Shown in pieces: positions 1-64,000 of a stretch of 64,000 bases of DNA. The translations under genes and the position numbers were made by a program. The DNA lies in IMG/VR virus record IMGVR_UViG_3300002835_000119, positions 12,727 to 76,726 of that record. The stretch is one strand, 5' to 3'. The stretch is from a virus. Its lineage: Duplodnaviria; Caudoviricetes. The notes beneath the pieces are model-generated. The model did no database searches. It was not told where the DNA came from and saw only the letters and a list, made by a program, of their open reading frames with translations. The number at the start of each line of letters is the position of its first letter. Position 1 is the first letter of the stretch.

Positions 1-39
1 CTGAGGTTGTCGAGTGGTTGCGACTAGAAGAGGAACCTA

Positions 40-387
40 GTGGGGAGAAAAAACAAGGCGTCAGAGCCTCTAATACCTCGGCCAAACGCTGAGTGGGAAT
101 ATAAAACTGAAATCCAGGTCCATGGCCGCAACATTACTCCTGGAACCGAATTAAAAATCATCGGGGAGCGTGGGCGCTACCGATTTATTAGATTTGTTAA
201 AAACACTAACGGTGCAGAATGGATTGATGTCTGGGGCGGCCCCAAGGGAGCCGAACAGTGGCGAAGCTTTAAGCTTGATCGAATTAAGCGGGTGCACTAC
301 AAAAATCAAACTGTTGGGAACCTTGCTGCAGAGCACAAAGCAAAGATGAAGGCTAAAAAGGCTGAGCTAGAAGATGCCGAGGATTAA
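40..387 (+). CDS. hypothetical phage protein
   Basis: 115-aa ORF with GAGGA SD upstream, coupled to the next gene. Confidence 0.7.
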   Translation: MGRKNKASEPLIPRPNAEWEYKTEIQVHGRNITPGTELKIIGERGRYRFIRFVKNTNGAEWIDVWGGPKGAEQWRSFKLDRIKRVHYKNQTVGNLAAEHKAKMKAKKAELEDAED

Positions 388-1180
388 ACAAAAAGACTGC
401 GTAACTTGCGTCCCAACTAAAGACACTTGCTTGGTTATCTCAACGGATGTCTATTTTGTTGACTACGCCAAGACGCTATTAAAGAGCGTGAGCGCCAACT
501 ATAGCGGAGCTAACAAGCTAAAGGTCTTTGTCTTGTCTCCAGAAGACATTCACTACAGGGCTGCTGACTTTGTTTTCCCCAATCTAGACGTTGAGTTTAC
601 CTATCCCGAGAATGTTCGCCCGCACGAGGAAAGCGGCTTTGTGGGCAAGATGTATAAAAATAAGCAATACACCGGAACATCTCTATATCGATACTTTGTC
701 GGCAGCGTGTGCGTGGATTATCGAAAAGCCGTTTACATAGACGTTGACTGCATAATTGCCAGAGATATCCAGCCGCTGCTTGATTACAAGTTAGGAGACG
801 CCCCTATTGCTGCGTTCCCTGAGATCCAACTAAGCTTTCCAGAAAACGAGACATTTAGGGATACGTCAATCTTCAATAGCGGGGTCATGGTGATTAACCT
901 GGACTATTTCAGGGAAAACAACATAGAAGACGTTTTGATGGATGTTTCTATGAACTTTGATGATTGGCTTGGGTACGCAGACCAGGATGTCTTTAATGTT
1001 GTCTTTAAAAATAACTGGTCAGCGCTGAGCATTAATTTTAACTATTTAGCTAATATTTATAAATCTCTTCCGGTATTAGACCCTGTGGTTGTACACTTTG
1101 CTGGTAAGAGCAAACCATGGCTGTCAGGAACTCAGGACAGCAAATGGAAGCAGTTGTGGAGAATGTATCATGAGCGATAA
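374..1180 (+). CDS. glycosyltransferase family 8
   Basis: AVYIDVD (DxD), FNSGVMVINL, DQDVFN and VVHFAGKSKPW signatures. Confidence 0.92.
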   Translation: MPRIKQKDCVTCVPTKDTCLVISTDVYFVDYAKTLLKSVSANYSGANKLKVFVLSPEDIHYRAADFVFPNLDVEFTYPENVRPHEESGFVGKMYKNKQYTGTSLYRYFVGSVCVDYRKAVYIDVDCIIARDIQPLLDYKLGDAPIAAFPEIQLSFPENETFRDTSIFNSGVMVINLDYFRENNIEDVLMDVSMNFDDWLGYADQDVFNVVFKNNWSALSINFNYLANIYKSLPVLDPVVVHFAGKSKPWLSGTQDSKWKQLWRMYHER

Positions 1181-1838
1181 GCCGCACTACAACGTAGTGA
1201 TCGCTACGCCTGGTAAAGAGCTGCACCAGGGGTATGTAACTAGCCTTGTCGAAACTTTGCGCTGGCTAGGCGAGCAGGGACTGACTTACAAGTGGCTAAA
1301 CAAGTCTGGGTCGTTGATATCTACAACCAGAGAGTTGACTGCGCTGGACGCCTACAATCCAAACTGGGAAACGCGAGAGCTTGGCAGCGGGCAGTTTACC
1401 TATGACAAAGTCATCTGGATTGATTCTGACATCAGCTGGGGCATCGAGCAGTTCAAAGCACTGTGGGAGCACGAGCTAGACATTGTCGGTGGCATGTACC
1501 AAACTGCACCAGATGGACGCGTGGCAGTTGCAATGTTTGACGGGATTGGTCAGCCAACCGTTGTGCGAGAGCAAGACTTCATTTTGATAGACGCCCCTAT
1601 TGTTGAAGTATTCGGCGTCGGATTCGGCTTTGTGGCAATGAAGAGTGGTGTGTTTGAGAGGTGTGACAGGCCGTGGTTCTTGATGGAGAGAATTAGGTGG
1701 GCGCACTTGGATTTTGATTTGAACATTGGTGAGGACTATTCGTTCTGCATGAATGCAAGGCGTAATGGGTTTACTATTTACTTGGACACCAGAATTAAAG
1801 TGAAGCACCACAAGGAGATTATCTATGAGCTTAGGTAG
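1170..1838 (+). CDS. GT-A fold glycosyltransferase-like protein
   Basis: VVIATP, WIDSDI, GFGFVAM and GEDYSFC motifs; start moved to ATG 1170 overlapping the upstream gene end. Confidence 0.8.
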   Translation: MSDKPHYNVVIATPGKELHQGYVTSLVETLRWLGEQGLTYKWLNKSGSLISTTRELTALDAYNPNWETRELGSGQFTYDKVIWIDSDISWGIEQFKALWEHELDIVGGMYQTAPDGRVAVAMFDGIGQPTVVREQDFILIDAPIVEVFGVGFGFVAMKSGVFERCDRPWFLMERIRWAHLDFDLNIGEDYSFCMNARRNGFTIYLDTRIKVKHHKEIIYELR

Positions 1839-2574
1839 AAGCGTTACCGTGATAACTCCTACAACCGGCGCACCAGAATTAGTAGACGCCCTTATTAGTG
1901 TAGAAAACCAAGACTACGATGGGCCAATCGATCACTTAGTAGTTGTCGATGGTCAGGAGTTTTTGCCTAAGGTTATTGAAATGGTTGAAAGGTCTGGAAC
2001 GAATCCAACTGTTATGGTGCTCCCATACAACACTGGAGCCAATGGTTGGAATGGACATAGGGTTTACTCGGCTGTACCTGCGCTTGTAAATAGCGAATAC
2101 ATTGCTTTTTTAGATCAAGACAACTGGTATGAAGTAAATCATATTTCAAGTCTGGCTGCCAAACTTGACAATAATGAAAATCTAGAACTAGCTTTTTCAT
2201 TGAGATCTATCTACGAAAAAGATAGGACCTACGTAACAGATGATAATTGTGAGTCGCTAGGTCTTTGGCCTATTTGGAACTCAGGGGGGACCGGATTTTT
2301 AATTGACACGAGCTGCTTTTTCTTTAGAACGGCTTTTATAAGAAGAACCGGAAGAAAGTGGCTGCACCCCTACAATGCTGACGCCGTGTATTCAATGTCA
2401 TTAAAAACAGCATTTTCTGGCAAATACGAAACAACTGGGCTGTACACCTTAGGCTACAGACTAGGTGGGGGACCTAAATCCGTGAAAAAAGAATTTTTCT
2501 TAATTGGCAATATTTACTACATGGATATGTATCCGGGCGGTAACTATCCTTGGAAAAATTTTACTGGCAAATAA
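1825..2574 (+). CDS. glycosyltransferase family 2
   Basis: VTVITPT...SVENQDY...VVVDG...YIAFLDQDN. Confidence 0.88.
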   Translation: MSLGRSVTVITPTTGAPELVDALISVENQDYDGPIDHLVVVDGQEFLPKVIEMVERSGTNPTVMVLPYNTGANGWNGHRVYSAVPALVNSEYIAFLDQDNWYEVNHISSLAAKLDNNENLELAFSLRSIYEKDRTYVTDDNCESLGLWPIWNSGGTGFLIDTSCFFFRTAFIRRTGRKWLHPYNADAVYSMSLKTAFSGKYETTGLYTLGYRLGGGPKSVKKEFFLIGNIYYMDMYPGGNYPWKNFTGK

Positions 2575-2588
2575 GATAGCGTGAATAT

Positions 2589-3287
2589 ATGAAAAACAGT
2601 GTAACTTTTTATTGTAAAGATGCTTCAGAAAAATTTCTTGAGGAGTCTTCTGTAGATTTATTTATTGGCCATCCGCCCTACTATATGACTGAATTAGAGC
2701 TAAATGGTGGTGATCCAACCAAGCAAATGCAGAATGCCGAAAGCCTAGATCAATATCTAGAAAGACTGCTGCTTTCTTTTCTTCACATGGAAGCTGCTTT
2801 AAAAGAAGACGGCCATATGTTTATTGCTCTTGAGAATACCAGGCTGGGCCTTGGGATTTTGCCAAAAATATTTGATAAAACTAAACTACAACTCCAAAGC
2901 ATAAGACTATGGGACTACTCATCTAAATTTGATATGGGCGGCAACTCTACTGTTTTATTTGCACACTTTACCAAAAAACCTTGGAGCGCGGGGGATCGCC
3001 CGCAGGGACCATTTGTTCTTACTAACTCGTGGTCAGAGGCTACCGAAGAACTTAAGGATTATCACACAAACTATTCAACAGTCGGGGCTGCGCCGGAAGG
3101 TGTATATCGAGAAATGATAAAAAACTACTCCGAACCGGGAGATGTTGTTGCAGACATTTTTGCTGGATGTGGGACTGTCGGGGTGGTTGCTTTGCAGTTG
3201 GGTAGGAAGTTTGTCTATAATGATGTTTCTGAAGATAAGCTGCTTATTTCCCAAGTAAGAATTAAAGACTTGCAAGATGGTAAGTAA
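2589..3287 (+). CDS. DNA N4/N6-methyltransferase-like protein (beta order, HPPY motif)
   Basis: SVDLFIGHPPYY (motif IV variant) precedes DIFAGCGT (motif I) and LGRKFV. Confidence 0.8.
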   Translation: MKNSVTFYCKDASEKFLEESSVDLFIGHPPYYMTELELNGGDPTKQMQNAESLDQYLERLLLSFLHMEAALKEDGHMFIALENTRLGLGILPKIFDKTKLQLQSIRLWDYSSKFDMGGNSTVLFAHFTKKPWSAGDRPQGPFVLTNSWSEATEELKDYHTNYSTVGAAPEGVYREMIKNYSEPGDVVADIFAGCGTVGVVALQLGRKFVYNDVSEDKLLISQVRIKDLQDGK

Positions 3288-3477
3288 GAAAAGATCTTGG
3301 GCTAAGTCGCTGACTTGGCGGGTTGTGGCTATCGTGAGTACTTTTGGAATTGGGTACTTTTTAACTGGCAGCTTGACATTTGCCGCATCTTTGACTTTAA
3401 TATCTAATGTGATCAACTTTGTGCTGTACTACCTCCACGAGCGGATGTGGCTAAACATCCAGTGGGGAAAAGATTGA
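3277..3477 (+). CDS. DUF2061-like small membrane protein
   Basis: RSWAKSLTWR...YYLHERMW pattern. Confidence 0.8.
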   Translation: MVSKKRSWAKSLTWRVVAIVSTFGIGYFLTGSLTFAASLTLISNVINFVLYYLHERMWLNIQWGKD

Positions 3478-3478
3478 A

Positions 3479-3637
3479 ATGGCTAAAGACAAAAAAGTAA
3501 ACGCCCCTATTGTTGAAGAAAACGAAGAGCGAACAGCGATGTTTGGGTGGTGCAGCACTGGACATCATGATACGTGTGTAGTTAGGATTCCTAGGTACAA
3601 GTGTGCTTGCAAGTGTCATGGAGGCGAAGATGGATGA
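3479..3637 (+). CDS. small Cys/His-rich protein (52 aa, below ORF-track cutoff)
   Basis: Hand translation: ...GWCSTGHHDTC...KCACKCH; fills the gap between coupled genes. Confidence 0.6.
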   Translation: MAKDKKVNAPIVEENEERTAMFGWCSTGHHDTCVVRIPRYKCACKCHGGEDG

Positions 3638-3827
3638 GTTTGAGCGTGGAGTTCAGGCTGAGCGCAAACGAATCATGGAGGCGCTGCACCGATACAAAGC
3701 TGAAGGACTAGAAATAGTACAAGTGGCGTCCCAACCGGGGATCAATACAAGAGCAGTAAGAAGATTTGATACGGCTGAATTAATTGAAAGACTTTGGAAA
3801 GAACGTGATTTAAATGAACAAGAATAA
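3630..3827 (+). CDS. hypothetical protein
   Basis: GGAGG SD; FERGVQAERKRI motif resembles FEKGVATERERI in ORF 9612-9806. Confidence 0.65.
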   Translation: MDEFERGVQAERKRIMEALHRYKAEGLEIVQVASQPGINTRAVRRFDTAELIERLWKERDLNEQE

Positions 3828-3987
3828 ATGGGCATCAGTAATGATGGTTGATGGCATGGTGTTTGAGGGCATGATTGCAGAGGAAACGTCCTGGGGACTG
3901 TATCTGCATATAGGTGGCAACTCTGATCGGCTGTCGCTTTTTCCTTGGCACGCTATCGGTAGAGTCGTATATAAGCTAGACCTGTAA
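3814..3987 (+). CDS. hypothetical protein (57 aa)
   Basis: Hand-translated MNKNKWASVMMVDGMVFEG..., overlaps upstream gene end. Confidence 0.55.
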   Translation: MNKNKWASVMMVDGMVFEGMIAEETSWGLYLHIGGNSDRLSLFPWHAIGRVVYKLDL

Positions 3988-3996
3988 AATTTTACT

Positions 3997-4617
3997 ATGC
4001 CGATCACAATAGTTGAACAATTTATTAGTGAAGAAGATTGCAAAAGATATCTTAGCTTTTTAGAGCCTAAGGCCACACTGAGTGAACGTACTCAAATTAT
4101 GAATGCTTTAGGCTATCCGTCCTCGCTAGTTGCTTCTAAAATTGGCAAAGATACCGGTGTAATACCTGGGGAACAAAATGAAATCAACTTTGAAATAGGC
4201 GAACTATTCGAAAAAATAAAAGCTAAAGCCGAAGATGTTTTTGGGGAAGAGCTTGATTTATGTAATGCAAACTATCAAATGCTACCTAAAGGTAGTTCAA
4301 ATCCTATGCACTCAGATACCACGAAAGATGACGGCAGCCCTCTCGCTAAAGACGGATCCCCCGAGGAAGTCGAGTGGAGCGGTCTTTTGTATCTGAATAC
4401 CAATGGTAAAGACTTTGAGGGGGGAACTCTCTACTTTGAAAAGCAAGACTTAGAGTATTTCCCTAAAGCCGGAGACTTAGTGATTTTCCGTGGTGACATG
4501 GAGCACAGGCACGAAGTTCGAACAGTGTTGGAAGGCGAAAGAAAAAACCTAGTATTCTTCTGGGCAAAGCGTGGCAATGTGTCAGATGGTAATAGGTTTG
4601 ACGTAGATTATACTTAG
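3997..4617 (+). CDS. 2OG-Fe(II) oxygenase (prolyl-4-hydroxylase-like)
   Basis: HSD...LYLN..FEGG.LYF...HEV...R. Confidence 0.9.
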   Translation: MPITIVEQFISEEDCKRYLSFLEPKATLSERTQIMNALGYPSSLVASKIGKDTGVIPGEQNEINFEIGELFEKIKAKAEDVFGEELDLCNANYQMLPKGSSNPMHSDTTKDDGSPLAKDGSPEEVEWSGLLYLNTNGKDFEGGTLYFEKQDLEYFPKAGDLVIFRGDMEHRHEVRTVLEGERKNLVFFWAKRGNVSDGNRFDVDYT

Positions 4618-4621
4618 TGGC

Positions 4622-5242
4622 ATGACTGTACTAGTTAAAGAACGCTACATAAGTGAAGAAGACTGTAAAAAATATATAGAGTTTTTAGATCTTCACAGCT
4701 ACCCCGGGCAGGGCAAAATTATAAATGCTTTGGGGTATGAGTCCTCTTTAGCTGCGTCAAAAATAAATGAAGAGACTGGAGTCATACCTGGAGACTACGA
4801 TCCAGTAAACAAAAATTTGGGGGCTTTGTTTGAGCAAACAAAAAAGTATGCAGAAGAAGTTTTTGGATGCGAGCTAGATCTTTGTCAAGCAAACTATCAA
4901 AATCTTTTGACGGGTGCTTTTAATCCATTACATGCAGATGCAACTAGATTAGATGGCACCCCCATTCACGACAATGAAATTCCTCAAGAGCTGGAGTGGA
5001 GTGGCCTTATTTATTTAAATACTCAAGGGCAAGACTTTGAGGGTGGAGATATATATTTTCCAGAACTAAATTTTGTTTATTCCCCTCGGGCCGGGGATTT
5101 GTTGCTATTTAAAGGAGACGTCGAACATCAGCATGGAGTTCACGAAGTGACAGCTGGAAATAGAAAAAACATTGTTTTATTTTGGGCAAATAAAGGAAAT
5201 GTCTCGGGATTTAATTTCTTTGACGTTAATGATAAAAATTAA
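4622..5242 (+). CDS. 2OG-Fe(II) oxygenase, tandem paralog
   Basis: HAD...YLN..FEGG...HGV...R; colinear with previous ORF, both 206 aa. Confidence 0.9.
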   Translation: MTVLVKERYISEEDCKKYIEFLDLHSYPGQGKIINALGYESSLAASKINEETGVIPGDYDPVNKNLGALFEQTKKYAEEVFGCELDLCQANYQNLLTGAFNPLHADATRLDGTPIHDNEIPQELEWSGLIYLNTQGQDFEGGDIYFPELNFVYSPRAGDLLLFKGDVEHQHGVHEVTAGNRKNIVLFWANKGNVSGFNFFDVNDKN

Positions 5243-5244
5243 TT

Positions 5245-6729
5245 ATGATTTTAAGTGCTTGTATATTTGGGTATGGTCCTATAGGTAAAGCTGTAGTAGA
5301 CAAATTTACTTGTCTACCTGGCTACGGGAAAGACATAAGAATACACATAGTCTATGTAAAAAAGTTAAAAGACTTTCCAGAAGCTCAATTAAATAACCAA
5401 AACTTTTGGAAAATAAACAATAAATATTTCAATAATGAAAAATTAAGCATAACTATTGGTGACGACCACGAGTGGTTAAATTCAAGTGGATATATGGGGC
5501 ACGATGTTATTTTTGATTGTTCGGAGAAAGACGATGACTTTTCGCAAGAAATTAACGATCAACTTAATTTAAATAATAATTTTGTTTTATATAAATGTTC
5601 AAGCTTAGACTCTGTTGATGAGTTTATGGAGCCAATTTTAGATAGAATAACTAAACTCAGAAAATTAAAATTTAATGAAAAAATTAAAGAACAAATAGAC
5701 AGTTCGGTGTTTAGTGAAAAAAGTAACTACAAATTAACTTTGAATGCAAGAAAAACTTTTTATTCTGAGACAGAATACAACTCAAAAAAAATTATTGAAG
5801 ATGATCCAAAAAGAATATATGAAAATAATTCGAACGGGTTTAGATCAAAAAAAGAATTAGAAAAAACCCCCCTATTATTTGCTGGCTGCTCGGTAACATA
5901 CGGAGTGGGAGTCTCTATAGAAAACATTTGGGCGACTCAGGTGGCCAAACTTTTAAATTTAGATCATACAAATATAGGTAAGTCTGGTGCTTCTACTGGT
6001 CAAATAGTAAATTCTATTTTTAAATATGTAGAAACATATGGGAACCCGGAGTATCTTTTTTGTCTTTTCCCTGACTATAAAAGATTTTATGTGCCGGTAG
6101 ATGGTGTGTTTTATGCAGAAAAATTAAATAACAAAAATAAAGTTCCTACAAATATAGAAAAAGAAAGTAGTGAATCGAATAAAAAATTTTTTCAAACTGT
6201 ATATTTGGGAGTAGAAAAAGAAAAAAATAATAAATTAATTAAACTTCCATATGACTATAGAAAAGTTTTTTCCGATGATTTAGCAATATATGACGCAATG
6301 AAAAGCATTAGATATTTAGAGCAATACTGTAGGGCAGCGGACATAAAATTATTTTGGGCCACTTGGGATCCTGTATTTAACGGATTAGTTATAGACTCTC
6401 AGCTTGAGCCAGACACAAGATTTGAGAAATTTTTTAATTTATACGATCACAATTTTGACTATTCCAGAATTAAGCTATCAGAAAATAGTATTAAAGAAAT
6501 ATTTTTTGACAACTATGCTGATTTTGAGCTGTGCTTATCTAGTCACATTAATCCGGGGGTTGAATGCACCTGCGGAACTTTGTGCCATGCAGAAATTAAA
6601 AAAGAATTTCCTGATGAATATTTTGCAGGTACCGACTCTGCTCTTGGCCACCCCCACTTTGGGGCTCACTGGCACAGGCATGCTGCCGAAAGTTTTTATA
6701 ACGAATTTACTAGAGCAAAATCCCGGTAA
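5245..6729 (+). CDS. Rossmann-like N-terminus fused to SGNH-hydrolase-like domain
   Basis: IFGYGPIG at N-terminus; FAGCSVTYGVG, NIGKSGAS and C-terminal HFG..WH; very AT-rich. Confidence 0.6.
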   Translation: MILSACIFGYGPIGKAVVDKFTCLPGYGKDIRIHIVYVKKLKDFPEAQLNNQNFWKINNKYFNNEKLSITIGDDHEWLNSSGYMGHDVIFDCSEKDDDFSQEINDQLNLNNNFVLYKCSSLDSVDEFMEPILDRITKLRKLKFNEKIKEQIDSSVFSEKSNYKLTLNARKTFYSETEYNSKKIIEDDPKRIYENNSNGFRSKKELEKTPLLFAGCSVTYGVGVSIENIWATQVAKLLNLDHTNIGKSGASTGQIVNSIFKYVETYGNPEYLFCLFPDYKRFYVPVDGVFYAEKLNNKNKVPTNIEKESSESNKKFFQTVYLGVEKEKNNKLIKLPYDYRKVFSDDLAIYDAMKSIRYLEQYCRAADIKLFWATWDPVFNGLVIDSQLEPDTRFEKFFNLYDHNFDYSRIKLSENSIKEIFFDNYADFELCLSSHINPGVECTCGTLCHAEIKKEFPDEYFAGTDSALGHPHFGAHWHRHAAESFYNEFTRAKSR

Positions 6730-6749
6730 ACCTGTGCTAGGCTGTGGGC

Positions 6750-7088
6750 ATGGCACTAAATGACTTTGAGTATGTAGAAGATCCCTTGAAGGAGCCTTCG
6801 GGCTTTAGGGGGGCTTCGTTTTCCACCTTTGGGGAGGGGGATATGGAAATCTTTGAAGTCAGCATTGCCAAGGCCATCCTTAAGAAGCAAGAGGCGCTTA
6901 ATGCGATAGACGCCCTTACTGATGCAGCTGGAGAATCCTGGTATGAACTGGGAGAGAAGATGGCTGAAAAAAGATTTTTAGGAATACTTGACAAGTTTGA
7001 GGAGAACCTGCTAGATTCTGAGGAGGACGCCAAAATGACGATCCACCTAATAAGGAAAATGGTAGAGACTGATGGACAAGAAGAATAA
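6750..7088 (+). CDS. hypothetical protein
   Basis: ORF with TAGGCT -10 six nt before ATG (leaderless). Confidence 0.65.
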   Translation: MALNDFEYVEDPLKEPSGFRGASFSTFGEGDMEIFEVSIAKAILKKQEALNAIDALTDAAGESWYELGEKMAEKRFLGILDKFEENLLDSEEDAKMTIHLIRKMVETDGQEE

Positions 7089-7639
7089 ATATTCCACTGA
7101 TCAGCTAGCTGAGATCTTTGCAAAGATCGAGGTAGCAAAGATGCTAACCGACATGGGCGGAAAGCTAGCAAAAGAAGCAGCCAACGATTTAGCTTTTTTC
7201 AAAATCACCAATGAGATTCCTGACAGGGACGAAAAATAATGGACGCCCTTATGCGGGAACTATTCGGATCTGCCTGGGCCTACTATGTTGCTTTTGCAAT
7301 TTTAGGTATTTGGTTTGCGATTGAAAGATGGGGAAAGAGGAAGTAATGATTAAGTATTTATGGAAAAAGATCGATTGGACCGTAGTTCAAGTTGTGATAT
7401 TAGTTGGAATGCTGCCAGTGATGTTGGTTATTGGTGCATTGTTCTATCAACTATTTAGCGCAAAATATAGATAAAATAAATTTATGTTTCGCATAAATTT
7501 TAGACATTACCCCCCAAGTCGATTTGCAGTAGAGAAGCATTACGGGATATGCTTTGAGTGGCACCCTAAAAGAAAAGGCGTAGACTTCTTTTGGGGTAGG
7601 CACGTATATACGTTTTGGGTAGGAAGAAGTTACTAATAA

Positions 7640-7879
7640 ATGAGTGAAAAAATTTTGCACTGGTGCGAGGTGTGCGACACCGAAGCTGAGCTGACATCTG
7701 AGGAGGGGTTCAGTCGGGGCTGGGACTTCCCGCCGAGGATGGGTGCTTGGGGAATTGTGTCTCCCCGCACTTGCCCAAAATGTTTTATAGATAAAACTGC
7801 TTGGTTTGCATTAGCCAGTAAAGAGACGTTGACTGAAAGACACCTGCTAACAATTGAAAGAATTAGGGGAGAGCTGTAA
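7640..7879 (+). CDS. small Zn-finger-like protein
   Basis: CEVC...CPKC. Confidence 0.65.
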   Translation: MSEKILHWCEVCDTEAELTSEEGFSRGWDFPPRMGAWGIVSPRTCPKCFIDKTAWFALASKETLTERHLLTIERIRGEL

Positions 7880-8187
7880 TGAAGCGTCACGAATCTTTTA
7901 ATGAACTTGAAGAGGCCATAAAAATTGGTGAATACAGAAAGCGTCAGCACAATAAAAAGAAAGCAAAAGTGAATAAGGAAGATTGGCAGTGCGGCGACTG
8001 CGGGACTGTCTACAGTTATAAAGTGCAAAGTTGCACCAGCCCTGAGCTAGATCGATGGGCTCTTAGAAAGTTTCAAGAGGGCTACGAGTACGGGGTATCT
8101 GTAGCTGAAAAAGAAGTTGGCAGACTAAAGGATGCAATACAGACTGTTGAAGACTTTGGTTTTGAAGTAGTGTTTAGTAGGAGATAA
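7879..8187 (+). CDS. hypothetical protein
   Basis: TAATG coupling; CGDC motif. Confidence 0.65.
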   Translation: MKRHESFNELEEAIKIGEYRKRQHNKKKAKVNKEDWQCGDCGTVYSYKVQSCTSPELDRWALRKFQEGYEYGVSVAEKEVGRLKDAIQTVEDFGFEVVFSRR

Positions 8188-8338
8188 ACGTGAATCCAGA
8201 AGATATTTCAAAGATGATAGACGCCGTCACTCAGTATGGTGAGATTATGGGCGGTATGAGAAATCAGCTTATAGCCCAGGGGTTTAGCGAGGAAATGGCC
8301 GAGCAGTTAGTGTTGGAAGTTATTAGAAAGGCAACCGC

Positions 8339-8680
8339 ATGAGTTTTGAGAGATTTGGCAGCTCGGATGTTTACATCTACGAGCACGTGGGTGGATTTAT
8401 TGAGTGCTGTGGTTGCTCTTTGGCACTACCTGATGGGGACGAGATTTTTGGGTTTACCTCTCTAAAAACTCCCCGGGAAGCTTTGTCACACTTAGATTTG
8501 CATGAAGAAATCGGGGATGATATCGGAGGAGCTCGCCGGAGGATTGAGAAAGAGTACGAAGATTTAGACGCCCCTATTGAACCTTACGTTGAAGATCCTG
8601 AAGTGGCCAAAAAGCGAAGGGCTAGAATGAGGGAGTTATTTCCAAATAGCCGGTTTAGGGATGTCAGTAACGGAGAATAA
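8339..8680 (+). CDS. hypothetical phage protein
   Basis: GAAAGG SD; MSFERFGSSDVYIY..GGFIECCGC. Confidence 0.7.
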   Translation: MSFERFGSSDVYIYEHVGGFIECCGCSLALPDGDEIFGFTSLKTPREALSHLDLHEEIGDDIGGARRRIEKEYEDLDAPIEPYVEDPEVAKKRRARMRELFPNSRFRDVSNGE

Positions 8681-8908
8681 ATGCCAATAATGACAAGAGA
8701 AGGCCATTGCGAGTTTGATGGCTGCGAGAAACAGATTAAAGCAAAGCGGCTTTGTCAGTATCACTATCACAAGGCTTTGTATCCAAGGAACTGCGATAGG
8801 CCTAATGTCATTCTAAAAAAGAAAAAGGTAGATACTCTTAACGGAGCAGAACTCTGGGCGTTAATTGAAGCAGACCTAAAAAGCGGAAAGTTAAAACTAA
8901 ATAGGTAA
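8681..8908 (+). CDS. small Cys/His Zn-binding protein
   Basis: CEFDGC...LCQYHY. Confidence 0.6.
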   Translation: MPIMTREGHCEFDGCEKQIKAKRLCQYHYHKALYPRNCDRPNVILKKKKVDTLNGAELWALIEADLKSGKLKLNR

Positions 8909-9062
8909 CCACTGTGACTACTTGGATCGTTTACACTAAAAAAGAGAATTCTCCTCTCTGGAAGAGCGACAACAAAAACGACTTGGATATAATAGTTCGG
9001 AAATTGCCAGATGCTATTAGCACTAAGCTTTATGTGGCAGAAGCTAAAAAACAGGAGAAAAA

Positions 9063-9341
9063 ATGAAACTATTAGTTAACCACTGCTCGCACGGGTTTAC
9101 TTTGTCTGAGCGTCAGAAGACTCTTTTCCCGGAGCTGCAGACTGTTCCATACATGAAGGTGTCAGACGTAAACCGAGCTGACGAGCGTCTTATTGCTTCG
9201 TTTGAGGCTGGAGACAACCGTGGCGATGGCGGATCAACTCTAGCTATCGTAGAGATTCCAGACGGCGCTCGCTTTAGAATCATCTCTCGAGATGGATATG
9301 AAGAAGTTGTTTGGACTATGGGAGAGCTTCACAGCGCATAA
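9063..9341 (+). CDS. hypothetical phage protein
   Basis: AGGAG SD, 92-aa ORF. Confidence 0.7.
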   Translation: MKLLVNHCSHGFTLSERQKTLFPELQTVPYMKVSDVNRADERLIASFEAGDNRGDGGSTLAIVEIPDGARFRIISRDGYEEVVWTMGELHSA

Positions 9342-9619
9342 TGTCCGCTAAATATCTTGGCAAAAATTCCTGGGTAGATGACTACAATCATGTAATTGTA
9401 AACGTCCATGCAAGTAATAAGTGCAAGAATGACTACTGCACTCTCCATAACCCCTCTGATCATCATATGTTAGGATTTCCTCAGAGGTGGAGGCAAGATC
9501 GCCATATTATGGAAAGAATGTGCCCTCACGGTGTTGGACATCCGGACCCAGACGATATTGCTTTAAATACTGTTCATGGGTGCGACGGGTGCTGCGTTAA
9601 GGAGATATTTAATGGCTAA
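9341..9619 (+). CDS. Cys/His-rich phage protein
   Basis: CTLHNPSDHHM...MERMCPHGVGHPDPD...HGCDGCC. Confidence 0.75.
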   Translation: MSAKYLGKNSWVDDYNHVIVNVHASNKCKNDYCTLHNPSDHHMLGFPQRWRQDRHIMERMCPHGVGHPDPDDIALNTVHGCDGCCVKEIFNG

Positions 9620-9806
9620 GTTTGAAGGAACCCCAGAGGAAATGGCTGCATTTGAAAAAGGTGTAGCCACTGAGCGGGAACGAATTCTAAAGATTTTAAG
9701 AAAGTTTCACCAGACTTTTGGGTCAGGGGATATTGCTGAATCGACAACAATGATGGAAACCAAGTACATGTACAACTTCATCATTGACGCCAGACCAGTT
9801 AAATAG
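9612..9806 (+). CDS. hypothetical protein
   Basis: AAGGAG SD, overlaps previous stop. Confidence 0.6.
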   Translation: MAKFEGTPEEMAAFEKGVATERERILKILRKFHQTFGSGDIAESTTMMETKYMYNFIIDARPVK

Positions 9807-9824
9807 CTTGAGTTAGTAGCCAAA

Positions 9825-11261
9825 ATGAAAATTCTTGGCATAAATGAGACAACGCACGATGCTGCAGTTTGTCTTATTGAAAATGGCGAAGTTCTATTTG
9901 CTGGTCATGCCGAGCGTTACAGCAAAGAAAAGAACGACTGGTTCACTAACGATGCTCTTATAGCAGATGCCCTTACTTATGGGACCCCCGACAAGATTGC
10001 CTACTACGAGGACTACTGGCTAAAGAAGCTAAGGATTGCTAGGCATGGTGGGTTGGGGGGAGGAAAACCATACTTTAAGTCGAGCCGATTGCTTAGGGGA
10101 ATTCCAGTAAAAGATTTTAAGCACCACCAGTCTCATGCTGCTGCTGGGTATTACACGTCCAACATGGCAGACGCCCTTATTGTCGTGCTAGACGCCATCG
10201 GAGAATTCCAGACTTCCACTGTGTGGGTGGGGGAGGGCGACAAGATTAACCTAGTCTGGGAGCAAAAATATCCAGTTAGCTTCGGTCTTTTTTACTCTGC
10301 TTTCACCAAACTAATTGGTCTTAAGCCAAATGAAGAAGAGTACATCATGATGGGTATGGCAGCCTATGGTGATGCCAATAGATATTATGAAAAAGTCAGA
10401 CAATATTTTCCAGTCTTTGATCGTCAAAAATATAACTTCCACTCTGGCATTATTGACTGGAAAGAGCCGGTAGAAGGTCAGGCTAGATTTGATTTAGCAG
10501 CTGCAGTACAAAAAGTATTTGAGGATCGTCTCATGGAATTCATGGGGTTTGCAAAAAGTATTACTAGAAAAAAGAATCTAGTCTTTATGGGCGGCTGTGC
10601 TTTGAATAGCAAAGCTAACACCCTGCTGCGGAACATATTTAAAAATGTTTGGATCATGCCTAATCCAGGGGACGCTGGGTCGGCTTTAGGGGCTGCTGCA
10701 GCTTTGTATGGCAAGCATTTGAATTGGCAGGGGCCGTACTTAGGTCATGGGGTTGGGGGAGACTATCCAGTAGAGAAAATACTAAACGCCCTTATTGTCG
10801 ACAAGATAGCGCCAGTAGCATCTGGTAGAGCTGAGTATGGTCCGAGGGCATTGGGAAACCGAAGTATCTTGGCGGATCCGAGAGATCCTGATATTAAAGA
10901 CAAGGTAAACCTAATCAAGAAGCGGGAGTTGTTTAGACCGTTTGCTCCGGTGGTTATGGAGGAACATGCTAGCGAGTGGTTTGACATGAACTACACTTCG
11001 CCTTACATGCAGTACACGCCTAGATGTCTTAAGCCAGAGTTAATTCCTAGTGTGGTCCACGCCGACGGAACTGCCAGGGTCCAGACTGTAACTGCCCGGC
11101 AGCATCCCGGTCTATATCAGGTATTACAGAAGTGGTATAGCCTTACCGGTGTACCAGTGCTATTAAACACTAGTTTGAATATTAAAGGGCAGCCTATAAT
11201 AAACGACGCTAGTGATGTGAAAGAATGGACCAAATATTATGGCAGGGAGATCATAAGCTAA
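9825..11261 (+). CDS. O-carbamoyltransferase (NodU/CmcH family)
   Basis: ILGIN..HDAA, HHQSHAA, MGMAAYG, GGCALN, EYGPRALGNRS, KKRELFRPFAP, HADGTARVQTV, LLNTSLN. Confidence 0.95.
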   Translation: MKILGINETTHDAAVCLIENGEVLFAGHAERYSKEKNDWFTNDALIADALTYGTPDKIAYYEDYWLKKLRIARHGGLGGGKPYFKSSRLLRGIPVKDFKHHQSHAAAGYYTSNMADALIVVLDAIGEFQTSTVWVGEGDKINLVWEQKYPVSFGLFYSAFTKLIGLKPNEEEYIMMGMAAYGDANRYYEKVRQYFPVFDRQKYNFHSGIIDWKEPVEGQARFDLAAAVQKVFEDRLMEFMGFAKSITRKKNLVFMGGCALNSKANTLLRNIFKNVWIMPNPGDAGSALGAAAALYGKHLNWQGPYLGHGVGGDYPVEKILNALIVDKIAPVASGRAEYGPRALGNRSILADPRDPDIKDKVNLIKKRELFRPFAPVVMEEHASEWFDMNYTSPYMQYTPRCLKPELIPSVVHADGTARVQTVTARQHPGLYQVLQKWYSLTGVPVLLNTSLNIKGQPIINDASDVKEWTKYYGREIIS

Positions 11262-11355
11262 TGATTATTCTTTACTACCTCGAGAAGGCGTATAAGAAAG
11301 TAAAAAACTTTATATTTCCAAAGAAAAACAACGATAAAGACAGGTTTATATACTG

Positions 11356-11598
11356 ATGTCGTATTTTGACAAATTTGATCGGGAGATTGTTTTGGACCTA
11401 GATGAAGCAACGAAGCTTGCAGTAAAGGTTGTGATGAAGGAGGGGGAGCTACAATTTAGGGAACTTTTGATAGACGTTCTTAAGAAAGAAATAGCAGACG
11501 CTCGGGGGGCCCTTAAAGTTGAGCCAAATCTTGAGTGGGAAGATGGCCTCGAATACTGCATCCATCTGCTCAAAAACATGGATTCAGACGCTAGCTAG
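11356..11598 (+). CDS. hypothetical protein
   Basis: ORF in co-oriented run. Confidence 0.6.
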   Translation: MSYFDKFDREIVLDLDEATKLAVKVVMKEGELQFRELLIDVLKKEIADARGALKVEPNLEWEDGLEYCIHLLKNMDSDAS

Positions 11599-11625
11599 AA
11601 TAGTTAAAAAGACTTAGGAGAATTT

Positions 11626-11979
11626 ATGTGCGGTGGAAACTGCGGTTGTGGCAGCTCTTTTGACGAAGAGGGCCTATTTGAAAAACCAGCTAAGCCTAGG
11701 GTTAATCCGGCTACGTTAGAAGAGGACAGCAAAGCTTCTTTCAATACTGGGTACGCCGAAGGATTTAGACACGCCAGGGAAGTTTTCTGGGAGGAGTTCC
11801 AGATCAAAGCTAGCGACGCAAAGATGGTTGCAAAGTATTTGGCTGAGGAAGATCCTGGTGCCCTAGAAGTTGACGGCTTAAGAATTGTTGCTGCTACCTA
11901 TCTTCATGCTTCAGACGTAATTATTAGGGACCGCAGAGAATACCCTGGCTACATCGAAAAAGACGAAAAGCTTTTTTAG
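11626..11979 (+). CDS. hypothetical protein
   Basis: AGGAG SD; N-terminal CGGNCGCG. Confidence 0.65.
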   Translation: MCGGNCGCGSSFDEEGLFEKPAKPRVNPATLEEDSKASFNTGYAEGFRHAREVFWEEFQIKASDAKMVAKYLAEEDPGALEVDGLRIVAATYLHASDVIIRDRREYPGYIEKDEKLF

Positions 11980-12014
11980 TAGACGCCCACGTGGGTAAGT
12001 ATTAGTGTGTAGAT

Positions 12015-12512
12015 ATGGAAGACTCCGAAAAAAGATTTCTTTATAGGTTTGAGCATTACGAGCCGCTGGATGGAGAAGTTTATGTTGAATGGCTTTGGCT
12101 GAAGCGGGATGAAATTATTCCATATGCGGCTGAGGGCGAGACTTCTTTTAGAATAGCCACCAAAGACGAAGAAGATCTTTATAACGAAGCATATGCAGAC
12201 GGCTACTCTATTGCTGCTTTGATTGAGTATGAGTCTCAGTATGACGGCATAACATTTCGTGTTGAATTGGATAAAAGTGGCGATTTAGATTTCACTAGCA
12301 AAAAAATGTTTCAATGCGCCGTTTGCAATCGTCATTTAGATTTTGAAGACAATGTTGCTTCTGCTGGCGGTATGTACTTAGGAGCTGTCAGAGACGAAAA
12401 GCTTTGGCACATTTGCTATGACTGCGCACAAGGAAGAGCTGAAGTAGAGTGGATTGAACAAGGGTGGGTATGGGACGATGACTCTTGGTCAGCGGACGAA
12501 AAGAATAGCTAA
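12015..12512 (+). CDS. acidic protein with CxxC pairs
   Basis: CAVC...CYDC; leaderless -10 TAGTGT. Confidence 0.65.
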   Translation: MEDSEKRFLYRFEHYEPLDGEVYVEWLWLKRDEIIPYAAEGETSFRIATKDEEDLYNEAYADGYSIAALIEYESQYDGITFRVELDKSGDLDFTSKKMFQCAVCNRHLDFEDNVASAGGMYLGAVRDEKLWHICYDCAQGRAEVEWIEQGWVWDDDSWSADEKNS

Positions 12513-12756
12513 ACCATACATTGCTCAATACAAGCGATCCCCGTGGTGGGTTAAGAGTTTAACGCTTGGTTTGATTGGTCTAATTATTCTGCCAGATCCC
12601 TTTGACTGGTTTCCGGGGGTCGCTTTTCTAGACGAGCTTTTGTATGCTACGCTACTGCTTAAGTTGCTTTACAAATACGGGGCATTGCCCAGCGAAGTAA
12701 AAACAAGCCCAAAAGATTTAGTAAAAGAAATATTGAGGAAAGATGAATCTAGATGA
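12478..12756 (+). CDS. DUF1232/YkvA-like membrane protein
   Basis: Hydrophobic segments with PDPFDWFPGVAFLDE. Confidence 0.55.
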   Translation: MTLGQRTKRIAKPYIAQYKRSPWWVKSLTLGLIGLIILPDPFDWFPGVAFLDELLYATLLLKLLYKYGALPSEVKTSPKDLVKEILRKDESR

Positions 12757-13030
12757 GTTCAGAAAAATCGCGCACAAGCATTATCAATTCGCTGAAGACG
12801 TTTTGGTCAAAAAACAAAATGATTACGGTCCCACTAACATTAGTCGCTCTCCCGGTGGTCCTCTTAATGGTCTCCGTGTACGTATACATGACAAGGTTTC
12901 ACGGATCAACCATCTCATCGATTCGGGAGTCACGCCAGAAAACGAATCGCTAAAAGACTCTTTTCTAGATCTAGCTAACTACAGCATTATTGCCATGATG
13001 GTATTGGACGGGGAATGGCCAGAAAAGTAA
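12743..13030 (+). CDS. DUF1599 / nucleotide-modification-associated domain protein
   Basis: KKQNDYG...RIHDKVSRI...ESLKDSFLDLANYSII. Confidence 0.85.
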   Translation: MNLDEFRKIAHKHYQFAEDVLVKKQNDYGPTNISRSPGGPLNGLRVRIHDKVSRINHLIDSGVTPENESLKDSFLDLANYSIIAMMVLDGEWPEK

Positions 13031-13233
13031 ACGTCTCTTACGAAAGCCTTCGTCAAGAGGGACGCGAAGAAGTTTTGGAATGGCTAAGGCAGCACGAGAT
13101 TATCAGCTACAGCAAGCCTGAGAATAAATACTTTGTTTTTAATCAAGACAGTAAGTGGTTACTGTTTTTGCCCTGGGAAAAATCAGAGAAATAGCTCGCT
13201 GGTAGACTGGTCATACGTTTGTTTAGGAGCGCT

Positions 13234-13425
13234 ATGACTAATCATCCACCTATGTTCGCATCTCAGGCTGCGGACCAAAAGAAATGGGACGAGGGCTTTA
13301 AGGCTGGCATTGCAGAAGCTCTACATGAACTATCTTCGGCTGTTGAAAAAAATTCAGATTTAGAGGGTCCAACTAAGGACTGGGTATCAGAGCTTTCAAC
13401 AAAAATCACTAAAAAATATCTTTAG
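13234..13425 (+). CDS. hypothetical protein
   Basis: AGGAG SD before ATG (MTNHPP...). Confidence 0.55.
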   Translation: MTNHPPMFASQAADQKKWDEGFKAGIAEALHELSSAVEKNSDLEGPTKDWVSELSTKITKKYL

Positions 13426-13433
13426 GGGATCTT

Positions 13434-13679
13434 ATGGGAACCCCTATAGACAGGGAGCAAATTCCAGAGCTAGTAGATAGCTTTGTTCATTTTGCTTCCC
13501 CTAAGTTTTGGGGAGATCCAGAGTGCATTTCTGGTAAGGTTAAATACGTAGAAACATCTAATAACCCTGAGGTTTTGTATGTTCAGCCTTATGGGCTAGG
13601 GTATTCTGTACGAGTTAATGTAACCTGCTATAGGGTTATGGAAAAGATAGAGGAATATGAGCAGCATTCGAGCCACTGA
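13434..13679 (+). CDS. hypothetical protein
   Basis: ORF in operon. Confidence 0.6.
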   Translation: MGTPIDREQIPELVDSFVHFASPKFWGDPECISGKVKYVETSNNPEVLYVQPYGLGYSVRVNVTCYRVMEKIEEYEQHSSH

Positions 13680-13971
13680 GCGCCAGCTAAGAAAACTCCA
13701 AAAACAGCGTCACCTCTATGAAATACAGATGATGATTCTTGCTAATCCACTACTTAAGAACTTGAGCAAGAGGGACCAAAAGACTTTAGTCAAGATTATG
13801 TATAAAGCCGAAATGATTGAAATGTTTATGCGAGACAGGCAGATTGTTCGTATAAATGACTCTTTCGAGGACATCGTAGAAAACGTTGCCAGGCTGCTAG
13901 ATGACGCGGTAGACCGGGCTAGAAACGAAGATGAGGATCCAGACGGTCCTCCACCGCCCCCCAGGTTTTAA
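13657..13971 (+). CDS. hypothetical protein
   Basis: GAGGA SD; Pro-rich C-terminus. Confidence 0.6.
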   Translation: MSSIRATERQLRKLQKQRHLYEIQMMILANPLLKNLSKRDQKTLVKIMYKAEMIEMFMRDRQIVRINDSFEDIVENVARLLDDAVDRARNEDEDPDGPPPPPRF

Positions 13972-13989
13972 AAATCTTTTAATTTGGAC

Positions 13990-14018
13990 TTGACAAACTA
14001 AAAAGAGTCCATTATCTT
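13990..14018 (+). promoter_or_regulatory. sigmaA-type promoter
   Basis: TTGACA-17-TATCTT upstream of GAAAGG SD and ORF 14048. Confidence 0.7.
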
Positions 14019-14047
14019 TTTCTGTATCTGAACTAGAAAGGTACAGA

Positions 14048-15178
14048 ATGAAGAAGACAGCGGTAGTTCTAACTACCTTAGCCCTTTCAATGGGCGTATT
14101 TAGCCCTGTAGCGGCCCTAGGAAGCTCTCAGGCGGCCCTAGATGTCAGCGCCTACTACAGAGTTGATCTGGGCTACAAAGTGGGCTGGAAGGCCCCTAGT
14201 GACGTTTCTGGCGTCACTGGCTATTTAGTGACTGCTCAGCCGGGCGGGCAAACTTGTGTAGTTTTAAGAGCAGCTGCCAAAGAATGCACCTTCTCGACTA
14301 GGGCTTTGGGCTTTACTCAGCAGTACAGGTTTGCTGTAGCAACCCTAAAGAATGGTGTGCCAGTTGCTACCTCGGTCCTGTCTAATGCTGTTTCTGCTGC
14401 ATCAATTCCAGTAGCTCCTCTAATTGCTACCTCTAGCGTTGTATCAAGTACTCAGGTTGACGTAGCGTGGATTCCAAGCCCTAACAATGGCGGTGCTCCG
14501 CTGTATGGCTACAAAGTTACTTACTGGAAGTCTGATACCAGAGGCAATCCAATAAACGCCACTAAGGCCGAGCTTGTTTTGTCTGACACCTTTACTTCGC
14601 TGTCAGTCGATCCTGGATTTATGTACATCATTAACGTGGCTGCATGTAATGCCTATGGCTGTAACTCGACTCAGTACTGGACTTATGCCAACACTGGTGC
14701 AACCAACGTCGTACTTCCACGAGTAATTGGTGGCGGTACTGCATCAACTACCTGCTTTGAGAGCATCTATGACGCAAACGTTGGTGAGACTCAACTTGGG
14801 ACCTGCGGAAGCGTAGTTGCTGATCCGAGCACCTACCCGACTGTAGATCCATCAGCTACAACCTTAAACATTCAACTAGCAACTAAGTTCGATCAAGGGG
14901 CTGGATTCTCTAGATTTATGAGAAGCTATTCACTTAAAACTTGGGGACCAATTGGATTGCCCTGGTTTGCGCACTTCAATGCAACCAGCAAGTCTATAGC
15001 TAATGGTTTCGAGATTCCGGCTGTGGTGACTTCAACTACTCCAGTAGTATGTGAGGTAGTTGGACCAAAAGTTATTTTCAAGACTGTAGGCCAATGTGTT
15101 CTAAGTGGAAGTGTTGGCGGTAATGGAGTTTGGAACCCAAGCAACGTTGCTACTGCAGTTTTGGCTGTAACTAACTAA
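14048..15178 (+). CDS. secreted fibronectin type III domain protein
   Basis: Signal peptide; two Fn3-like repeats (W.APS...GY.VTA; W.P..N.GGAP..GY.V). Confidence 0.8.
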   Translation: MKKTAVVLTTLALSMGVFSPVAALGSSQAALDVSAYYRVDLGYKVGWKAPSDVSGVTGYLVTAQPGGQTCVVLRAAAKECTFSTRALGFTQQYRFAVATLKNGVPVATSVLSNAVSAASIPVAPLIATSSVVSSTQVDVAWIPSPNNGGAPLYGYKVTYWKSDTRGNPINATKAELVLSDTFTSLSVDPGFMYIINVAACNAYGCNSTQYWTYANTGATNVVLPRVIGGGTASTTCFESIYDANVGETQLGTCGSVVADPSTYPTVDPSATTLNIQLATKFDQGAGFSRFMRSYSLKTWGPIGLPWFAHFNATSKSIANGFEIPAVVTSTTPVVCEVVGPKVIFKTVGQCVLSGSVGGNGVWNPSNVATAVLAVTN

Positions 15179-15198
15179 ATGACAAAACGATAAATAAG

Positions 15199-15232
15199 AA
15201 AAGCCCCCGATGTTTTGTCGGGGGTTTCTCTT
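15199..15232. terminator. bidirectional intrinsic terminator
   Basis: AAGCCCCCGA/TCGGGGGTTT hairpin between convergent genes. Confidence 0.8.
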
Positions 15233-15247
15233 TATTCCTTGTCGGGA

Positions 15248-16162
15248 TTAATACTTGTTTGAGTTGATTGCTCCACGGAGGGCTGCAATAGTCTGGGGCC
15301 CCCATGAGCCATCAATACGACCTTCGTAGTCAGCGCGAGCAACTAGGCGCTTTTGGACGCCCTTATAGCTGTTAGTTCCAGGATCTCCATCAATTGGACC
15401 TGAGTATCCGTGGGAAGCAACTGAGCGCTGAATGGCCATCCAAGTTTGCTTTCCTGGGTTGCCATCGATTGCGCCAGTGTAGCCGTGATCGCGCTTTAGA
15501 ATTTCTTGGAACTTCTTCCAGTCGTCAACAGTTAGTTCTTTCGACTCATCGGCAACTAAGGGCTTTACTTCAGTAGCAACTGGTTCTGCTGCCTTTGGAG
15601 CTTCGCCTTTGATGATTGCTTTAGCAGTCTTCTTGTCAACCTTTGGGGCAACTGCGCCTCCGCTGTTAGCGATGATTGCTTTCTTAAGATCGGACTTTGA
15701 AGTGGTTGGACCAAAGACGTCCTTAACTGCCTTGCCAAGAGTTGCATGCAAATGAGCCCCACTTGAAGCATTGCCCGTGTTCCCGATCGTCATGCCGTGA
15801 GTGACATCACCAGCTGTTACTTTGTCGCCGACTTTAACGCTTAGCGCAATCTCTGGTCCGTGAGCGCCTTTGCAATTAATGCCGCACTTTTTGCAGGCTA
15901 GGTGGCAATATCCGATAAACCAAATCTTGCCGTCTTTATCTGCGGCGGTCTGAACTACGACCCAGCCTAACACTTTGCTCCATTGTACAAGCTTGATAGT
16001 TCCATCTGCGATAGCAGGAATTAAAGTCTTACCTTTGTTCGAACCTGGAGGTGCCCAGTCGGTGCCAGAGTGTGGCTGCATCTTGTTCTTGCGACGGTAG
16101 GCAGAGAGAGTGCCGTACTCGCCAGTGATTGTCTTTTCAGGAAATGGCATCAACCAAGTCAT
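15248..16162 (-). CDS. M23 peptidase endolysin with peptidoglycan-binding repeats
   Basis: HSGTD and HLH zinc motifs; C-terminal Y.G.IDG.PG..T repeats. Confidence 0.9.
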   Translation of the reverse strand: MTWLMPFPEKTITGEYGTLSAYRRKNKMQPHSGTDWAPPGSNKGKTLIPAIADGTIKLVQWSKVLGWVVVQTAADKDGKIWFIGYCHLACKKCGINCKGAHGPEIALSVKVGDKVTAGDVTHGMTIGNTGNASSGAHLHATLGKAVKDVFGPTTSKSDLKKAIIANSGGAVAPKVDKKTAKAIIKGEAPKAAEPVATEVKPLVADESKELTVDDWKKFQEILKRDHGYTGAIDGNPGKQTWMAIQRSVASHGYSGPIDGDPGTNSYKGVQKRLVARADYEGRIDGSWGPQTIAALRGAINSNKY

Positions 16163-16200
16163 AATTAAAGTCCTTTCGGTACTTCAATTTTACTAGAAGG

Positions 16201-17100
16201 CTAAGATAATGATTGAGCTACAAAGTCCTCTAGTTTACGGGTAGGGGTCCAACCAAGGATCTCTTTGGCTTTTGTGTTGTTGGCTAAAGTTTCTCTGGCT
16301 TCTCCTGGGCGTAAGGGTAGGTATTCATATTTGCTAGAGATTAGTTGAGCTAACTCATTTATAGAAAAGTTACGTCCAGCTCCTATGTTGAATATTTCTC
16401 CGTAAAGAGGGGTTTCGCAGGTCATGGCAAGAATGTTGGCATCTATGGCATCGTCAATATGTGTGAAGTCCCTGCGCTGTTCTCCGTCGCCAATAATAGT
16501 TAAAAACTGTCCGGCTTTGTGTTGTTTAATAAATTTTGAAACAACTGGAGCGTAGTGACCCTTAGACGGTTCCCTATATCCATAAATATTAAAATATCTA
16601 AGACTAGCGGTTTCTAGTCCATAAAGATTTGAATAAAGCTTGCATAGCTGTTCTCCTGCATACTTGGATATGGAATAAGGATTTAGACAGTCTGGAGGCT
16701 GAGTCTCTACTTGAGGAGCGGGATTTGAGTTTCCATAAACTGATGAGGTCATTGAGTAAATAACTCTTTTAACATTTGCAAGTCTAGAGGCTTGTAAAAC
16801 ATTAGTCGTTCCAAGAATGTTTGTATTTATAGTTAAAAGGGGATTCTCTATAGAGTGTTGAATTCTAGCTTCGGCAGCTGTATGAAAAACATAGTCAACG
16901 TCCCAAAAAAGATCTGAGATTGAATCTAAATTAGTTATATCTAATTTGTGATTTTCTGCTTCTGGATTCCAGTAAAACTGAGAATTAGATGTGGCAGATT
17001 CGTTATCTACTGCCACCACTTCGTGACCAAGATTGATAAGCCGATCTACAAGGTTTGAGCCAATGAAGCCGGCCCCGCCGGTAACTAAAACTTTAGACAT
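16201..17100 (-). CDS. NAD-dependent nucleotide-sugar epimerase/dehydratase
   Basis: VTGGAGFIGS, YSISK, LRYFNIYG, GDGEQRRDF. Confidence 0.95.
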   Translation of the reverse strand: MSKVLVTGGAGFIGSNLVDRLINLGHEVVAVDNESATSNSQFYWNPEAENHKLDITNLDSISDLFWDVDYVFHTAAEARIQHSIENPLLTINTNILGTTNVLQASRLANVKRVIYSMTSSVYGNSNPAPQVETQPPDCLNPYSISKYAGEQLCKLYSNLYGLETASLRYFNIYGYREPSKGHYAPVVSKFIKQHKAGQFLTIIGDGEQRRDFTHIDDAIDANILAMTCETPLYGEIFNIGAGRNFSINELAQLISSKYEYLPLRPGEARETLANNTKAKEILGWTPTRKLEDFVAQSLS

Positions 17101-17121
17101 AAACTAAATCCTACCAAAAAC

Positions 17122-17146
17122 AAAACCCCCGGTTTGGCGGGGGCTT
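17122..17146 (-). terminator. intrinsic terminator
   Basis: CCCCCG/CGGGGG hairpin with A-run on + strand. Confidence 0.55.
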
Positions 17147-17317
17147 AGTTTATTAATCTTCAAGTTTAGGTTTATATAAATCTTGAATAAACTCCCAGAC
17201 AAAGTTTTCATACTCTGCTGGAGTCAACTTTCTACCGAGGGCTCTCTCGAGCTTGCAGGCAGCCATATCGGCCAATACAAACTTTTCCTCGTTTGAAAGG
17301 TTGATAAAGTTCAAGGA

Positions 17318-17506
17318 TTATTCCTTGTCTTCCTTTTCGTAACGCAGCGGGAATGTAAGTACCCATACACCTAAGGTTATCCAGATAAGCATGCCAACGA
17401 CTTCCTTGGCAGAACCTTCCAGAACAACCCAGGCAACAAACATACCGAGCAGGGTCCAAGCCTGGTCGATCATGTCCTTAAATAGTGACTTAAGAAAGTG
17501 AACCAT
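17318..17506 (-). CDS. small two-TM membrane protein
   Basis: Two hydrophobic helices, coupled to nuclease gene. Confidence 0.7.
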   Translation of the reverse strand: MVHFLKSLFKDMIDQAWTLLGMFVAWVVLEGSAKEVVGMLIWITLGVWVLTFPLRYEKEDKE

Positions 17507-17903
17507 TTATTTTCCTTTTCTGAATTAGTTCGTCAAAGTTTTTGACTTTGGTATCTCCCAGGTAGGACCATGCGTAACCAGTGGCAATCATGGTTTCGTT
17601 AAAAGATGTCTCATCGTTGTCTAGATAGAGCCACCCCAAAACTCTTCCGTATTTCTCGGATGAGTCAGGTTTTTCTGTGCGAATGACAATTGTTTGTGCA
17701 GACGCAAGCTTTTGCTTTAGTAGTGCCTTGGACTCTAGGCCGAGGGACTTTTCGTATTTGTCGGCTGTGCGGGACTCCGGTGTGTCTATCCCCGCAAGAC
17801 GGACGCGCTTAGTGATAGAGATGTCAAAACCTAGATCAATGTCGACATCAATAGTGTCTCCATCAATAACCGCTAAAACTTTCTTGACTCGGTATTCGTA
17901 CAT
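17490..17903 (-). CDS. staphylococcal-nuclease (thermonuclease) family protein
   Basis: VIDGDT, RVRLAGIDTPE, KYGRVLG. Confidence 0.92.
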   Translation of the reverse strand: MYEYRVKKVLAVIDGDTIDVDIDLGFDISITKRVRLAGIDTPESRTADKYEKSLGLESKALLKQKLASAQTIVIRTEKPDSSEKYGRVLGWLYLDNDETSFNETMIATGYAWSYLGDTKVKNFDELIQKRKINGSLS

Positions 17904-20272
17904 TATGGTCTCCTTGCTGCAGACGCTGCTGCGCTAGTAGCGGCGGCGGTTGCAGTCATTGCAACTTGGCCAACGATGACGGCGGCGATAACAACCTTTT
18001 CTGATTGCTCTCTAACCTGTGGTGACATATCAGCGCCCGCGTTTCCTAAGGCGTTGAATACTTCTACAGCTGCACCTGCAACGTCACCTAGTAGTGGGAC
18101 TGCGGCCAAGGCTTCATCGAGAACGATGTCATCTTGTTGAGCTGCAACTAGTAACGCGTCTAGGGCTGCTTCGTACTCGGGGGAGCCTTGTTCTGCTGTT
18201 GCAAATACTTCTAGGGCAGCTTCCTTAATTGCTTCTGCCTGAGCTTCGGTTAGCTCGGTAGGTTCGATATTGACAAGTTCTTCAACTAGTGCAACAATGT
18301 TTTCTGATGAAATTTCTTCTTCTAGTTCTATCGGTGCTTCTGGCTCAGTCGGTTCTTCAGGATCAACTGGGGTTGGCTCTGGGCTTGGTTCTGGTTCTGG
18401 GGACGGTTCTGGTTGATCAGTGGGCTCAGTGGTCGGCTCGGGTTCGGGCTGAGGAGTTGGAGTGGGCTCAGGAGTATCCGTTGGTTCAGGCTCGGGCGAG
18501 GGCTCGGGTTCGGGCGTGGGTTCAGGTTCAGTTGGTTCGGGTGAGGGCTCGGGAGTCGGCTCAGGCGTTGGTTCGGGAGTCGGTGTTGGAGAAGGTTCGG
18601 GGGTTGGAGTAGGTGTTGGAGTTGGCTCAGGAGTTGGTGTGGGTTCGGGACTTGGTGTTGGTGTTGGGGTTGGTGTGGGGGTTGGTTCTACTGGCGTTGG
18701 AGTCGGAGTAGGTGTTGGTTCCGGGGATGGAATCAAAGTAACTGGAGTACTGAGTCGTAAAACTTTTACAACTCCTCCGCAAGGGTCGCCAAACAAATTA
18801 TTGTCTGCAGTAAAACTGACAGTGGTGGCACCATTCATAATTCCATTTAATATTGGGGAAACTGTTGCACCACAGTTTGGGTCAGTTGGAGACCCGTACC
18901 ATCCAATTGGTGAATCAAACTTATAACCTGCTGGAGCAGAAAGTGATACTTGCTGTCCTTCGGTAAATTCAAGTTGCCACCATGGAGGAGCTGGAGTCGC
19001 AACAGAAACTACGTTTGAGTATTGAGAGTAGATAGCTTGAGTGTCGTTATCAGAACGAATTCTGAATTGAAAAGTATTCCCAAGTCCTCCGTATGAATTT
19101 AAAATTTCTAGTGGAATTGAAACAGAAGTCTGGTCGTGTGACCATGCCCAACCGTTTTGCGTGAAGTTGGTTGTAGACCACATGATTGCATATCGCTCTA
19201 CTTGAACTCCAGATGAGTGAGAGACTGGCGCACTCCATGAAAGTTCAACGTGGGTGGCAGTTAAAGTGGCAGTTAAATTAGTTGGAGCATTTAGCGTTGG
19301 AGTTAAACTTGCAACCAAATCTGTCAGCCTAGTTACCTCTGCTTGGGCTGCGTTAACTCTGTTTTGTGCTGTGGTCTGGGTAACAATAGCTGAATCTAAA
19401 GCTGCCTGAGCAGACTGTAGTGCTTGGAATGCAGAGTTCTTGGCTGTTGTTTCTGCCTCTCCATAGGTGTAGGTAGGAGGAGTCGAAGTTTGATATGTTG
19501 CAAGAAGCTGGACGTTATCCATCTCTGGGCCAAAAGCGCCTGCCCAGAAGCCACCGTCAGCCATTCTGAAGCCAATGTCCCAAGTAACGGCGTTCTGGGG
19601 CAAGGTGTAGCTAGCGCCTCTAGTAATCCAATAGTTGTGCCACTGGTTCCACTCAAGGTTGTAGTAGTTTAAGCGAGTGCCGTCGGCAGCGTAGGTTCTA
19701 AATTCAATTCGATAGTAGTCAGGGTTGTTTACTCTGTTGCCATCGTTAGTGTCATAGTTCCAAACATCAACTGAAAAGGACACTTGGTTAGTTGGCTGCG
19801 GGAATGTTCCGGACTGGTAAATGTAGTAGCCAGAGGTGTAGGAACCTTTTAACTTGCCATTGTAGATAATAGGATTTGCGCCACCTGTATATGGAGTATT
19901 GCTAGCAACAACGCTAGTCCAATTAGCTGTGCTATCAAAGGTTCCGTTCTGAACAACGTTAACGGTTTGACTGCTTGAAGTGCCAGGAGTAATAACTTCA
20001 GTTGCTTGCCATGCCGCTAGTGCTTGGCTGTAAGTTGCTTGAGCAGCATCTCTGGCTGTAGTGGCCGCGGCGACTGCGGCGCTGGCAGAAGCTAGTTCAG
20101 CTTGAGCTTCAGTAAGTTCTTGTTGGGCAGCAGCAAGTTGCGTTTGAGCTTGTTGGAGAGTGGGGGAATTATCTCCAAAAGACATGGTGGCAGTCGCTAG
20201 CGGAAAGAAAAACGCTAGGGTTACCGATAGAGAAGTGTTTAGGAAAACTCTACTTCTTAGGCTTAGACGCAT
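17903..20272 (-). CDS. large secreted/surface protein: coiled coil, carbohydrate-binding-like, Fn3, lectin-like (FGDPC.G..K.L), Pro-Thr-Glu linker, C-terminal hydrophobic anchor
   Basis: Signal peptide, domain motifs and (PT/PE)n tract in the translation. Confidence 0.8.
18340..18730 (-). repeat. low-complexity Pro-Thr/Pro-Glu coding repeat
   Basis: GGTTCGGG/GGTGTTGG iterations. Confidence 0.9.
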
Positions 20273-20576
20273 TCTGATCGTCCCCTGCTTCTTTTAGACG
20301 GACAACTTGGCTGAAGATCATGTTGACTTCAGCGCGGCTAATCTTTCCGTCCTCTAGGAAAGCGAGGGCAAGTTTTTCTACAACCTTGGCTACAGCAAGC
20401 AAACCTCCGAGGGCAGCCGATAGCCAGACATCGATACCAATTATGGAGCCCGCTCCAATAACTGCTAGGGCGGAGGCAATAAAGGTGGCTACTATACGCC
20501 AAAAGATGTCTATTGTCAATAGAAACTTGGAATTATTTTTCTTGGCAGTTTTGTTTATAACTGTCTTAGATGGCAC
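20250..20576 (-). CDS. membrane protein (holin-like)
   Basis: Two TM helices then DGKISRAE. Confidence 0.65.
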
Positions 20577-20657
20577 TTGGAGGCTCCTGGAATTAGCCTC
20601 TCCCCTCTAAAATTATAAGGGTTTGACGAGATCTTGACTTTTTACTAGGATATAAAC

Positions 20658-21041
20658 ATGAGAGATAAAGAAGACGGATTCGATGAATTCGGGAGCTTGC
20701 TGGGTCCTGAAGAAACCTTTGACGAAATTGAATTTGATTTGGGAACGCTAGAGGAGCGTATAGCGGATCTCCAGGAGCGGGAGAAGGAAAGTACCGGAGT
20801 AGATCCTGCAATCTGCCAAAGGATAAGAGCCGAGATGCTTGCCAAAAATCTTTACAGAGAGTATGGCATAAAAATTGGAACGCTTGACTTAATGACCGTT
20901 TTAATGTACACTGGCATCAAATTGTCAGTAGACAGTCTTGGCCATGTCCAAGCCGGTTACGACAGTCTTACCTATGAGTCAACTGGTAAAGATGTAGTAG
21001 ATTTAGAAAAGTACAAAATAAGTAGGAGGATAGAGAAATGA
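20658..21041 (+). CDS. hypothetical protein
   Basis: Leaderless: TAGGAT six nt before ATG. Confidence 0.65.
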   Translation: MRDKEDGFDEFGSLLGPEETFDEIEFDLGTLEERIADLQEREKESTGVDPAICQRIRAEMLAKNLYREYGIKIGTLDLMTVLMYTGIKLSVDSLGHVQAGYDSLTYESTGKDVVDLEKYKISRRIEK

Positions 21042-21250
21042 TCGTTATTAACTGGGACTGGGCCTCTTTTGTAGCTGGAGTCTTTGCAGTACTAACCGTT
21101 CAATTTTGGCTGGTTGTGTTTGTAGCGTTTCGTCAGTGGAAGAAGGGTAAGCAAGTTGCCAAGGATTCAGACGCCATTTTTGCCAAGTGGATGCAAGACG
21201 GCAAACTTTAGTTCTAATTGAGTCTTAGCTGGGCGACCTATAATTAAATC

Positions 21251-21448
21251 ATGGTAGACGCCCTTCAAATAGCTCTAGTTTTCTTGGCAGTGTGCCTGGC
21301 AGTGTTTGGACTATTTATTATGTGGATGGCTAAAACTGTCAAACGTGATATTGAGAGAATGTTGGACGAGGCTGAAAGCCAGTCCGAAAAGGATGAGATC
21401 CGGCTAAGAATAGTAAAGGCTCTATATCCGCCAAGGTTTAACCGCTAG
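21251..21448 (+). CDS. small membrane protein
   Basis: N-terminal TM helix; TATAAT six nt before ATG. Confidence 0.65.
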   Translation: MVDALQIALVFLAVCLAVFGLFIMWMAKTVKRDIERMLDEAESQSEKDEIRLRIVKALYPPRFNR

Positions 21449-21687
21449 TCGGCTTCTCTTTCTTTTTCTCTTTCTTCCTCTTCGCCCCAGACGTAAAGTC
21501 TAACGGTCTGGTAGAGGTCAACGGTTTCGGCTACTAGACGCTCTGTGGCAAGAATGAGGTCAGCCTTGTCATCCGGTCCTTCGGGATCTTCCAGTTGAGA
21601 GTGGATCTCCTGGATTGCATAAGTACAAAGTTCCAGACGCCGTAACGTAACTGGAAGAGTACTAACTGGCAATCGTTCTGCTGACAT
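21445..21687 (-). CDS. hypothetical protein
   Basis: ATG at 21687 preceded on the minus strand by TACAAT at six nt. Confidence 0.6.
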   Translation of the reverse strand: MSAERLPVSTLPVTLRRLELCTYAIQEIHSQLEDPEGPDDKADLILATERLVAETVDLYQTVRLYVWGEEEEREKEREAD

Positions 21688-21699
21688 GTAAACATTGTA

Positions 21700-22170
21700 G
21701 GTCAATAATCAATAATCAATTCAAGTCAATTTTTGTAGTGGTGACTATTTTGTGGTTAAATCTAGAGCTCTTTATAGATTGATTTTATTGATTATTGATT
21801 ATTGATTATTTATTCATTATCAGGAAAATGCCTAACTTAGGGAGCAAAAGGTGAAAAATAGTTCTAATATTTATTATCAAAAAATTTAAATTGAGGAAAA
21901 GAATTTCTGATAGTAAAATATTGCAGTTATTATCAAAGATAAATGCGAGTTGACAGATTTTTTTGATAATGACATTATATAATAATACTAAATATATAAT
22001 TAGCAATAAGTTTTTGTACTACGCGTATAGAGTTTCTCTTAGGCCTTACAGAAAAAATAATCGCTAATTATATATAAAATATGGTGTATTATGTATTATA
22101 AAATAGAGAGATTTTTATGGCCCAGATCGTAGAGAAAAACTAGTTGCGATTTATGTATTGCGTATGGTTG
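21700..22170. other. AT-rich non-coding region with inverted heptamer repeats (candidate replication origin)
   Basis: TCAATAATCAATAATCAAT (21702-21720) and its exact reverse complement (21787-21805), followed by about 350 bp of very AT-rich DNA. Confidence 0.55.
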
Positions 22171-22192
22171 CAAATGGTGCTAGGGTGAGGGT

Positions 22193-22633
22193 ATGTGGAT
22201 CAGAAACTACATCAATGAGATAGAAGAATACCTGACTGAATCAGGAGCAAGTGCCCAGGAGCTTGAGGCATTTGAGGAGTACACGATTACGCTGAAGGAT
22301 CGGGAAGAGCTGTTGGATCGATATCCGGGGCAGACTATTTTTCAGGCACCACAAGTTGACAAAGAGCTACTAAATGACTACAGTGCAAGAATCATTCACT
22401 ACGAGGTTGAGGTTATGGGAAGTCCAATTTACGAAGACCTAAAGAGAAAGTACGAGAGCCAAGACAGTTGGCCAGAATTTATGAGAGACAACAAAGGAAG
22501 ATTTATGGAATCACTAAAGACTGCAAATGCAGGGTGGTATCAGAATTCCAGGGGTGAGCTATTTCACTACGATGGAACAATCTGGGATAACGTCCCGGAA
22601 GAGCGACTACAGCAACTAGAATATCTAGGCTAA
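22193..22633 (+). CDS. hypothetical protein
   Basis: Leaderless TAGGGT -10; 146 aa. Confidence 0.7.
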   Translation: MWIRNYINEIEEYLTESGASAQELEAFEEYTITLKDREELLDRYPGQTIFQAPQVDKELLNDYSARIIHYEVEVMGSPIYEDLKRKYESQDSWPEFMRDNKGRFMESLKTANAGWYQNSRGELFHYDGTIWDNVPEERLQQLEYLG

Positions 22634-22648
22634 GCACGAGAGGAAAAT

Positions 22649-23014
22649 ATGCTAAAACCTAATGCAGGACAGATGCGAGGATTCAGAATTGTTCGGGATC
22701 CAGATGGCATCTTGCTAAACCCATTTGAGATTATGGGAATGAAGTACGGATATGTGATCACCTACGGTGAGGGATCACCTGCAATACACAACGGTGAAGA
22801 CTGGGTATCAGTTTTGACTGGAACCGAAACCGAGTTTGCAGAAAAGCTCCAAGAACTACTAGTAAATCAGGGCACAAAGATTGCTCAAGTTGCTAGTTCA
22901 AATCCAATTTACATGGAGCTAGCTGCTCAAATGAATATTTTTGCGGGAGCTCCAGCAGGAGCATCTTCTAGTCAAACAAGTTCAGATTCAACTCCTACCT
23001 ACTTTAAGAGTTAG
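22649..23014 (+). CDS. hypothetical protein
   Basis: GAGGA SD. Confidence 0.7.
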   Translation: MLKPNAGQMRGFRIVRDPDGILLNPFEIMGMKYGYVITYGEGSPAIHNGEDWVSVLTGTETEFAEKLQELLVNQGTKIAQVASSNPIYMELAAQMNIFAGAPAGASSSQTSSDSTPTYFKS

Positions 23015-23015
23015 T

Positions 23016-23591
23016 ATGTCCTCATTTTTAGATGCGTTTGATGTCAGTGAAGAGAAGCTCGAGCTACTCGATAAAACGATTGCTCAAGACCCAAGACAAA
23101 ATGACAAGCGTATCTGTATCTGTGGGCACTCGATGTCTAGACACAAACGAAGTGAAGACACTGGAAGAATCGAATGCAGACCAGCCAGGTTTGATTGTCC
23201 ATGTAAACACTCTCGCCCGGTAATTGAAGTACCAAACACTAAATATTTTTTGAGCAGGACTTTAGGTTCGGGGGAAAAACATGCCCTTACCCGAGGAATA
23301 TTCTTGTCTCAAAAAGCTATAGCCGACGAGTTCAATCAAAATGCAAAATGGATCATAGATCTAAAATGTGATGATTGTGGGGAGGAGACCAAAGTCTTCC
23401 CAGTTATGTGCGACTCAGACGGATATCGACTCTATGAAGCAAAAATAGATGGCAAAGACCCAGATCAGGGGTACTACTATCTCTATTGCGCAAAGTGTCG
23501 GGAAGTCTATACAGACAGCGACGAAGCAAATGCCAAGAGGAATGCTAAGGGCCTTACTTTAGTCGTTGACAACACAGCAACACCTTCCTAG
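23016..23591 (+). CDS. Cys-rich Zn-binding protein
   Basis: CICGH..H..C..CPC and CDDC...CAKC. Confidence 0.7.
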   Translation: MSSFLDAFDVSEEKLELLDKTIAQDPRQNDKRICICGHSMSRHKRSEDTGRIECRPARFDCPCKHSRPVIEVPNTKYFLSRTLGSGEKHALTRGIFLSQKAIADEFNQNAKWIIDLKCDDCGEETKVFPVMCDSDGYRLYEAKIDGKDPDQGYYYLYCAKCREVYTDSDEANAKRNAKGLTLVVDNTATPS

Positions 23592-23644
23592 CAAAACCTG
23601 TGCTAGGATGCAATTACCAAAACTAACGTTAGGAAAAATAAGTT

Positions 23645-23917
23645 ATGGCAAAAATCTCAGGATGGGAGAAGTTCCGCAAGGCGGTAACTGGGTCCTACAG
23701 CGAGAAGTTGACTTTGGCTCTAGCTCAGGAGGCGGCAGAGGTTCGCCGTGCCCAGCTAGCAGTTGACAAGTCTCGAATTGAAACTAAGAAAACTTCTGCC
23801 GGAACTGGCAAGGTTGCTTCAGGTGACAAGAAGAAGCCAGCTGCCCCAAAGAAGCCAGCGGCCAAGAAACCAGTAGCTAAGAAGCCGGCTTCTGCAAAGA
23901 AGAAGGCCTCAAAGTGA
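23645..23917 (+). CDS. basic protein with histone-H1-like PAAKK repeats
   Basis: KKPAAPKKPAAKKPVAKKPASAKK. Confidence 0.7.
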   Translation: MAKISGWEKFRKAVTGSYSEKLTLALAQEAAEVRRAQLAVDKSRIETKKTSAGTGKVASGDKKKPAAPKKPAAKKPVAKKPASAKKKASK

Positions 23918-24201
23918 ACAAAGCAGCACTCGAGTCTTACCTAAGAAATCTTTTGGGTCAGGCCATTGGAGCAATCGTGATTGTTGGACAGACATCGGGA
24001 ATTGTTTCTCCAGTCGAGTTTGGTGTAGGGGAGTGGCTACTTGTAGCTAACGCTCTCTGGGCATCTGCAATTCCAACTCTACTTCGTTGGATCAATAAAA
24101 AAGATCCAGCTTTTGGTAGAGTGGCTGAAGTATTAGCAGCTGAAGTCGGTAAGAAGCTTGCCAGCGAAGCCACTAAAAAGAAGCCAGCAAAAAAGAAATA
24201 G
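23914..24201 (+). CDS. holin-like membrane protein
   Basis: Two TM helices, LRWINKKDPAFG, basic C-tail. Confidence 0.65.
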   Translation: MNKAALESYLRNLLGQAIGAIVIVGQTSGIVSPVEFGVGEWLLVANALWASAIPTLLRWINKKDPAFGRVAEVLAAEVGKKLASEATKKKPAKKK

Positions 24202-24267
24202 ATCAAGAGTAAAATCGGGATTGCAATTTTAATTGCAGTCCCGTTTTTATTTAGGTAGAATCTAACC

Positions 24268-25326
24268 GTGCCGTTATTACAGTCTTTTACTCCCGAGGTC
24301 AATAACCCTCCCATCCAAAAAGAGGGCTATCTCCTCTTCCTCGATCAAAATTTTGGTGGATTTTTTGAGCATAAAGATAAAATCCCAAAAGAATATCTTT
24401 CTTATTTAGTGCCTAAATCTGACTCCCCATTGATGACAGACGAGCTTAAAGTCTATATTCCTTTTTACAGACAGATGGGGCACTTTATGCTAGAGACACT
24501 GTCTGAAGTTACCAAGCAGATAGAAATAAGATCCGGTTGGGTAGGCCTAAATCTTGTAGTCCAACCAAAATCAAAACTTGATTCAACGGGGGACCAAAGT
24601 TTAATGGGGACGGGTGCAACAGTAATTGATTATTTTCTTGATGCCCTAGAGTCCACCGGCCAGGTAAATTTGATTAAGTTAAAATATCAAAAAACTTTAG
24701 GCCCGTTAGAGATTTTATTAATACCAGCAAAAAACATTCAAATCTTTGATTCAATTTTCTTTAATGTATCAGACATAAAAAGGGTCCGAAAATTTTGTAG
24801 GTCTTTGCCAGACATAAAACCATCGACCAATAAAAAAATATATCTCTCTAGAAGATCCACCCAAGACCGACAGATTATTAGCATCGAGGATTATCTGGGG
24901 GTTAAAGACAACCCACACATAGATTTCCCTGGACTGGCCGCTCGTATTTTCTTTGAAGACAAAGTAGAGAATTTTTTGAGGGACACCGCAGATTTTGAGA
25001 TAATCTGTCCAGAGAAAGAGTTTACTGATTTTAAACATCAAATAGAGACAATTAGCCAAGCAACGGTTTTGGCATCTTCTACCAGTTCTGGTTTACTCAA
25101 TATGTTCTTTATGCCAGAAGAATCTAGCGTTGTTGAGTTAGTCACTCCGCTAATTACTAACCTGGGGGAAGACGAGGTACAAACTCAGACCTATCACAGT
25201 CAGTACTCAATTGTCAGCCATGCATTAGGCTTTGAATATGTAGGCATACCTCACAACAGATATGCCCCGGATTTGATAGACAGGATAAGGAATTCAATGT
25301 GGTACTCATTCCGAGGGAACGTGTAG
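24268..25326 (+). CDS. glycosyltransferase family 61-like protein
   Basis: GHFMLE, KKIYLSRR, F..QI...SQA.VL....SGL.N..FM. Confidence 0.75.
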   Translation: MPLLQSFTPEVNNPPIQKEGYLLFLDQNFGGFFEHKDKIPKEYLSYLVPKSDSPLMTDELKVYIPFYRQMGHFMLETLSEVTKQIEIRSGWVGLNLVVQPKSKLDSTGDQSLMGTGATVIDYFLDALESTGQVNLIKLKYQKTLGPLEILLIPAKNIQIFDSIFFNVSDIKRVRKFCRSLPDIKPSTNKKIYLSRRSTQDRQIISIEDYLGVKDNPHIDFPGLAARIFFEDKVENFLRDTADFEIICPEKEFTDFKHQIETISQATVLASSTSSGLLNMFFMPEESSVVELVTPLITNLGEDEVQTQTYHSQYSIVSHALGFEYVGIPHNRYAPDLIDRIRNSMWYSFRGNV

Positions 25327-25337
25327 TAGAATGTTTT

Positions 25338-25496
25338 TACCCTGCGGTGTGTTTTAGGAAGAAGGTCTTGAACGGGCCGAAAGAATGGACACATCGCAGG
25401 ACCAAGTTTGTTTCCGGGAGAGGGAAACAAAATAACCCAAGCTAGGGTTAGGAAAACCGCCTCAACATGGTAAAGTGTTGGGGCGGTATTCTTTTT
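25338..25496 (+). ncRNA. candidate multi-hairpin small RNA
   Basis: TAGAAT -10 at 25327; four consecutive stem-loops ending in a terminator; no ORF. Confidence 0.5.
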
Positions 25497-25506
25497 AGGG
25501 AGATCA

Positions 25507-26211
25507 GTGAGAGACGACGTAAAGCTTTATTGCTTAGATGCTACTGACAAATTTTTAGATCCTGAGAGCGTCAATCTATTTTTTGTGAACCCTTCATATC
25601 TTGGCTCTGCCCTAGACGAGTATGGAGGAGATCCCGAAGATCACATCAACAAGGTCGAATCTGTAGATGACTACCTAGCCAGACTTTTAGTTTCTGTTCT
25701 TCGAATGGGGGAAGCACTGGCCCCTAACGGATCAATATTCATGATGCTTCAAAATCAATATAACATAGTCCCAAGATTGTGCAACTTAGTCGAAAGCCAG
25801 ACAGACCTAACCGTTGGTCAAATTTTTGTCTGGGACTTTTCCTCCACTGAATTTTTAAAATCTTTGAACTACGAAAAGATGGGACTCATAATCCACTTCT
25901 ACAAAGAGTCTTTCTATGTCGATCCAGCCAAGAGGGAGTATGTGGTCAAGCTACCTTTGGATCCCCATAGCCTATCTAGATATGACTCCATCGGGTTTAC
26001 CGGAAGCACTATCCCCGAAGAACTTTACGAAAGATTTATACTTGCGTTTTCTAAGGAGGGGGATACAGTTGCAGATATATTTGGGGGAACTGGAACAGCT
26101 GCCGTGGCAACACTCCGGTTGGGTCGAAAAGTTGTATACAATGACATCTCGCCAGACCAATACAGAATCACCGAGGCTCGAATTTTAGATATGGATAAAC
26201 ATGAAAACTAA
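25507..26211 (+). CDS. DNA N4/N6-methyltransferase-like protein (NPSY motif), paralog of 2589-3287
   Basis: SVNLFFVNPSY...DIFGGTGT...LGRKVVYND. Confidence 0.75.
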   Translation: MRDDVKLYCLDATDKFLDPESVNLFFVNPSYLGSALDEYGGDPEDHINKVESVDDYLARLLVSVLRMGEALAPNGSIFMMLQNQYNIVPRLCNLVESQTDLTVGQIFVWDFSSTEFLKSLNYEKMGLIIHFYKESFYVDPAKREYVVKLPLDPHSLSRYDSIGFTGSTIPEELYERFILAFSKEGDTVADIFGGTGTAAVATLRLGRKVVYNDISPDQYRITEARILDMDKHEN

Positions 26212-26440
26212 CTGGACAAAGATCCCAATAGTTGCAACCGATTTGGGGGTTTCAGTTAAGACCGTCTATAACTGGATCGAGTCTGGAAAACTATTTATGC
26301 CTCAAGCCGGGTATGTAGATCGAGACGAGGCCTTTGCAGTGTGGGTTAATCAACAAACTCTAAAAAGCGTTAATTCATACTTCATGGCGATTAAAGGTAT
26401 CAAAAGAGATAGCAACGGACGATTCTCCGGCAAGCCATAA
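26201..26440 (+). CDS. helix-turn-helix DNA-binding protein
   Basis: VATDLGVSVKTVYNWIESGKL. Confidence 0.75.
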   Translation: MKTNWTKIPIVATDLGVSVKTVYNWIESGKLFMPQAGYVDRDEAFAVWVNQQTLKSVNSYFMAIKGIKRDSNGRFSGKP

Positions 26441-26705
26441 TGAGTGGTTTAAAGTGGGGGAAAGTGGAGTCGTTCTTAATAAATGTCCAAAACAGGAGCG
26501 CTCTCCCTCTCCACGCGCAAAAAAACTTTCCAAAAATAATCACCAACTTTTCACGAATGTACAATTGATGCCATGTCAAGTAACATTAGCGGCGTCCAGG
26601 AAACTCAGTTTCCCTCAAATACCCTACAATTGACGGAGACGGCCCTGTCACAGTCCTCTCCCCAGTTGGCAGGGTCGTCCTCTGCTTTCATTAGGGGCGT
26701 TTAAC

Positions 26706-27677
26706 ATGGCCGACACCCCAATTAACCTATCCGACCTCGTAATCGACCTCCCAGTAGCGGCACGCGCCGATTTAAGCGAGCTTGGCATCGAAGAACTCGA
26801 TAGGGGCGTTTGCGAGGACACCTTCCAGAACCGCGCCCTCCTCAGAAGATCCAAGCTTATTTGGGAAACCGTTTACACCCAGGACGGATCTTCGAGCGGC
26901 CTGCTCAAAGTAAGGTCCGCCGATTCAACCCGCGAGCGCCGGATCCAATCGCTTTCTGAAAAACGCCCGATCTTGGTTAACCCAACCGACAATAACTCAG
27001 ACTACCTAACCGGCCTGGATCTAATCGCCGAGGAGTCAACGGATTACCTGGTTCCACCTTGGGTTCTGGGCGCGACTCGTAAGTGGTTGAAGGAACAAGA
27101 AAACGGTGGACCGGCGTCTGACAAACGCCAGCCTGCCGCCCTGCCTCACCGCTGCCGCCAAGTTAAGTTCGACGGAATCCGCTGCATGCTATGGGCGTCT
27201 GGCGCACCAAAGGATGACGGCCTGTGCCGAATACACCTACGCAATCTCAAACACAAGACCTCCGACGACATCGAACGCGCCCGTGAAAAGTTGATGCAAG
27301 CCGCGCCCTTCGCTGTTGACAAACTCGAAGAGCTCATGGAATACGCTGAGAGCGAACCGGTCAAACTAAAAGCCGCAACCGAGATCCTCGACCGAGCTGG
27401 GGTTAGGGGCGGCTACGAAGTTGACTCTAACCTTAACGTTGAAGTTCGGCCTGCCGCGGAGATCATTGCTGAACGGCTTGACCGATTGGCGGCGGGTGCT
27501 ATACAGGCCGCGGCACGGCTCGCGCCCGATAACTCTGTGATAGACGCCGAGGTTGTGGTCGAAGATGTCAAGACCCCCTTGACAGAATCTGCTTTGATCA
27601 ACGGACCTACTCAAACTTTTAACGAATCATTAAAAGATGAAGAGCGGCCCGCGCTCGTTAACCAGGAAGATAAATAA
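26706..27677 (+). CDS. putative terminase small subunit-like protein
   Basis: C..C..C.IH zinc knuckle followed by A..AVDKL.EL....ESE.VKLKAATEILDRAG. Confidence 0.5.
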   Translation: MADTPINLSDLVIDLPVAARADLSELGIEELDRGVCEDTFQNRALLRRSKLIWETVYTQDGSSSGLLKVRSADSTRERRIQSLSEKRPILVNPTDNNSDYLTGLDLIAEESTDYLVPPWVLGATRKWLKEQENGGPASDKRQPAALPHRCRQVKFDGIRCMLWASGAPKDDGLCRIHLRNLKHKTSDDIERAREKLMQAAPFAVDKLEELMEYAESEPVKLKAATEILDRAGVRGGYEVDSNLNVEVRPAAEIIAERLDRLAAGAIQAAARLAPDNSVIDAEVVVEDVKTPLTESALINGPTQTFNESLKDEERPALVNQEDK

Positions 27678-27680
27678 CCG

Positions 27681-27974
27681 ATGAGAGATTATGATGCATT
27701 GGTCGAAGCGGCCCGCGCTCACTATGAACACCTGAAAACGGATATCAATAACAGCAAGGACCGCGTTGAGCACATCCGCCTAACCGCTCTTGCAAACGAA
27801 GCGCATCACCTGTTAACGGATCTGCTTGCTTTTAGAGTTGGTTTGGTGTATAGTCACACCGCTTTGGTCGACGGACCTACGCTAAGCGATTCTCTTGTTG
27901 AACCGATTGAGCCCCTGGACTTACCAGAGTTCAAGTCACCGTACACTCCGCCCGCGCCTCTGCGTTTAGAGTAA
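27681..27974 (+). CDS. hypothetical protein
   Basis: ORF in operon. Confidence 0.65.
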   Translation: MRDYDALVEAARAHYEHLKTDINNSKDRVEHIRLTALANEAHHLLTDLLAFRVGLVYSHTALVDGPTLSDSLVEPIEPLDLPEFKSPYTPPAPLRLE

Positions 27975-27982
27975 GGACCGCC

Positions 27983-28657
27983 ATGACCGGGGAGCTTTCA
28001 TTCGGGGACATCCAATCGCTGGGGTATGAGACGGAGGAGATCTTGCCCCGCGTTTTTAAACTAAAAAACTTTGTCACACAGGATGAGCTGGAGGAACTTT
28101 TCACGGAAGCAAACAGCTACTCTGAAGAAGACTGGAACTACCGGTACCTGGCGGAGATGCGATTGCACGCTCTTGAAAAGTTTGGCCGGGATGACCTCGA
28201 GAATCTAAAAGCTGAAGGCTTGTTGGAAATCACTGACAACTTTGCTGATAAAAACATTTCTGTTGCAAACGTTCAGTTGATGCAAACATTGCACAGACGC
28301 TGCGAAGAAATCTTTAACAAGGTTGGGGGGCTCGACGTTACTGGGTTCATCGTCTTCCAGAGACTGTACGCCGGGACTGAACTAATTTCCCACTTTGACA
28401 AATATTCGGACAAGCTTGTAGAATATGCAGCTGTGCTATATTTGAACAATGATTACAATGGCGGCGAGCTCTTCTTTCCGAAGTTTGATTACGAGATTAA
28501 GCCGGAGCCAGGAACGTTGATCATCTTCCCCAGCACAGAGCAGTTCGAGCATGGAGTGCGTCCAGTGAAAGAAGGTCCCGTTCGTTATGTCATCCCAGTT
28601 TTCATCAAAGCAAATCACCCGGATGGTTCGATGGCTGGTTGGGCAAATTTCGGGTAG
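27983..28657 (+). CDS. 2OG-Fe(II) oxygenase
   Basis: HFD, LYLNNDYNGGELFF, HGV..V..G.VRY. Confidence 0.9.
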   Translation: MTGELSFGDIQSLGYETEEILPRVFKLKNFVTQDELEELFTEANSYSEEDWNYRYLAEMRLHALEKFGRDDLENLKAEGLLEITDNFADKNISVANVQLMQTLHRRCEEIFNKVGGLDVTGFIVFQRLYAGTELISHFDKYSDKLVEYAAVLYLNNDYNGGELFFPKFDYEIKPEPGTLIIFPSTEQFEHGVRPVKEGPVRYVIPVFIKANHPDGSMAGWANFG

Positions 28658-28667
28658 GATAGGTTTT

Positions 28668-29525
28668 ATGAAACTAAGAAAGTCTTCGGGCCCAGCAGCT
28701 GCAGCAGAACTTTTCATGAACGCTGCAAAGAACTACCTGGGGTACCAGGCAGATCTTGGTGGCCGCAATACCTTCGGCGAGCGTGTTGGCTACAACGCTC
28801 AGCCATGGAGCGGCGCGTTCATTGATGTCTGCGCCCGCGAGGCCGGCTTGAAGATTCCCTCCTTCGTTTACACACCAGCGGCGCTCGCAGAGTTCATCCG
28901 GGATGGAAACTTTTCACGAGAGGCGCGACCAGGCTCCATCGCAATCTATAACTTTTCATCAAACGTTGGCCATGCGGCCGACGCATTCGGCATGCCCCAT
29001 TGTGGAATCGTTGTTGATGTCCGCGAATTTGGGGACACGGGACGTTTCATCACTGTTGAAGGGAACACCGTAGGATCCACGGCCTATGAACAGAAGGACG
29101 GCGTCTACCAGAAAGTGCGCTCCATCAACGAGGTCCTGGTCTTCTGTCATCCAACAGCAAACGGGGGGCGCCCAACTTTTAACGAACGGTTAATGAAATT
29201 CCTGGATGGCGGCCGGACCAAAGTTGAGTCGAGTGAACTCAAGTTTATTGATGAGGCGGCCCGCAATCCTCAACAAATAAAGATCGATAAAGAAATCCGG
29301 CCCGGAGACCGTAACAAGAAGATCGAAATCATTCAGCTAGCCCTCGCAACGGTAACCGACATTAGGGGCGTGCAGCCTGGCAAGTGGGACTCAGTAACCG
29401 CAGCGGCGTGCGCTAGGTATCAACGAATGATAGGATATGTTGGAAAAGACGCAAACGGCCTGCCCGACGTAAACACGCTGAAGAGGCTTGCGAAGGATAC
29501 GGGGTTGTTCGAACTTGTTAGCTGA
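28668..29525 (+). CDS. CHAP-like amidase with C-terminal peptidoglycan-binding domain
   Basis: QPWSGAF, HCGIV, TVEGNT; Ser where CHAP usually has catalytic Cys (WC). Confidence 0.75.
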   Translation: MKLRKSSGPAAAAELFMNAAKNYLGYQADLGGRNTFGERVGYNAQPWSGAFIDVCAREAGLKIPSFVYTPAALAEFIRDGNFSREARPGSIAIYNFSSNVGHAADAFGMPHCGIVVDVREFGDTGRFITVEGNTVGSTAYEQKDGVYQKVRSINEVLVFCHPTANGGRPTFNERLMKFLDGGRTKVESSELKFIDEAARNPQQIKIDKEIRPGDRNKKIEIIQLALATVTDIRGVQPGKWDSVTAAACARYQRMIGYVGKDANGLPDVNTLKRLAKDTGLFELVS

Positions 29526-29583
29526 TCACGAACCTAATAACCGCACGGGGAGGAAATATCCTGAACGCAACAATGCTGTCGTG

Positions 29584-29745
29584 ATGACGGTGTACACTCG
29601 AGCTCCAGAGAAGTGGTTGTTGGTCGATCGAGAAACGGGCGAGGTTTACGAGGGGAACGAACAAGGAAGCTGGGATCGCTACATTCCAGATCCAAGCATC
29701 ACGGATGAGGAGAGACTGAAGAATGTCAAAAGAATTCAACATTGA
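29584..29745 (+). CDS. hypothetical protein (start uncertain)
   Basis: TRAPEKWLLVDRETGEVYEG. Confidence 0.5.
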   Translation: MTVYTRAPEKWLLVDRETGEVYEGNEQGSWDRYIPDPSITDEERLKNVKRIQH

Positions 29746-30079
29746 TAACTATCGATACGTAGAACAGCACATCGGATTCTCTGAGTGGCTACAGGCCTAT
29801 AAACCTCAACCGAATCACATCAACCCCCAGGCGCGGCTAAGCGGCCTGCTATACGAACATGACGGCCCGGAATGGGATCACATTGTCCAGCTGCCGGTTC
29901 AACAGTTCTGGACCGTATACGACGACAACGGCACGCTCATGATCCGCAATGGATACCAGGTACGCGGACGGATCGGATACGTTGTTACGCACAGCATGCA
30001 CAATGCGCACGGGACTGTAATGATCGACGGCCTGACCCAAGAGATGTTGGATCACCGGCTCGGATCTGAAGAGCACTAA
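29723..30079 (+). CDS. hypothetical protein, paralog of 37840-38226
   Basis: Shared W..P..N..N..YE..G.E...WT...GY..R.GY pattern. Confidence 0.7.
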   Translation: MSKEFNIDNYRYVEQHIGFSEWLQAYKPQPNHINPQARLSGLLYEHDGPEWDHIVQLPVQQFWTVYDDNGTLMIRNGYQVRGRIGYVVTHSMHNAHGTVMIDGLTQEMLDHRLGSEEH

Positions 30080-30080
30080 T

Positions 30081-30202
30081 ACTTTTAACGGTTCGTGAAT
30101 GGGCCGAAGGGACCACAGGGCCCACAGGGACCACATGGCCCGCAGGAACTTTTAACGGTTCGTGAAAAGTATAGATGGCAGCGACTGAAGAAACTTTTAA
30201 CC
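30081..30202 (+). repeat. 19-bp direct repeats flanking a 9-bp tandem repeat
   Basis: ACTTTTAACGGTTCGTGAA at 30081 and 30148, partial copy at 30193; five GGNCC-containing 9-mers between the first two. Confidence 0.85.
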
Positions 30203-30388
30203 GGCGAGCGCCGATTTGACAAACCGGCCTGCATGCAGTAAGCTCCTAATAACTTCTCAAAGAAAGGAACCTCATGACCGAGACATACACGATTACCCGC
30301 CTAGAAGGTTGGACGGACGAGCAGTGGAACGAGATTGTCGAAGCTGTTGAAGACACGGTTGTTGCTGTAGCGCGAGACCTAGGACTGG

Positions 30389-30610
30389 ATGACTAAGCTC
30401 ATCTCACCGAAGCAAGCCGCTAGGTTGGTCCACGTTTCTTACCCAACAATTCGCTATTGGGTAAGAACGGGACGCCTAAAAAAGTACCCATACCCAATGT
30501 CCCAGCGATCAAAAGAAATTTACAAACGGGACGCCGGCGTGCGTTGGTTCTTAGTTAGCGAAGAAGAAGTTAGATCAGTCGCTGCCGGCAAACTTTTTAA
30601 CATTCATTAA
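30389..30610 (+). CDS. HTH (excisionase/MerR-like) protein
   Basis: ISPKQAARLVHVSYPTIRYWVRTGRL. Confidence 0.8.
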   Translation: MTKLISPKQAARLVHVSYPTIRYWVRTGRLKKYPYPMSQRSKEIYKRDAGVRWFLVSEEEVRSVAAGKLFNIH

Positions 30611-30687
30611 AAGTATAGATCTAAAACTTTTTAACACGCCGAAAAATAAATAGTTGACAGAAAAGTTTTTTATGCTACAGTGACTGC

Positions 30688-31410
30688 ATGGACCAATTAC
30701 TTAGATCTAAAGATCGCAAAGTTGCGAATTCGATTATGCCATCCGGCAAACAACCAAGGATCGCTAATACGTTCGGCCTGCCGGCGGGAGTCGAGTACTC
30801 ATGCCCGGGCGCTACTAGTATCTGCAGCAAGATCTGCTACGCCGGTAACCTCGAGAAGATCTACAAGGGCGTTAAAGAAAAGCTGGTCCACAATTGGAAC
30901 TTACTGAAGGACGCGGATCTCCAGACCATGGTCGGCCTGCTTGATGCAATGATTAATGAATTCGAAGCGGACTGCGAAAAGTGGGAATCCGAAAAACTAT
31001 TCCGCATTCACTGGGACGGAGATTTTTTCAACATGGATTACGTACGGGCCTGGCGTGAAGTGATCGAACGGCACGCGGATGTTCAGTTCTGGGTTTACAC
31101 GCGTACACACTATGCGGTGCCCGAATTGATCGGCCTGCCTAACCTGGGACTCTATTTCTCGACGGATGACGATAACCTGGAGCTAGCGGATGGGCTGAAG
31201 AAAACATACGGCGTGAAGCTAGCGTACCTGTCGAAAGATTTCGCGGCTGGCCAGGCTGTGATCAAGAGCATGACGGGACGGCCTGGAGCTAAGTGTCCGG
31301 AGAATAAAAAAGCGCTACCGTTGATATCTGGAGAAGGGTCCGCGTGCGTACGGTGTGAGCTGTGCATCTTCCAGAAGACGGACGTGGTCTTCAGCGCTAG
31401 CAAAAAGTAG
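30688..31410 (+). CDS. gp88-like radical-SAM-related Fe-S protein
   Basis: FGLPAG..SCPGAT..C...CYA, FRIHWDGDF, FWVYTR, C-terminal CP...C..C.LC. Confidence 0.8.
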   Translation: MDQLLRSKDRKVANSIMPSGKQPRIANTFGLPAGVEYSCPGATSICSKICYAGNLEKIYKGVKEKLVHNWNLLKDADLQTMVGLLDAMINEFEADCEKWESEKLFRIHWDGDFFNMDYVRAWREVIERHADVQFWVYTRTHYAVPELIGLPNLGLYFSTDDDNLELADGLKKTYGVKLAYLSKDFAAGQAVIKSMTGRPGAKCPENKKALPLISGEGSACVRCELCIFQKTDVVFSASKK

Positions 31411-31435
31411 AGTCTAATCAATGCACCAACGGTGA

Positions 31436-31753
31436 TTGTATTCTAGAAGGGTGCGATCACTAGAAGTACATTTATTCGAAACGGAGCGAGACGTTGATCT
31501 CGCGATCAAAAGTGGTACCGCGCTGCCGGAGCAGATCGCGAGTACTAAGTGCATAGACTGCAGCGACGCCGCCGGCTATGATCATGAAAATTTCCATCCA
31601 TTCATTTTGGTGATCGACGAAAATGATCAGGACTGGATTTTGTGTTGCGATTGCGCGGGACCCATTCTTAGTTATGTTGACGCATTCTTTCCTCCGGTGG
31701 TTCGGAGCCACTTTGCTCATGATCTGGATGACGACGATCTCGATCTTTTTTAG
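31436..31753 (+). CDS. small Cys-rich protein (start uncertain)
   Basis: CIDC...CCDC. Confidence 0.55.
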   Translation: MYSRRVRSLEVHLFETERDVDLAIKSGTALPEQIASTKCIDCSDAAGYDHENFHPFILVIDENDQDWILCCDCAGPILSYVDAFFPPVVRSHFAHDLDDDDLDLF

Positions 31754-31770
31754 CGTTATGAAATTGTTAT
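31754..31770 (+). promoter_or_regulatory. YGTTAY direct repeat, 11-bp period (first of seven copies)
   Basis: Also at 38880, 39720, 41334, 44104, 44711 and 45197, always upstream of a promoter. Confidence 0.75.
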
Positions 31771-31848
31771 ATAACTGATCCCGACACGCCTTGCGTTACT
31801 CGACCCTTTCCGATAAGCTCGGGTTTGTTCGAGAAACGAAAGGATAAA

Positions 31849-32472
31849 ATGACTACTCTCGCACCTGCCGCTGTCGTATCTACAACTCCCGAAGTTGTCG
31901 GCAAGGCAATTTATTTAGAAGTAATACCTGTATTGGACGCAGAAGGAAAACCAATTATTCCGTGGTATGGGGGTAAGGATAATGTGAAGCAAATAATTAT
32001 TTTCCCCCGAGGAAAAGACGCAACTGGCAAAAATGTTGAGCCATACATTTACGATAGGACTATCTCTAAGCACTATCCAAAAGCACAATGGAATCGCACT
32101 CAGATTCACCCAACCCCAAGTAGGACAGAGTTCGCCGCTAATGGTGAAACTAGCTATCGAGGACTTACACTCGAAGCACCAACTCCTGCCGAACTAGAAA
32201 CTTTGCCAGAGGAAGTCCAAAAGGAGTTCTACGCTAATGGGATCGAAATGCGGCTGTATCAAGAGCTAATGTATGAGAAATCCACGCACAATTCCGAAAC
32301 TGGAAACTATGATGTTGTCGCACTCCACGCTTGGAAAGTTGTTCGCAAGTTCGTAGTCGAAATTACAGACAAAGACCTATCAGACATTTACAATTACAAA
32401 ACTCCGCAGGCTGTAATTCGCAGAATAACAAAAGTTCGAGTATCGCTCGGACTGCCAGAAAAGTTAGTTTAG
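31849..32472 (+). CDS. hypothetical protein
   Basis: GAAAGGATAAA SD before ATG 31849. Confidence 0.8.
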   Translation: MTTLAPAAVVSTTPEVVGKAIYLEVIPVLDAEGKPIIPWYGGKDNVKQIIIFPRGKDATGKNVEPYIYDRTISKHYPKAQWNRTQIHPTPSRTEFAANGETSYRGLTLEAPTPAELETLPEEVQKEFYANGIEMRLYQELMYEKSTHNSETGNYDVVALHAWKVVRKFVVEITDKDLSDIYNYKTPQAVIRRITKVRVSLGLPEKLV

Positions 32473-32496
32473 AGTTAGTCAGGAAAGGATAAGAAA

Positions 32497-33564
32497 ATGA
32501 CTACAAAGGTAAGCGTTCCAAAAGAGTTCGCAACAACTGAAAACCCAGAGTGGGAAGCACTAAAATCATTAGTTTTGGAAGCTGGTGTCCAAAAAACACT
32601 AGCGACCCCAGAGCTAGACAAGCTACTACCTGTATCAGGCAGAGCAACCCTAAGAGCAACCCCAACTAAAAAGTCTGGTGGCACTACTGCTAAAGTAGAA
32701 TCAGCAGACGAAGTTGATGTTGTAATCGAGGAACAAGTTTTGGTAGAACAAATTAGCGTGGAGAACCTAATTGGTGACGAAGCGTATGAGCGACCAAATG
32801 GAGAGCTTTACTATGCTCGAAATTGGGAAGGTCACTCCGACATAGAAGTTCTACGCAAAGCACGCAAAAACAATTCCTATGTTCTACTTTATGGAAATCC
32901 TGGAACTGGTAAAACTGCCGCAGTCGAAGCCGCTTTCCCAGACGAACTTTACACAATTCTCGGTTCTGGTGATACAGAAGTTGCCGACCTAGTTGGTTCT
33001 TATGTTCAGACCCCTAGTGGCGGTTTCGAGTGGATTGACGGAAGTTTGACTAAAGCCGCAGATGAAGGCAAAGTTCTACTGATTGACGAAATTGGTTTGA
33101 TCGACCCAAAGGTTCTTTCGGTTGTCTATGGACTAATGGACGGCAGACGAGAGCTAGTAGTAACTGCTAACCCTGAGCGTGGCACTATCAAAGCCAAAGA
33201 AGGGTTTTATGTTGTCGCCGCAACTAATCCGAACGCCCCAGGAGTTCGACTAAGTGAAGCACTACTTTCCCGATTCTCGATTCAGGCAGAAATGACTACT
33301 GACTGGGCAAGAGCCAAAGCACTTGGAGTTCCGAACGCCGCAGTTGTCGCCGCCCAGAACTTGTCTAAGAAAATGGAAAATGGTGAAACTAGCTGGTCGC
33401 CGCAAATGCGAGAGCTACTAGAGTTCCGTAAAAACGCAGAAGTGTTTGGAACTATGTGGGCAGTTCGCAACTTGCTTGCCGCCGCACCTGAAATCGACAG
33501 ACCTATTGCCGCAGATGTTTTCGCTCGAGTATTCGGCGAAGCAGTCTTGCCCGCCAGAATCTAG
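32497..33564 (+). CDS. MoxR/CbbQ/CobS-type AAA+ ATPase
   Basis: GNPGTGKT, LLIDEI, AATNP, EALLSRF, SPQMREL. Confidence 0.92.
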   Translation: MTTKVSVPKEFATTENPEWEALKSLVLEAGVQKTLATPELDKLLPVSGRATLRATPTKKSGGTTAKVESADEVDVVIEEQVLVEQISVENLIGDEAYERPNGELYYARNWEGHSDIEVLRKARKNNSYVLLYGNPGTGKTAAVEAAFPDELYTILGSGDTEVADLVGSYVQTPSGGFEWIDGSLTKAADEGKVLLIDEIGLIDPKVLSVVYGLMDGRRELVVTANPERGTIKAKEGFYVVAATNPNAPGVRLSEALLSRFSIQAEMTTDWARAKALGVPNAAVVAAQNLSKKMENGETSWSPQMRELLEFRKNAEVFGTMWAVRNLLAAAPEIDRPIAADVFARVFGEAVLPARI

Positions 33565-33572
33565 GTGAGCTA

Positions 33573-35378
33573 ATGGCACACTACAAGCCAGAACGCAGAG
33601 CAACTACTCGCAAAAACGAAATGTTGCCAGAGTGGTATCGAGTATCCTCACAACTTGGTCAGCTAGTCAATGGTTGGTCAGGTCGAAGTGACTTGGCTGT
33701 TTATTGTGGAGAGAACGCCGCAGAGGGCGAAGCTATTGCGGCACTTTATCACGATTCAGCCGAAATCGAAGTCAATGTAACTAAGGCTTTCGGTTTCGCA
33801 ACGCCAGACCAATTAGGCAACTTGCTCGACAAGAATACGCACTACGACAACCCCAAAGCTATTGGAGTTATCTATCACGAAGCACTACACGCTCGACACT
33901 CGAACTGGGATAGAGAACTGCTTACCAAAGAGCTAGACGCAAGTGAATCGAGAGCATTTTTATTGCTCGAGGAAGTTCGTATCGAAGCTCGAGGAATTAT
34001 CGAAGTTCCAAAGAATAAATTGTTCTTGAGAGAATCAGCACTTGCTTTCGCACTAGAGGAAGTCAATGAAGCAACACTCCAAAACATTTCCCAAGTCTGG
34101 CAGTCAGGTATGCTCGCAGTTTTAGCTATGGGTAGGTTTGATGTTGGAATCTTGGAACTAAGTGATGTTCGACTAATCCACGCACGCTTGATCGAAAATC
34201 TTGGTCAGGAGTTGTTTGATAACCTACGCAAAATCTGGATTGAGTTTGCTGGACTAAAAGTTTCCCAAGTAGAGCGAGGTATGGAACTTGCTCGAGAGTG
34301 GGTAAAACTAATGAAGCAGGCAGACCCAGAGGGCGAGAAGCAGTTTGGAGAAGCGAAACCTGTCGAAGCTGGCGAAGCTGGTGAGAGTGAGCAGTCTGGT
34401 TCGCTGTCGGAGTTGCTAAGTGAAATGGCAGACCAAGTTGGTTTCGACAATGCGGAAAGTCTGGCAGACCAAAAGACACTCGAGGAGTGGGAACAAGAAG
34501 CTAAGTCGAGAAGTCAGACTGCTAAGAATCGTAATCTAAAGAAGCAGACTGCCCAGAAAATCTTTGATAAGCAAAATGACGCAAAAGGTTCTGGCTCGAA
34601 CTCCGAACTAAAGGAATCGAGAAACCCAACTCCGCAGGAGAGAGCCGCCGCAGTTACTATCGCCAAGATGTTAGAAAAGGCGAAGTATCGTGAGAGGTCA
34701 CTCCACGAAGTTCGCTCGACAATTCCGCAGGGCAGACTAAACGCTAGAGCCGCAGTCCAAAATGCGGCACTTGCGGCTCGAGGTTCTATCGAGAGAGTTC
34801 CTGCTTGGGATAGGAAAGTTCGCAAGCACACAGACGACCCAACACTACGGCTCGGAATTATGGTAGATGTTAGCGGTTCTATGTATAACGCTATGGAAGC
34901 TATGGCAACTACGGCGTGGGTAATGGGTGAAGCTGGTCGCCGAATCCAAGCCAAGACCGCTATGGTGTATTACGGCTCGGGTGTATTCCCTACACTCCGA
35001 GTTGGACAACGGCTCGACCAAGTTCGAGTATTCACCGCCGCAGACGGAACTGAGGAGTTTCAGGACGCATACTCCGCAATAGACGGAGAGCTTGGACTGA
35101 CTTATGGTGACGGCGTGCGTATGTTGGTAATTGTTTCAGACGGACAATACCGACCAAGCCAAGTCGAAGCAACACGCAAAGCACTAATCGAGTGTAAGCA
35201 AAACGGCGTGGCTGTCTTGTGGATTACGCCAAAGGGCTTGTGGGGATACACGGCTCGCCAGATAATCTCCGAAGCCAACTGGGGTATTCACCTAGACGGC
35301 TTGGAAGTATCAGAGATAGCGTTACAGGTTGGTAAAGCCGCCGCCGAAGCGTTAGGCAAGGTGAGCGTAGCCGCCTAA
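33573..35378 (+). CDS. CobT-like protein: HExxH region plus von Willebrand A domain
   Basis: YHEALH, LEEVRIE, DVSGSM (MIDAS), IVSDG. Confidence 0.88.
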   Translation: MAHYKPERRATTRKNEMLPEWYRVSSQLGQLVNGWSGRSDLAVYCGENAAEGEAIAALYHDSAEIEVNVTKAFGFATPDQLGNLLDKNTHYDNPKAIGVIYHEALHARHSNWDRELLTKELDASESRAFLLLEEVRIEARGIIEVPKNKLFLRESALAFALEEVNEATLQNISQVWQSGMLAVLAMGRFDVGILELSDVRLIHARLIENLGQELFDNLRKIWIEFAGLKVSQVERGMELAREWVKLMKQADPEGEKQFGEAKPVEAGEAGESEQSGSLSELLSEMADQVGFDNAESLADQKTLEEWEQEAKSRSQTAKNRNLKKQTAQKIFDKQNDAKGSGSNSELKESRNPTPQERAAAVTIAKMLEKAKYRERSLHEVRSTIPQGRLNARAAVQNAALAARGSIERVPAWDRKVRKHTDDPTLRLGIMVDVSGSMYNAMEAMATTAWVMGEAGRRIQAKTAMVYYGSGVFPTLRVGQRLDQVRVFTAADGTEEFQDAYSAIDGELGLTYGDGVRMLVIVSDGQYRPSQVEATRKALIECKQNGVAVLWITPKGLWGYTARQIISEANWGIHLDGLEVSEIALQVGKAAAEALGKVSVAA

Positions 35379-35393
35379 CCGCAACCGACAAGT

Positions 35394-35496
35394 TTCCGAG
35401 TGGGTATGTTTCTTATCCTTTCTGCCCACTCGGAACCCAACGGGTACCCACTGGATCAACTTCCTTCCTTTCTAATTTGAGGTCCGGTGGGTACTC
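35394..35496 (+). ncRNA. two hairpins with anti-Shine-Dalgarno loops (3' of the AAA/VWA operon)
   Basis: 13- and 16-bp stems; loops contain TTTCTTATCCTTTC and CTTCCTTCCTTTCT. Confidence 0.65.
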
Positions 35497-35547
35497 TCAT
35501 TTCTGCTGCAGAGCCGGAATATAATCCGCGGCGCTCGCGATCAGTAC

Positions 35548-35576
35548 TTGACTAATGGGGATCAATGCGCTAATCT
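35548..35576 (+). promoter_or_regulatory. sigmaA-type promoter with no downstream ORF
   Basis: TTGACT-17-TAATCT. Confidence 0.7.
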
Positions 35577-35581
35577 TTTTC

Positions 35582-35656
35582 TGTAGGGCAGAAGCCGGTG
35601 CGGCTCGCTGAAAAGAAGTGCGATTCTAGATCAAGAACTTAGTCCCCTACATTTTT
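35582..35656 (+). ncRNA. candidate 70-nt four-way-junction small RNA
   Basis: TGTAGGG/CCCTACA closing stem with three internal hairpins, own promoter, T-run. Confidence 0.5.
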
Positions 35657-35695
35657 AGATCCGGCCCGGCTTTTTCGACACGCCGCAAAAAAGAT

Positions 35696-35724
35696 TTGGA
35701 AAATGTCGGCCATCCTGCTACACT
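35696..35724 (+). promoter_or_regulatory. promoter with ATGTC spacer element
   Basis: TTGGAA-17-TACACT; CGACACGC at 35676. Confidence 0.7.
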
Positions 35725-35753
35725 TTTATCACCCAAAGGAAAGGATAAAAATT

Positions 35754-36272
35754 ATGGGTATGGATGTTTATGGTAAGAACCCTAAGTCGGAGATGGGCGA
35801 GTATTTCCGCCGCAACGTTTGGGGATGGCATCCCCTCTGGCAGTATGTGGAAGATACCCATCCAGAGATTGCGGAACTGGTCGAGTATGCTCACAGCAAC
35901 GATGGCGATGGTCTTGGCTCGGAAGACTCTAAGAAACTTGCCGAGTTACTTTTGGCAGACTATGAGTCTGGCGAGGCTTTTCGCTATGTCGAAGAACGCA
36001 ACAAGTATCTTTCGGAGTTGCCGCTTCTTGATTGCGAGTGGTGCGATGCTACTGGTATTCGAACTGATGAAGTTGGTATCAAAAATGGTTTCCCCGATAA
36101 AGAACTCTCTTTTGAAGTTCAGGCTATAACTGATAGAACTACTGGCTACTGCAATGGCTGTAATGGAGTTGGCAAGCGACAGCCCTGGGAAACCAATTAC
36201 TATCTTGAGCCAGATGATGTAAAAGAGTTCGCTCTCTTCCTAAAGGATTGTGGCGGCTTCGAAATTTGCTAA
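35754..36272 (+). CDS. conserved phage protein with DnaJ-like Zn-finger insert
   Basis: MGMDVYG..YFRRNVWGWHPLW..HSNDGDG..CxxC..CxxCxG..FLKDCGGFEIC; paralog at 46169. Confidence 0.8.
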   Translation: MGMDVYGKNPKSEMGEYFRRNVWGWHPLWQYVEDTHPEIAELVEYAHSNDGDGLGSEDSKKLAELLLADYESGEAFRYVEERNKYLSELPLLDCEWCDATGIRTDEVGIKNGFPDKELSFEVQAITDRTTGYCNGCNGVGKRQPWETNYYLEPDDVKEFALFLKDCGGFEIC

Positions 36273-36289
36273 ACCAACCCTTCGGGGAA

Positions 36290-36317
36290 ACACCTGGGCA
36301 GGTGTCTAAACTGCCCA
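36290..36317 (+). other. compact H-type pseudoknot motif
   Basis: ACACC/GGTGT stem; loop TGGGCA pairs with downstream TGCCCA; similar element at 41257-41287. Confidence 0.55.
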
Positions 36318-36360
36318 ATTTTTTATGCCGCAAAATGGATCGCGGCACGCCGAAAATAAT

Positions 36361-36389
36361 TTGCAAAATGTCCGGCCCCGTGCTAACGT
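36361..36389 (+). promoter_or_regulatory. promoter with ATGTC spacer element driving a non-coding unit
   Basis: TTGCAA-17-TAACGT. Confidence 0.7.
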
Positions 36390-36395
36390 GGATCC

Positions 36396-36492
36396 ACTAG
36401 GAAAGGTCATTCCTTCCCTTCCTAGTTTCTTGTGTGGTTGGTAGAGAGCCCCGCCGGCTTTTATTTGTTTTCACTGGCGGGGTTTTCTTTTT
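36396..36492 (+). ncRNA. stand-alone sRNA with anti-SD/anti-AUG loop
   Basis: ACTAGGAA/TTCCTAGT stem with loop GGTCATTCCTTCCC, then terminator; no + strand ORF. Confidence 0.65.
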
Positions 36493-36544
36493 GACACGGC
36501 TTGCTTTTGATCGATCACTGTGTTAGTGTTATGGCAAGGAAAGG

Positions 36545-36976
36545 ATGATCATGAAAAGTAAATTGTTTGATGTAAATGTTTATGTGATCGACGGCGTGGT
36601 CAATGTGATCTTTTATAAATTGATCTACTCCGACGCACTGAACGGATCTGTTGTTGGCGCGGACACTAGTGAAAGTGGCGAGGCAGGCAGGCTAGCGATC
36701 AACATTCATTCGCAAGACTACGACGAGATCGAAGCAATCCGCTACGCGCTGGATTGCGATAGCTATGACGATCGACCGCTGAACGAGTGGGAGGAGTTTG
36801 ACGAGTGGAATACGAGCGAGTGGTTTATGCAAGGGGATACTCCAAAAATTTTCCGCGATTTTGCGAACGGCCTGCAAGAATACGAGCCAGAAATTGGGCA
36901 CGCCTGGGAACCATTCACCGAGCACGGTGAGACGACGCGCACGGTGTTCCGTTGCAGGTGTGGAGCGTCAGCATGA
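36545..36976 (+). CDS. hypothetical acidic protein
   Basis: GGAAAGGAT SD. Confidence 0.7.
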   Translation: MIMKSKLFDVNVYVIDGVVNVIFYKLIYSDALNGSVVGADTSESGEAGRLAINIHSQDYDEIEAIRYALDCDSYDDRPLNEWEEFDEWNTSEWFMQGDTPKIFRDFANGLQEYEPEIGHAWEPFTEHGETTRTVFRCRCGASA

Positions 36977-37263
36977 GAATACCGACACGGATACTAAACG
37001 CGGGACGCTGGATCTTGCCTGGACTAACGGATCGAGGTGAGATCTCAGCTTGTCGCAGGTGTGGTAATCAGGTGATCTTTGACGGACACTTAGTTTCGCC
37101 CGGATACGCGGCGTACTGCCCCTGGCACGACGAAGACCTTTACAGAACTGAGATTGTAGATTACGACTTTACAAGTTGGAGAAAATCCATAAAAATTTTT
37201 GCGGCGGAGATTGACTTTCGCTCAAAAATAGCTATACTAAAAATGCGACTAAGGAAAGGATAA
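36973..37263 (+). CDS. hypothetical protein with CxxC/CxxH
   Basis: ATGA coupling; CRRC...CPWH. Confidence 0.55.
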   Translation: MRIPTRILNAGRWILPGLTDRGEISACRRCGNQVIFDGHLVSPGYAAYCPWHDEDLYRTEIVDYDFTSWRKSIKIFAAEIDFRSKIAILKMRLRKG

Positions 37264-37268
37264 AAACT

Positions 37269-37628
37269 ATGGGCGCACGAACAACTTGGGAAATTAGAAC
37301 CTATGAGGGTTCCCCATCTATTTACCTATACTCACACTGGGGCGGAGAGTCTAAGTGGGAGCAAACTATTCGAGCTATGAGAATTTGCGAGCCGCGCTGG
37401 GGTGACCCTAGCTATGGAGCGCGAATTTTTATCAGCACCATAATCGGAAATCGGTGGGAGAGTGAAACTGGTTTTGGAATTACTGCTGGTGCAGCTAACG
37501 ATAATCCATTCGAGGAAGAATACTTACCAGTGATTATAGATTTTGGTAGGCAGGTAGTCGAGACGCCTTACTCAATTCATAATTTTTCTGATTTTAGTGG
37601 AGAAAAAGTAAGTTTTCTGCTAACCTAA
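37269..37628 (+). CDS. conserved hypothetical phage protein
   Basis: MGAR...IYLYSHWGG...RWGDPSYGARI; GAAAGGATA SD. Confidence 0.8.
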   Translation: MGARTTWEIRTYEGSPSIYLYSHWGGESKWEQTIRAMRICEPRWGDPSYGARIFISTIIGNRWESETGFGITAGAANDNPFEEEYLPVIIDFGRQVVETPYSIHNFSDFSGEKVSFLLT

Positions 37629-37630
37629 AC

Positions 37631-37703
37631 TTACGCGGGTCGAGCGCCCCCCCAATCTGCTCTCCGCGTAACGAGCCCCTGGTTTCCCCCAAACTAGGGG
37701 CTC
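37631..37703 (+). other. two hairpins with C-rich loops
   Basis: TTACGCGG/CCGCGTAA and GAGCCCCT/AGGGGCTC stems. Confidence 0.6.
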
Positions 37704-37839
37704 AACCATTTATGGTGGAGTTTTGCTGATCAGCATTTTTTAGAAAATACGATCAGTTGCGCCGCGGCGACACGCGGAAAAAATAATTTTGTTTTTTGTC
37801 GCCGGTAGCCTTATACTTTAGTTAGAAAGGATACACACT

Positions 37840-38226
37840 ATGAACTATGAAACCTGGAGCAACACTTTCACCCCTATCGAGAATGTTCTGAATAGCAACG
37901 CTCCTTATGGTGGCACTATGTATGAAACTTATGGCAGCGAGTTGGATTTTGTGAAAGCTACAGACCCACAAAAAATTTGGACGCTCAGAGAAGAAGATGG
38001 TTCGCTATCTATCACTGCCGGTTATGGCTGGGTAAATCGACTTGGTTATTTCATCACTGCTAATTCTTGGACCAACACCAACGACAGAATTATTCTCTCG
38101 GAAGAAGTCCAATGCGACTGCTACAAAGAAGATGGCTATCTTGATAAGTTTGGTGGTATCCAAGATGGCGACCCCGATTGCGATAAGTGCGAGGGTTATG
38201 GGCGATACGAAAACTATCTGGGCTAA
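37840..38226 (+). CDS. hypothetical protein
   Basis: GAAAGGATA SD; own promoter TTGTTT-17-TATACT. Confidence 0.8.
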   Translation: MNYETWSNTFTPIENVLNSNAPYGGTMYETYGSELDFVKATDPQKIWTLREEDGSLSITAGYGWVNRLGYFITANSWTNTNDRIILSEEVQCDCYKEDGYLDKFGGIQDGDPDCDKCEGYGRYENYLG

Positions 38227-38316
38227 AAACTAAATTCCGGCGACACGCTGGAAAATCCAATTTGACAATATCCAAAAAAACGACTATCATCAAACTATCA
38301 ACAGGAAAGGATAAAA

Positions 38317-38502
38317 ATGACAATTCAAGAAATTATCGAGGCTATCAAGGAGCGAGCTAACGAGGCCGAAGAGTGTATGCGAATTTCCGAGGCTAATGGC
38401 TACGAGGAATACGATTATCACGAGGGGCGGTTCGAAGCCTATTCAGTTCTAGCCACTTGGCTTGAGGCACAATTTTTTGCTGGTTCGCCAATTTCTAAGT
38501 AG
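38317..38502 (+). CDS. hypothetical protein
   Basis: TTGACA promoter and GAAAGGATA SD. Confidence 0.75.
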   Translation: MTIQEIIEAIKERANEAEECMRISEANGYEEYDYHEGRFEAYSVLATWLEAQFFAGSPISK

Positions 38503-38511
38503 GATAAGACT

Positions 38512-38805
38512 ATGAAATTTCACGAAGCACTTGGTGCGGTAATCCGAGAAGAAAGACTTGGGCAGGAAGTATCTTTGCGCGAAATCGCGAAAGCTGGTTT
38601 TGTTTCTATGGGTCACTTATCAGACGTTGAGAATGGACGCAAAGAGGGTTCTTCTGCTTTTATCGAAGCGGTTGCTAAAGCACTTGGTGTTCCAACTTAT
38701 GAACTTGTTATCGAGGCAGGCTATCGAATGGCTGAAATCAAAATTCCCGATACCTATGAAGATTTTATTGACGACCATTCGCCCATTCATACGACAGCTC
38801 ACTAA
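38512..38805 (+). CDS. XRE-family HTH regulator, ClgR-like
   Basis: EALGAVIREER...SLREIA...VSMGHLSDVENGRKEGSS. Confidence 0.8.
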   Translation: MKFHEALGAVIREERLGQEVSLREIAKAGFVSMGHLSDVENGRKEGSSAFIEAVAKALGVPTYELVIEAGYRMAEIKIPDTYEDFIDDHSPIHTTAH

Positions 38806-38817
38806 GAGCTGAAACCC

Positions 38818-38848
38818 AAAGCCCCGGTGGTTCGCTACCGGGGTTTTG
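38818..38848 (+). terminator. intrinsic terminator
   Basis: GCCCCGGTGG-TTCG-CTACCGGGGT plus T-run. Confidence 0.85.
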
Positions 38849-38969
38849 CATTTAGGATCCTTTTTTGTATTGATCGCTCCGTTACCAACTTGTTATAAAA
38901 AACTTATGGCGACACGCTTGCGCAAAATTCGAATATCGATAAGCTTTGATTGTCGAAGAAAGGACAAAA

Positions 38970-39194
38970 ATGCCAAAGTTTTACGTAGAAATGCGAATTG
39001 ATTTCGCAGGAGAAATTGAAGCAGAAAACGCCGAAGAAGCGGAGACGCTTGCTTGGACAAGTTGGGGCGATACAATGGACAGCCCAATTCAGTACGACAA
39101 CGTTTATTCAATCGACGTCGAAGAAATGGAAGAAGAAATTGACGAAGATGAAATCGAATTTGAAGAAATCAAAGAAGAAATGGAAGTGAAGTAA
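38970..39194 (+). CDS. very acidic small protein
   Basis: GAAAGGA SD; Glu/Asp-rich. Confidence 0.75.
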   Translation: MPKFYVEMRIDFAGEIEAENAEEAETLAWTSWGDTMDSPIQYDNVYSIDVEEMEEEIDEDEIEFEEIKEEMEVK

Positions 39195-39196
39195 TT

Positions 39197-39670
39197 ATGG
39201 GTTTGGATATGTATCTTTACGCTCGCCAATATCTGACTGGATATGAGTGGGACAAAAATGGCGATATGCAAAAGCTAACCAACGTTGTTGGCAATTTGGA
39301 TTTTGCGGTTTCAGAACTTGAGAGGCCAAGTGTTTCTATCATGTTGCCGGTTGGCTACTGGAGAAAAGCAAATCAAATTCACAACTGGTTTGTAAAAAAT
39401 GTCCAAAATGGCGAGGACGACTGCAAAGAATATTCGGTGGAGCGAGAAGAGCTACAGGACTTGCTCAACGTTTGTGAAAAGGTTTTGGACGACCCTGACT
39501 TGGCGGAAGAGCTGTTGCCAACGTCTAGTGGGTTTTTCTTTGGTTCCACAGACTATGACGAATACTATGAGCAAGAGTTGCGAGAAACAGTTATCTTGCT
39601 GACAAAGCTATTGAGCGATACCCGACTAAATTCCGGCAACGTGGATTTTGTTTATACGTCATCTTGGTAG
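39197..39670 (+). CDS. conserved phage protein
   Basis: MGLDMYLY...YWRKANQIHNWF...LLPTSSGFFFG..YDEYY...YTSSW. Confidence 0.85.
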   Translation: MGLDMYLYARQYLTGYEWDKNGDMQKLTNVVGNLDFAVSELERPSVSIMLPVGYWRKANQIHNWFVKNVQNGEDDCKEYSVEREELQDLLNVCEKVLDDPDLAEELLPTSSGFFFGSTDYDEYYEQELRETVILLTKLLSDTRLNSGNVDFVYTSSW

Positions 39671-39801
39671 TGAGTAGTGGCAGTGCCGGTTCGCCGGCGC
39701 TCGCCACGATCCTAAATTCTGTTATAAAGCTGTTACCAAAAATTGCTACAAAATGTCACCCCTAAGAGTTAGTATCTAAGTAACCCAAAAGAAGGAAGGT
39801 T

Positions 39802-40014
39802 ATGGAAACACAAAAGTTGGTTAGCGCTCTCATTGGTCTAATGGAGAGTAAGAAAGAAGTCCTGAAGGACCTAAACATTCTGTATGGCTCTCTCTCTGAC
39901 TTGATAGTAAGTCCTGAAGAGCAACTGCAAAGTATCAAAGAACTAACAAGAGCCGACGCTCAATTCGAAATGGCTCAAGAAATTTTGGAAATTCTAAAAG
40001 AGGCGGTTCTCTAA
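39802..40014 (+). CDS. hypothetical protein
   Basis: GAAGGAAGG SD. Confidence 0.7.
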   Translation: METQKLVSALIGLMESKKEVLKDLNILYGSLSDLIVSPEEQLQSIKELTRADAQFEMAQEILEILKEAVL

Positions 40015-40289
40015 TGGGCCGTTCTTATGCAGAGGGTATCGCCGCGGCTAGTATTCCACTGGAAGAGCAGATCCGGATCCACCTAAGAACTAATCACTAT
40101 CCACCGGTTCCGGAAGTTATGGTTCCTGTTTGTATCGCGGCTCTAAATGCTGCCGCGTGCGACGAGTGGGACAAACTAATTCCATTGCCAGAGGGAGTTG
40201 GCTACAGAGGACTAAACGCGGCTCCGGTTAGCGCGATAGTGGAGCAACATCACTTAGACCCCTGGCTTGACAACGAAGAAGAATACTAG
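40014..40289 (+). CDS. hypothetical phage protein
   Basis: HLRTNHYPPVP...IVEQHHLDPW; TAATG coupling. Confidence 0.75.
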   Translation: MGRSYAEGIAAASIPLEEQIRIHLRTNHYPPVPEVMVPVCIAALNAAACDEWDKLIPLPEGVGYRGLNAAPVSAIVEQHHLDPWLDNEEEY

Positions 40290-40315
40290 TAGTGTTTGAG
40301 AAGAAAGGATAGAAA

Positions 40316-40582
40316 ATGAATATCTCAAAGTTAGAAAAAATTGCCGAGGGAAAATACAAAGTCTATTCGGCAAGCTGTTCGGAGTGTGGTGATATCGCGG
40401 CTATCGAAGTTGATAGCAAATGGGTATTCGATATGCACCAAGGCGGAAGAGTTTCTGATCTAATGCCGTTCCCGAAATACTCAATGGCATTACGCGAAAA
40501 GTTTATTTCTGGTTTGTGCGAGCCTTGCTGGAATAAAGTTATGATGGGCGCAGAATTAGTTGCGGAAAACCTAAATAGCTGA
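40316..40582 (+). CDS. small Zn-binding protein
   Basis: CSEC...REKFISGLCEPCW; consensus SD. Confidence 0.75.
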   Translation: MNISKLEKIAEGKYKVYSASCSECGDIAAIEVDSKWVFDMHQGGRVSDLMPFPKYSMALREKFISGLCEPCWNKVMMGAELVAENLNS

Positions 40583-40848
40583 TAACCTTAGAGAAACAAG
40601 AAAGGAAAAAAATGTTGTCTAAGTCTTGGCACCTTGAGCAGGATGGTATTCAGTTGCCGGTTGTGTTTGTAACTATGCGTGAAGCAATCGAATACGCCGA
40701 GAAAAACCTAAAGGGCGAATACCTAGTTGTAAAAGAGCATCACCTAGAGGGCATAACAAAGCGCCCAAGATTAGTGGGCCAAAAGTAATACGCTTGACAA
40801 AAGCGAAAGTACCTAGTAGTTTATAGATAGCGAAGAGAAAGGATAGAA

Positions 40849-41193
40849 ATGAAAAAATTCGCTGTTATCAAAGTTGATGGTGTTGTTGAGCTACACGAAG
40901 TATCTGCAGAAGCAGAGGGCGACTTCCTGAGCGAAGCAGTGGGCGGTTGGTTCCAGTCTGTACCACTTAGGGCAGAGCTGAAAGATTACTGGCTATGGTG
41001 CCACGAAGAGGGAAAAATTATCGGCCTAGCAATGAACTCAGTTGCTACGGCACTATGGATACTTTCCTACGGTCCTAGCGACATAATTCACGGCAACATA
41101 GTTATCACTGGCGGTATTGATGAAGAGGGAGAAACTCTCGGACTTACTAACGACCAAATTGCTAAGCTTGAGGAAATACTGGAGCTGGTATAG
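40849..41193 (+). CDS. DUF3846-like protein
   Basis: AVGGWFQ...HEEGK..GL.MN..AT...DIIHGNIVITG. Confidence 0.8.
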   Translation: MKKFAVIKVDGVVELHEVSAEAEGDFLSEAVGGWFQSVPLRAELKDYWLWCHEEGKIIGLAMNSVATALWILSYGPSDIIHGNIVITGGIDEEGETLGLTNDQIAKLEEILELV

Positions 41194-41215
41194 ACTCAAA
41201 GTCTGGGGGAGGTTT

Positions 41216-41287
41216 GCGGTGAGCTATCCTTTCTTCTAATCAAATAAATTCACCGCCAGTCCTGAGCATGACTGACTAAAAGGCTCA
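41216..41287 (+). ncRNA. anti-SD hairpin followed by pseudoknot
   Basis: GCGGTGA/TCACCGC stem with CTATCCTTTCTTCT in the loop; CAGTC-CTGAGCAT-GACTG...GCTCA. Confidence 0.6.
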
Positions 41288-41413
41288 ATTTTTTATTCGC
41301 GACGCTCGCCGGATCATTAAGGATCGCCGGCAATGTTATAAAGCCGTTATAAATAAATACTCGAAAATGTCGCTGGTCTTTGCTAGGTTTCTATTACCAG
41401 AAGAAAGGTAGCT

Positions 41414-41695
41414 ATGAAGAAGCTAGAGCTGATTGAGCTGTTCAATTATGAAATGGACGAAAAACTAATTATCTTGGACAAACTTAACCGAGAAGCTGAA
41501 ATCCGTAAAAAAGATGTCGAGGAAATCCACACTCGCTTTCATAGTGGCGAAATCAGGACTTTAGAAGAAGCAGAAGAACTGGCAAGAGAAGCTGACCAAC
41601 ACATAGCTCGAATGGAAGAAATCCAAGAAAAAGTCCGTCTGATGATTGTGGAAATTATGTTCGACATTAGGGCAATTCACGAAGCGAAAGATTAG
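41414..41695 (+). CDS. coiled-coil hypothetical protein
   Basis: GAAAGG SD, own promoter. Confidence 0.7.
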   Translation: MKKLELIELFNYEMDEKLIILDKLNREAEIRKKDVEEIHTRFHSGEIRTLEEAEELAREADQHIARMEEIQEKVRLMIVEIMFDIRAIHEAKD

Positions 41696-41779
41696 GTGGT
41701 GGCTCGATCCAAAATTAGTTTGCGACACGCTTGACTAATTTCCAAAACAAAGTAACCTAGAACCAAAGAAAGGATAGAA

Positions 41780-42010
41780 ATGCTGACCAAAGGAAGAAAT
41801 CGAAATGCTGAAATGGCTTTCGAAATGGCAACGAAGCTAGTCACCAAAGAGCAGTTTGCGGATAAAGATTACCTGAACGAATTGTGGGAAAAGTGCCACT
41901 CGGACAAAGATGTTCTTGACGCCGTAAATCTTTACCTAGCAAGCAGTTCTAGCTACGCACCAAAAGCAAAAGCAAAACTAATCACCGAACTAGAAAGGTT
42001 GGTGGCGTGA
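41780..42010 (+). CDS. hypothetical protein
   Basis: TTGACT promoter, GAAAGGATAG SD. Confidence 0.75.
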   Translation: MLTKGRNRNAEMAFEMATKLVTKEQFADKDYLNELWEKCHSDKDVLDAVNLYLASSSSYAPKAKAKLITELERLVA

Positions 42011-42366
42011 TGACTTACTTAGTCGAGAGAATGGAAAAAACAAAGACAAAGCTCATTGGCTATGTTGGGGTTGATGCGGGAATGTTAATGATTACTGACC
42101 CTTGCTACCTGAGCTATTGGAAAGATACTGAATACAATGTCGGCGAAGCGGGAGAGTATTCCTATGGCGGTGTCTGTAAAACTACTGATGACGAAACCCT
42201 ACAAGGCGGACAGCTAAAGTATGAGCTAGGACATGATGGCATTGGTGTTGTCTTTAGGTCTGGTCTTGGTGATGGCTATTACCCTGTCTATGGACACTAC
42301 GCAGAGGTAGAGGGTATGGGGGAACGAATTGTCAAAGTGGAAATTGTATTTGTGGAGGAGGAGTAA
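42007..42366 (+). CDS. DUF4241-like protein
   Basis: VGVDAG.LMITDPCY...SGLGDGYYPVY. Confidence 0.75.
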   Translation: MMTYLVERMEKTKTKLIGYVGVDAGMLMITDPCYLSYWKDTEYNVGEAGEYSYGGVCKTTDDETLQGGQLKYELGHDGIGVVFRSGLGDGYYPVYGHYAEVEGMGERIVKVEIVFVEEE

Positions 42367-42563
42367 TGGCTTGGGTAGCAGATGACGGAAGTTATGGTGG
42401 AGGTAATCACCTATCATTCGAACCAAACCAACTAACAAACGACCAATGGGCAAAGCTTGTTGAGATGTCTGATGGTGACAGGTATGAGTATGTCGAGGCA
42501 ATTTTGAGTGGCAAAAATGAAGTTGTTGCTGAGATAGAAAAAGACAATTTTGGGGAGGAATGA
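42366..42563 (+). CDS. hypothetical protein
   Basis: TAATG coupling. Confidence 0.7.
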   Translation: MAWVADDGSYGGGNHLSFEPNQLTNDQWAKLVEMSDGDRYEYVEAILSGKNEVVAEIEKDNFGEE

Positions 42564-42802
42564 TGGTGGCTGATCAAAGAATGGTATTTATTGTCTGGAA
42601 AGATGAACCGGAAAGACCTATTAGCACCTGGGTAATGGTGGGCAAAAAATGGACAGAGGAAGATGAACACGGAAAGTTCTTTGAGTATTTTGCCACGGAA
42701 GAAGATTACCAAAATGCTAAGAACAAAGACAATGACGAACTAGATTATTGGATTGTAGATAACGCGACGATCCACGAAAAACTCACCACCAAAGAAGCTT
42801 GA
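42560..42802 (+). CDS. hypothetical protein
   Basis: ATGA coupling. Confidence 0.65.
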   Translation: MMVADQRMVFIVWKDEPERPISTWVMVGKKWTEEDEHGKFFEYFATEEDYQNAKNKDNDELDYWIVDNATIHEKLTTKEA

Positions 42803-42849
42803 CAAATACCAAATAGCCATTAGGCTTTAAACAAAGAAAGGATAGAAAA

Positions 42850-43074
42850 ATGGCTAAGCAATATCACTTTATAGTCATAGTAAATGAGGACGGAACTTTC
42901 CAAATGGACTACGACACTTCCATAAACTTTGATAATGGAGATGTCTGGAACGAAGAAGAAAACCAATGGTATTTCCATACAGACAACGAAGTCTTTGAGG
43001 GCTACGAAGAAGCAGCTGATAGGTTAGAGGCACGCCTATCTGGCTCACCCCTAGACAAGCTAAGGAATAGATAA
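42850..43074 (+). CDS. acidic hypothetical protein
   Basis: TTGACA promoter, consensus SD. Confidence 0.75.
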   Translation: MAKQYHFIVIVNEDGTFQMDYDTSINFDNGDVWNEEENQWYFHTDNEVFEGYEEAADRLEARLSGSPLDKLRNR

Positions 43075-43346
43075 TGGCTACTTTCGCTTATGTTAGAGAT
43101 CTAGCAAGCGGGATCCCTTGGATCGCCGAATACCCTAGCCGGAGATCTATGGATCTAGAGTTTTCCGATCTAAATCAGTCTTATCGGGTGATCTATCAAC
43201 ACTCTTTCGAACCTGAGGATTGGGACTATCCGGCGCTCGCTGATGGTGAAGTGTTGCTATTCCACCCTAAGTTTGGGCTGATTATTGCCCAAAGCATAGA
43301 CCTAAATTATTTTAATGTCGAGCTTGACAGCCAAGTTTCCGTGTAG
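43074..43346 (+). CDS. hypothetical protein (GATC-dense)
   Basis: TAATG coupling. Confidence 0.55.
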   Translation: MATFAYVRDLASGIPWIAEYPSRRSMDLEFSDLNQSYRVIYQHSFEPEDWDYPALADGEVLLFHPKFGLIIAQSIDLNYFNVELDSQVSV

Positions 43347-43358
43347 TATTTTTTACTT

Positions 43359-43628
43359 ATGAAACCAAAAAGTAACAGCTGTAGGTATGGACACAACGAC
43401 ACCTATCACTATGTAACCAAGTCTGGCAAGAGTAGAAGCCATTGCCGAGTGTGTAAGAAAGAGCAGAGTGTTGCCTCTAGAGTTGGTCCAAAGTCTAAGC
43501 ACGCACCCGCTATGGTGGCTAGGTATGACCTAAAGATTATGGAAGCCGAAATCAAGATTGCGGAAATCCAAAAAAAGATTGAGCACCTAAACAAAATGCG
43601 AGACAAATACGCGGTCAAAAATAATTAG
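43359..43628 (+). CDS. small Zn-finger plus coiled-coil protein
   Basis: CRYGH...CRVC; TTGACA promoter, probably leaderless. Confidence 0.7.
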   Translation: MKPKSNSCRYGHNDTYHYVTKSGKSRSHCRVCKKEQSVASRVGPKSKHAPAMVARYDLKIMEAEIKIAEIQKKIEHLNKMRDKYAVKNN

Positions 43629-43697
43629 AAAGTTTGGCGTGTCGCTTGACAAGGTTATTGTCTGATGTAAGACTTTACTCAAGAAGAAAGGATAAAA

Positions 43698-43916
43698 ATG
43701 AAATACACACTTAGAAGATTGGTTCTCTCGGTAGTCACAACCCCGATTGTTTTGGTGATGTATGGCGGATTGTATTTTGGTCTGGCACTACTCGCTAACT
43801 CTTACGCAAGCATTGGATTATTCCTAAGCAATTTGATTGCGGTTGCTTTCGGTTGGATTGTTGCGGTAACATTTTCCAGACAGATTTTCGATTTCATAGA
43901 AAGGACAGGAAACTAA
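43698..43916 (+). CDS. small two-TM membrane protein
   Basis: Hydrophobic helices; consensus SD. Confidence 0.75.
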   Translation: MKYTLRRLVLSVVTTPIVLVMYGGLYFGLALLANSYASIGLFLSNLIAVAFGWIVAVTFSRQIFDFIERTGN

Positions 43917-44035
43917 TGGAAATCAAAATGAAAAAAGGCAGACACGCTAAGGGCGTAGGCAGACACGCAGACACTAGCCGAAAGGTGAAGATGTTTGGAA
44001 AGCCTAAGGGTGGTGGCAGACACGCCAAGCGGTAA
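43916..44035 (+). CDS. 39-aa basic peptide with three GRHA repeats
   Basis: TAATG coupling; followed by terminator at 44052-44093. Confidence 0.6.
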   Translation: MEIKMKKGRHAKGVGRHADTSRKVKMFGKPKGGGRHAKR

Positions 44036-44184
44036 AAAGTAGTTTTAGATTTCCCCGATAATCCTGGACAGCGATCCGGATCGGGGATTTTTTATTAGTG
44101 GGTTGTTATCAAATTGTTATCATTTCTTGCTTGACAAGAGTTGGGTAGGGGAATTAGTCTTTGGGTATAAGAAGAAAGGCAAAA

Positions 44185-44349
44185 ATGGACAGCACACCAC
44201 TAATCAAATACGCCGAAACTCAAAGCATTGGGGGTTCAGGCTACCCCTACGCCTTTGGTTGGGTATGGGCAACCTTGTCAGAGAAAGACCAAAAGGCAAT
44301 TCTCAAAGAGGTTGCTAGGCGAGTGGCGGAAGAAGAAGCCAAAAAGTAA
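44185..44349 (+). CDS. hypothetical protein
   Basis: GAAAGG SD, promoter and terminator (44361-44391). Confidence 0.7.
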   Translation: MDSTPLIKYAETQSIGGSGYPYAFGWVWATLSEKDQKAILKEVARRVAEEEAKK

Positions 44350-44473
44350 TTAGCAAAAAGCAACCCCGCCTAACAGCGGGGTTTGTTTTTTGGATCTAAT
44401 CGGATCTCGGCGTGTTGCTTGATAATGTCACCCCGTTATGGTAAGTTTCAGATACACCAAAGAAAGGATAAAA

Positions 44474-44650
44474 ATGGTGGGTTCAGGGCAGTTGTTAGCA
44501 AGCCTAAACATTAGGACAATTGTTTCTATGGTTTCGGGTGAAACTTATGTGGAGCCAAATCTACTTTTGGAGAACCAGGATTTCCTAGACCAAATGGCAA
44601 AGGCAGACACAATGGAAGAATTAGTTGATTGGGTAAATGAGAATTATTAG
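44474..44650 (+). CDS. hypothetical protein
   Basis: GAAAGGATA SD, terminator 44661-44695. Confidence 0.7.
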   Translation: MVGSGQLLASLNIRTIVSMVSGETYVEPNLLLENQDFLDQMAKADTMEELVDWVNENY

Positions 44651-44818
44651 GCAGTAAGAAGAAGCCCCCCGTAGAAATGCGGGGGGTTTCTTTTTATGGT
44701 TGATAAATGCCGTTATCAAAATGTTATAAAAAACTTTGCGGATTGGCTTGACAAATAAAAGCCACCCCATTAGGCTTGCTACACAAGCGAAAATGCTTGA
44801 TGAAGAAAGGAAGCCAAA

Positions 44819-45115
44819 ATGGCTCAAGCAGTAAAGGTTGATGTTGTTTCTCTAATCGAGGAACTAGCGGTTGTTAGGGCAGAGAAAGATGTTCTGGCAA
44901 AGCGTGAGAGTGCTATTCGCAAGGCGGTTCTAGAGGCTACTGGAAATGTTGCCACCCCAATTGCTAATGACAATGGCGAGATTATCGCCGAGATTATCGC
45001 AAGCGTTCGCCGTTCGGTTGGCGATTGGGATACTTTCGAGGTTGCCTACCCAGAAGCCTACAAGGCTCTAACCCGCTTTACTGATGTTCTAACCCTAACC
45101 CTACCCAAAGAGTAA
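44819..45115 (+). CDS. hypothetical protein
   Basis: GAAAGGA SD, terminator 45129-45163. Confidence 0.75.
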   Translation: MAQAVKVDVVSLIEELAVVRAEKDVLAKRESAIRKAVLEATGNVATPIANDNGEIIAEIIASVRRSVGDWDTFEVAYPEAYKALTRFTDVLTLTLPKE

Positions 45116-45436
45116 GGCAGACTAAAAGCAACCCCTAGCCCAAGCGGTTAGGGGTTTGTTTTTATTTGTGGTAAGCAACTTATGGATCATAAATCCTGTT
45201 ACCAAAATGTTATAAAAATTTATGCGAAACACTTGACAAATAAAACTCTGCCGTTATGCTTATTACATAAGCCAAAAGGCTTACGGAGAAAGGAAAAAAG
45301 AAATGACACTAGAGGTAACCCTAAGCAATGGAACAACCATCTATCCAAGCTTTGACCCAGCACACCTAGAGGGTGTCGCTTATTACTACAATGAGCAATA
45401 CCGGATTGGGTTTGTAAAGTCTTGGCGGGTAGTCAA

Positions 45437-45631
45437 ATGAAAGCTCTTTCGGCGGTGGCAGTAGTTGGCGGTGTTGTTGCCACGGTGTTTGCGGTTGATG
45501 GCTATTACCTACTAATGGACAATGACCTAAGCGAGTTTGGCTTTGCGGTGTTGCCCTGGATTATTGGTTTAGGCTATGCGGTTTGCGGTTTAGGGATTGT
45601 GACTAAGTTAGTGGCAACCTATCGCCGATAG
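45437..45631 (+). CDS. small membrane protein
   Basis: Two hydrophobic helices; terminator 45648-45683. Confidence 0.6.
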   Translation: MKALSAVAVVGGVVATVFAVDGYYLLMDNDLSEFGFAVLPWIIGLGYAVCGLGIVTKLVATYRR

Positions 45632-46168
45632 TCTTTGCGGTTTGCGGTAAGCCCCTAGGTATCCCCTAGGGGTTTTACTTTTTACTTTTGATAAACAATG
45701 ATCATTAGAGTTTTTATTGCGGACCCCGCCCCCAAACAAGCAAAATAAATCTTGACCGGTAATTTCTTTCTGCCTTGGATTATTTTTTAGGTGATTAGTT
45801 TTGATTACCCCTCTGCGGTAAATCAAAAAATGCCCCTGGTTAGCCCTGTAATGCCCCTAGAACTGATTGACCCTCACAAGGATACCAGCTTACAATTCTG
45901 ACCCCTTAGAACCCAACCTAGCCTCAATTAGACAATAGACAAGCAACCTAACTAATGAATTGTTTTTTGATTAGCAAATCAAACAACATAAACAATTACC
46001 CCTCTCCAAACAAATAATTTTTCCCAAAATCTCAAGAAGCAATGCTTGATGACCGAACCCCCGTCAATTTAGGAAACAAATTTCACACGTTCCAAAACAT
46101 AGCGCTGCCCTCTCACCCGTCAAAAGCAGTTGACGTTAAGGTACTAGTTTTTATCTAAGTGCAGACGT

Positions 46169-46633
46169 TTAGGTTATCTTGAAGCCGCCGCAATTTATTA
46201 GGAACTCCGCGAAAGAATCGAGATCCGATTCTCTCATCCAGTAACTACAGACAGGTGGTCTTGCTTTTCCAGTGCCGCTGCATTTAATGCACTGAGAAGA
46301 TCCAGCCTTTAGTATCCCTATCCGATTAAGGCCAAATCCAAGACATCGAGGACAGGTCGTGTCTTCTAGCGAATCTAGGAAGGCGTTAAATTCCTCAACA
46401 TACTTTCGGGCAACCCCGCTCTCTACATCGCTCTTTATTAGCAGCCCCAGCTTTTTTGAATTCTCCCCAGAAAGTCCATCGCCATCGTTTGAGTGCCCGT
46501 ATTTGACAGCATCGGCAATTTCTGGGTATTTGGTTTCCACGTACTCCCACAAAGGATGCCAAATCCAAGCGCTCCTGTTAAAGATTGACAGCTCTCTCTG
46601 CTCTGGGTTTTCGGCAATTAATGAAAAAGCCAT
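46169..46633 (-). CDS. paralog of 35754-36272
   Basis: WIWHPLW, HSNDGDGL, CPRC/CIKC, FLINCGGFKI. Confidence 0.8.
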   Translation of the reverse strand: MAFSLIAENPEQRELSIFNRSAWIWHPLWEYVETKYPEIADAVKYGHSNDGDGLSGENSKKLGLLIKSDVESGVARKYVEEFNAFLDSLEDTTCPRCLGFGLNRIGILKAGSSQCIKCSGTGKARPPVCSYWMRESDLDSFAEFLINCGGFKIT

Positions 46634-47388
46634 TAGCTTCTCTCGAACTTCCCTGGCAACGATGCACTGCTGTAGCCATTGTTGTAAATCTTCAGATTCA
46701 CATTGTCTCCACAGTCCCAGTAGTAGCTCTCTGGGATCTCCCTAAATTCAGAGTCATTTTCACAGTGATCCCAGCTAGCTGACTTGTGCTCGACTAGCTG
46801 TCGAATGTCAGCTTGGCCATACACAGTAGCGGCGTCTCGGAAACTTTCTAGGCTCTCTAAGTTTTTCATGTAGTCAATGTATGAGTAGTAAGTTTCTAGT
46901 ATGGACGCAGTAAAAAACTTACCGTCAGTTGTTCGGGCACTACTAAAAACTCTATCATGAACTATGTCGGCAATTTCTGACACCCAAAGGTTGCCAGCCG
47001 TGGAACCGAAAAACCAACTACAAAACGTGTAAATTCCGTCGCCGTCAAACTCTTTGCAGCCAACAAAGCTTTTCGAGGGATCGAACCAAGAGTCTAGAGG
47101 GACAAGACACCTAGCATCGATGTCTGCATACACCCCGCCAAATTTAGCGATGCAGTGGAACCTCCAGTAGTCCCCCTTAAGAGCTCCCTTAGTTATTCCC
47201 CTGTACGCGTCCACCCGATCGGGGCCGTAGTGCTGATCTAAAAACTCTATGCAATCTTTTTCGCTCATGTACTGATATTCCCAGCCCGGATTTAGATCTA
47301 TCCAGCTGCGCCTGATGACCTCTATGTACTCTGGAATGTCAGATTCTTCAAAGTTACACGTCTGCCAAATCTTTTTTGGGATAGCCAT
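46633..47388 (-). CDS. glycosyltransferase family 32 (DxD sugar-binding)
   Basis: IPKKIWQT, W.DLNPGWEY, GDYWR...GGVYADID. Confidence 0.9.
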   Translation of the reverse strand: MAIPKKIWQTCNFEESDIPEYIEVIRRSWIDLNPGWEYQYMSEKDCIEFLDQHYGPDRVDAYRGITKGALKGDYWRFHCIAKFGGVYADIDARCLVPLDSWFDPSKSFVGCKEFDGDGIYTFCSWFFGSTAGNLWVSEIADIVHDRVFSSARTTDGKFFTASILETYYSYIDYMKNLESLESFRDAATVYGQADIRQLVEHKSASWDHCENDSEFREIPESYYWDCGDNVNLKIYNNGYSSASLPGKFERS

Positions 47389-47569
47389 GCCACCGAGTAT
47401 AGCACCCCCCTTAATTTAAAAATTACCCCCTCCCCCCTTTTAAAAACGCCCCTATTACCGGCTACCCAATTTTTAGAAAAAATGTCCAAGGGTACTAAAA
47501 CTTAAATTAATGTTCAAAAAAGGGCGTTTCTCTCCCTAGTACCATAAAACAGCACGTAAAATAGAACCT

Positions 47570-48067
47570 ATGTCTCGAAGAACAGCACGTGGACAGCAGC
47601 TCCCCCCTCACGAGGTGGAGTTCCTAAACACGCTCAAGGGAGAGCAGCGCATAGAGCGCGTAGCGGCGTTATTTAACGCAGGGTGGTCCCTCCAGACCAT
47701 CGGGGATTCGCTACAACCGAGGCATCCAAGATCGACTGTCCGATCCTGGGTCTTGAAGGCTAAGGGCCTGAATTTAACAGACGCCCCTATTCCGACTCCA
47801 AGACTAAAAACCCCAGAAGGCGGGTACCAGAAGGTACGCCCTGAGTCCCCGGGAATCCCACAAGGTGACCTAGACCAGATCCGCCATCTTTCCCCCCTGG
47901 CTCGCGGCTATCGTTCACGGATGGCTTCGACGTCAGCTCCCGCCGTTGCAAACCAGCGTCTAACAGACCTATGCAAGCGGCTCCACCAAAATAACGTCTC
48001 GGTTCGTGAACTGGCCGAAGCAGCGGGCGTCACCTATCGCGCTATGTATAAGCGCCTCTTTCTATAA
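47570..48067 (+). CDS. double-HTH DNA-binding protein
   Basis: GWSLQTIG and SVRELAEAAGVTYRAM; related to 49657-50235. Confidence 0.75.
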   Translation: MSRRTARGQQLPPHEVEFLNTLKGEQRIERVAALFNAGWSLQTIGDSLQPRHPRSTVRSWVLKAKGLNLTDAPIPTPRLKTPEGGYQKVRPESPGIPQGDLDQIRHLSPLARGYRSRMASTSAPAVANQRLTDLCKRLHQNNVSVRELAEAAGVTYRAMYKRLFL

Positions 48068-48075
48068 AATCCAAC

Positions 48076-48105
48076 TTGACAAACAGTAGACGCCCCTACT
48101 AATCT
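48076..48105 (+). promoter_or_regulatory. sigmaA promoter with GACGCCCCTACT in its spacer
   Basis: TTGACA-18-TAATCT. Confidence 0.7.
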
Positions 48106-48156
48106 GTACCCCACAACTAAATAAGACCAAGTACTAACGCAAGGAAAGGTAGGTCG

Positions 48157-48867
48157 ATGTTAGAGAAACTAAGCAAAAAGCAAAAGGATGGGTTCTATAC
48201 CATTCTCATTTTGACTGGACTATTTGTGTCTGGTTCAACTCCGATGTACGACGTGAACTCGTCTTCAGCGGAGGCAGCCGGTTCGATGTTTGCGCCAATA
48301 ATAAAGCCTCAACCACTCGAGCAGACAAACAGGGTCCCGCTTCAGCGGGAAGCTGACATACTTGTCCAAATCCCAAACATTGGGAGACTAACAAACAAAA
48401 TTGACGAGCTAGAGTCAACTGTTGAAGCTAAAGAGTTCACCATCACTGCGATGAAAGAACAAAAAGAAATTGAACTTGCTCAACAGCGGGAAATCTATGT
48501 TTCTATGGACCAGGCCCTCATCGAGCTGTCCGAGTATGTAGGAAAAACCCCGTGGGGGTTCGGCGGAGACGACCCCAAACGCTGGGATTGCTCTGGACTT
48601 ACGATGTGGTTCTACAAAACTTACCGAGGTATAGACCTAGAGCACTCTGCCACCAAACAGATGCGCGGAGGCATTAAAGTAGACGCCCCTATTCCAGGTG
48701 ACCTAGTTGCTTTCAAGTACGGACGTAACAAAGATGCTTTCCACATCGGTGTGTACATGGGTGGCGGTATGTTTATCCACTCCAAGAACTCCAGAGCCGA
48801 TACGGTATTGGAGCGCGTCGAGGATTTTGCCTCTAAAAATATTACGGTTGTGTATATCCGCTACTAG
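48157..48867 (+). CDS. NlpC/P60 peptidoglycan endopeptidase, membrane-anchored
   Basis: YVGKTPWGFGG...WDCSGL...PGDLV...HIGVY.GGG.FIHS. Confidence 0.92.
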   Translation: MLEKLSKKQKDGFYTILILTGLFVSGSTPMYDVNSSSAEAAGSMFAPIIKPQPLEQTNRVPLQREADILVQIPNIGRLTNKIDELESTVEAKEFTITAMKEQKEIELAQQREIYVSMDQALIELSEYVGKTPWGFGGDDPKRWDCSGLTMWFYKTYRGIDLEHSATKQMRGGIKVDAPIPGDLVAFKYGRNKDAFHIGVYMGGGMFIHSKNSRADTVLERVEDFASKNITVVYIRY

Positions 48868-48882
48868 TGCTAAGCTGAAGCC

Positions 48883-49071
48883 ATGGAACTTCAAACATTC
48901 ATTTCATGGCTCGGATACAGTGCCATCGTTTTAATAATCGCCGGACCGGTTTTAGTACGCCTGGTCCGAAACATTGCGGTCGGACTAAAACTCCGTAGAC
49001 GCCGCAAAGCCACACCCGGACCCCTCCTCGGAGTTGTCTACCCTCAAACGACAAAGAAAGACAAAAAGTGA
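48883..49071 (+). CDS. small membrane protein
   Basis: TM helix plus basic tail; leaderless TAAGCT. Confidence 0.6.
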   Translation: MELQTFISWLGYSAIVLIIAGPVLVRLVRNIAVGLKLRRRRKATPGPLLGVVYPQTTKKDKK

Positions 49072-49376
49072 AACTTTATCTATTCCTACGATCCATCGTA
49101 TGGACCTCGGTTTTTTCTATCCTGCTAGTAGTTGCGTCCATCGTTTTGGCTGCACTAGCAGCGCCGCTTCCGTTAGTTGTGGCGTCTGCTATTAGTTCTA
49201 TCGCGCTCGCTGTCTTGAGCACAAAAACGAGCTAGTAATGCTGCTTGAAATTATTTTTATAGTTTTAGGAATTTTAATCTTTTTATGGTTGACAATATCT
49301 GTCTTTACAGTTATTGTTACTCTGATTGGTTCGCCGGCAGATATGCATGACGTATTGATTGATGACACAAAAGGAA

Positions 49377-49652
49377 ATGATGCAACTAAAAGTAAAAAAT
49401 TACGATGACCTAAGGGACTCACTGGCAACCAGCGGTTTGTTTGATATGACAGACTGCGTTGTCGAAATTAGATGTCCCATGGACTCGGATGTAAATGAGA
49501 TCAAAAGAATGACTAACCTCATTGAATCTATGGTTCATGTAACCGATGTTCAGGTTGCGTCAACTTATGAAGATTTGGCTACAAGTGATTACACAATCAC
49601 CCTGACTGAAGATACTCAAAAGTTTAAAAGAAAATTTACGACAAGAAAGTAG
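49377..49652 (+). CDS. hypothetical protein
   Basis: AAAGGA SD. Confidence 0.6.
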   Translation: MMQLKVKNYDDLRDSLATSGLFDMTDCVVEIRCPMDSDVNEIKRMTNLIESMVHVTDVQVASTYEDLATSDYTITLTEDTQKFKRKFTTRK

Positions 49653-49656
49653 AGAG

Positions 49657-50235
49657 ATGACGACCGTGAGTGACGAACAAAAATACATCAAGAAGAATCA
49701 GCGTTTACCAGAATCAATTCGCAAGGCATTCAAGAAAGCCGCCGACAATACCGAACGCGACTACTTGATTAAGCAGCTGGTTGATGCCAACTGGACCTAC
49801 GAAGCCATCTCTAATGCATCCGGTCTTACCCGAGAGCGGATCCGTCAGATTGCTAACGCTAACGAAGCGCTAGCTAAGGAGTTTTCTTTCGACCTTGGGG
49901 TGGAAATTCCAGAACCTCCAAAAAAGGAAGAGCGCCCGAAGCGCGAGTACGTTGAGCCGTCTCCAGAGACGCTAGCCCGACTACTTGAGCTGCAGCCTTA
50001 CGCCCAGCAGGTTCGAGCCAATGGCAAGAAATACCGCGAAGAGGCAGAGGAATACACGCGCCTACTGAACCACGCTCATAAGGTTGAAGGAGTAACTCTT
50101 TACCGCTTAGCAAAGCGCCTGGGAATTACTAACGGCGCTATTCGGTTCCGTTTAGTTAGATATGGATATCTCAAGGCTAAAACCGCGAAATCCAAGGTTT
50201 ATAACCCAGTTATCAAGCAGAACAGGGCTATCTAA
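49657..50235 (+). CDS. double-HTH (sigma region 4-like) protein
   Basis: WTYEAISNASGLTRERIRQI and TLYRLAKRLGIT. Confidence 0.8.
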   Translation: MTTVSDEQKYIKKNQRLPESIRKAFKKAADNTERDYLIKQLVDANWTYEAISNASGLTRERIRQIANANEALAKEFSFDLGVEIPEPPKKEERPKREYVEPSPETLARLLELQPYAQQVRANGKKYREEAEEYTRLLNHAHKVEGVTLYRLAKRLGITNGAIRFRLVRYGYLKAKTAKSKVYNPVIKQNRAI

Positions 50236-50457
50236 AATTAGGAGCTTTCAAGATCATTTTGATCGATCCGAAATTCAGGAGAGCTTCGCTATGCTGGTAG
50301 CAGCTCGTGTAAATCAGATTCTTGCCGGTGAAGCCAAGCCTTTACAGTTTGACAAAATTGGCGGAGTCTACTACACAACAGAACAAGAAAATTTAATGTT
50401 TGCAGACACAATTGCTAGAGCAGTCTGCGCAAATCTAGAAACAGGAGAGGAAAAGTA

Positions 50458-52656
50458 GTGAGCAACTACAACGTAAATGACAGCACTGCAAAGTGCCCGG
50501 TTCCGCACGGAACTGCAGGTGGAGCTAGTGCATCACTTGGCACCACAAACAATGATTGGTGGCCAAATCAGATTAGCCTAGAGCCGCTACTTCATCACAA
50601 CCCAAAGAGCGATCCAATGGATCCTGACTTTGACTATGTTGCAGAGTTTAAAACTCTAGACCTGAGTGAAGTTAAGGCTGACATCACTGAGGTTATGACT
50701 AACTCTCAGGACTGGTGGCCAGCAGACTACGGTCACTACGGACCGCTATTCATTCGTATGGCATGGCACGCTGCGGGAACCTATCGTGTTTCTGACGGAC
50801 GTGGTGGCGGTGGAGAAGGACTACAGCGTTTTGCTCCACTTAACTCATGGCCAGACAACGTAAACCTAGACAAGGCTCGCCGCTTATTGTGGCCAGTCAA
50901 GAAGAAGTATGGACGCAAGCTCAGCTGGGCAGACCTAATGATTCTTGCAGGTAACGTTGCACTCGAAGACATGGGATTCCCGACCTTCGGTTTTGCTGGT
51001 GGACGTGCAGACGTCTGGGAGCCAGACAACACTTACTGGGGCAACGAGACTGAGTGGCTAGCCAACAAGCGTTACGACGCAAGCCGCGATGCAGAAACTT
51101 TAGAGGACCCACTAGCTGCTGTGCAGATGGGACTTATCTACGTAAACCCAGAGGGACCAGATGGCAACCCCGACTTCAAGCTAGCTGCTGCAGACATTCG
51201 TACCACATTCGGCCGTATGGCAATGAATGACGAAGAGACTGTTGCACTTATCGCTGGTGGACACGCGTTTGGTAAGACTCACGGTGCTGGTGATGCATCG
51301 CAAGTTGGACCAGAGCCAGAGGCAGTTGATGATCTAGCTGCAGTTGGTCTTGGTTGGAAGAACTCACAGGGCAAGGGACACTCGGAAGACACAATCTCTT
51401 CTGGTCTCGAAGTTACTTGGACTCCTAACCCAACTCGCTGGGACAACGACTACCTACGCTTGATTTACAAGTACGAGTGGGAGCAGACTAAGTCTCCAGC
51501 TGGTGCGACCCAGTGGGTTCCAGTAGGTGAGGTAGACGCCGAGGACATGGTTCCTCACGCTCACCTAATCGGCAAGAAGGAAAAGCCAAAGATGCTAACC
51601 ACTGACCTTGCTCTCCGTTTCGGAGATGAGGAGTATGACCGCATCTCTCGCAAGTTCCTAGAGGACTTTGATTATTTCACTGACGTGTTTGCACGTGCAT
51701 GGTTCAAGCTCACCCACCGTGACATGGGACCACGCGCACGCTATCACGGACCAGAAGTTCCAGCTGAAGTTCTAATCTGGCAGGATCCAATTCCTGCTGG
51801 TGTAGTTCCGTCTGAAGAAAACTTAGATCGCCTAGCAGAATTGCTTGACGACTCCGGACTAACTATTGCAGATGTTGTAACTGTTGCATGGGCGTCTGCT
51901 TCTACCTACCGCAACACCGACAAGCGCGGTGGAGCAAACGGTGCTCGACTATTCCTAGAGCCACAGCGTTCTTGGCCAGTTAACCACGGCCTCGAGGACA
52001 TTCTACAATCTCTCGAGCAGGTTAAAGAAGACTTGGCTGCAGAGGGAATCAACATTTCACTTGCAGACATTACGGTTTACGCTGGAAACATGGGAGTTGA
52101 AGCTTCAGCTGCCGAAGCCGGAATTCCAATTTCTGTAGAGTTCAAGGGCGGTCGCGGAGACGCAACTCAAGAGCAGACAGACGTTGAATCCTTCAATCAC
52201 CTCTACCCCGTTGCAGATGCATTCCGCAACTGGTCCCACAAGAAGTATGCTGACTCACTTGATCGCTTGCTGATTGACAAGGCAACCCTGCTCGGACTGA
52301 CTCCCCCAGAAATGGTTGCTTTGTACGGAGGTCTTCGTGTTCTAGGCGTATCTACTGAAGATCGCGGTGTGCTAACTAACACTCCTGGCGTACTAACCAA
52401 TGATTTCTTTGTCAATATTCTTGACATGAACATTCAGTGGAAGCCGATCGAAAACAATCTATACGAAGGTCGTGACAGAAGAACTCAGGATCTTGAATGG
52501 ATTGCATCTAGAGCAGATCTAGTGTTTGCATCGAACTCGGTTCTGCGAGCCTACGCGGAGGTTTATGCCTCGGACGATGGCAAGGAAAAGTTAGTTATCG
52601 ACTTCATTGCCGCTTGGGAAAAAGTAATGAATAACGATAGGTTCGACCTACTCTAA
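50458..52656 (+). CDS. katG: catalase-peroxidase
   Basis: [51 protein letters not shown]; full two-domain 732 aa. Confidence 0.98.
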
Positions 52657-52670
52657 ATCAAACTAAAGGA

Positions 52671-52699
52671 AAGCCCCTGCTTCGGCAGGGGTTTTTCTT
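52671..52699 (+). terminator. intrinsic terminator
   Basis: GCCCCTGC-TTCG-GCAGGGGT plus T-run. Confidence 0.9.
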
Positions 52700-52735
52700 A
52701 TGTTAGAATATTTATCCAAACCACTAAGGAGAACC

Positions 52736-53329
52736 TTGCTTTCGCAACTAGTAAGAGAGTCCTCTAAGGAAGTACACCTAGAGGCCGAGCGCAGTCCATT
52801 TATGGTTGCCCTTATGAAGGGCGATCTGCCCTCCGAGGCATACTTCGATTACATTGCTCAGCTTGCCCCTATCTATGAAGCTTTAGAAAAATGGGAAGGA
52901 AAGCTGCCATTTTTTGACAGACGCCTCGACCGTTTCGAGCGCATCATTGCAGATCTTGAGTACATCGGTACCAGGATTGTTCTCAACGAAACTATTGCTT
53001 ACGTTAAGCACATCAAGAAGATTATCAAGCTCAAGGACGAGGTTCGTCTAGTTGCTCACCACTACACCCGCTACCTCGGAGACCTTTCCGGCGGACAGGC
53101 AATAGGTGCGCTTGTTGCACGTAACCTTTCGATTCCACCAAACTTCTTATCCTTCTATGACTTCGACGACATCGGGGATCGCGTTCGTTACAAAGAAACT
53201 TACCGAGAAAACCTAGACACCCTAATTGACCCTAAGGACTACGACCGATTTATTCAGGAAGTAATCCTGGCCTTTGAGTACAACAAAAAGATTTTTTACG
53301 CTCTGGGCGAACAGTGGTTGAAAAACTAA
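52736..53329 (+). CDS. heme oxygenase (HmuO/HO-1 type)
   Basis: Proximal His in KEVHLEAE; AHHYTRYLGDLSGGQ signature; TTG start after AAGGAG (alternative ATG 52700). Confidence 0.93.
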   Translation: MLSQLVRESSKEVHLEAERSPFMVALMKGDLPSEAYFDYIAQLAPIYEALEKWEGKLPFFDRRLDRFERIIADLEYIGTRIVLNETIAYVKHIKKIIKLKDEVRLVAHHYTRYLGDLSGGQAIGALVARNLSIPPNFLSFYDFDDIGDRVRYKETYRENLDTLIDPKDYDRFIQEVILAFEYNKKIFYALGEQWLKN

Positions 53330-53354
53330 AAACTTTGTGCTAATCTGATACCAA

Positions 53355-53535
53355 CAGCAATCCGACGGGAGAGCTGGAGTGTGGCTGAATAACCCGAAAG
53401 CTATATGGGCGGGTAAGGCACAGGCGGTCCTTAGCGGGACAGTTAGCTACTAAACGTCTGGTGGGCTCAAAAGCGGATCTTACAGAGACCGTAATAGCTA
53501 GGCCCTGGTGGTAAAAGGCAATCCATCTTCTCACT
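53355..53535 (+). ncRNA. structured ncRNA, manA-motif-like
   Basis: Own TGCTAATCT -10 and terminator; ends pair (GAGAGCTGGA/TCCATCTTCTC); GTGGCTGAATAA, CACAGGCGGT and GGT..AATCCA segments resemble my recollection of phage manA RNAs. Confidence 0.55.
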
Positions 53536-53538
53536 CTT

Positions 53539-53566
53539 AACACCCCTGCAGAAATGTAGGGGTGTT
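53539..53566 (+). terminator. terminator hairpin
   Basis: AACACCCCTGCA-GAAA-TGTAGGGGTGTT. Confidence 0.8.
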
Positions 53567-53577
53567 ATACTTTTTCT

Positions 53578-54237
53578 GTGCCCGAACTAAATGCAAACAT
53601 CCCACCAATTGAAGCCTACGTACGAGGCAACTATCTTCGTGACCAGCAGGATTCTCACGATAAATACTTTCCAGTAACTATTTTCGGCGTTGCTAGCATT
53701 CAGGGCAGATCTCCACTATTTCACTTCCTTATGGAAGATGGCGGACTGTGGTGGCGTATGCCAATTTCCGCTTTTTGTTCCGAGCCCGGGGTTCCAGAAG
53801 TAGATATTCATAATCTGGTCCTATGGAACTCGTTCAGTCCATACATCGCAGTGACTCAGTTTCAAAACATGGTCAACATGAAGATGCAATACATCGACCG
53901 TGACAAAAATAAAATCCTAGGCAAGTATTTATTTACGTTGGACTGGCACACACCCGAGTGGAACATTCTTGACTCTGGCTACTCTGAGAACCCAGACCAA
54001 CACAAGTGTGGCCACGTAATCCTTCGCGATGATGGCAACTTTGCTATTCAGCCCAATAACCGCGTCCTTCTTTTTGAGCCATCCATGGTCACTAAGCCTG
54101 GCCAGAAATTAATTGACCGGCTTGTCAATACCAGAAAGTGGGACGTAGAAGACGCGTCTAAGTGGACAACCGAGGACTCCAACAACTATAATTACGACAT
54201 CGTAAAAACTTCTAAGGAGAAAAATGGGAAAAAATAA
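53578..54237 (+). CDS. conserved hypothetical phage protein
   Basis: LNANIPP...HKCGH...GNFAIQPNNR. Confidence 0.8.
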   Translation: MPELNANIPPIEAYVRGNYLRDQQDSHDKYFPVTIFGVASIQGRSPLFHFLMEDGGLWWRMPISAFCSEPGVPEVDIHNLVLWNSFSPYIAVTQFQNMVNMKMQYIDRDKNKILGKYLFTLDWHTPEWNILDSGYSENPDQHKCGHVILRDDGNFAIQPNNRVLLFEPSMVTKPGQKLIDRLVNTRKWDVEDASKWTTEDSNNYNYDIVKTSKEKNGKK

Positions 54238-54355
54238 GAAGGCTGCTCCAGCTGCTGTAAAGACAACAACTGACCGCAAGAACGGCAAAGCTTCAAAGAA
54301 GCGCCCAAAAGTGTTTGATGCTGTTAAGCGCAGACTAGTCACACTCAAGAAATAG
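54224..54355 (+). CDS. 43-aa basic peptide
   Basis: AAGGAG SD; MGKNKKAAP...KRRLVTLKK. Confidence 0.6.
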   Translation: MGKNKKAAPAAVKTTTDRKNGKASKKRPKVFDAVKRRLVTLKK

Positions 54356-54359
54356 TAAA

Positions 54360-55043
54360 TTGACTGCGCCAAAGAAAATAGCGTGGATTACTCCCACTAA
54401 CGGACGAAAAGATCTACTACTAGCAGCGCGACAGTCTTGGTACGACAATATTGTTGGAAAAATTGAAAAAGAGATAATTGTTGATGATTCCGGAAACCAG
54501 GAGTATCACGACTGGCTAAAAACAGAATACCCCTCGGCGGCAGTTGTTCGCTACTCCGATAAAAATTTGGGTTACACAACTACCATGCAAAACTGCTTTG
54601 ATCAAGCTATTTTGTCTGGCTGCGACTATGTTTTACATACCGAAGATGATTTTGTTCTAAAATCAAAACTAGATATAAATCTTATTGCAGAGATACTCGA
54701 CAACAACGAGGATCTGGCTCAAATTGTTTTTAAACGAAGCCCGGTCTACCAATGGGAACACCTAGGCACCGATCTAATAGATTCAATTAGAAAAAGGGGT
54801 TATCCGATAGAATATAGAGAAGATAAAAACACTATCGCTGTAAACTCTTTTTATTGGTCGGCTAACCCAAACATCTATCCGATTAAGGTTGCTCGGGTTG
54901 GGTGGCCAGCAGAGAGTCAATCGGAGATTGCGTTCTCTAAAAAAGTTTTTGCTCTTGGATATAAATCATCCTATCTAGGAACAGAAAATGACGAGCCTAT
55001 AACCGATCACATCGGTCACTATAGACTCGGGTTCGGCCACTAA
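54360..55043 (+). CDS. glycosyltransferase family 2
   Basis: IVDDSG, YVLHTEDDF, SANP, HIG. Confidence 0.8.
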   Translation: MTAPKKIAWITPTNGRKDLLLAARQSWYDNIVGKIEKEIIVDDSGNQEYHDWLKTEYPSAAVVRYSDKNLGYTTTMQNCFDQAILSGCDYVLHTEDDFVLKSKLDINLIAEILDNNEDLAQIVFKRSPVYQWEHLGTDLIDSIRKRGYPIEYREDKNTIAVNSFYWSANPNIYPIKVARVGWPAESQSEIAFSKKVFALGYKSSYLGTENDEPITDHIGHYRLGFGH

Positions 55044-55055
55044 CAAAGGATCAGG

Positions 55056-55571
55056 ATGCCAGGTTCAGATAGCGCTAATAACAGCTGGGTTATGCAAAAG
55101 CTAAAGGAAATTGAACCAAAAAGAATTCTTGACGTGGGGGCTGGAAACGGCAACTTTGGTCAAAGGGTAAAAAGCGTTTTTGGTGACTCGGTTGTTATCG
55201 ATGCAATTGAAGCCTGGGAGCCTTACATTGCTCAATTCAATTTACAAAACAAGTACAACAATGTCTTTAACCAGGACGCAAGACTCTGGGATGACTTTGC
55301 ATACGACTTAGTAGTTTTTGGCGATGTTTTAGAGCACATGCCGGAAGCCGAAGCCAAAGAACTCTGGGCAAAGACAGCTAGCGCGGCGAAGTACGCAATC
55401 ATCACTATTCCAATCATTCACTACCCGCAGGGTGCAGAGTTTGGAAATCCATTTGAGATTCACCACGAAGAAGATTGGAATACAGCTAGAATTTTAGAAG
55501 CTTTTCCTGGTATCATAGATCACAAAGAGTTTCCAATCACTGGCGCTTACTTTGCCAAGTTTGAGAACTAA
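55056..55571 (+). CDS. class I SAM-dependent methyltransferase
   Basis: ILDVGAGNG, YDLVVFGDVLEHM. Confidence 0.9.
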   Translation: MPGSDSANNSWVMQKLKEIEPKRILDVGAGNGNFGQRVKSVFGDSVVIDAIEAWEPYIAQFNLQNKYNNVFNQDARLWDDFAYDLVVFGDVLEHMPEAEAKELWAKTASAAKYAIITIPIIHYPQGAEFGNPFEIHHEEDWNTARILEAFPGIIDHKEFPITGAYFAKFEN

Positions 55572-55574
55572 CAT

Positions 55575-55646
55575 TCCTCTCTAGCTCAATGGCAGAGCAA
55601 CGAGCTGTTAACTCGTAGGTTCGTGGTTCGAGTCCACGGAGGGGAG
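55575..55646 (+). tRNA. tRNA-Asn (GTT)
   Basis: Cloverleaf: TCCTCTC/GAGGGGA acceptor, TAGCTCAATGGCAGAGC D-arm, ACGAG-CTGTTAA-CTCGT, GGTTCGAGTCC; CCA not encoded. Confidence 0.97.
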
Positions 55647-55655
55647 CGGAGGACT

Positions 55656-56240
55656 ATGTTTTTAGTTAGTGATGAACTTGTTGGCTCAGAATTTAGCCAA
55701 CAAATAAAATCTTTGGTTTTTGGTTTTCAAGAGCCAATTAATTGGCAATACAGTGATATGACTAATCGTATGTACGATGATGATCCAATCTCTATAAAAA
55801 CTAACCAAGTAAAAGAAACTTTCTATTTTTCTGGGTACATTGAACCAACTGCTCGGCTATATGAAATTGTTTTATCTTTTCTAGAAAAAGAGCTGAGCCA
55901 GCACGGGGTTTCTATCGGAGAAATCTTTATGTTTAGAGCAAACATTTTTACTAGAAAAGATTACTCATACTCCGGGATCCATCACACCATCCACGTCGAC
56001 AATACCTCTGATGACTACATGTCATTTCTTTACTACATCGAAGATTCCGATGGAGACACAAGATTTTTCAATGAAAAATATTCCCCCTCTATGAATAGCA
56101 CCCTACTGAGCGAGAAGCAGTCTGTATCGCCCTCGGGTGGACGCTATGTTCTATTTGACTCTAACTACTACCACGCTTCGGCTTCTCCCGTGAATCATGA
56201 TGCTAGATCTGTTTTGAATGTCATTTTTAAGGTAGCCTAG
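55656..56240 (+). CDS. 2OG-Fe(II) oxygenase-like protein
   Basis: IHVD, LYYIEDSDGDT.FF, FDSNYYHAS, R.VLN. Confidence 0.8.
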   Translation: MFLVSDELVGSEFSQQIKSLVFGFQEPINWQYSDMTNRMYDDDPISIKTNQVKETFYFSGYIEPTARLYEIVLSFLEKELSQHGVSIGEIFMFRANIFTRKDYSYSGIHHTIHVDNTSDDYMSFLYYIEDSDGDTRFFNEKYSPSMNSTLLSEKQSVSPSGGRYVLFDSNYYHASASPVNHDARSVLNVIFKVA

Positions 56241-56263
56241 GTTCATAGTGCTATACTTTTGCT

Positions 56264-56407
56264 ATGGACAAAGATAAGAAAAAACTCCCCAAGGGGAAGT
56301 CTGAAAGAAAAACTCCTATTCAACAGAATGGACCTAAATTTCAGATGAAAACTCAAAGGGGAGTAAATCCAAGTACAACAAGACGCGGCAGCGCTCGCGG
56401 AAGATAA
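56264..56407 (+). CDS. 47-aa basic peptide
   Basis: Leaderless (TATACT six nt upstream); K/R-rich; ends 8 nt before tmRNA. Confidence 0.55.
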   Translation: MDKDKKKLPKGKSERKTPIQQNGPKFQMKTQRGVNPSTTRRGSARGR

Positions 56408-56415
56408 CTAAATAA

Positions 56416-56745
56416 GGGCCTGACTGGTTTCGACGGTGAGTCTGAAATTGGTGAAGCGTGCAGAGAATCCTGTAACTCTTGAATCGGGAACAAAAAATAT
56501 AAACGGCACACAGTCCGCATTCGCACTAGCTGCTTAGCAGTGCACCTCCGGCAGCAGTAGTTCTAACTGAGCACCGCAGGTTTTAAATAAATAGAACAAC
56601 CAAAGTCTCTCCCACAAGACTTTAAAGAGTGGTAACGACTTAGATCTTTTGGCAGATCGATATCTAAGCCGTATTGGATCTGCCTACGCACGTAGAAGAA
56701 CAATGAATTGCTTATCGGACGCGGGTTCAATTCCCGCCAGGTCCA
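56416..56745 (+). ncRNA. ssrA: tmRNA; tag peptide (A)GTQSAFALAA
   Basis: 5' GGGCCTGACTGGTTTCGAC and 3' GCGGGTTCAATTCCCGCCAGGTCCA; G3-U alanine identity pair; ATAAAC-GGC...TTC GCA CTA GCT GCT TAG. Confidence 0.96.
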
Positions 56746-56768
56746 CAATTGATGTACACTAGTACCCT

Positions 56769-58193
56769 ATGGGTAAAAGCATTATGGAACAGCTCGCTCT
56801 CCTTCCAGAGGAAGAGCGTCTAGAAATCCTCGCTGGGATGGACCCCGATTCCTTGGTTTGGGATTGGTCAGTCTGGGCGCGTCCAGAGCAGAAAGCCCCT
56901 GAAGGCGATTGGAACGTCTGGCTGGTTATGGCTGGTCGTGGTTTTGGTAAGACCCGTCTTGCATCCGAGTGGGTCCGCGAACAAGCTAAGTACACCAAAG
57001 ATGGCCAGCGTCGCTTTGCCCTCGCTGCTCGTACTGCAGCTGACGTTCGTGACGTTATTGTTGAAGGTGAATCTGGAATTATTGCTGTTTCTCCTCCGTC
57101 AGAGAAGCCACACTACGAGCCTTCGAAGCGACGCCTAACCTGGCCAAACGGAAATACTGCCACTCTTTTTACTGCTGATGAGCCCGACTCGCTTCGTGGT
57201 CCTCAGTTCACCCACGCATGGGGCGATGAGATTGCAGCTTGGCGTCAGACTCCAGATGCCGCAGGTATGACCGCGTTTGACAACCTTCGCGTTGGTACGC
57301 GTCTTGGCAAGAACCCGCAGATTGTTTGTACCACCACGCCAAAGCGCGTACCGCTACTTTACAAACTAATTGAAGAGTCACGCACTGATCGTCCTGGTGG
57401 CTCAAAAGTTGTAATCACTAAGGGATCTACGCTGGACAATGCTGGAAACCTTTCGCAGGCTTACTTAGACACAATTACTGGCGTTTACGAGGGAACTACC
57501 CTTGCTCGCCAAGAGCTTTATGGAGAGATGCTCGACGACATCGAAGGAGCACTTTGGAATGAAGAGATGGTTGAATCAGCTAGAGAAATGGTTTACCCTC
57601 CAAGCACTCCGCTTCGTATTATCGGCGTGGACCCTTCGGTTGCTGAGAATCCCCGCGACGAATGCGGTATTGTTGTCTGCGCTGCGACTGCAGAACATGA
57701 CCTCTATAAGCGCAATGCTTGGGTTCTTGAAGACGCTACAGTTCATGGTTCCCCAGACACCTGGGCCCGTAGGGTTGTGGAAATGGCTCGTAAGTGGGGT
57801 TGTCCCGTCGTTGCCGAGGTTAATCAGGGTGGCGCTCTCGTACGAAATGCCATCAATGCGATTGACCCAACTGTTAAGGTCCTCGAAGTACACTCTAAAT
57901 ACGGTAAAGCCCTCAGAGCAGAGCCAGTAGTTTTGTCTTATGAGCAAAAAAGAGTCCATCACGTCGGCTATTTGCAAGATCTAGAGTCTCAGATGTATTC
58001 TTGGATCCCGGAAAGCGCTTCTAAGTCACCTGACCGCGTCGACGCACTAGTTCACGCCCTCACTGCGCTTCTAATTAAGCCACCACCTGGCTTCTCGGGT
58101 GGAAAAATTCGTGCAAAGAGCTTCGCTGATCGAAAACTAGGCGTAACTAACCCAAATACTCGCCCTCTAGGCAAAATTTTTAGGGTAAGATAG
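56769..58193 (+). CDS. terminase large subunit
   Basis: AGRGFGKT Walker A, LRGPQF..AWGDE, TTTP, IIGVDP, EVNQGG, SPDRVDA. Confidence 0.96.
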   Translation: MGKSIMEQLALLPEEERLEILAGMDPDSLVWDWSVWARPEQKAPEGDWNVWLVMAGRGFGKTRLASEWVREQAKYTKDGQRRFALAARTAADVRDVIVEGESGIIAVSPPSEKPHYEPSKRRLTWPNGNTATLFTADEPDSLRGPQFTHAWGDEIAAWRQTPDAAGMTAFDNLRVGTRLGKNPQIVCTTTPKRVPLLYKLIEESRTDRPGGSKVVITKGSTLDNAGNLSQAYLDTITGVYEGTTLARQELYGEMLDDIEGALWNEEMVESAREMVYPPSTPLRIIGVDPSVAENPRDECGIVVCAATAEHDLYKRNAWVLEDATVHGSPDTWARRVVEMARKWGCPVVAEVNQGGALVRNAINAIDPTVKVLEVHSKYGKALRAEPVVLSYEQKRVHHVGYLQDLESQMYSWIPESASKSPDRVDALVHALTALLIKPPPGFSGGKIRAKSFADRKLGVTNPNTRPLGKIFRVR

Positions 58194-58552
58194 TGAAAAT
58201 ACTTCTGGATAGGTTCCCTTGCCATTTGGCAGCCGTTGGACCAGGCAAAATTGATGATGTAACCACCATGCGGAGCTTCGAACCTACCCCAGGAACTACT
58301 TATCTAGAGATAACAAGGGTGGTAATTACTGATGAAGTCATTGTTGTGGCCAAGGACTCCCCGCAAGGGCCGCAAATCGTTTTTCGAGAAGCATATGAGA
58401 CGTACATCCCGTCTGACGACCCTAAAACGGATTCTTGGGTTGTAACTCAGAGCGGAAAGATGCTAGCATTCAAGAAAGACACGGGTTGCGGATGCGGCTC
58501 CAGGCTCAGAGGCTGGAATCCATACAAGACCCTGACTTCAAGTAAGGATTGA
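58193..58552 (+). CDS. hypothetical protein
   Basis: Coupled to TerL; GCGCGSRL. Confidence 0.75.
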   Translation: MKILLDRFPCHLAAVGPGKIDDVTTMRSFEPTPGTTYLEITRVVITDEVIVVAKDSPQGPQIVFREAYETYIPSDDPKTDSWVVTQSGKMLAFKKDTGCGCGSRLRGWNPYKTLTSSKD

Positions 58553-58553
58553 T

Positions 58554-58847
58554 ATGGAAATTACTGCAATAAATTTTGTTATTTTGGCTCTTGGTGCCTA
58601 TAGGCTAACGCATTTGATCACAACTGACGCGATTGCGGACGGATTTAGACAAAAAGTTTGGTCTAAGTTCCCGCCTAACACAAAAATTGGATATTTGATA
58701 ACTTGCAACTGGTGCACAGGTTTTTGGGTCTCGTTAGCATTTGTTGTCGGTATTTCAATTTTACCCCAACTAACCTTTGTGGTATCATTAGTCTTGGCTA
58801 TTTCCGCAGCGATTGGGCTAATCTCAGCCTGGATTGAAAACAAGTAG
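58554..58847 (+). CDS. DUF1360-like membrane protein
   Basis: LGAYRLTHLITTD.I...YLITCNWCTGFW. Confidence 0.8.
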   Translation: MEITAINFVILALGAYRLTHLITTDAIADGFRQKVWSKFPPNTKIGYLITCNWCTGFWVSLAFVVGISILPQLTFVVSLVLAISAAIGLISAWIENK

Positions 58848-58860
58848 GTAGGAGCCAACT

Positions 58861-60618
58861 TTGGCTATTTTTAAAAAGCAACCCTCGAAGCAGCGTGAGA
58901 CTAGACCTGCTGTAACTGCATCTGCACCGAAGAATGCTACTCGGGTTGCGCCTGGTGTTTCAATTGACTCTTTCGGCATCGTCTATGCCGAGCCTCAGGT
59001 TTTTAATGCTCCTCGTCCATTAACTGCAGCCGCTGCTCAGGTTAATCTGCAGGATAAAGGTGAAGCCGAGCTATTTAAAGCTCGTCGGCAGTCAGCTTCT
59101 ACTTCTTGGCAGACAGAAGCTTGGGAATACTATGACTCAATCGGTGAAATTAAGTACGCGTTTAATTTAGTAGCGTCTGTTGTGTCTCGTATTCGTCTTT
59201 ACGTTGCCGGAATCAATAGCGCAAGTGAAACTCCAGCGCCAGTAGAGATTTCAGAAAAAATTGACGATAAGTTGGCTCAGGCGGCCCAGCGTGCACTCGA
59301 CAGACTTAGCTCTGCGTTCGGTGGACAGTCTGGACTACTAAAAGATGCTGCACTAAACCTTCAGGTTACTGGTGAATGCTATTTGGTTCAGCTACCAGAG
59401 CGAGTTGGGTCTCAAATTCCAGAGTCGTGGGACGTACGTTCAGTCGACGAACTGCAAATTGACCAGCGCGGTAACTACATCATTAACCCACGTCGTGAAG
59501 TTGGTGGCGGAACGGCGTCTATGCTTTCACAAGGAAATAGAGAAGCAATCGTATTGCCAGCTAAGGCATTTGTTGGTCGTATCTGGCGCTCACATCCTCG
59601 CTACACTCAGGAAGCTGACTCTAGTCTCCGTGGTCTACTAGATCTCTGCGCTGAGCTTCTACTTCTAAACCGCACCTTCCGTGCAACTGCCCGTTCACGC
59701 CTCAACGCTGGTGCACTTTATCTTCCGGACGGCCTCAGTGTTGCGGCTGCTCCGGATCCTGACTATCCTTACGACGAAAATGGGGAGTACAACCAACAGT
59801 ACAACCCAGAGGAAGCCGCCGACGAGTTTGAAGACCAACTAATCGACGCGATGACCACTCCGATTAAGGACGAGGACTCTGCGAGCGCCGTTGTTCCGTT
59901 AATCATTCGTGGTCCTGCAGAACTTGGTGACAAGATCAAGCAGTTTAAGTTCGAGCGTTCCTTCGACCCAGCTCTTGCACAGCGTGCAGACCGAGTACTA
60001 GAGCGCATCATGCAGGGTCTAGATGTTCCAAAGGACGTTGTAACAGGACTTGCTAACGTTAAGTACTCCAACGCACTTCAGATTGATGAGGCCCTCTACA
60101 AGGCACACATCGAGCCTCTGATGCTACTTATCGTTGACGCACTGACTGTTATGTACTTGCGTCCATATCTAGTTGCAAATGGATATACTCCAGAAGAAGT
60201 CAAAAACATCTGCATTTGGTATGACCCATCTCAGGTTGCTACTCGCAACGACCGTGCAGCAGATGCTGACTCTGGATTCGACAAGATGGCAGTTTCCTAC
60301 AACACATGGAGACGCGCTCACGGATTCTCGGAGTCGGATGCGCCAACTCCGGAAGAACTTGCTCTAAGAATTGTTTTGGAGAAGGGAATGATTACTCCAG
60401 AACTAACTAGTGGACTTCTTACCGCAGTGGCCCCGGAAGTTATGAATCAAGCTCGTGATCTTTCTCAGGCTGCTAATCCAGCTCCGATTCCCCCAGAAAT
60501 CGATCAGCTATTGAGTGGGGAACCAGCAGCAGAACCAACTGAACCAGCAGAGACTCCAGCCGAAGCTCCAATTACTCCAGCCGAAGCTACGCCACCGCTA
60601 GCAGAACCAGAGGTCTAA
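58861..60618 (+). CDS. portal protein
   Basis: Follows TerL; WQTEAWEYYD.IGE, NL.VTGE.Y, RIW..HP, SRL.AG.L. Confidence 0.85.
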   Translation: MAIFKKQPSKQRETRPAVTASAPKNATRVAPGVSIDSFGIVYAEPQVFNAPRPLTAAAAQVNLQDKGEAELFKARRQSASTSWQTEAWEYYDSIGEIKYAFNLVASVVSRIRLYVAGINSASETPAPVEISEKIDDKLAQAAQRALDRLSSAFGGQSGLLKDAALNLQVTGECYLVQLPERVGSQIPESWDVRSVDELQIDQRGNYIINPRREVGGGTASMLSQGNREAIVLPAKAFVGRIWRSHPRYTQEADSSLRGLLDLCAELLLLNRTFRATARSRLNAGALYLPDGLSVAAAPDPDYPYDENGEYNQQYNPEEAADEFEDQLIDAMTTPIKDEDSASAVVPLIIRGPAELGDKIKQFKFERSFDPALAQRADRVLERIMQGLDVPKDVVTGLANVKYSNALQIDEALYKAHIEPLMLLIVDALTVMYLRPYLVANGYTPEEVKNICIWYDPSQVATRNDRAADADSGFDKMAVSYNTWRRAHGFSESDAPTPEELALRIVLEKGMITPELTSGLLTAVAPEVMNQARDLSQAANPAPIPPEIDQLLSGEPAAEPTEPAETPAEAPITPAEATPPLAEPEV

Positions 60619-60619
60619 C

Positions 60620-61075
60620 ATGCACGACAAGAATCCACAAATGGCAGCAAAGCTCGCTGAGCTGCTCGCTGACACAGTTAAAGCAAGATTTATTTATCAG
60701 GGCTACCACTGGAATGTAATTGGTCCAGACTTTGGTGAATATCACGACTTCTACAAAAAGCTCTACGAAGATCTCGACTCAACAATCGATGAGGTTGGAG
60801 AGAACATTCTTAAGTCTGGCTTCCCGGCTCCATATCTTTTGACAGACTTTGTTGAGCTGTCTCCAATCTCTGAGGACAGACTAGATGGAACTTCTCAGCA
60901 GTTTCTATTGCAATCTGCGCTTCGAGTCAACGCTGCTCTAATTTCTAGACTGTATGAAGCTTCTCAGTTGGCCGAAGAGTGCAATGAATGGGGCTTGATG
61001 GACTTTCTAGCAAAAAGAATTGACATGCACAAGAAGTGGGCATGGCAAATTAAGGCATATCTAGGGGTCCGCTAA
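60620..61075 (+). CDS. dps: Dps-family ferritin-like protein
   Basis: YHWNVIGPDF..YH.FY..LY.....ID.VGE; HKKWAWQI. Confidence 0.9.
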   Translation: MHDKNPQMAAKLAELLADTVKARFIYQGYHWNVIGPDFGEYHDFYKKLYEDLDSTIDEVGENILKSGFPAPYLLTDFVELSPISEDRLDGTSQQFLLQSALRVNAALISRLYEASQLAEECNEWGLMDFLAKRIDMHKKWAWQIKAYLGVR

Positions 61076-61743
61076 TGGGGTACAAGGATGAAGTATTAGG
61101 AGTTTCGACCGAGCTTTCTGGCGGATACGGTGCTCCAGCAGAACCAATTTCTACCAAGTCTAGAGGCGATGAGTCTTATGAAGATTTTCTAGACTTCGAC
61201 GAAATTGATTCGCTTTTGCTCTCCGAGATTATCGACGAGGAAATCGAGCTTTTCGCAGCTGAGGGAGGCGACCCTTGCTGGGAGGGTTACGTCCAAGTTG
61301 GCATGAAGGAAAAAGACGGCAAGATGGTGCCCAATTGCGTGCCTGCTGCTGAAGCCGCTATTTATGCTACTGCCGGCTCAAAGCCTGCCCCAAAGAAAGA
61401 CCAGATTAAGGGATCCAAGAAAAACAAAAAAGGCTCTGCCGCTACTGGAAAGGGAGTTAATTTTACAGCCGCAATTATTTCGGCTCTAGAGAAAAAAGTT
61501 GAGACCCACAACAAGAATGCTAAAGATGGAAGAAGAGCAACTCTAACTACTCTGAAGGCGGTTTACCGTCGAGGTGCGGGGGCATTCTCCACTTCTCACC
61601 GTCCAGACCAAAACCGTAATTCATGGGCGATGGCTAGAGTTAATGCATATTTGCATTTGTTAAAGACTGGTAAGCCCAAAAACCCAAAGTACACAACCGA
61701 TAACGACTTGCTTCCCAAGTCTCACCCCAAATCTACTCGATAA
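61075..61743 (+). CDS. putative head-associated protein
   Basis: DPCWEGY.QVGMK..DGK.VPNCVP; VYRRGAGAF..SHRP..WAMARVNA; DNDLLPKSHP. Confidence 0.7.
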   Translation: MGYKDEVLGVSTELSGGYGAPAEPISTKSRGDESYEDFLDFDEIDSLLLSEIIDEEIELFAAEGGDPCWEGYVQVGMKEKDGKMVPNCVPAAEAAIYATAGSKPAPKKDQIKGSKKNKKGSAATGKGVNFTAAIISALEKKVETHNKNAKDGRRATLTTLKAVYRRGAGAFSTSHRPDQNRNSWAMARVNAYLHLLKTGKPKNPKYTTDNDLLPKSHPKSTR

Positions 61744-61805
61744 TAAAAGAATAAGATAAAATTTAACTAGATTTTGTCTGACTGGCACTTTAGGAAAGGT
61801 TCCAA

Positions 61806-64000
61806 GTGGAACAACGACTCGCGGCTCTCTTTGCCTCTGTAGGAAACGCACTAGACTCCAAGACTTATACCTATTCGGATTCTGACTATCTAGTCCGAAA
61901 ACTGCTGGTTAAGTTCTTAGAAGACGAGAATGCTTTAGTAGCTTCTGCACGCCACATTCCTGACCCAGAGCAGGTAGTCGAGTCAATTCTTAACTACGTT
62001 ATTTCCACCGAGTTTACTAATGATGATCCAGCCTCGTGGTATCGCAAGGCTATGGCTATTACTGTCGAGTTTGCCGACTTTGCGCACAGAAATGACATGA
62101 GCGAAGACTCTGCTCGTTATGCTGCACTTTTGCCAGATGGCCACCCAAGAGTTAAGCGAGTCCTTCCAGTAACTGCGTCTGCTGCAAGAAATGCACTAGC
62201 TGATTGGATGGCTGCAGATCCTCGCCTAGACGCCGAAGCTGCGGAGCAAGTTCGCAAGCTTTACTCTCTAGATGATTCAGCAGATGACGTAGAAGCCGAA
62301 TTCGAAACCCTAAAAGCAGAAGCACTGGTTGCAGCTGGCAGAATGCCAGAAGAGCTACTTCCAATAGTTGCAGCGTTTAATCTTTCGTTTGCTCAGCGTT
62401 CTGCTATCTCTAAGGCACTTGCTGCTGTTCGCCGTCGCGACCGTAAGGGTAGATTCGCTCGAGAGTTTGGACGTCTAAAACTTTTCTTCAAGAGCAGAGG
62501 ACAGTTCTTTTCTAGCAGCCCAAGAATTGTTGGACCTGGCCGCGGTGAAAATACTTACCAAGTAGAATCCAAGGGCGACCCAAACATTCCAGACGGTATC
62601 TACGAAGTTGATGCAGCTCTTGGTGAAAACATCAAAGCATATCTACCAAAGAGTGCAGTAAAGGGACTAGCTGGCCGCAAGGAAGTTGTTGCAGAGGATG
62701 ACAAGCGCTTTGCAATCGAACTAGATGACTTCCTAAAGACTAAGCAGGACGCCCCCAATAACTGGACTAAGTCTGGAAATAAGTTCACCACCAAAGACGG
62801 CAAGTTTACTGCAACCAAGATTGACTCTAACGACGCACAAAAGTTTATAGACAAGGCTAAAGAGCGTGGCGACGAGCCAATTATTTCTGGTAGCGGAGCT
62901 GGTGACGCATTTGACCCAGCAGATCCAGATTCATTCTTAATTACCGACAACAAGGGCCGCACTAAGGGTGTGGCTCAAGACTGGGCAGGTGTTCAAGAAG
63001 TTTCTATTGCTAGCGGAGCTGATTTCGGTGACATGCCAGAAGCCGGTGGCAACCCAGAAGTTGGAATAGAACCCGAGCCAGAGGCAATCTCCACGGATTC
63101 GGGCGCTCTAGACAAGTCAAAACTTTCACCAAGCCTTATTGGTGAGGGCTATAACTTCTCTAAAGATGGCGACAACTCTTGGCGCAAAGATGGCCACGGT
63201 CCGGACGGAGAAACCTATACGGTTGAGCAGGGCGCAAACGGTAAATGGATCGTCGGTGAAATTACTGGCTCTGACCCATTTGCTGAAAGCCGGGATCTAG
63301 AAGTATTTGATAACGCTCTAGAAGCTTTCGAATACGCCAACGATTTAGGTCGACGCCCTTCAGACTTTGACGAGGACTGGGTAAACGATCTTATCGCCGA
63401 GCAAGAAGTCGGTCCAGACCTAGGGCAAGACCAACCGGAAGTTGATTCTCGCATAAAAATTGATCCAAGCAACCTTTCACCAGAGCTGCAAGAAAAATAT
63501 CAAGAAACTTTTGACAAGTTTGACCAAGCTATTTTTAGCAATGACCGCCAGGGCATAGCCGACATGCTATCAAAAGCAGCGCTGGATAATGATATGCCAG
63601 ATGAAGTTTATAGCGTACTATCCGAGGCTAGAGACTGGGTAGCCAACAGAAATGCTGTAATAGAAAACGCTCTCTCTAGAGCATCTCGCGAAGATTTAGA
63701 AAATCTGCTTGAAGATCCAGAGTTTGCTGGTTGGAGAGATCGACTAGAGTCAGCAATGATTGAGCTGGCCCCATTTGGACAAGATGGGTATGACTATGAC
63801 CTCGATCAAGACACTGCCCCAGCTCTTTCTGAAAAGCAGGCAGAACCAGCTACTGGAAAACAATATGCAATGCTTAGCGAATTCCTCGAGGAGCGCAATC
63901 TAGATCCAGCCACTGAGCAAGCTCTAGCAGATGCAATTGAAAACAAGAACCTAAACAAGGCTCAGGCTAGTGCTTTAATTGGCCTTAGCCGCGCCGCTGA
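61806..64000 (+). CDS. large putative virion/internal head protein, 3'-truncated (absent from ORF track)
   Basis: GGAAAGG SD, GTG start, hand translation consistent with the frame staying open to the window end (>730 aa); LLPDGHP and RRRDRKGRFA motifs. Confidence 0.8.
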   Translation, partial: MEQRLAALFASVGNALDSKTYTYSDSDYLVRKLLVKFLEDENALVASARHIPDPEQVVESILNYVISTEFTNDDPASWYRKAMAITVEFADFAHRNDMSEDSARYAALLPDGHPRVKRVLPVTASAARNALADWMAADPRLDAEAAEQVRKLYSLDDSADDVEAEFETLKAEALVAAGRMPEELLPIVAAFNLSFAQRSAISKALAAVRRRDRKGRFAREFGRLKLFFKSRGQFFSSSPRIVGPGRGENTYQVESKGDPNIPDGIYEVDAALGENIKAYLPKSAVKGLAGRKEVVAEDDKRFAIELDDFLKTKQDAPNNWTKSGNKFTTKDGKFTATKIDSNDAQKFIDKAKERGDEPIISGSGAGDAFDPADPDSFLITDNKGRTKGVAQDWAGVQEVSIASGADFGDMPEAGGNPEVGIEPEPEAISTDSGALDKSKLSPSLIGEGYNFSKDGDNSWRKDGHGPDGETYTVEQGANGKWIVGEITGSDPFAESRDLEVFDNALEAFEYANDLGRRPSDFDEDWVNDLIAEQEVGPDLGQDQPEVDSRIKIDPSNLSPELQEKYQETFDKFDQAIFSNDRQGIADMLSKAALDNDMPDEVYSVLSEARDWVANRNAVIENALSRASREDLENLLEDPEFAGWRDRLESAMIELAPFGQDGYDYDLDQDTAPALSEKQAEPATGKQYAMLSEFLEERNLDPATEQALADAIENKNLNKAQASALIGLSRAA

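Follow-up and report, generated by a model that had tools for sequence, protein, structure and literature searches.

Hairpin loops in an uncultured lake phage and dozens of its relatives are, on the evidence of co-variation, true anti-RBS (ribosome-binding site) sequences under selection, because loop and RBS have changed together across many phage lineages. We consider it somewhat probable (roughly 55%) that these hairpins act in cis, each on an RBS of the mRNA that carries it. The joint changes of loop and RBS indicate that the tail of the message probably folds back and throttles its own translation. Across relatives, the hairpin always lies 10–110 nt past the stop codon of the gene whose RBS its loop matches, as would be expected if each message controlled its own gene. 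This suggests a different form of regulation from that proposed in an earlier sequence-only reading of this DNA, in which multiple trans-acting small RNAs (sRNAs) shut off a whole class of mRNAs.

Anti-RBS loops in the window

The window is the whole 64,000-nt stretch of DNA that was analyzed; the phage genome is 76.7 kb. All genes and hairpins described below are on its + strand. The AAA_5 (MoxR/dynein-related) ATPase gene (32497–33564) encodes 355 amino acids (Pfam AAA_5, E = 1e-21; PHROG ATPase, E = 8e-55) and is preceded by GAAAGGATAAGAAA, which together with the ATG occupies 32483–32499. Eight nucleotides past its stop, behind TAGGTGAG, begins a gene (33573–35378) for a vWA-like protein of 601 amino acids. 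This protein has only a weak Pfam match, to VWA_CoxE, and matched nothing in PHROG, NCBIfam, or the PDB sequences. It contains an HExxH motif and a MIDAS-like DxSGS motif, both of which are invariant (H102, E103, and H106; D432, S434, G435, and S436) in 12 relatives.

Two hairpins follow the AAA–vWA gene pair. Hairpin 1 (35394–35435) is formed by a 13-bp stem (35394–35406 and 35423–35435) and a 16-nt loop (35407–35422) in which the anti-RBS word TTTCTTATCCTTTC (35409–35422) begins 31 nt past the vWA-like stop. The word is an exact 14-nt complement of positions 32483–32496, which immediately precede the ATG of the ATPase gene and constitute the proposed target; no other complement in the genome is as long. 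The AAA RBS also ranks first in predicted duplex energy among 121 candidate starts in the genome (−17.8 kcal/mol; runner-up, −14.9 kcal/mol). Pairing of 14 nt within a 16-nt loop would be sterically demanding unless the stem opens, which counts against the cis reading. Hairpin 1 is found in three relatives (L040, L031, and L028), whose stems differ in sequence yet still pair. In another, L010, the loop is the same and the AAA RBS is altered (GAAAGGATAAAAAA), which leaves a match of about 11 nt as judged by eye; perfect complementarity is thus not maintained everywhere.

Hairpin 2 (35442–35507) comprises a 16-bp stem (35442–35457 and 35481–35496), a 23-nt loop (35458–35480; CUUCCUUCCUUUCU), and a U-rich tail. 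The U-tract UCUCAUUUCU follows hairpin 2 directly, hairpin 1 has none, and hairpin 2 with its tail probably marks the end of the AAA–vWA message. Loop 2 had been read as complementary to a Shine-Dalgarno (SD) sequence. It is indeed anti-SD-like, but no complement longer than 10 nt occurs in the genome, and no target stands out among the 121 candidate starts, of which the AAA RBS ranks fifth (−15.6 kcal/mol). The equivalent loop in L040 and L031 carries TTATCCTTTCT. Folded jointly, hairpins 1 and 2 are strong (−49.2 kcal/mol, z = −6.18; none of 200 shuffles was as good), whereas hairpin 3, described below, is weak by folding energy (z = 0.15) though conserved in L040.

Hairpin 3 (41216–41256) has an 8-bp stem (41216–41223 and 41249–41256) and a 25-nt loop (41224–41248) with CTATCCTTTCTTCT at 41224–41237. 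This word is the exact 14-nt complement of 40299–40312, part of the RBS and ATG (AGAAGAAAGGATAG, 40299–40318) of gene 40316–40582, one of the string of genes that precedes the hairpin directly. The predicted duplex is the best of 121 starts (−24.2 kcal/mol; runner-up, −19.5 kcal/mol). Shorter complements of 11–13 nt lie at 40836, 41766, 42834, and 43682. The first of these, 11 nt long, falls in the RBS and ATG (40836–40851) of a DUF3846 gene (40849–41193; Pfam E = 2.3e-15) that ends just before hairpin 3; the match in the loop begins 31 nt past its stop. No U-tract directly follows hairpin 3 itself. A terminator-like hairpin (TGAGC…GCTCA) with a T-run at 41263–41294, read from the sequence, would close the DUF3846 transcription unit. 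The L040 homologue of hairpin 3 has the same loop core and two compensatory stem changes (GCGGTGA/TCACCGC to GCAGCGA/TCGCTGC), and the terminator-like element that follows is kept (TGAGCA…TGCTCA plus T-run). Loop and DUF3846 RBS have both changed in L040 and still match over 13 nt.

The coordinates and complementarities quoted in the sequence-only reading were all correct, including both perfect 14-nt matches and the near-matches around hairpin 3. Its observation of four anti-SD hairpins holds for three. The fourth, at 36396–36492 (+ strand), combines an orphan promoter-like site, a hairpin, and a terminator; we excluded it from the family because base pairing with the hairpin's SD-like 5′ arm takes up most of its pyrimidine tract, no complement of at least 10 nt exists anywhere in the genome, and the unit, present in L009, is cleanly absent from the close relative L010. 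A minus-strand ORF at this place is frameshifted in L009.

Co-variation of loop and RBS in relatives

In a first set of 18 loci with the vWA-like gene, hairpins lie right after the vWA-like stop in 17. Addition of 80 further viral loci gave 95 flanks in the combined sets, which were reduced to 62 non-redundant flanks, 58 of them with an assignable vWA start. Across these 58 loci the hairpin is placed in the 120 nt past the stop and the gene's own RBS about 1.8 kb upstream. We measured the longest exact complement between each 120-nt flank and its own RBS and used the 3306 cross pairs as the comparison. Own pairs average 9.24 nt and cross pairs 6.19 nt. The own match reaches at least 8 nt in 45 of 58 loci and at least 10 nt in 27 of 58, compared with at least 10 nt in 161 of the 3306 cross pairs; it is 7 nt or shorter in 13 of 58 loci, and L048/L145 have no hairpin. 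None of 20,000 permutations attained the own mean, a figure that overstates independence because related lineages inherit loops and RBSs by descent. A safer independent count is 17, the number of groups without any common 8-mer into which the 34 distinct matched words fall. Lineage-specific words include TGACGGAAGG, TGGAAGGA, CGAAAGGACGAA, CAAAGGACAAACA, GAAAGGAACGGAA, CTTTTAGAAAGGG, and AAGGATAAGAAA.

The matches are specific for one gene. When all candidate RBSs of a locus are compared, the own vWA RBS is best in 23 loci and tied for best in 14 (37 of 57), and it outscores the neighboring AAA RBS in 51 of 56, a comparison that is approximate because the AAA start codons were taken from alignments often starting past residue 15. 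The window is atypical: its vWA RBS differs (TAGGTGAG) and loop 1 matches the AAA RBS instead, as in only 3 of 56 loci, the window included. For 34 of the 58 loci, no other 120-nt segment attains the length of the own match. In the minimum free energy (MFE) fold, 83% of the matched segment is unpaired, compared with 45% of the whole flank. Where the own match is at least 8 nt long (45 loci), it begins 10–109 nt past the stop, on the coding strand. Stems co-vary as well, with compensatory changes in 11 of 28 predicted pairs of the ten-member complex type. Stem covariation around a conserved loop core, the pattern to which the sequence-only reading had looked, is seen in L040 at 41.2 kb.

A cis-acting model and its alternatives

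In the cis model, a hairpin shortly after the stop codon (in the window, of the AAA–vWA pair and of the DUF3846 gene) would display an unpaired loop sequence that is the reverse complement of the SD and spacer with which the same message begins. After transcription of the tail, the loop would pair with an RBS located 0.9–2.9 kb upstream in the window or about 1.8 kb upstream in the relatives. The loop and the 30S subunit would then compete for the RBS, further initiations would become fewer, and the message might also be marked for decay. As a result, the protein yield per transcript of the gene or operon would be capped. The model builds on exact complementarity, placement in unpaired loops, a fixed post-stop position, and loop–RBS co-variation, all of which we observed. 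It supposes that both ends reside on one transcript, that they would pair in vivo, and that the effect would be repression rather than activation.

The same complementarity and co-variation would arise if the tail acted on other copies of its own message. Cut off or left over and protected by its hairpins, it would persist as a stable 3′-derived small RNA, and the operon would repress itself as this RNA accumulates. Small RNAs derived from 3′ UTRs are an established class, and two very stable hairpins, the second terminator-like, would shield such a fragment. We nevertheless find this trans feedback rather unlikely. An RNA acting in trans need not sit directly past its target's stop in every lineage, and many of the relatives' hairpins lie between cistrons, lack a U-tract, and are no more than about 40 nt from the gene that follows. 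In addition, we saw no processing site and no promoter. No AAAATGTC-type phage promoter precedes the hairpins; a scan with the promoter consensus was itself at background (13 compared with 12.2 expected).

In the window phage alone, trans action or a wider reach is possible because the RBSs are uniform and each loop matches about 13 of them. All 19 GAAAGGA sites on the + strand are RBSs. When both strands are counted, the pattern TATCCTTTC occurs 14 times compared with 0.92 expected (0 of 100 shuffles reach 14), namely at 12 + strand RBSs and 2 loops, and the 4 + strand occurrences of TCCTTTC are one true minus-strand RBS (16171) and the three hairpin loops, which have this core in common. Loop 1 and the 41.2-kb loop are each complementary to about 13 RBSs over at least 10 nt. 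The GAAAGGA sites, the shared TCCTTTC core, and the many complements favor the original proposal of a phage sRNA family that shuts off all GAAAGGA-led translation in trans, silencing early cassette genes of the phage itself and perhaps mRNAs of the host while leaderless genes are spared. The comparison with relatives makes this proposal quite improbable: their loops track the private RBS of the gene ending just upstream rather than the phage's common RBS. For example, the loop of the L126–L147 group (CCTTCCGTCA) exactly matches the vWA RBS (TGACGGAAGG), whereas the AAA RBS is ACGACGAAAGGA. Moreover, the 35.4-kb and 41.2-kb hairpins have no visible promoter of their own, and the sole promoter-bearing unit is the one at 36.4 kb that lacks a target and is missing from L010. 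One may also imagine, as a doubtful elaboration, that in the window clade the cis autoregulator gave rise to an RNA-only switch from early to late translation. Cassette genes would have been homogenized to one private tag (GAAAGGATA(A/G)AAA, present at 12 window sites) that the hairpin tails mirror. Tails that outlive their messages would serve as a protein-free timer: as AAA–vWA and DUF3846 messages accumulate, tails would titrate all tag-bearing RBSs, and SD-led early translation would give way to leaderless genes.

Two further explanations were considered. Most loops contain YCCTT(T/C)C and resemble the anti-SD tail of 16S rRNA, and they could be decoys of the 16S 3′ end that soak up a factor or nuclease recognizing that tail; MazF-mt3, a toxin that cleaves at UCCUU, is an example of such an activity. 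This is highly improbable, since the spacer and upstream bases that the loops mirror in their own RBS are specific to each lineage and unrelated to 16S rRNA (CAAAGGACAAACA, CTTTTAGAAAGGG, AGAGACAGG, and AAGAATAGAA) and the co-variation extends outside the SD core. It is extremely unlikely that the hairpins are plain terminators or 3′ stabilizers, or that the loops are minus-strand RBSs of small antisense genes, with incidental complementarity, an alternative already raised in the sequence-only reading. Hairpin 2 does resemble a terminator, as does the element that follows hairpin 3, and a minus-strand SD with a start codon, sought 4–12 nt past the SD, occurs in 35 of 62 flanks. However, the resulting ORFs are inconsistent (6–95 codons), in the window neither loop 1 nor the 41.2-kb loop has a minus-strand start codon behind its SD, many relatives' hairpins stand within operons without a U-tract, and loops co-vary with their own RBS to a degree far above chance.

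Relation to known RNA regulators

Two bacterial cases are among the closest parallels to the cis model. In the icaR mRNA of Staphylococcus aureus, a pyrimidine anti-SD motif past the stop pairs with the transcript's own SD, blocking initiation and creating an RNase III substrate (PMC3868564). The phage motifs are alike in lying past the stop, on the coding strand, and in complementing the SD region of what is probably their own message. They differ in being placed in a hairpin loop 10–110 nt past the stop, in often covering SD plus spacer (8–15 nt), and in belonging to a phage operon, sometimes intercistronically, with co-variation across dozens of lineages. In Bacillus subtilis, an aSD-like 8-mer located hundreds of nucleotides downstream is reported to base-pair with the RBS, which inhibits initiation and hastens decay, and natural genes are depleted of such sequences (Gill et al. 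2025, PMC12697547). The phage aSD-like words, by contrast, are positively kept, in one fixed place, and matched to a private RBS.

Control of an upstream cistron by a downstream or distant RNA element also has precedents in phages and plasmids, including lambda sib retroregulation of int, fold-back inhibition of hok mRNA, and long-range RBS masking in MS2 and Qbeta. Lambda sib does not pair with an RBS but works by way of RNase III and 3′ decay, and the MS2/Qbeta partners lie within the coding sequence of an RNA genome. To our knowledge, none of these is a post-stop hairpin loop that mirrors an RBS. The two ends of the B. subtilis hbs message reportedly interact through its 5′ and 3′ UTRs, linking stability to translation; the phage hairpins would share such an end-to-end interaction, and organism and logic differ.

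C/U-rich hairpin loops that pair with SD regions are known from CcsR/cuckoo, AbcR, RsaE, RNAIII, and the actinobacterial 6C RNA, which, unlike the hairpins of the cis model, are transcribed independently and act in trans on many targets. An Rfam scan of the window at gathering thresholds matched only tmRNA and tRNA, and scans of window positions 35300–36600 and of L022 positions 5300–6700 gave no relevant match, 6C included, at E values up to 10. The complex phage relatives do resemble 6C RNA in carrying six or seven consecutive C in each of two loops.

Loops complementary to ribosome-binding sites in the window

The window (bases 12727–76726 of a single 76.7-kb virus contig; 45% G+C) contains a run of mostly small genes between 31.8 and 45.6 kb, all on the plus strand and using one very uniform ribosome-binding site (RBS). 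GAAAGGA occurs 19 times on the plus strand, directly 5′ of a start codon in 19 of 19 cases. The complement of this RBS core, TCCTTTC, occurs four times on the same strand; the copy at 16171 serves a minus-strand gene as a genuine RBS, and the remaining three, at 35416, 35466, and 41227, are hairpin loops. For the longer word TATCCTTTC, the two strands together yield 14 matches (0.92 expected), which comprise 12 RBSs and 2 loops.

Two of the loops belong to tandem hairpins (35394–35496; −49.2 kcal/mol, z = −6.18) that follow the stop codon of a vWA-like gene of 601 amino acids (33573–35378), itself directly 3′ of an AAA_5 ATPase gene (32497–33564). The third belongs to a hairpin after a DUF3846 gene (41216–41256), the folding energy of which is weak (z = 0.15). 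Genome-wide, the longest complement of loop 1 (35407–35422) spans 14 nt at 32483–32496, and the 41.2-kb loop has a 14-nt complement at 40299–40312. Among 121 candidate plus-strand starts, the top duplex of loop 1 is with the AAA ATPase gene (−17.8 kcal/mol; runner-up −14.9) and that of the 41.2-kb loop is with gene 40316 (−24.2 kcal/mol; runner-up −19.5); both partners lie upstream within the same co-directional gene run. Loop 2 (35458–35480) has no outstanding partner by duplex energy among these starts. The sequence-only reading had described at least four anti-RBS hairpins and detailed four, and the loop and RBS sequences that it quoted were located exactly where it placed them. Three of the four bear out its description; the hairpin of the fourth, a unit with a promoter-like site and a terminator (36396–36492), has no complement of at least 10 nt anywhere in the genome. 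A promoter-like site with a long hairpin at 35578–35682 folded no better than shuffles (z = −0.19) and was dropped.

Co-variation of loop and RBS among related loci

A search of GenBank phage DNA with window positions 32400–38400 revealed no close relative; the single match, 175 bp in length, was to the freshwater Actinomycetia phage DSL-LC01. Between the elements lies a gene for a 172-amino acid protein (35754–36272) that has invariant Cys pairs and recovered 563 proteins at E ≤ 0.001, and that matched no Pfam or PHROG family. Both 35.4-kb hairpins are nearly unchanged in two related loci, L009 (99% identity in this protein) and L010 (85%), and viral relatives of the protein at ~50% identity were too distant for flank comparison. 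Loci holding the 601-amino acid gene were mapped by tblastn, and the DNA 3′ of the stop codon was then read; hairpins with pyrimidine-rich loops follow the stop in 17 of 18 loci. A pattern scan added 6 viral loci and an alignment-based scan 80. An alignment query was required, as a scan of viral contigs with the single 601-amino acid protein returned nothing; the vWA-like protein had no sequence match in PDB, NCBIfam, or PHROGs. L144 (stop codon not inside the locus) and L113 (flank too short) were set aside. The 95 flanks, each the 120 nt after the vWA-like stop, reduced to 62 that were non-redundant. The vWA start could be assigned in 58 of these, which form the basis of the co-variation, structure, and specificity counts; L028, L025, L003, and L001, in which it was not assignable, stand outside them.

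The vWA start was assigned for each non-redundant locus and the upstream 28 nt were compared with the flank. Lineage by lineage, the loop reads as the vWA gene's own RBS and spacer in reverse complement: RBS TGACGGAAGG is accompanied by loop CCTTCCGTCA, TGGAAGGA by TCCTTCCA, CGAAAGGACGAA by TTCGTCCTTTCG, CAAAGGACAAACA by TGTTTGTCCTTTG, GAAAGGAACGGAA by TTCCGTTCCTTTC, CTTTTAGAAAGGG by CCCTTTCTAAAAG, and AAGGATAAGAAA by TTTCTTATCCTT. The longest exact complement between a flank and the RBS of the same locus averages 9.24 nt (n = 58), reaching at least 8 nt in 45/58 and at least 10 nt in 27/58, whereas flanks paired with the RBSs of other loci average 6.19 nt (161 of 3306 pairs reach 10 nt). The own mean was reached in 0 of 20,000 permutations, a figure that overstates independence because related lineages inherit both partners. 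A safer count is that of the matched words, of which 34 are distinct and fall into 17 groups that share no common 8-mer. In the minimum free energy fold, 83% of the matched segment is unpaired, compared with 45% of the whole flank. The own match is not equaled by any other 120-nt stretch of the locus in 34 of 58 cases. When all candidate RBSs of a locus were ranked, that of vWA was strictly best in 23 of 57 and tied-best in 14 (one further locus, with fewer than four other candidate RBSs, was left out). The own match is 7 nt or shorter in 13 of 58 loci, which is a weak point. In L162 and L166 the assigned vWA start lies ~13 nt after TATAAT without a Shine-Dalgarno (SD) sequence, which may reflect either a leaderless gene or a wrong assignment; the CCTTCCGTCA loop of these loci matches a different RBS in the same locus over 10–11 nt.

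The vWA RBS is a better match than the neighboring AAA RBS in 51 of 56 loci; three loci, the window among them, are exceptions in this comparison. In the window, 8 nt separate the AAA stop from the start of the vWA-like gene, which is preceded by TAGGTGAG and probably translated in coupling with AAA; the RBS that loop 1 mirrors is that of AAA, the first gene of the pair. In the nearest distinct relatives, L040 and L031, the loop mirrors the vWA RBS (12 nt each). A weak point is L010, in which the AAA RBS has drifted and the loop is unchanged. L040 retains the hairpin 3′ of the DUF3846 gene, its stem carrying two compensatory changes, and the altered loop forms a 13-nt match with the altered DUF3846 RBS. 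Judged from these sequences, it is a second site with the same logic as the AAA-vWA hairpin.

Two architectures were recognized. The simple type (window, L040, L031, and L028) consists of two hairpins with stems that differ wholly in sequence while pairing is kept; this conservation is based on separate folds, as a MAFFT alignment of the five simple-type elements lacked structural coherence. The complex type is built from an outer helix, a conserved internal motif, and an apical loop rich in C; a terminator-like hairpin comes next and carries another C-rich loop. For ten members, RNAalifold predicted 28 pairs, of which 11 show compensatory changes; misalignment made it miss the outer helix that is visible by eye. 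Each of the two loops of the complex type mirrors one half of the RBS, the two halves being adjacent: in L013, within the RBS sequence …TGAAAGGGAAGCAaATG, TGAAAGGG is mirrored by loop 1 and GGGAAGCA by loop 2. In the first complex hairpin of L021, L013, L019, L025, L016, and L089–L094, the invariant internal words GGTTGAGCGAAAG and ACTAGTTCCC flank a variable apical stem and may constitute a tertiary motif or protein site in addition to the anti-RBS loop.

Candidate mechanism and relation to known systems

The best explanation, to which we assign a probability of about 0.55 on comparative grounds, is that the hairpins are anti-RBS tails acting in cis. The message would fold back once its tail is transcribed, allowing the tail loop to pair with the RBS, compete with the 30S subunit, and cap further initiation. 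Cis action is favored by the gene-specific match and by the fixed position of the element, immediately 3′ of the stop of the gene that it would control, and fold-back within one message is the most economical reading. Weak points of this model include loop 2, which has no target, and the limited steric room that a 16-nt loop offers for pairing over 14 nt. Our second choice, also compatible with these data, is gene-specific feedback in trans, which would be exerted by a tail fragment that persists as a stable RNA. The sequence-only reading was correct that the loops mirror RBSs; it went on to propose a shut-off of GAAAGGA-led translation in trans, which is not what the family shows, its pattern being one of gene-specific matches; in the window's clade, with its uniform RBSs, such a shut-off may occur. 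The loops are unlikely to be decoys for the 16S tail, because the bases that they track, in the spacer and upstream, have no relation to 16S rRNA. Reading the hairpins as minus-strand gene starts was not supported at the window loops or in the relatives' flanks. Among RNA-library runs with 25–40% of words, four gave short Logan contigs lacking strand, ends, or levels, with DNA carry-over possible; one such contig covers 35263–36106 and another 40783–41513, and the contigs carry no weight either way on transcripts.

To our knowledge, pairing between the tail of a bacterial message and its own RBS is known for very few genes. No Rfam family matched the hairpin elements in scans of the window and a relative, E-value scans against Rfam did not support membership in 6C RNA, and word searches of the open-access literature found no published description of the element. 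The class itself, 3′ tail-SD pairing, is already known. In S. aureus icaR, the 3′UTR pairs with the SD (PMC3868564); a 2025 preprint shows for B. subtilis that distal anti-SD-like 8-mers pair with the RBS from downstream and that natural genes are depleted of them, which suggests that such pairing sequences are usually selected against (PMC12697547). Compared with these cases, the phage elements are new in their display of the match in a hairpin loop, their location after the stop and often between cistrons, a match that reaches into the spacer, the phage setting, and the depth of natural co-variation. Across no fewer than 17 independent rewritings of the sequence, the phage family has kept the predicted pairing in the same position, which provides natural evidence that mRNA contacts over 1–3 kb are functional and selectable. 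A post-stop hairpin with an RBS-mirroring loop is a compact, portable design that could cap protein yield per transcript, and may explain how these phages set the dose of the paired AAA ATPase and vWA proteins.

Neighboring elements

The 36.4-kb unit is stable (z = −4.74), chiefly owing to its terminator, and most of its pyrimidine tract pairs with a 5′ arm that resembles an SD. Both the window and L009 carry a ~170-bp unit (36340–36495) made up of a promoter copy, the SD-like leader hairpin, and a strong terminator, with no ORF; L010 lacks it entirely through a clean indel, with ~25 unrelated bases in its place. From this layout, the unit could be a cassette without a gene or could specify a small RNA.

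Scanning 31400–41600 for consensus promoters and terminators gave background numbers (13 vs 12.2 and 16 vs 10.7 expected, respectively). A promoter family at 35700, 36365, 39750, 41364, and 47479 carries the spacer word AAAATGTC between a TTGnAA-like −35 and a TAnnnT −10, each copy directly 5′ of a cassette gene; in L011–L019 and L021–L024, the lineage-specific oriented words TAGTTATTTTTTCTG or GTATCCACTTTTTTAT precede many cassette promoters. Next to gene 56769–58193, the phage also encodes a tRNA-Asn(GTT) (55575–55647) and a tmRNA (56416–56748) with the tag peptide GTQSAFALAA. A terminator design that recurs across relatives, ACACCTGAGCA-like followed by CTAAACTGCTCA and a T-run, is found in the window at 36285–36330 and 41260–41295 and in L011–L025 downstream of the 172-amino acid gene; its stems co-vary, that of the window being TGGGCA/TGCCCA.
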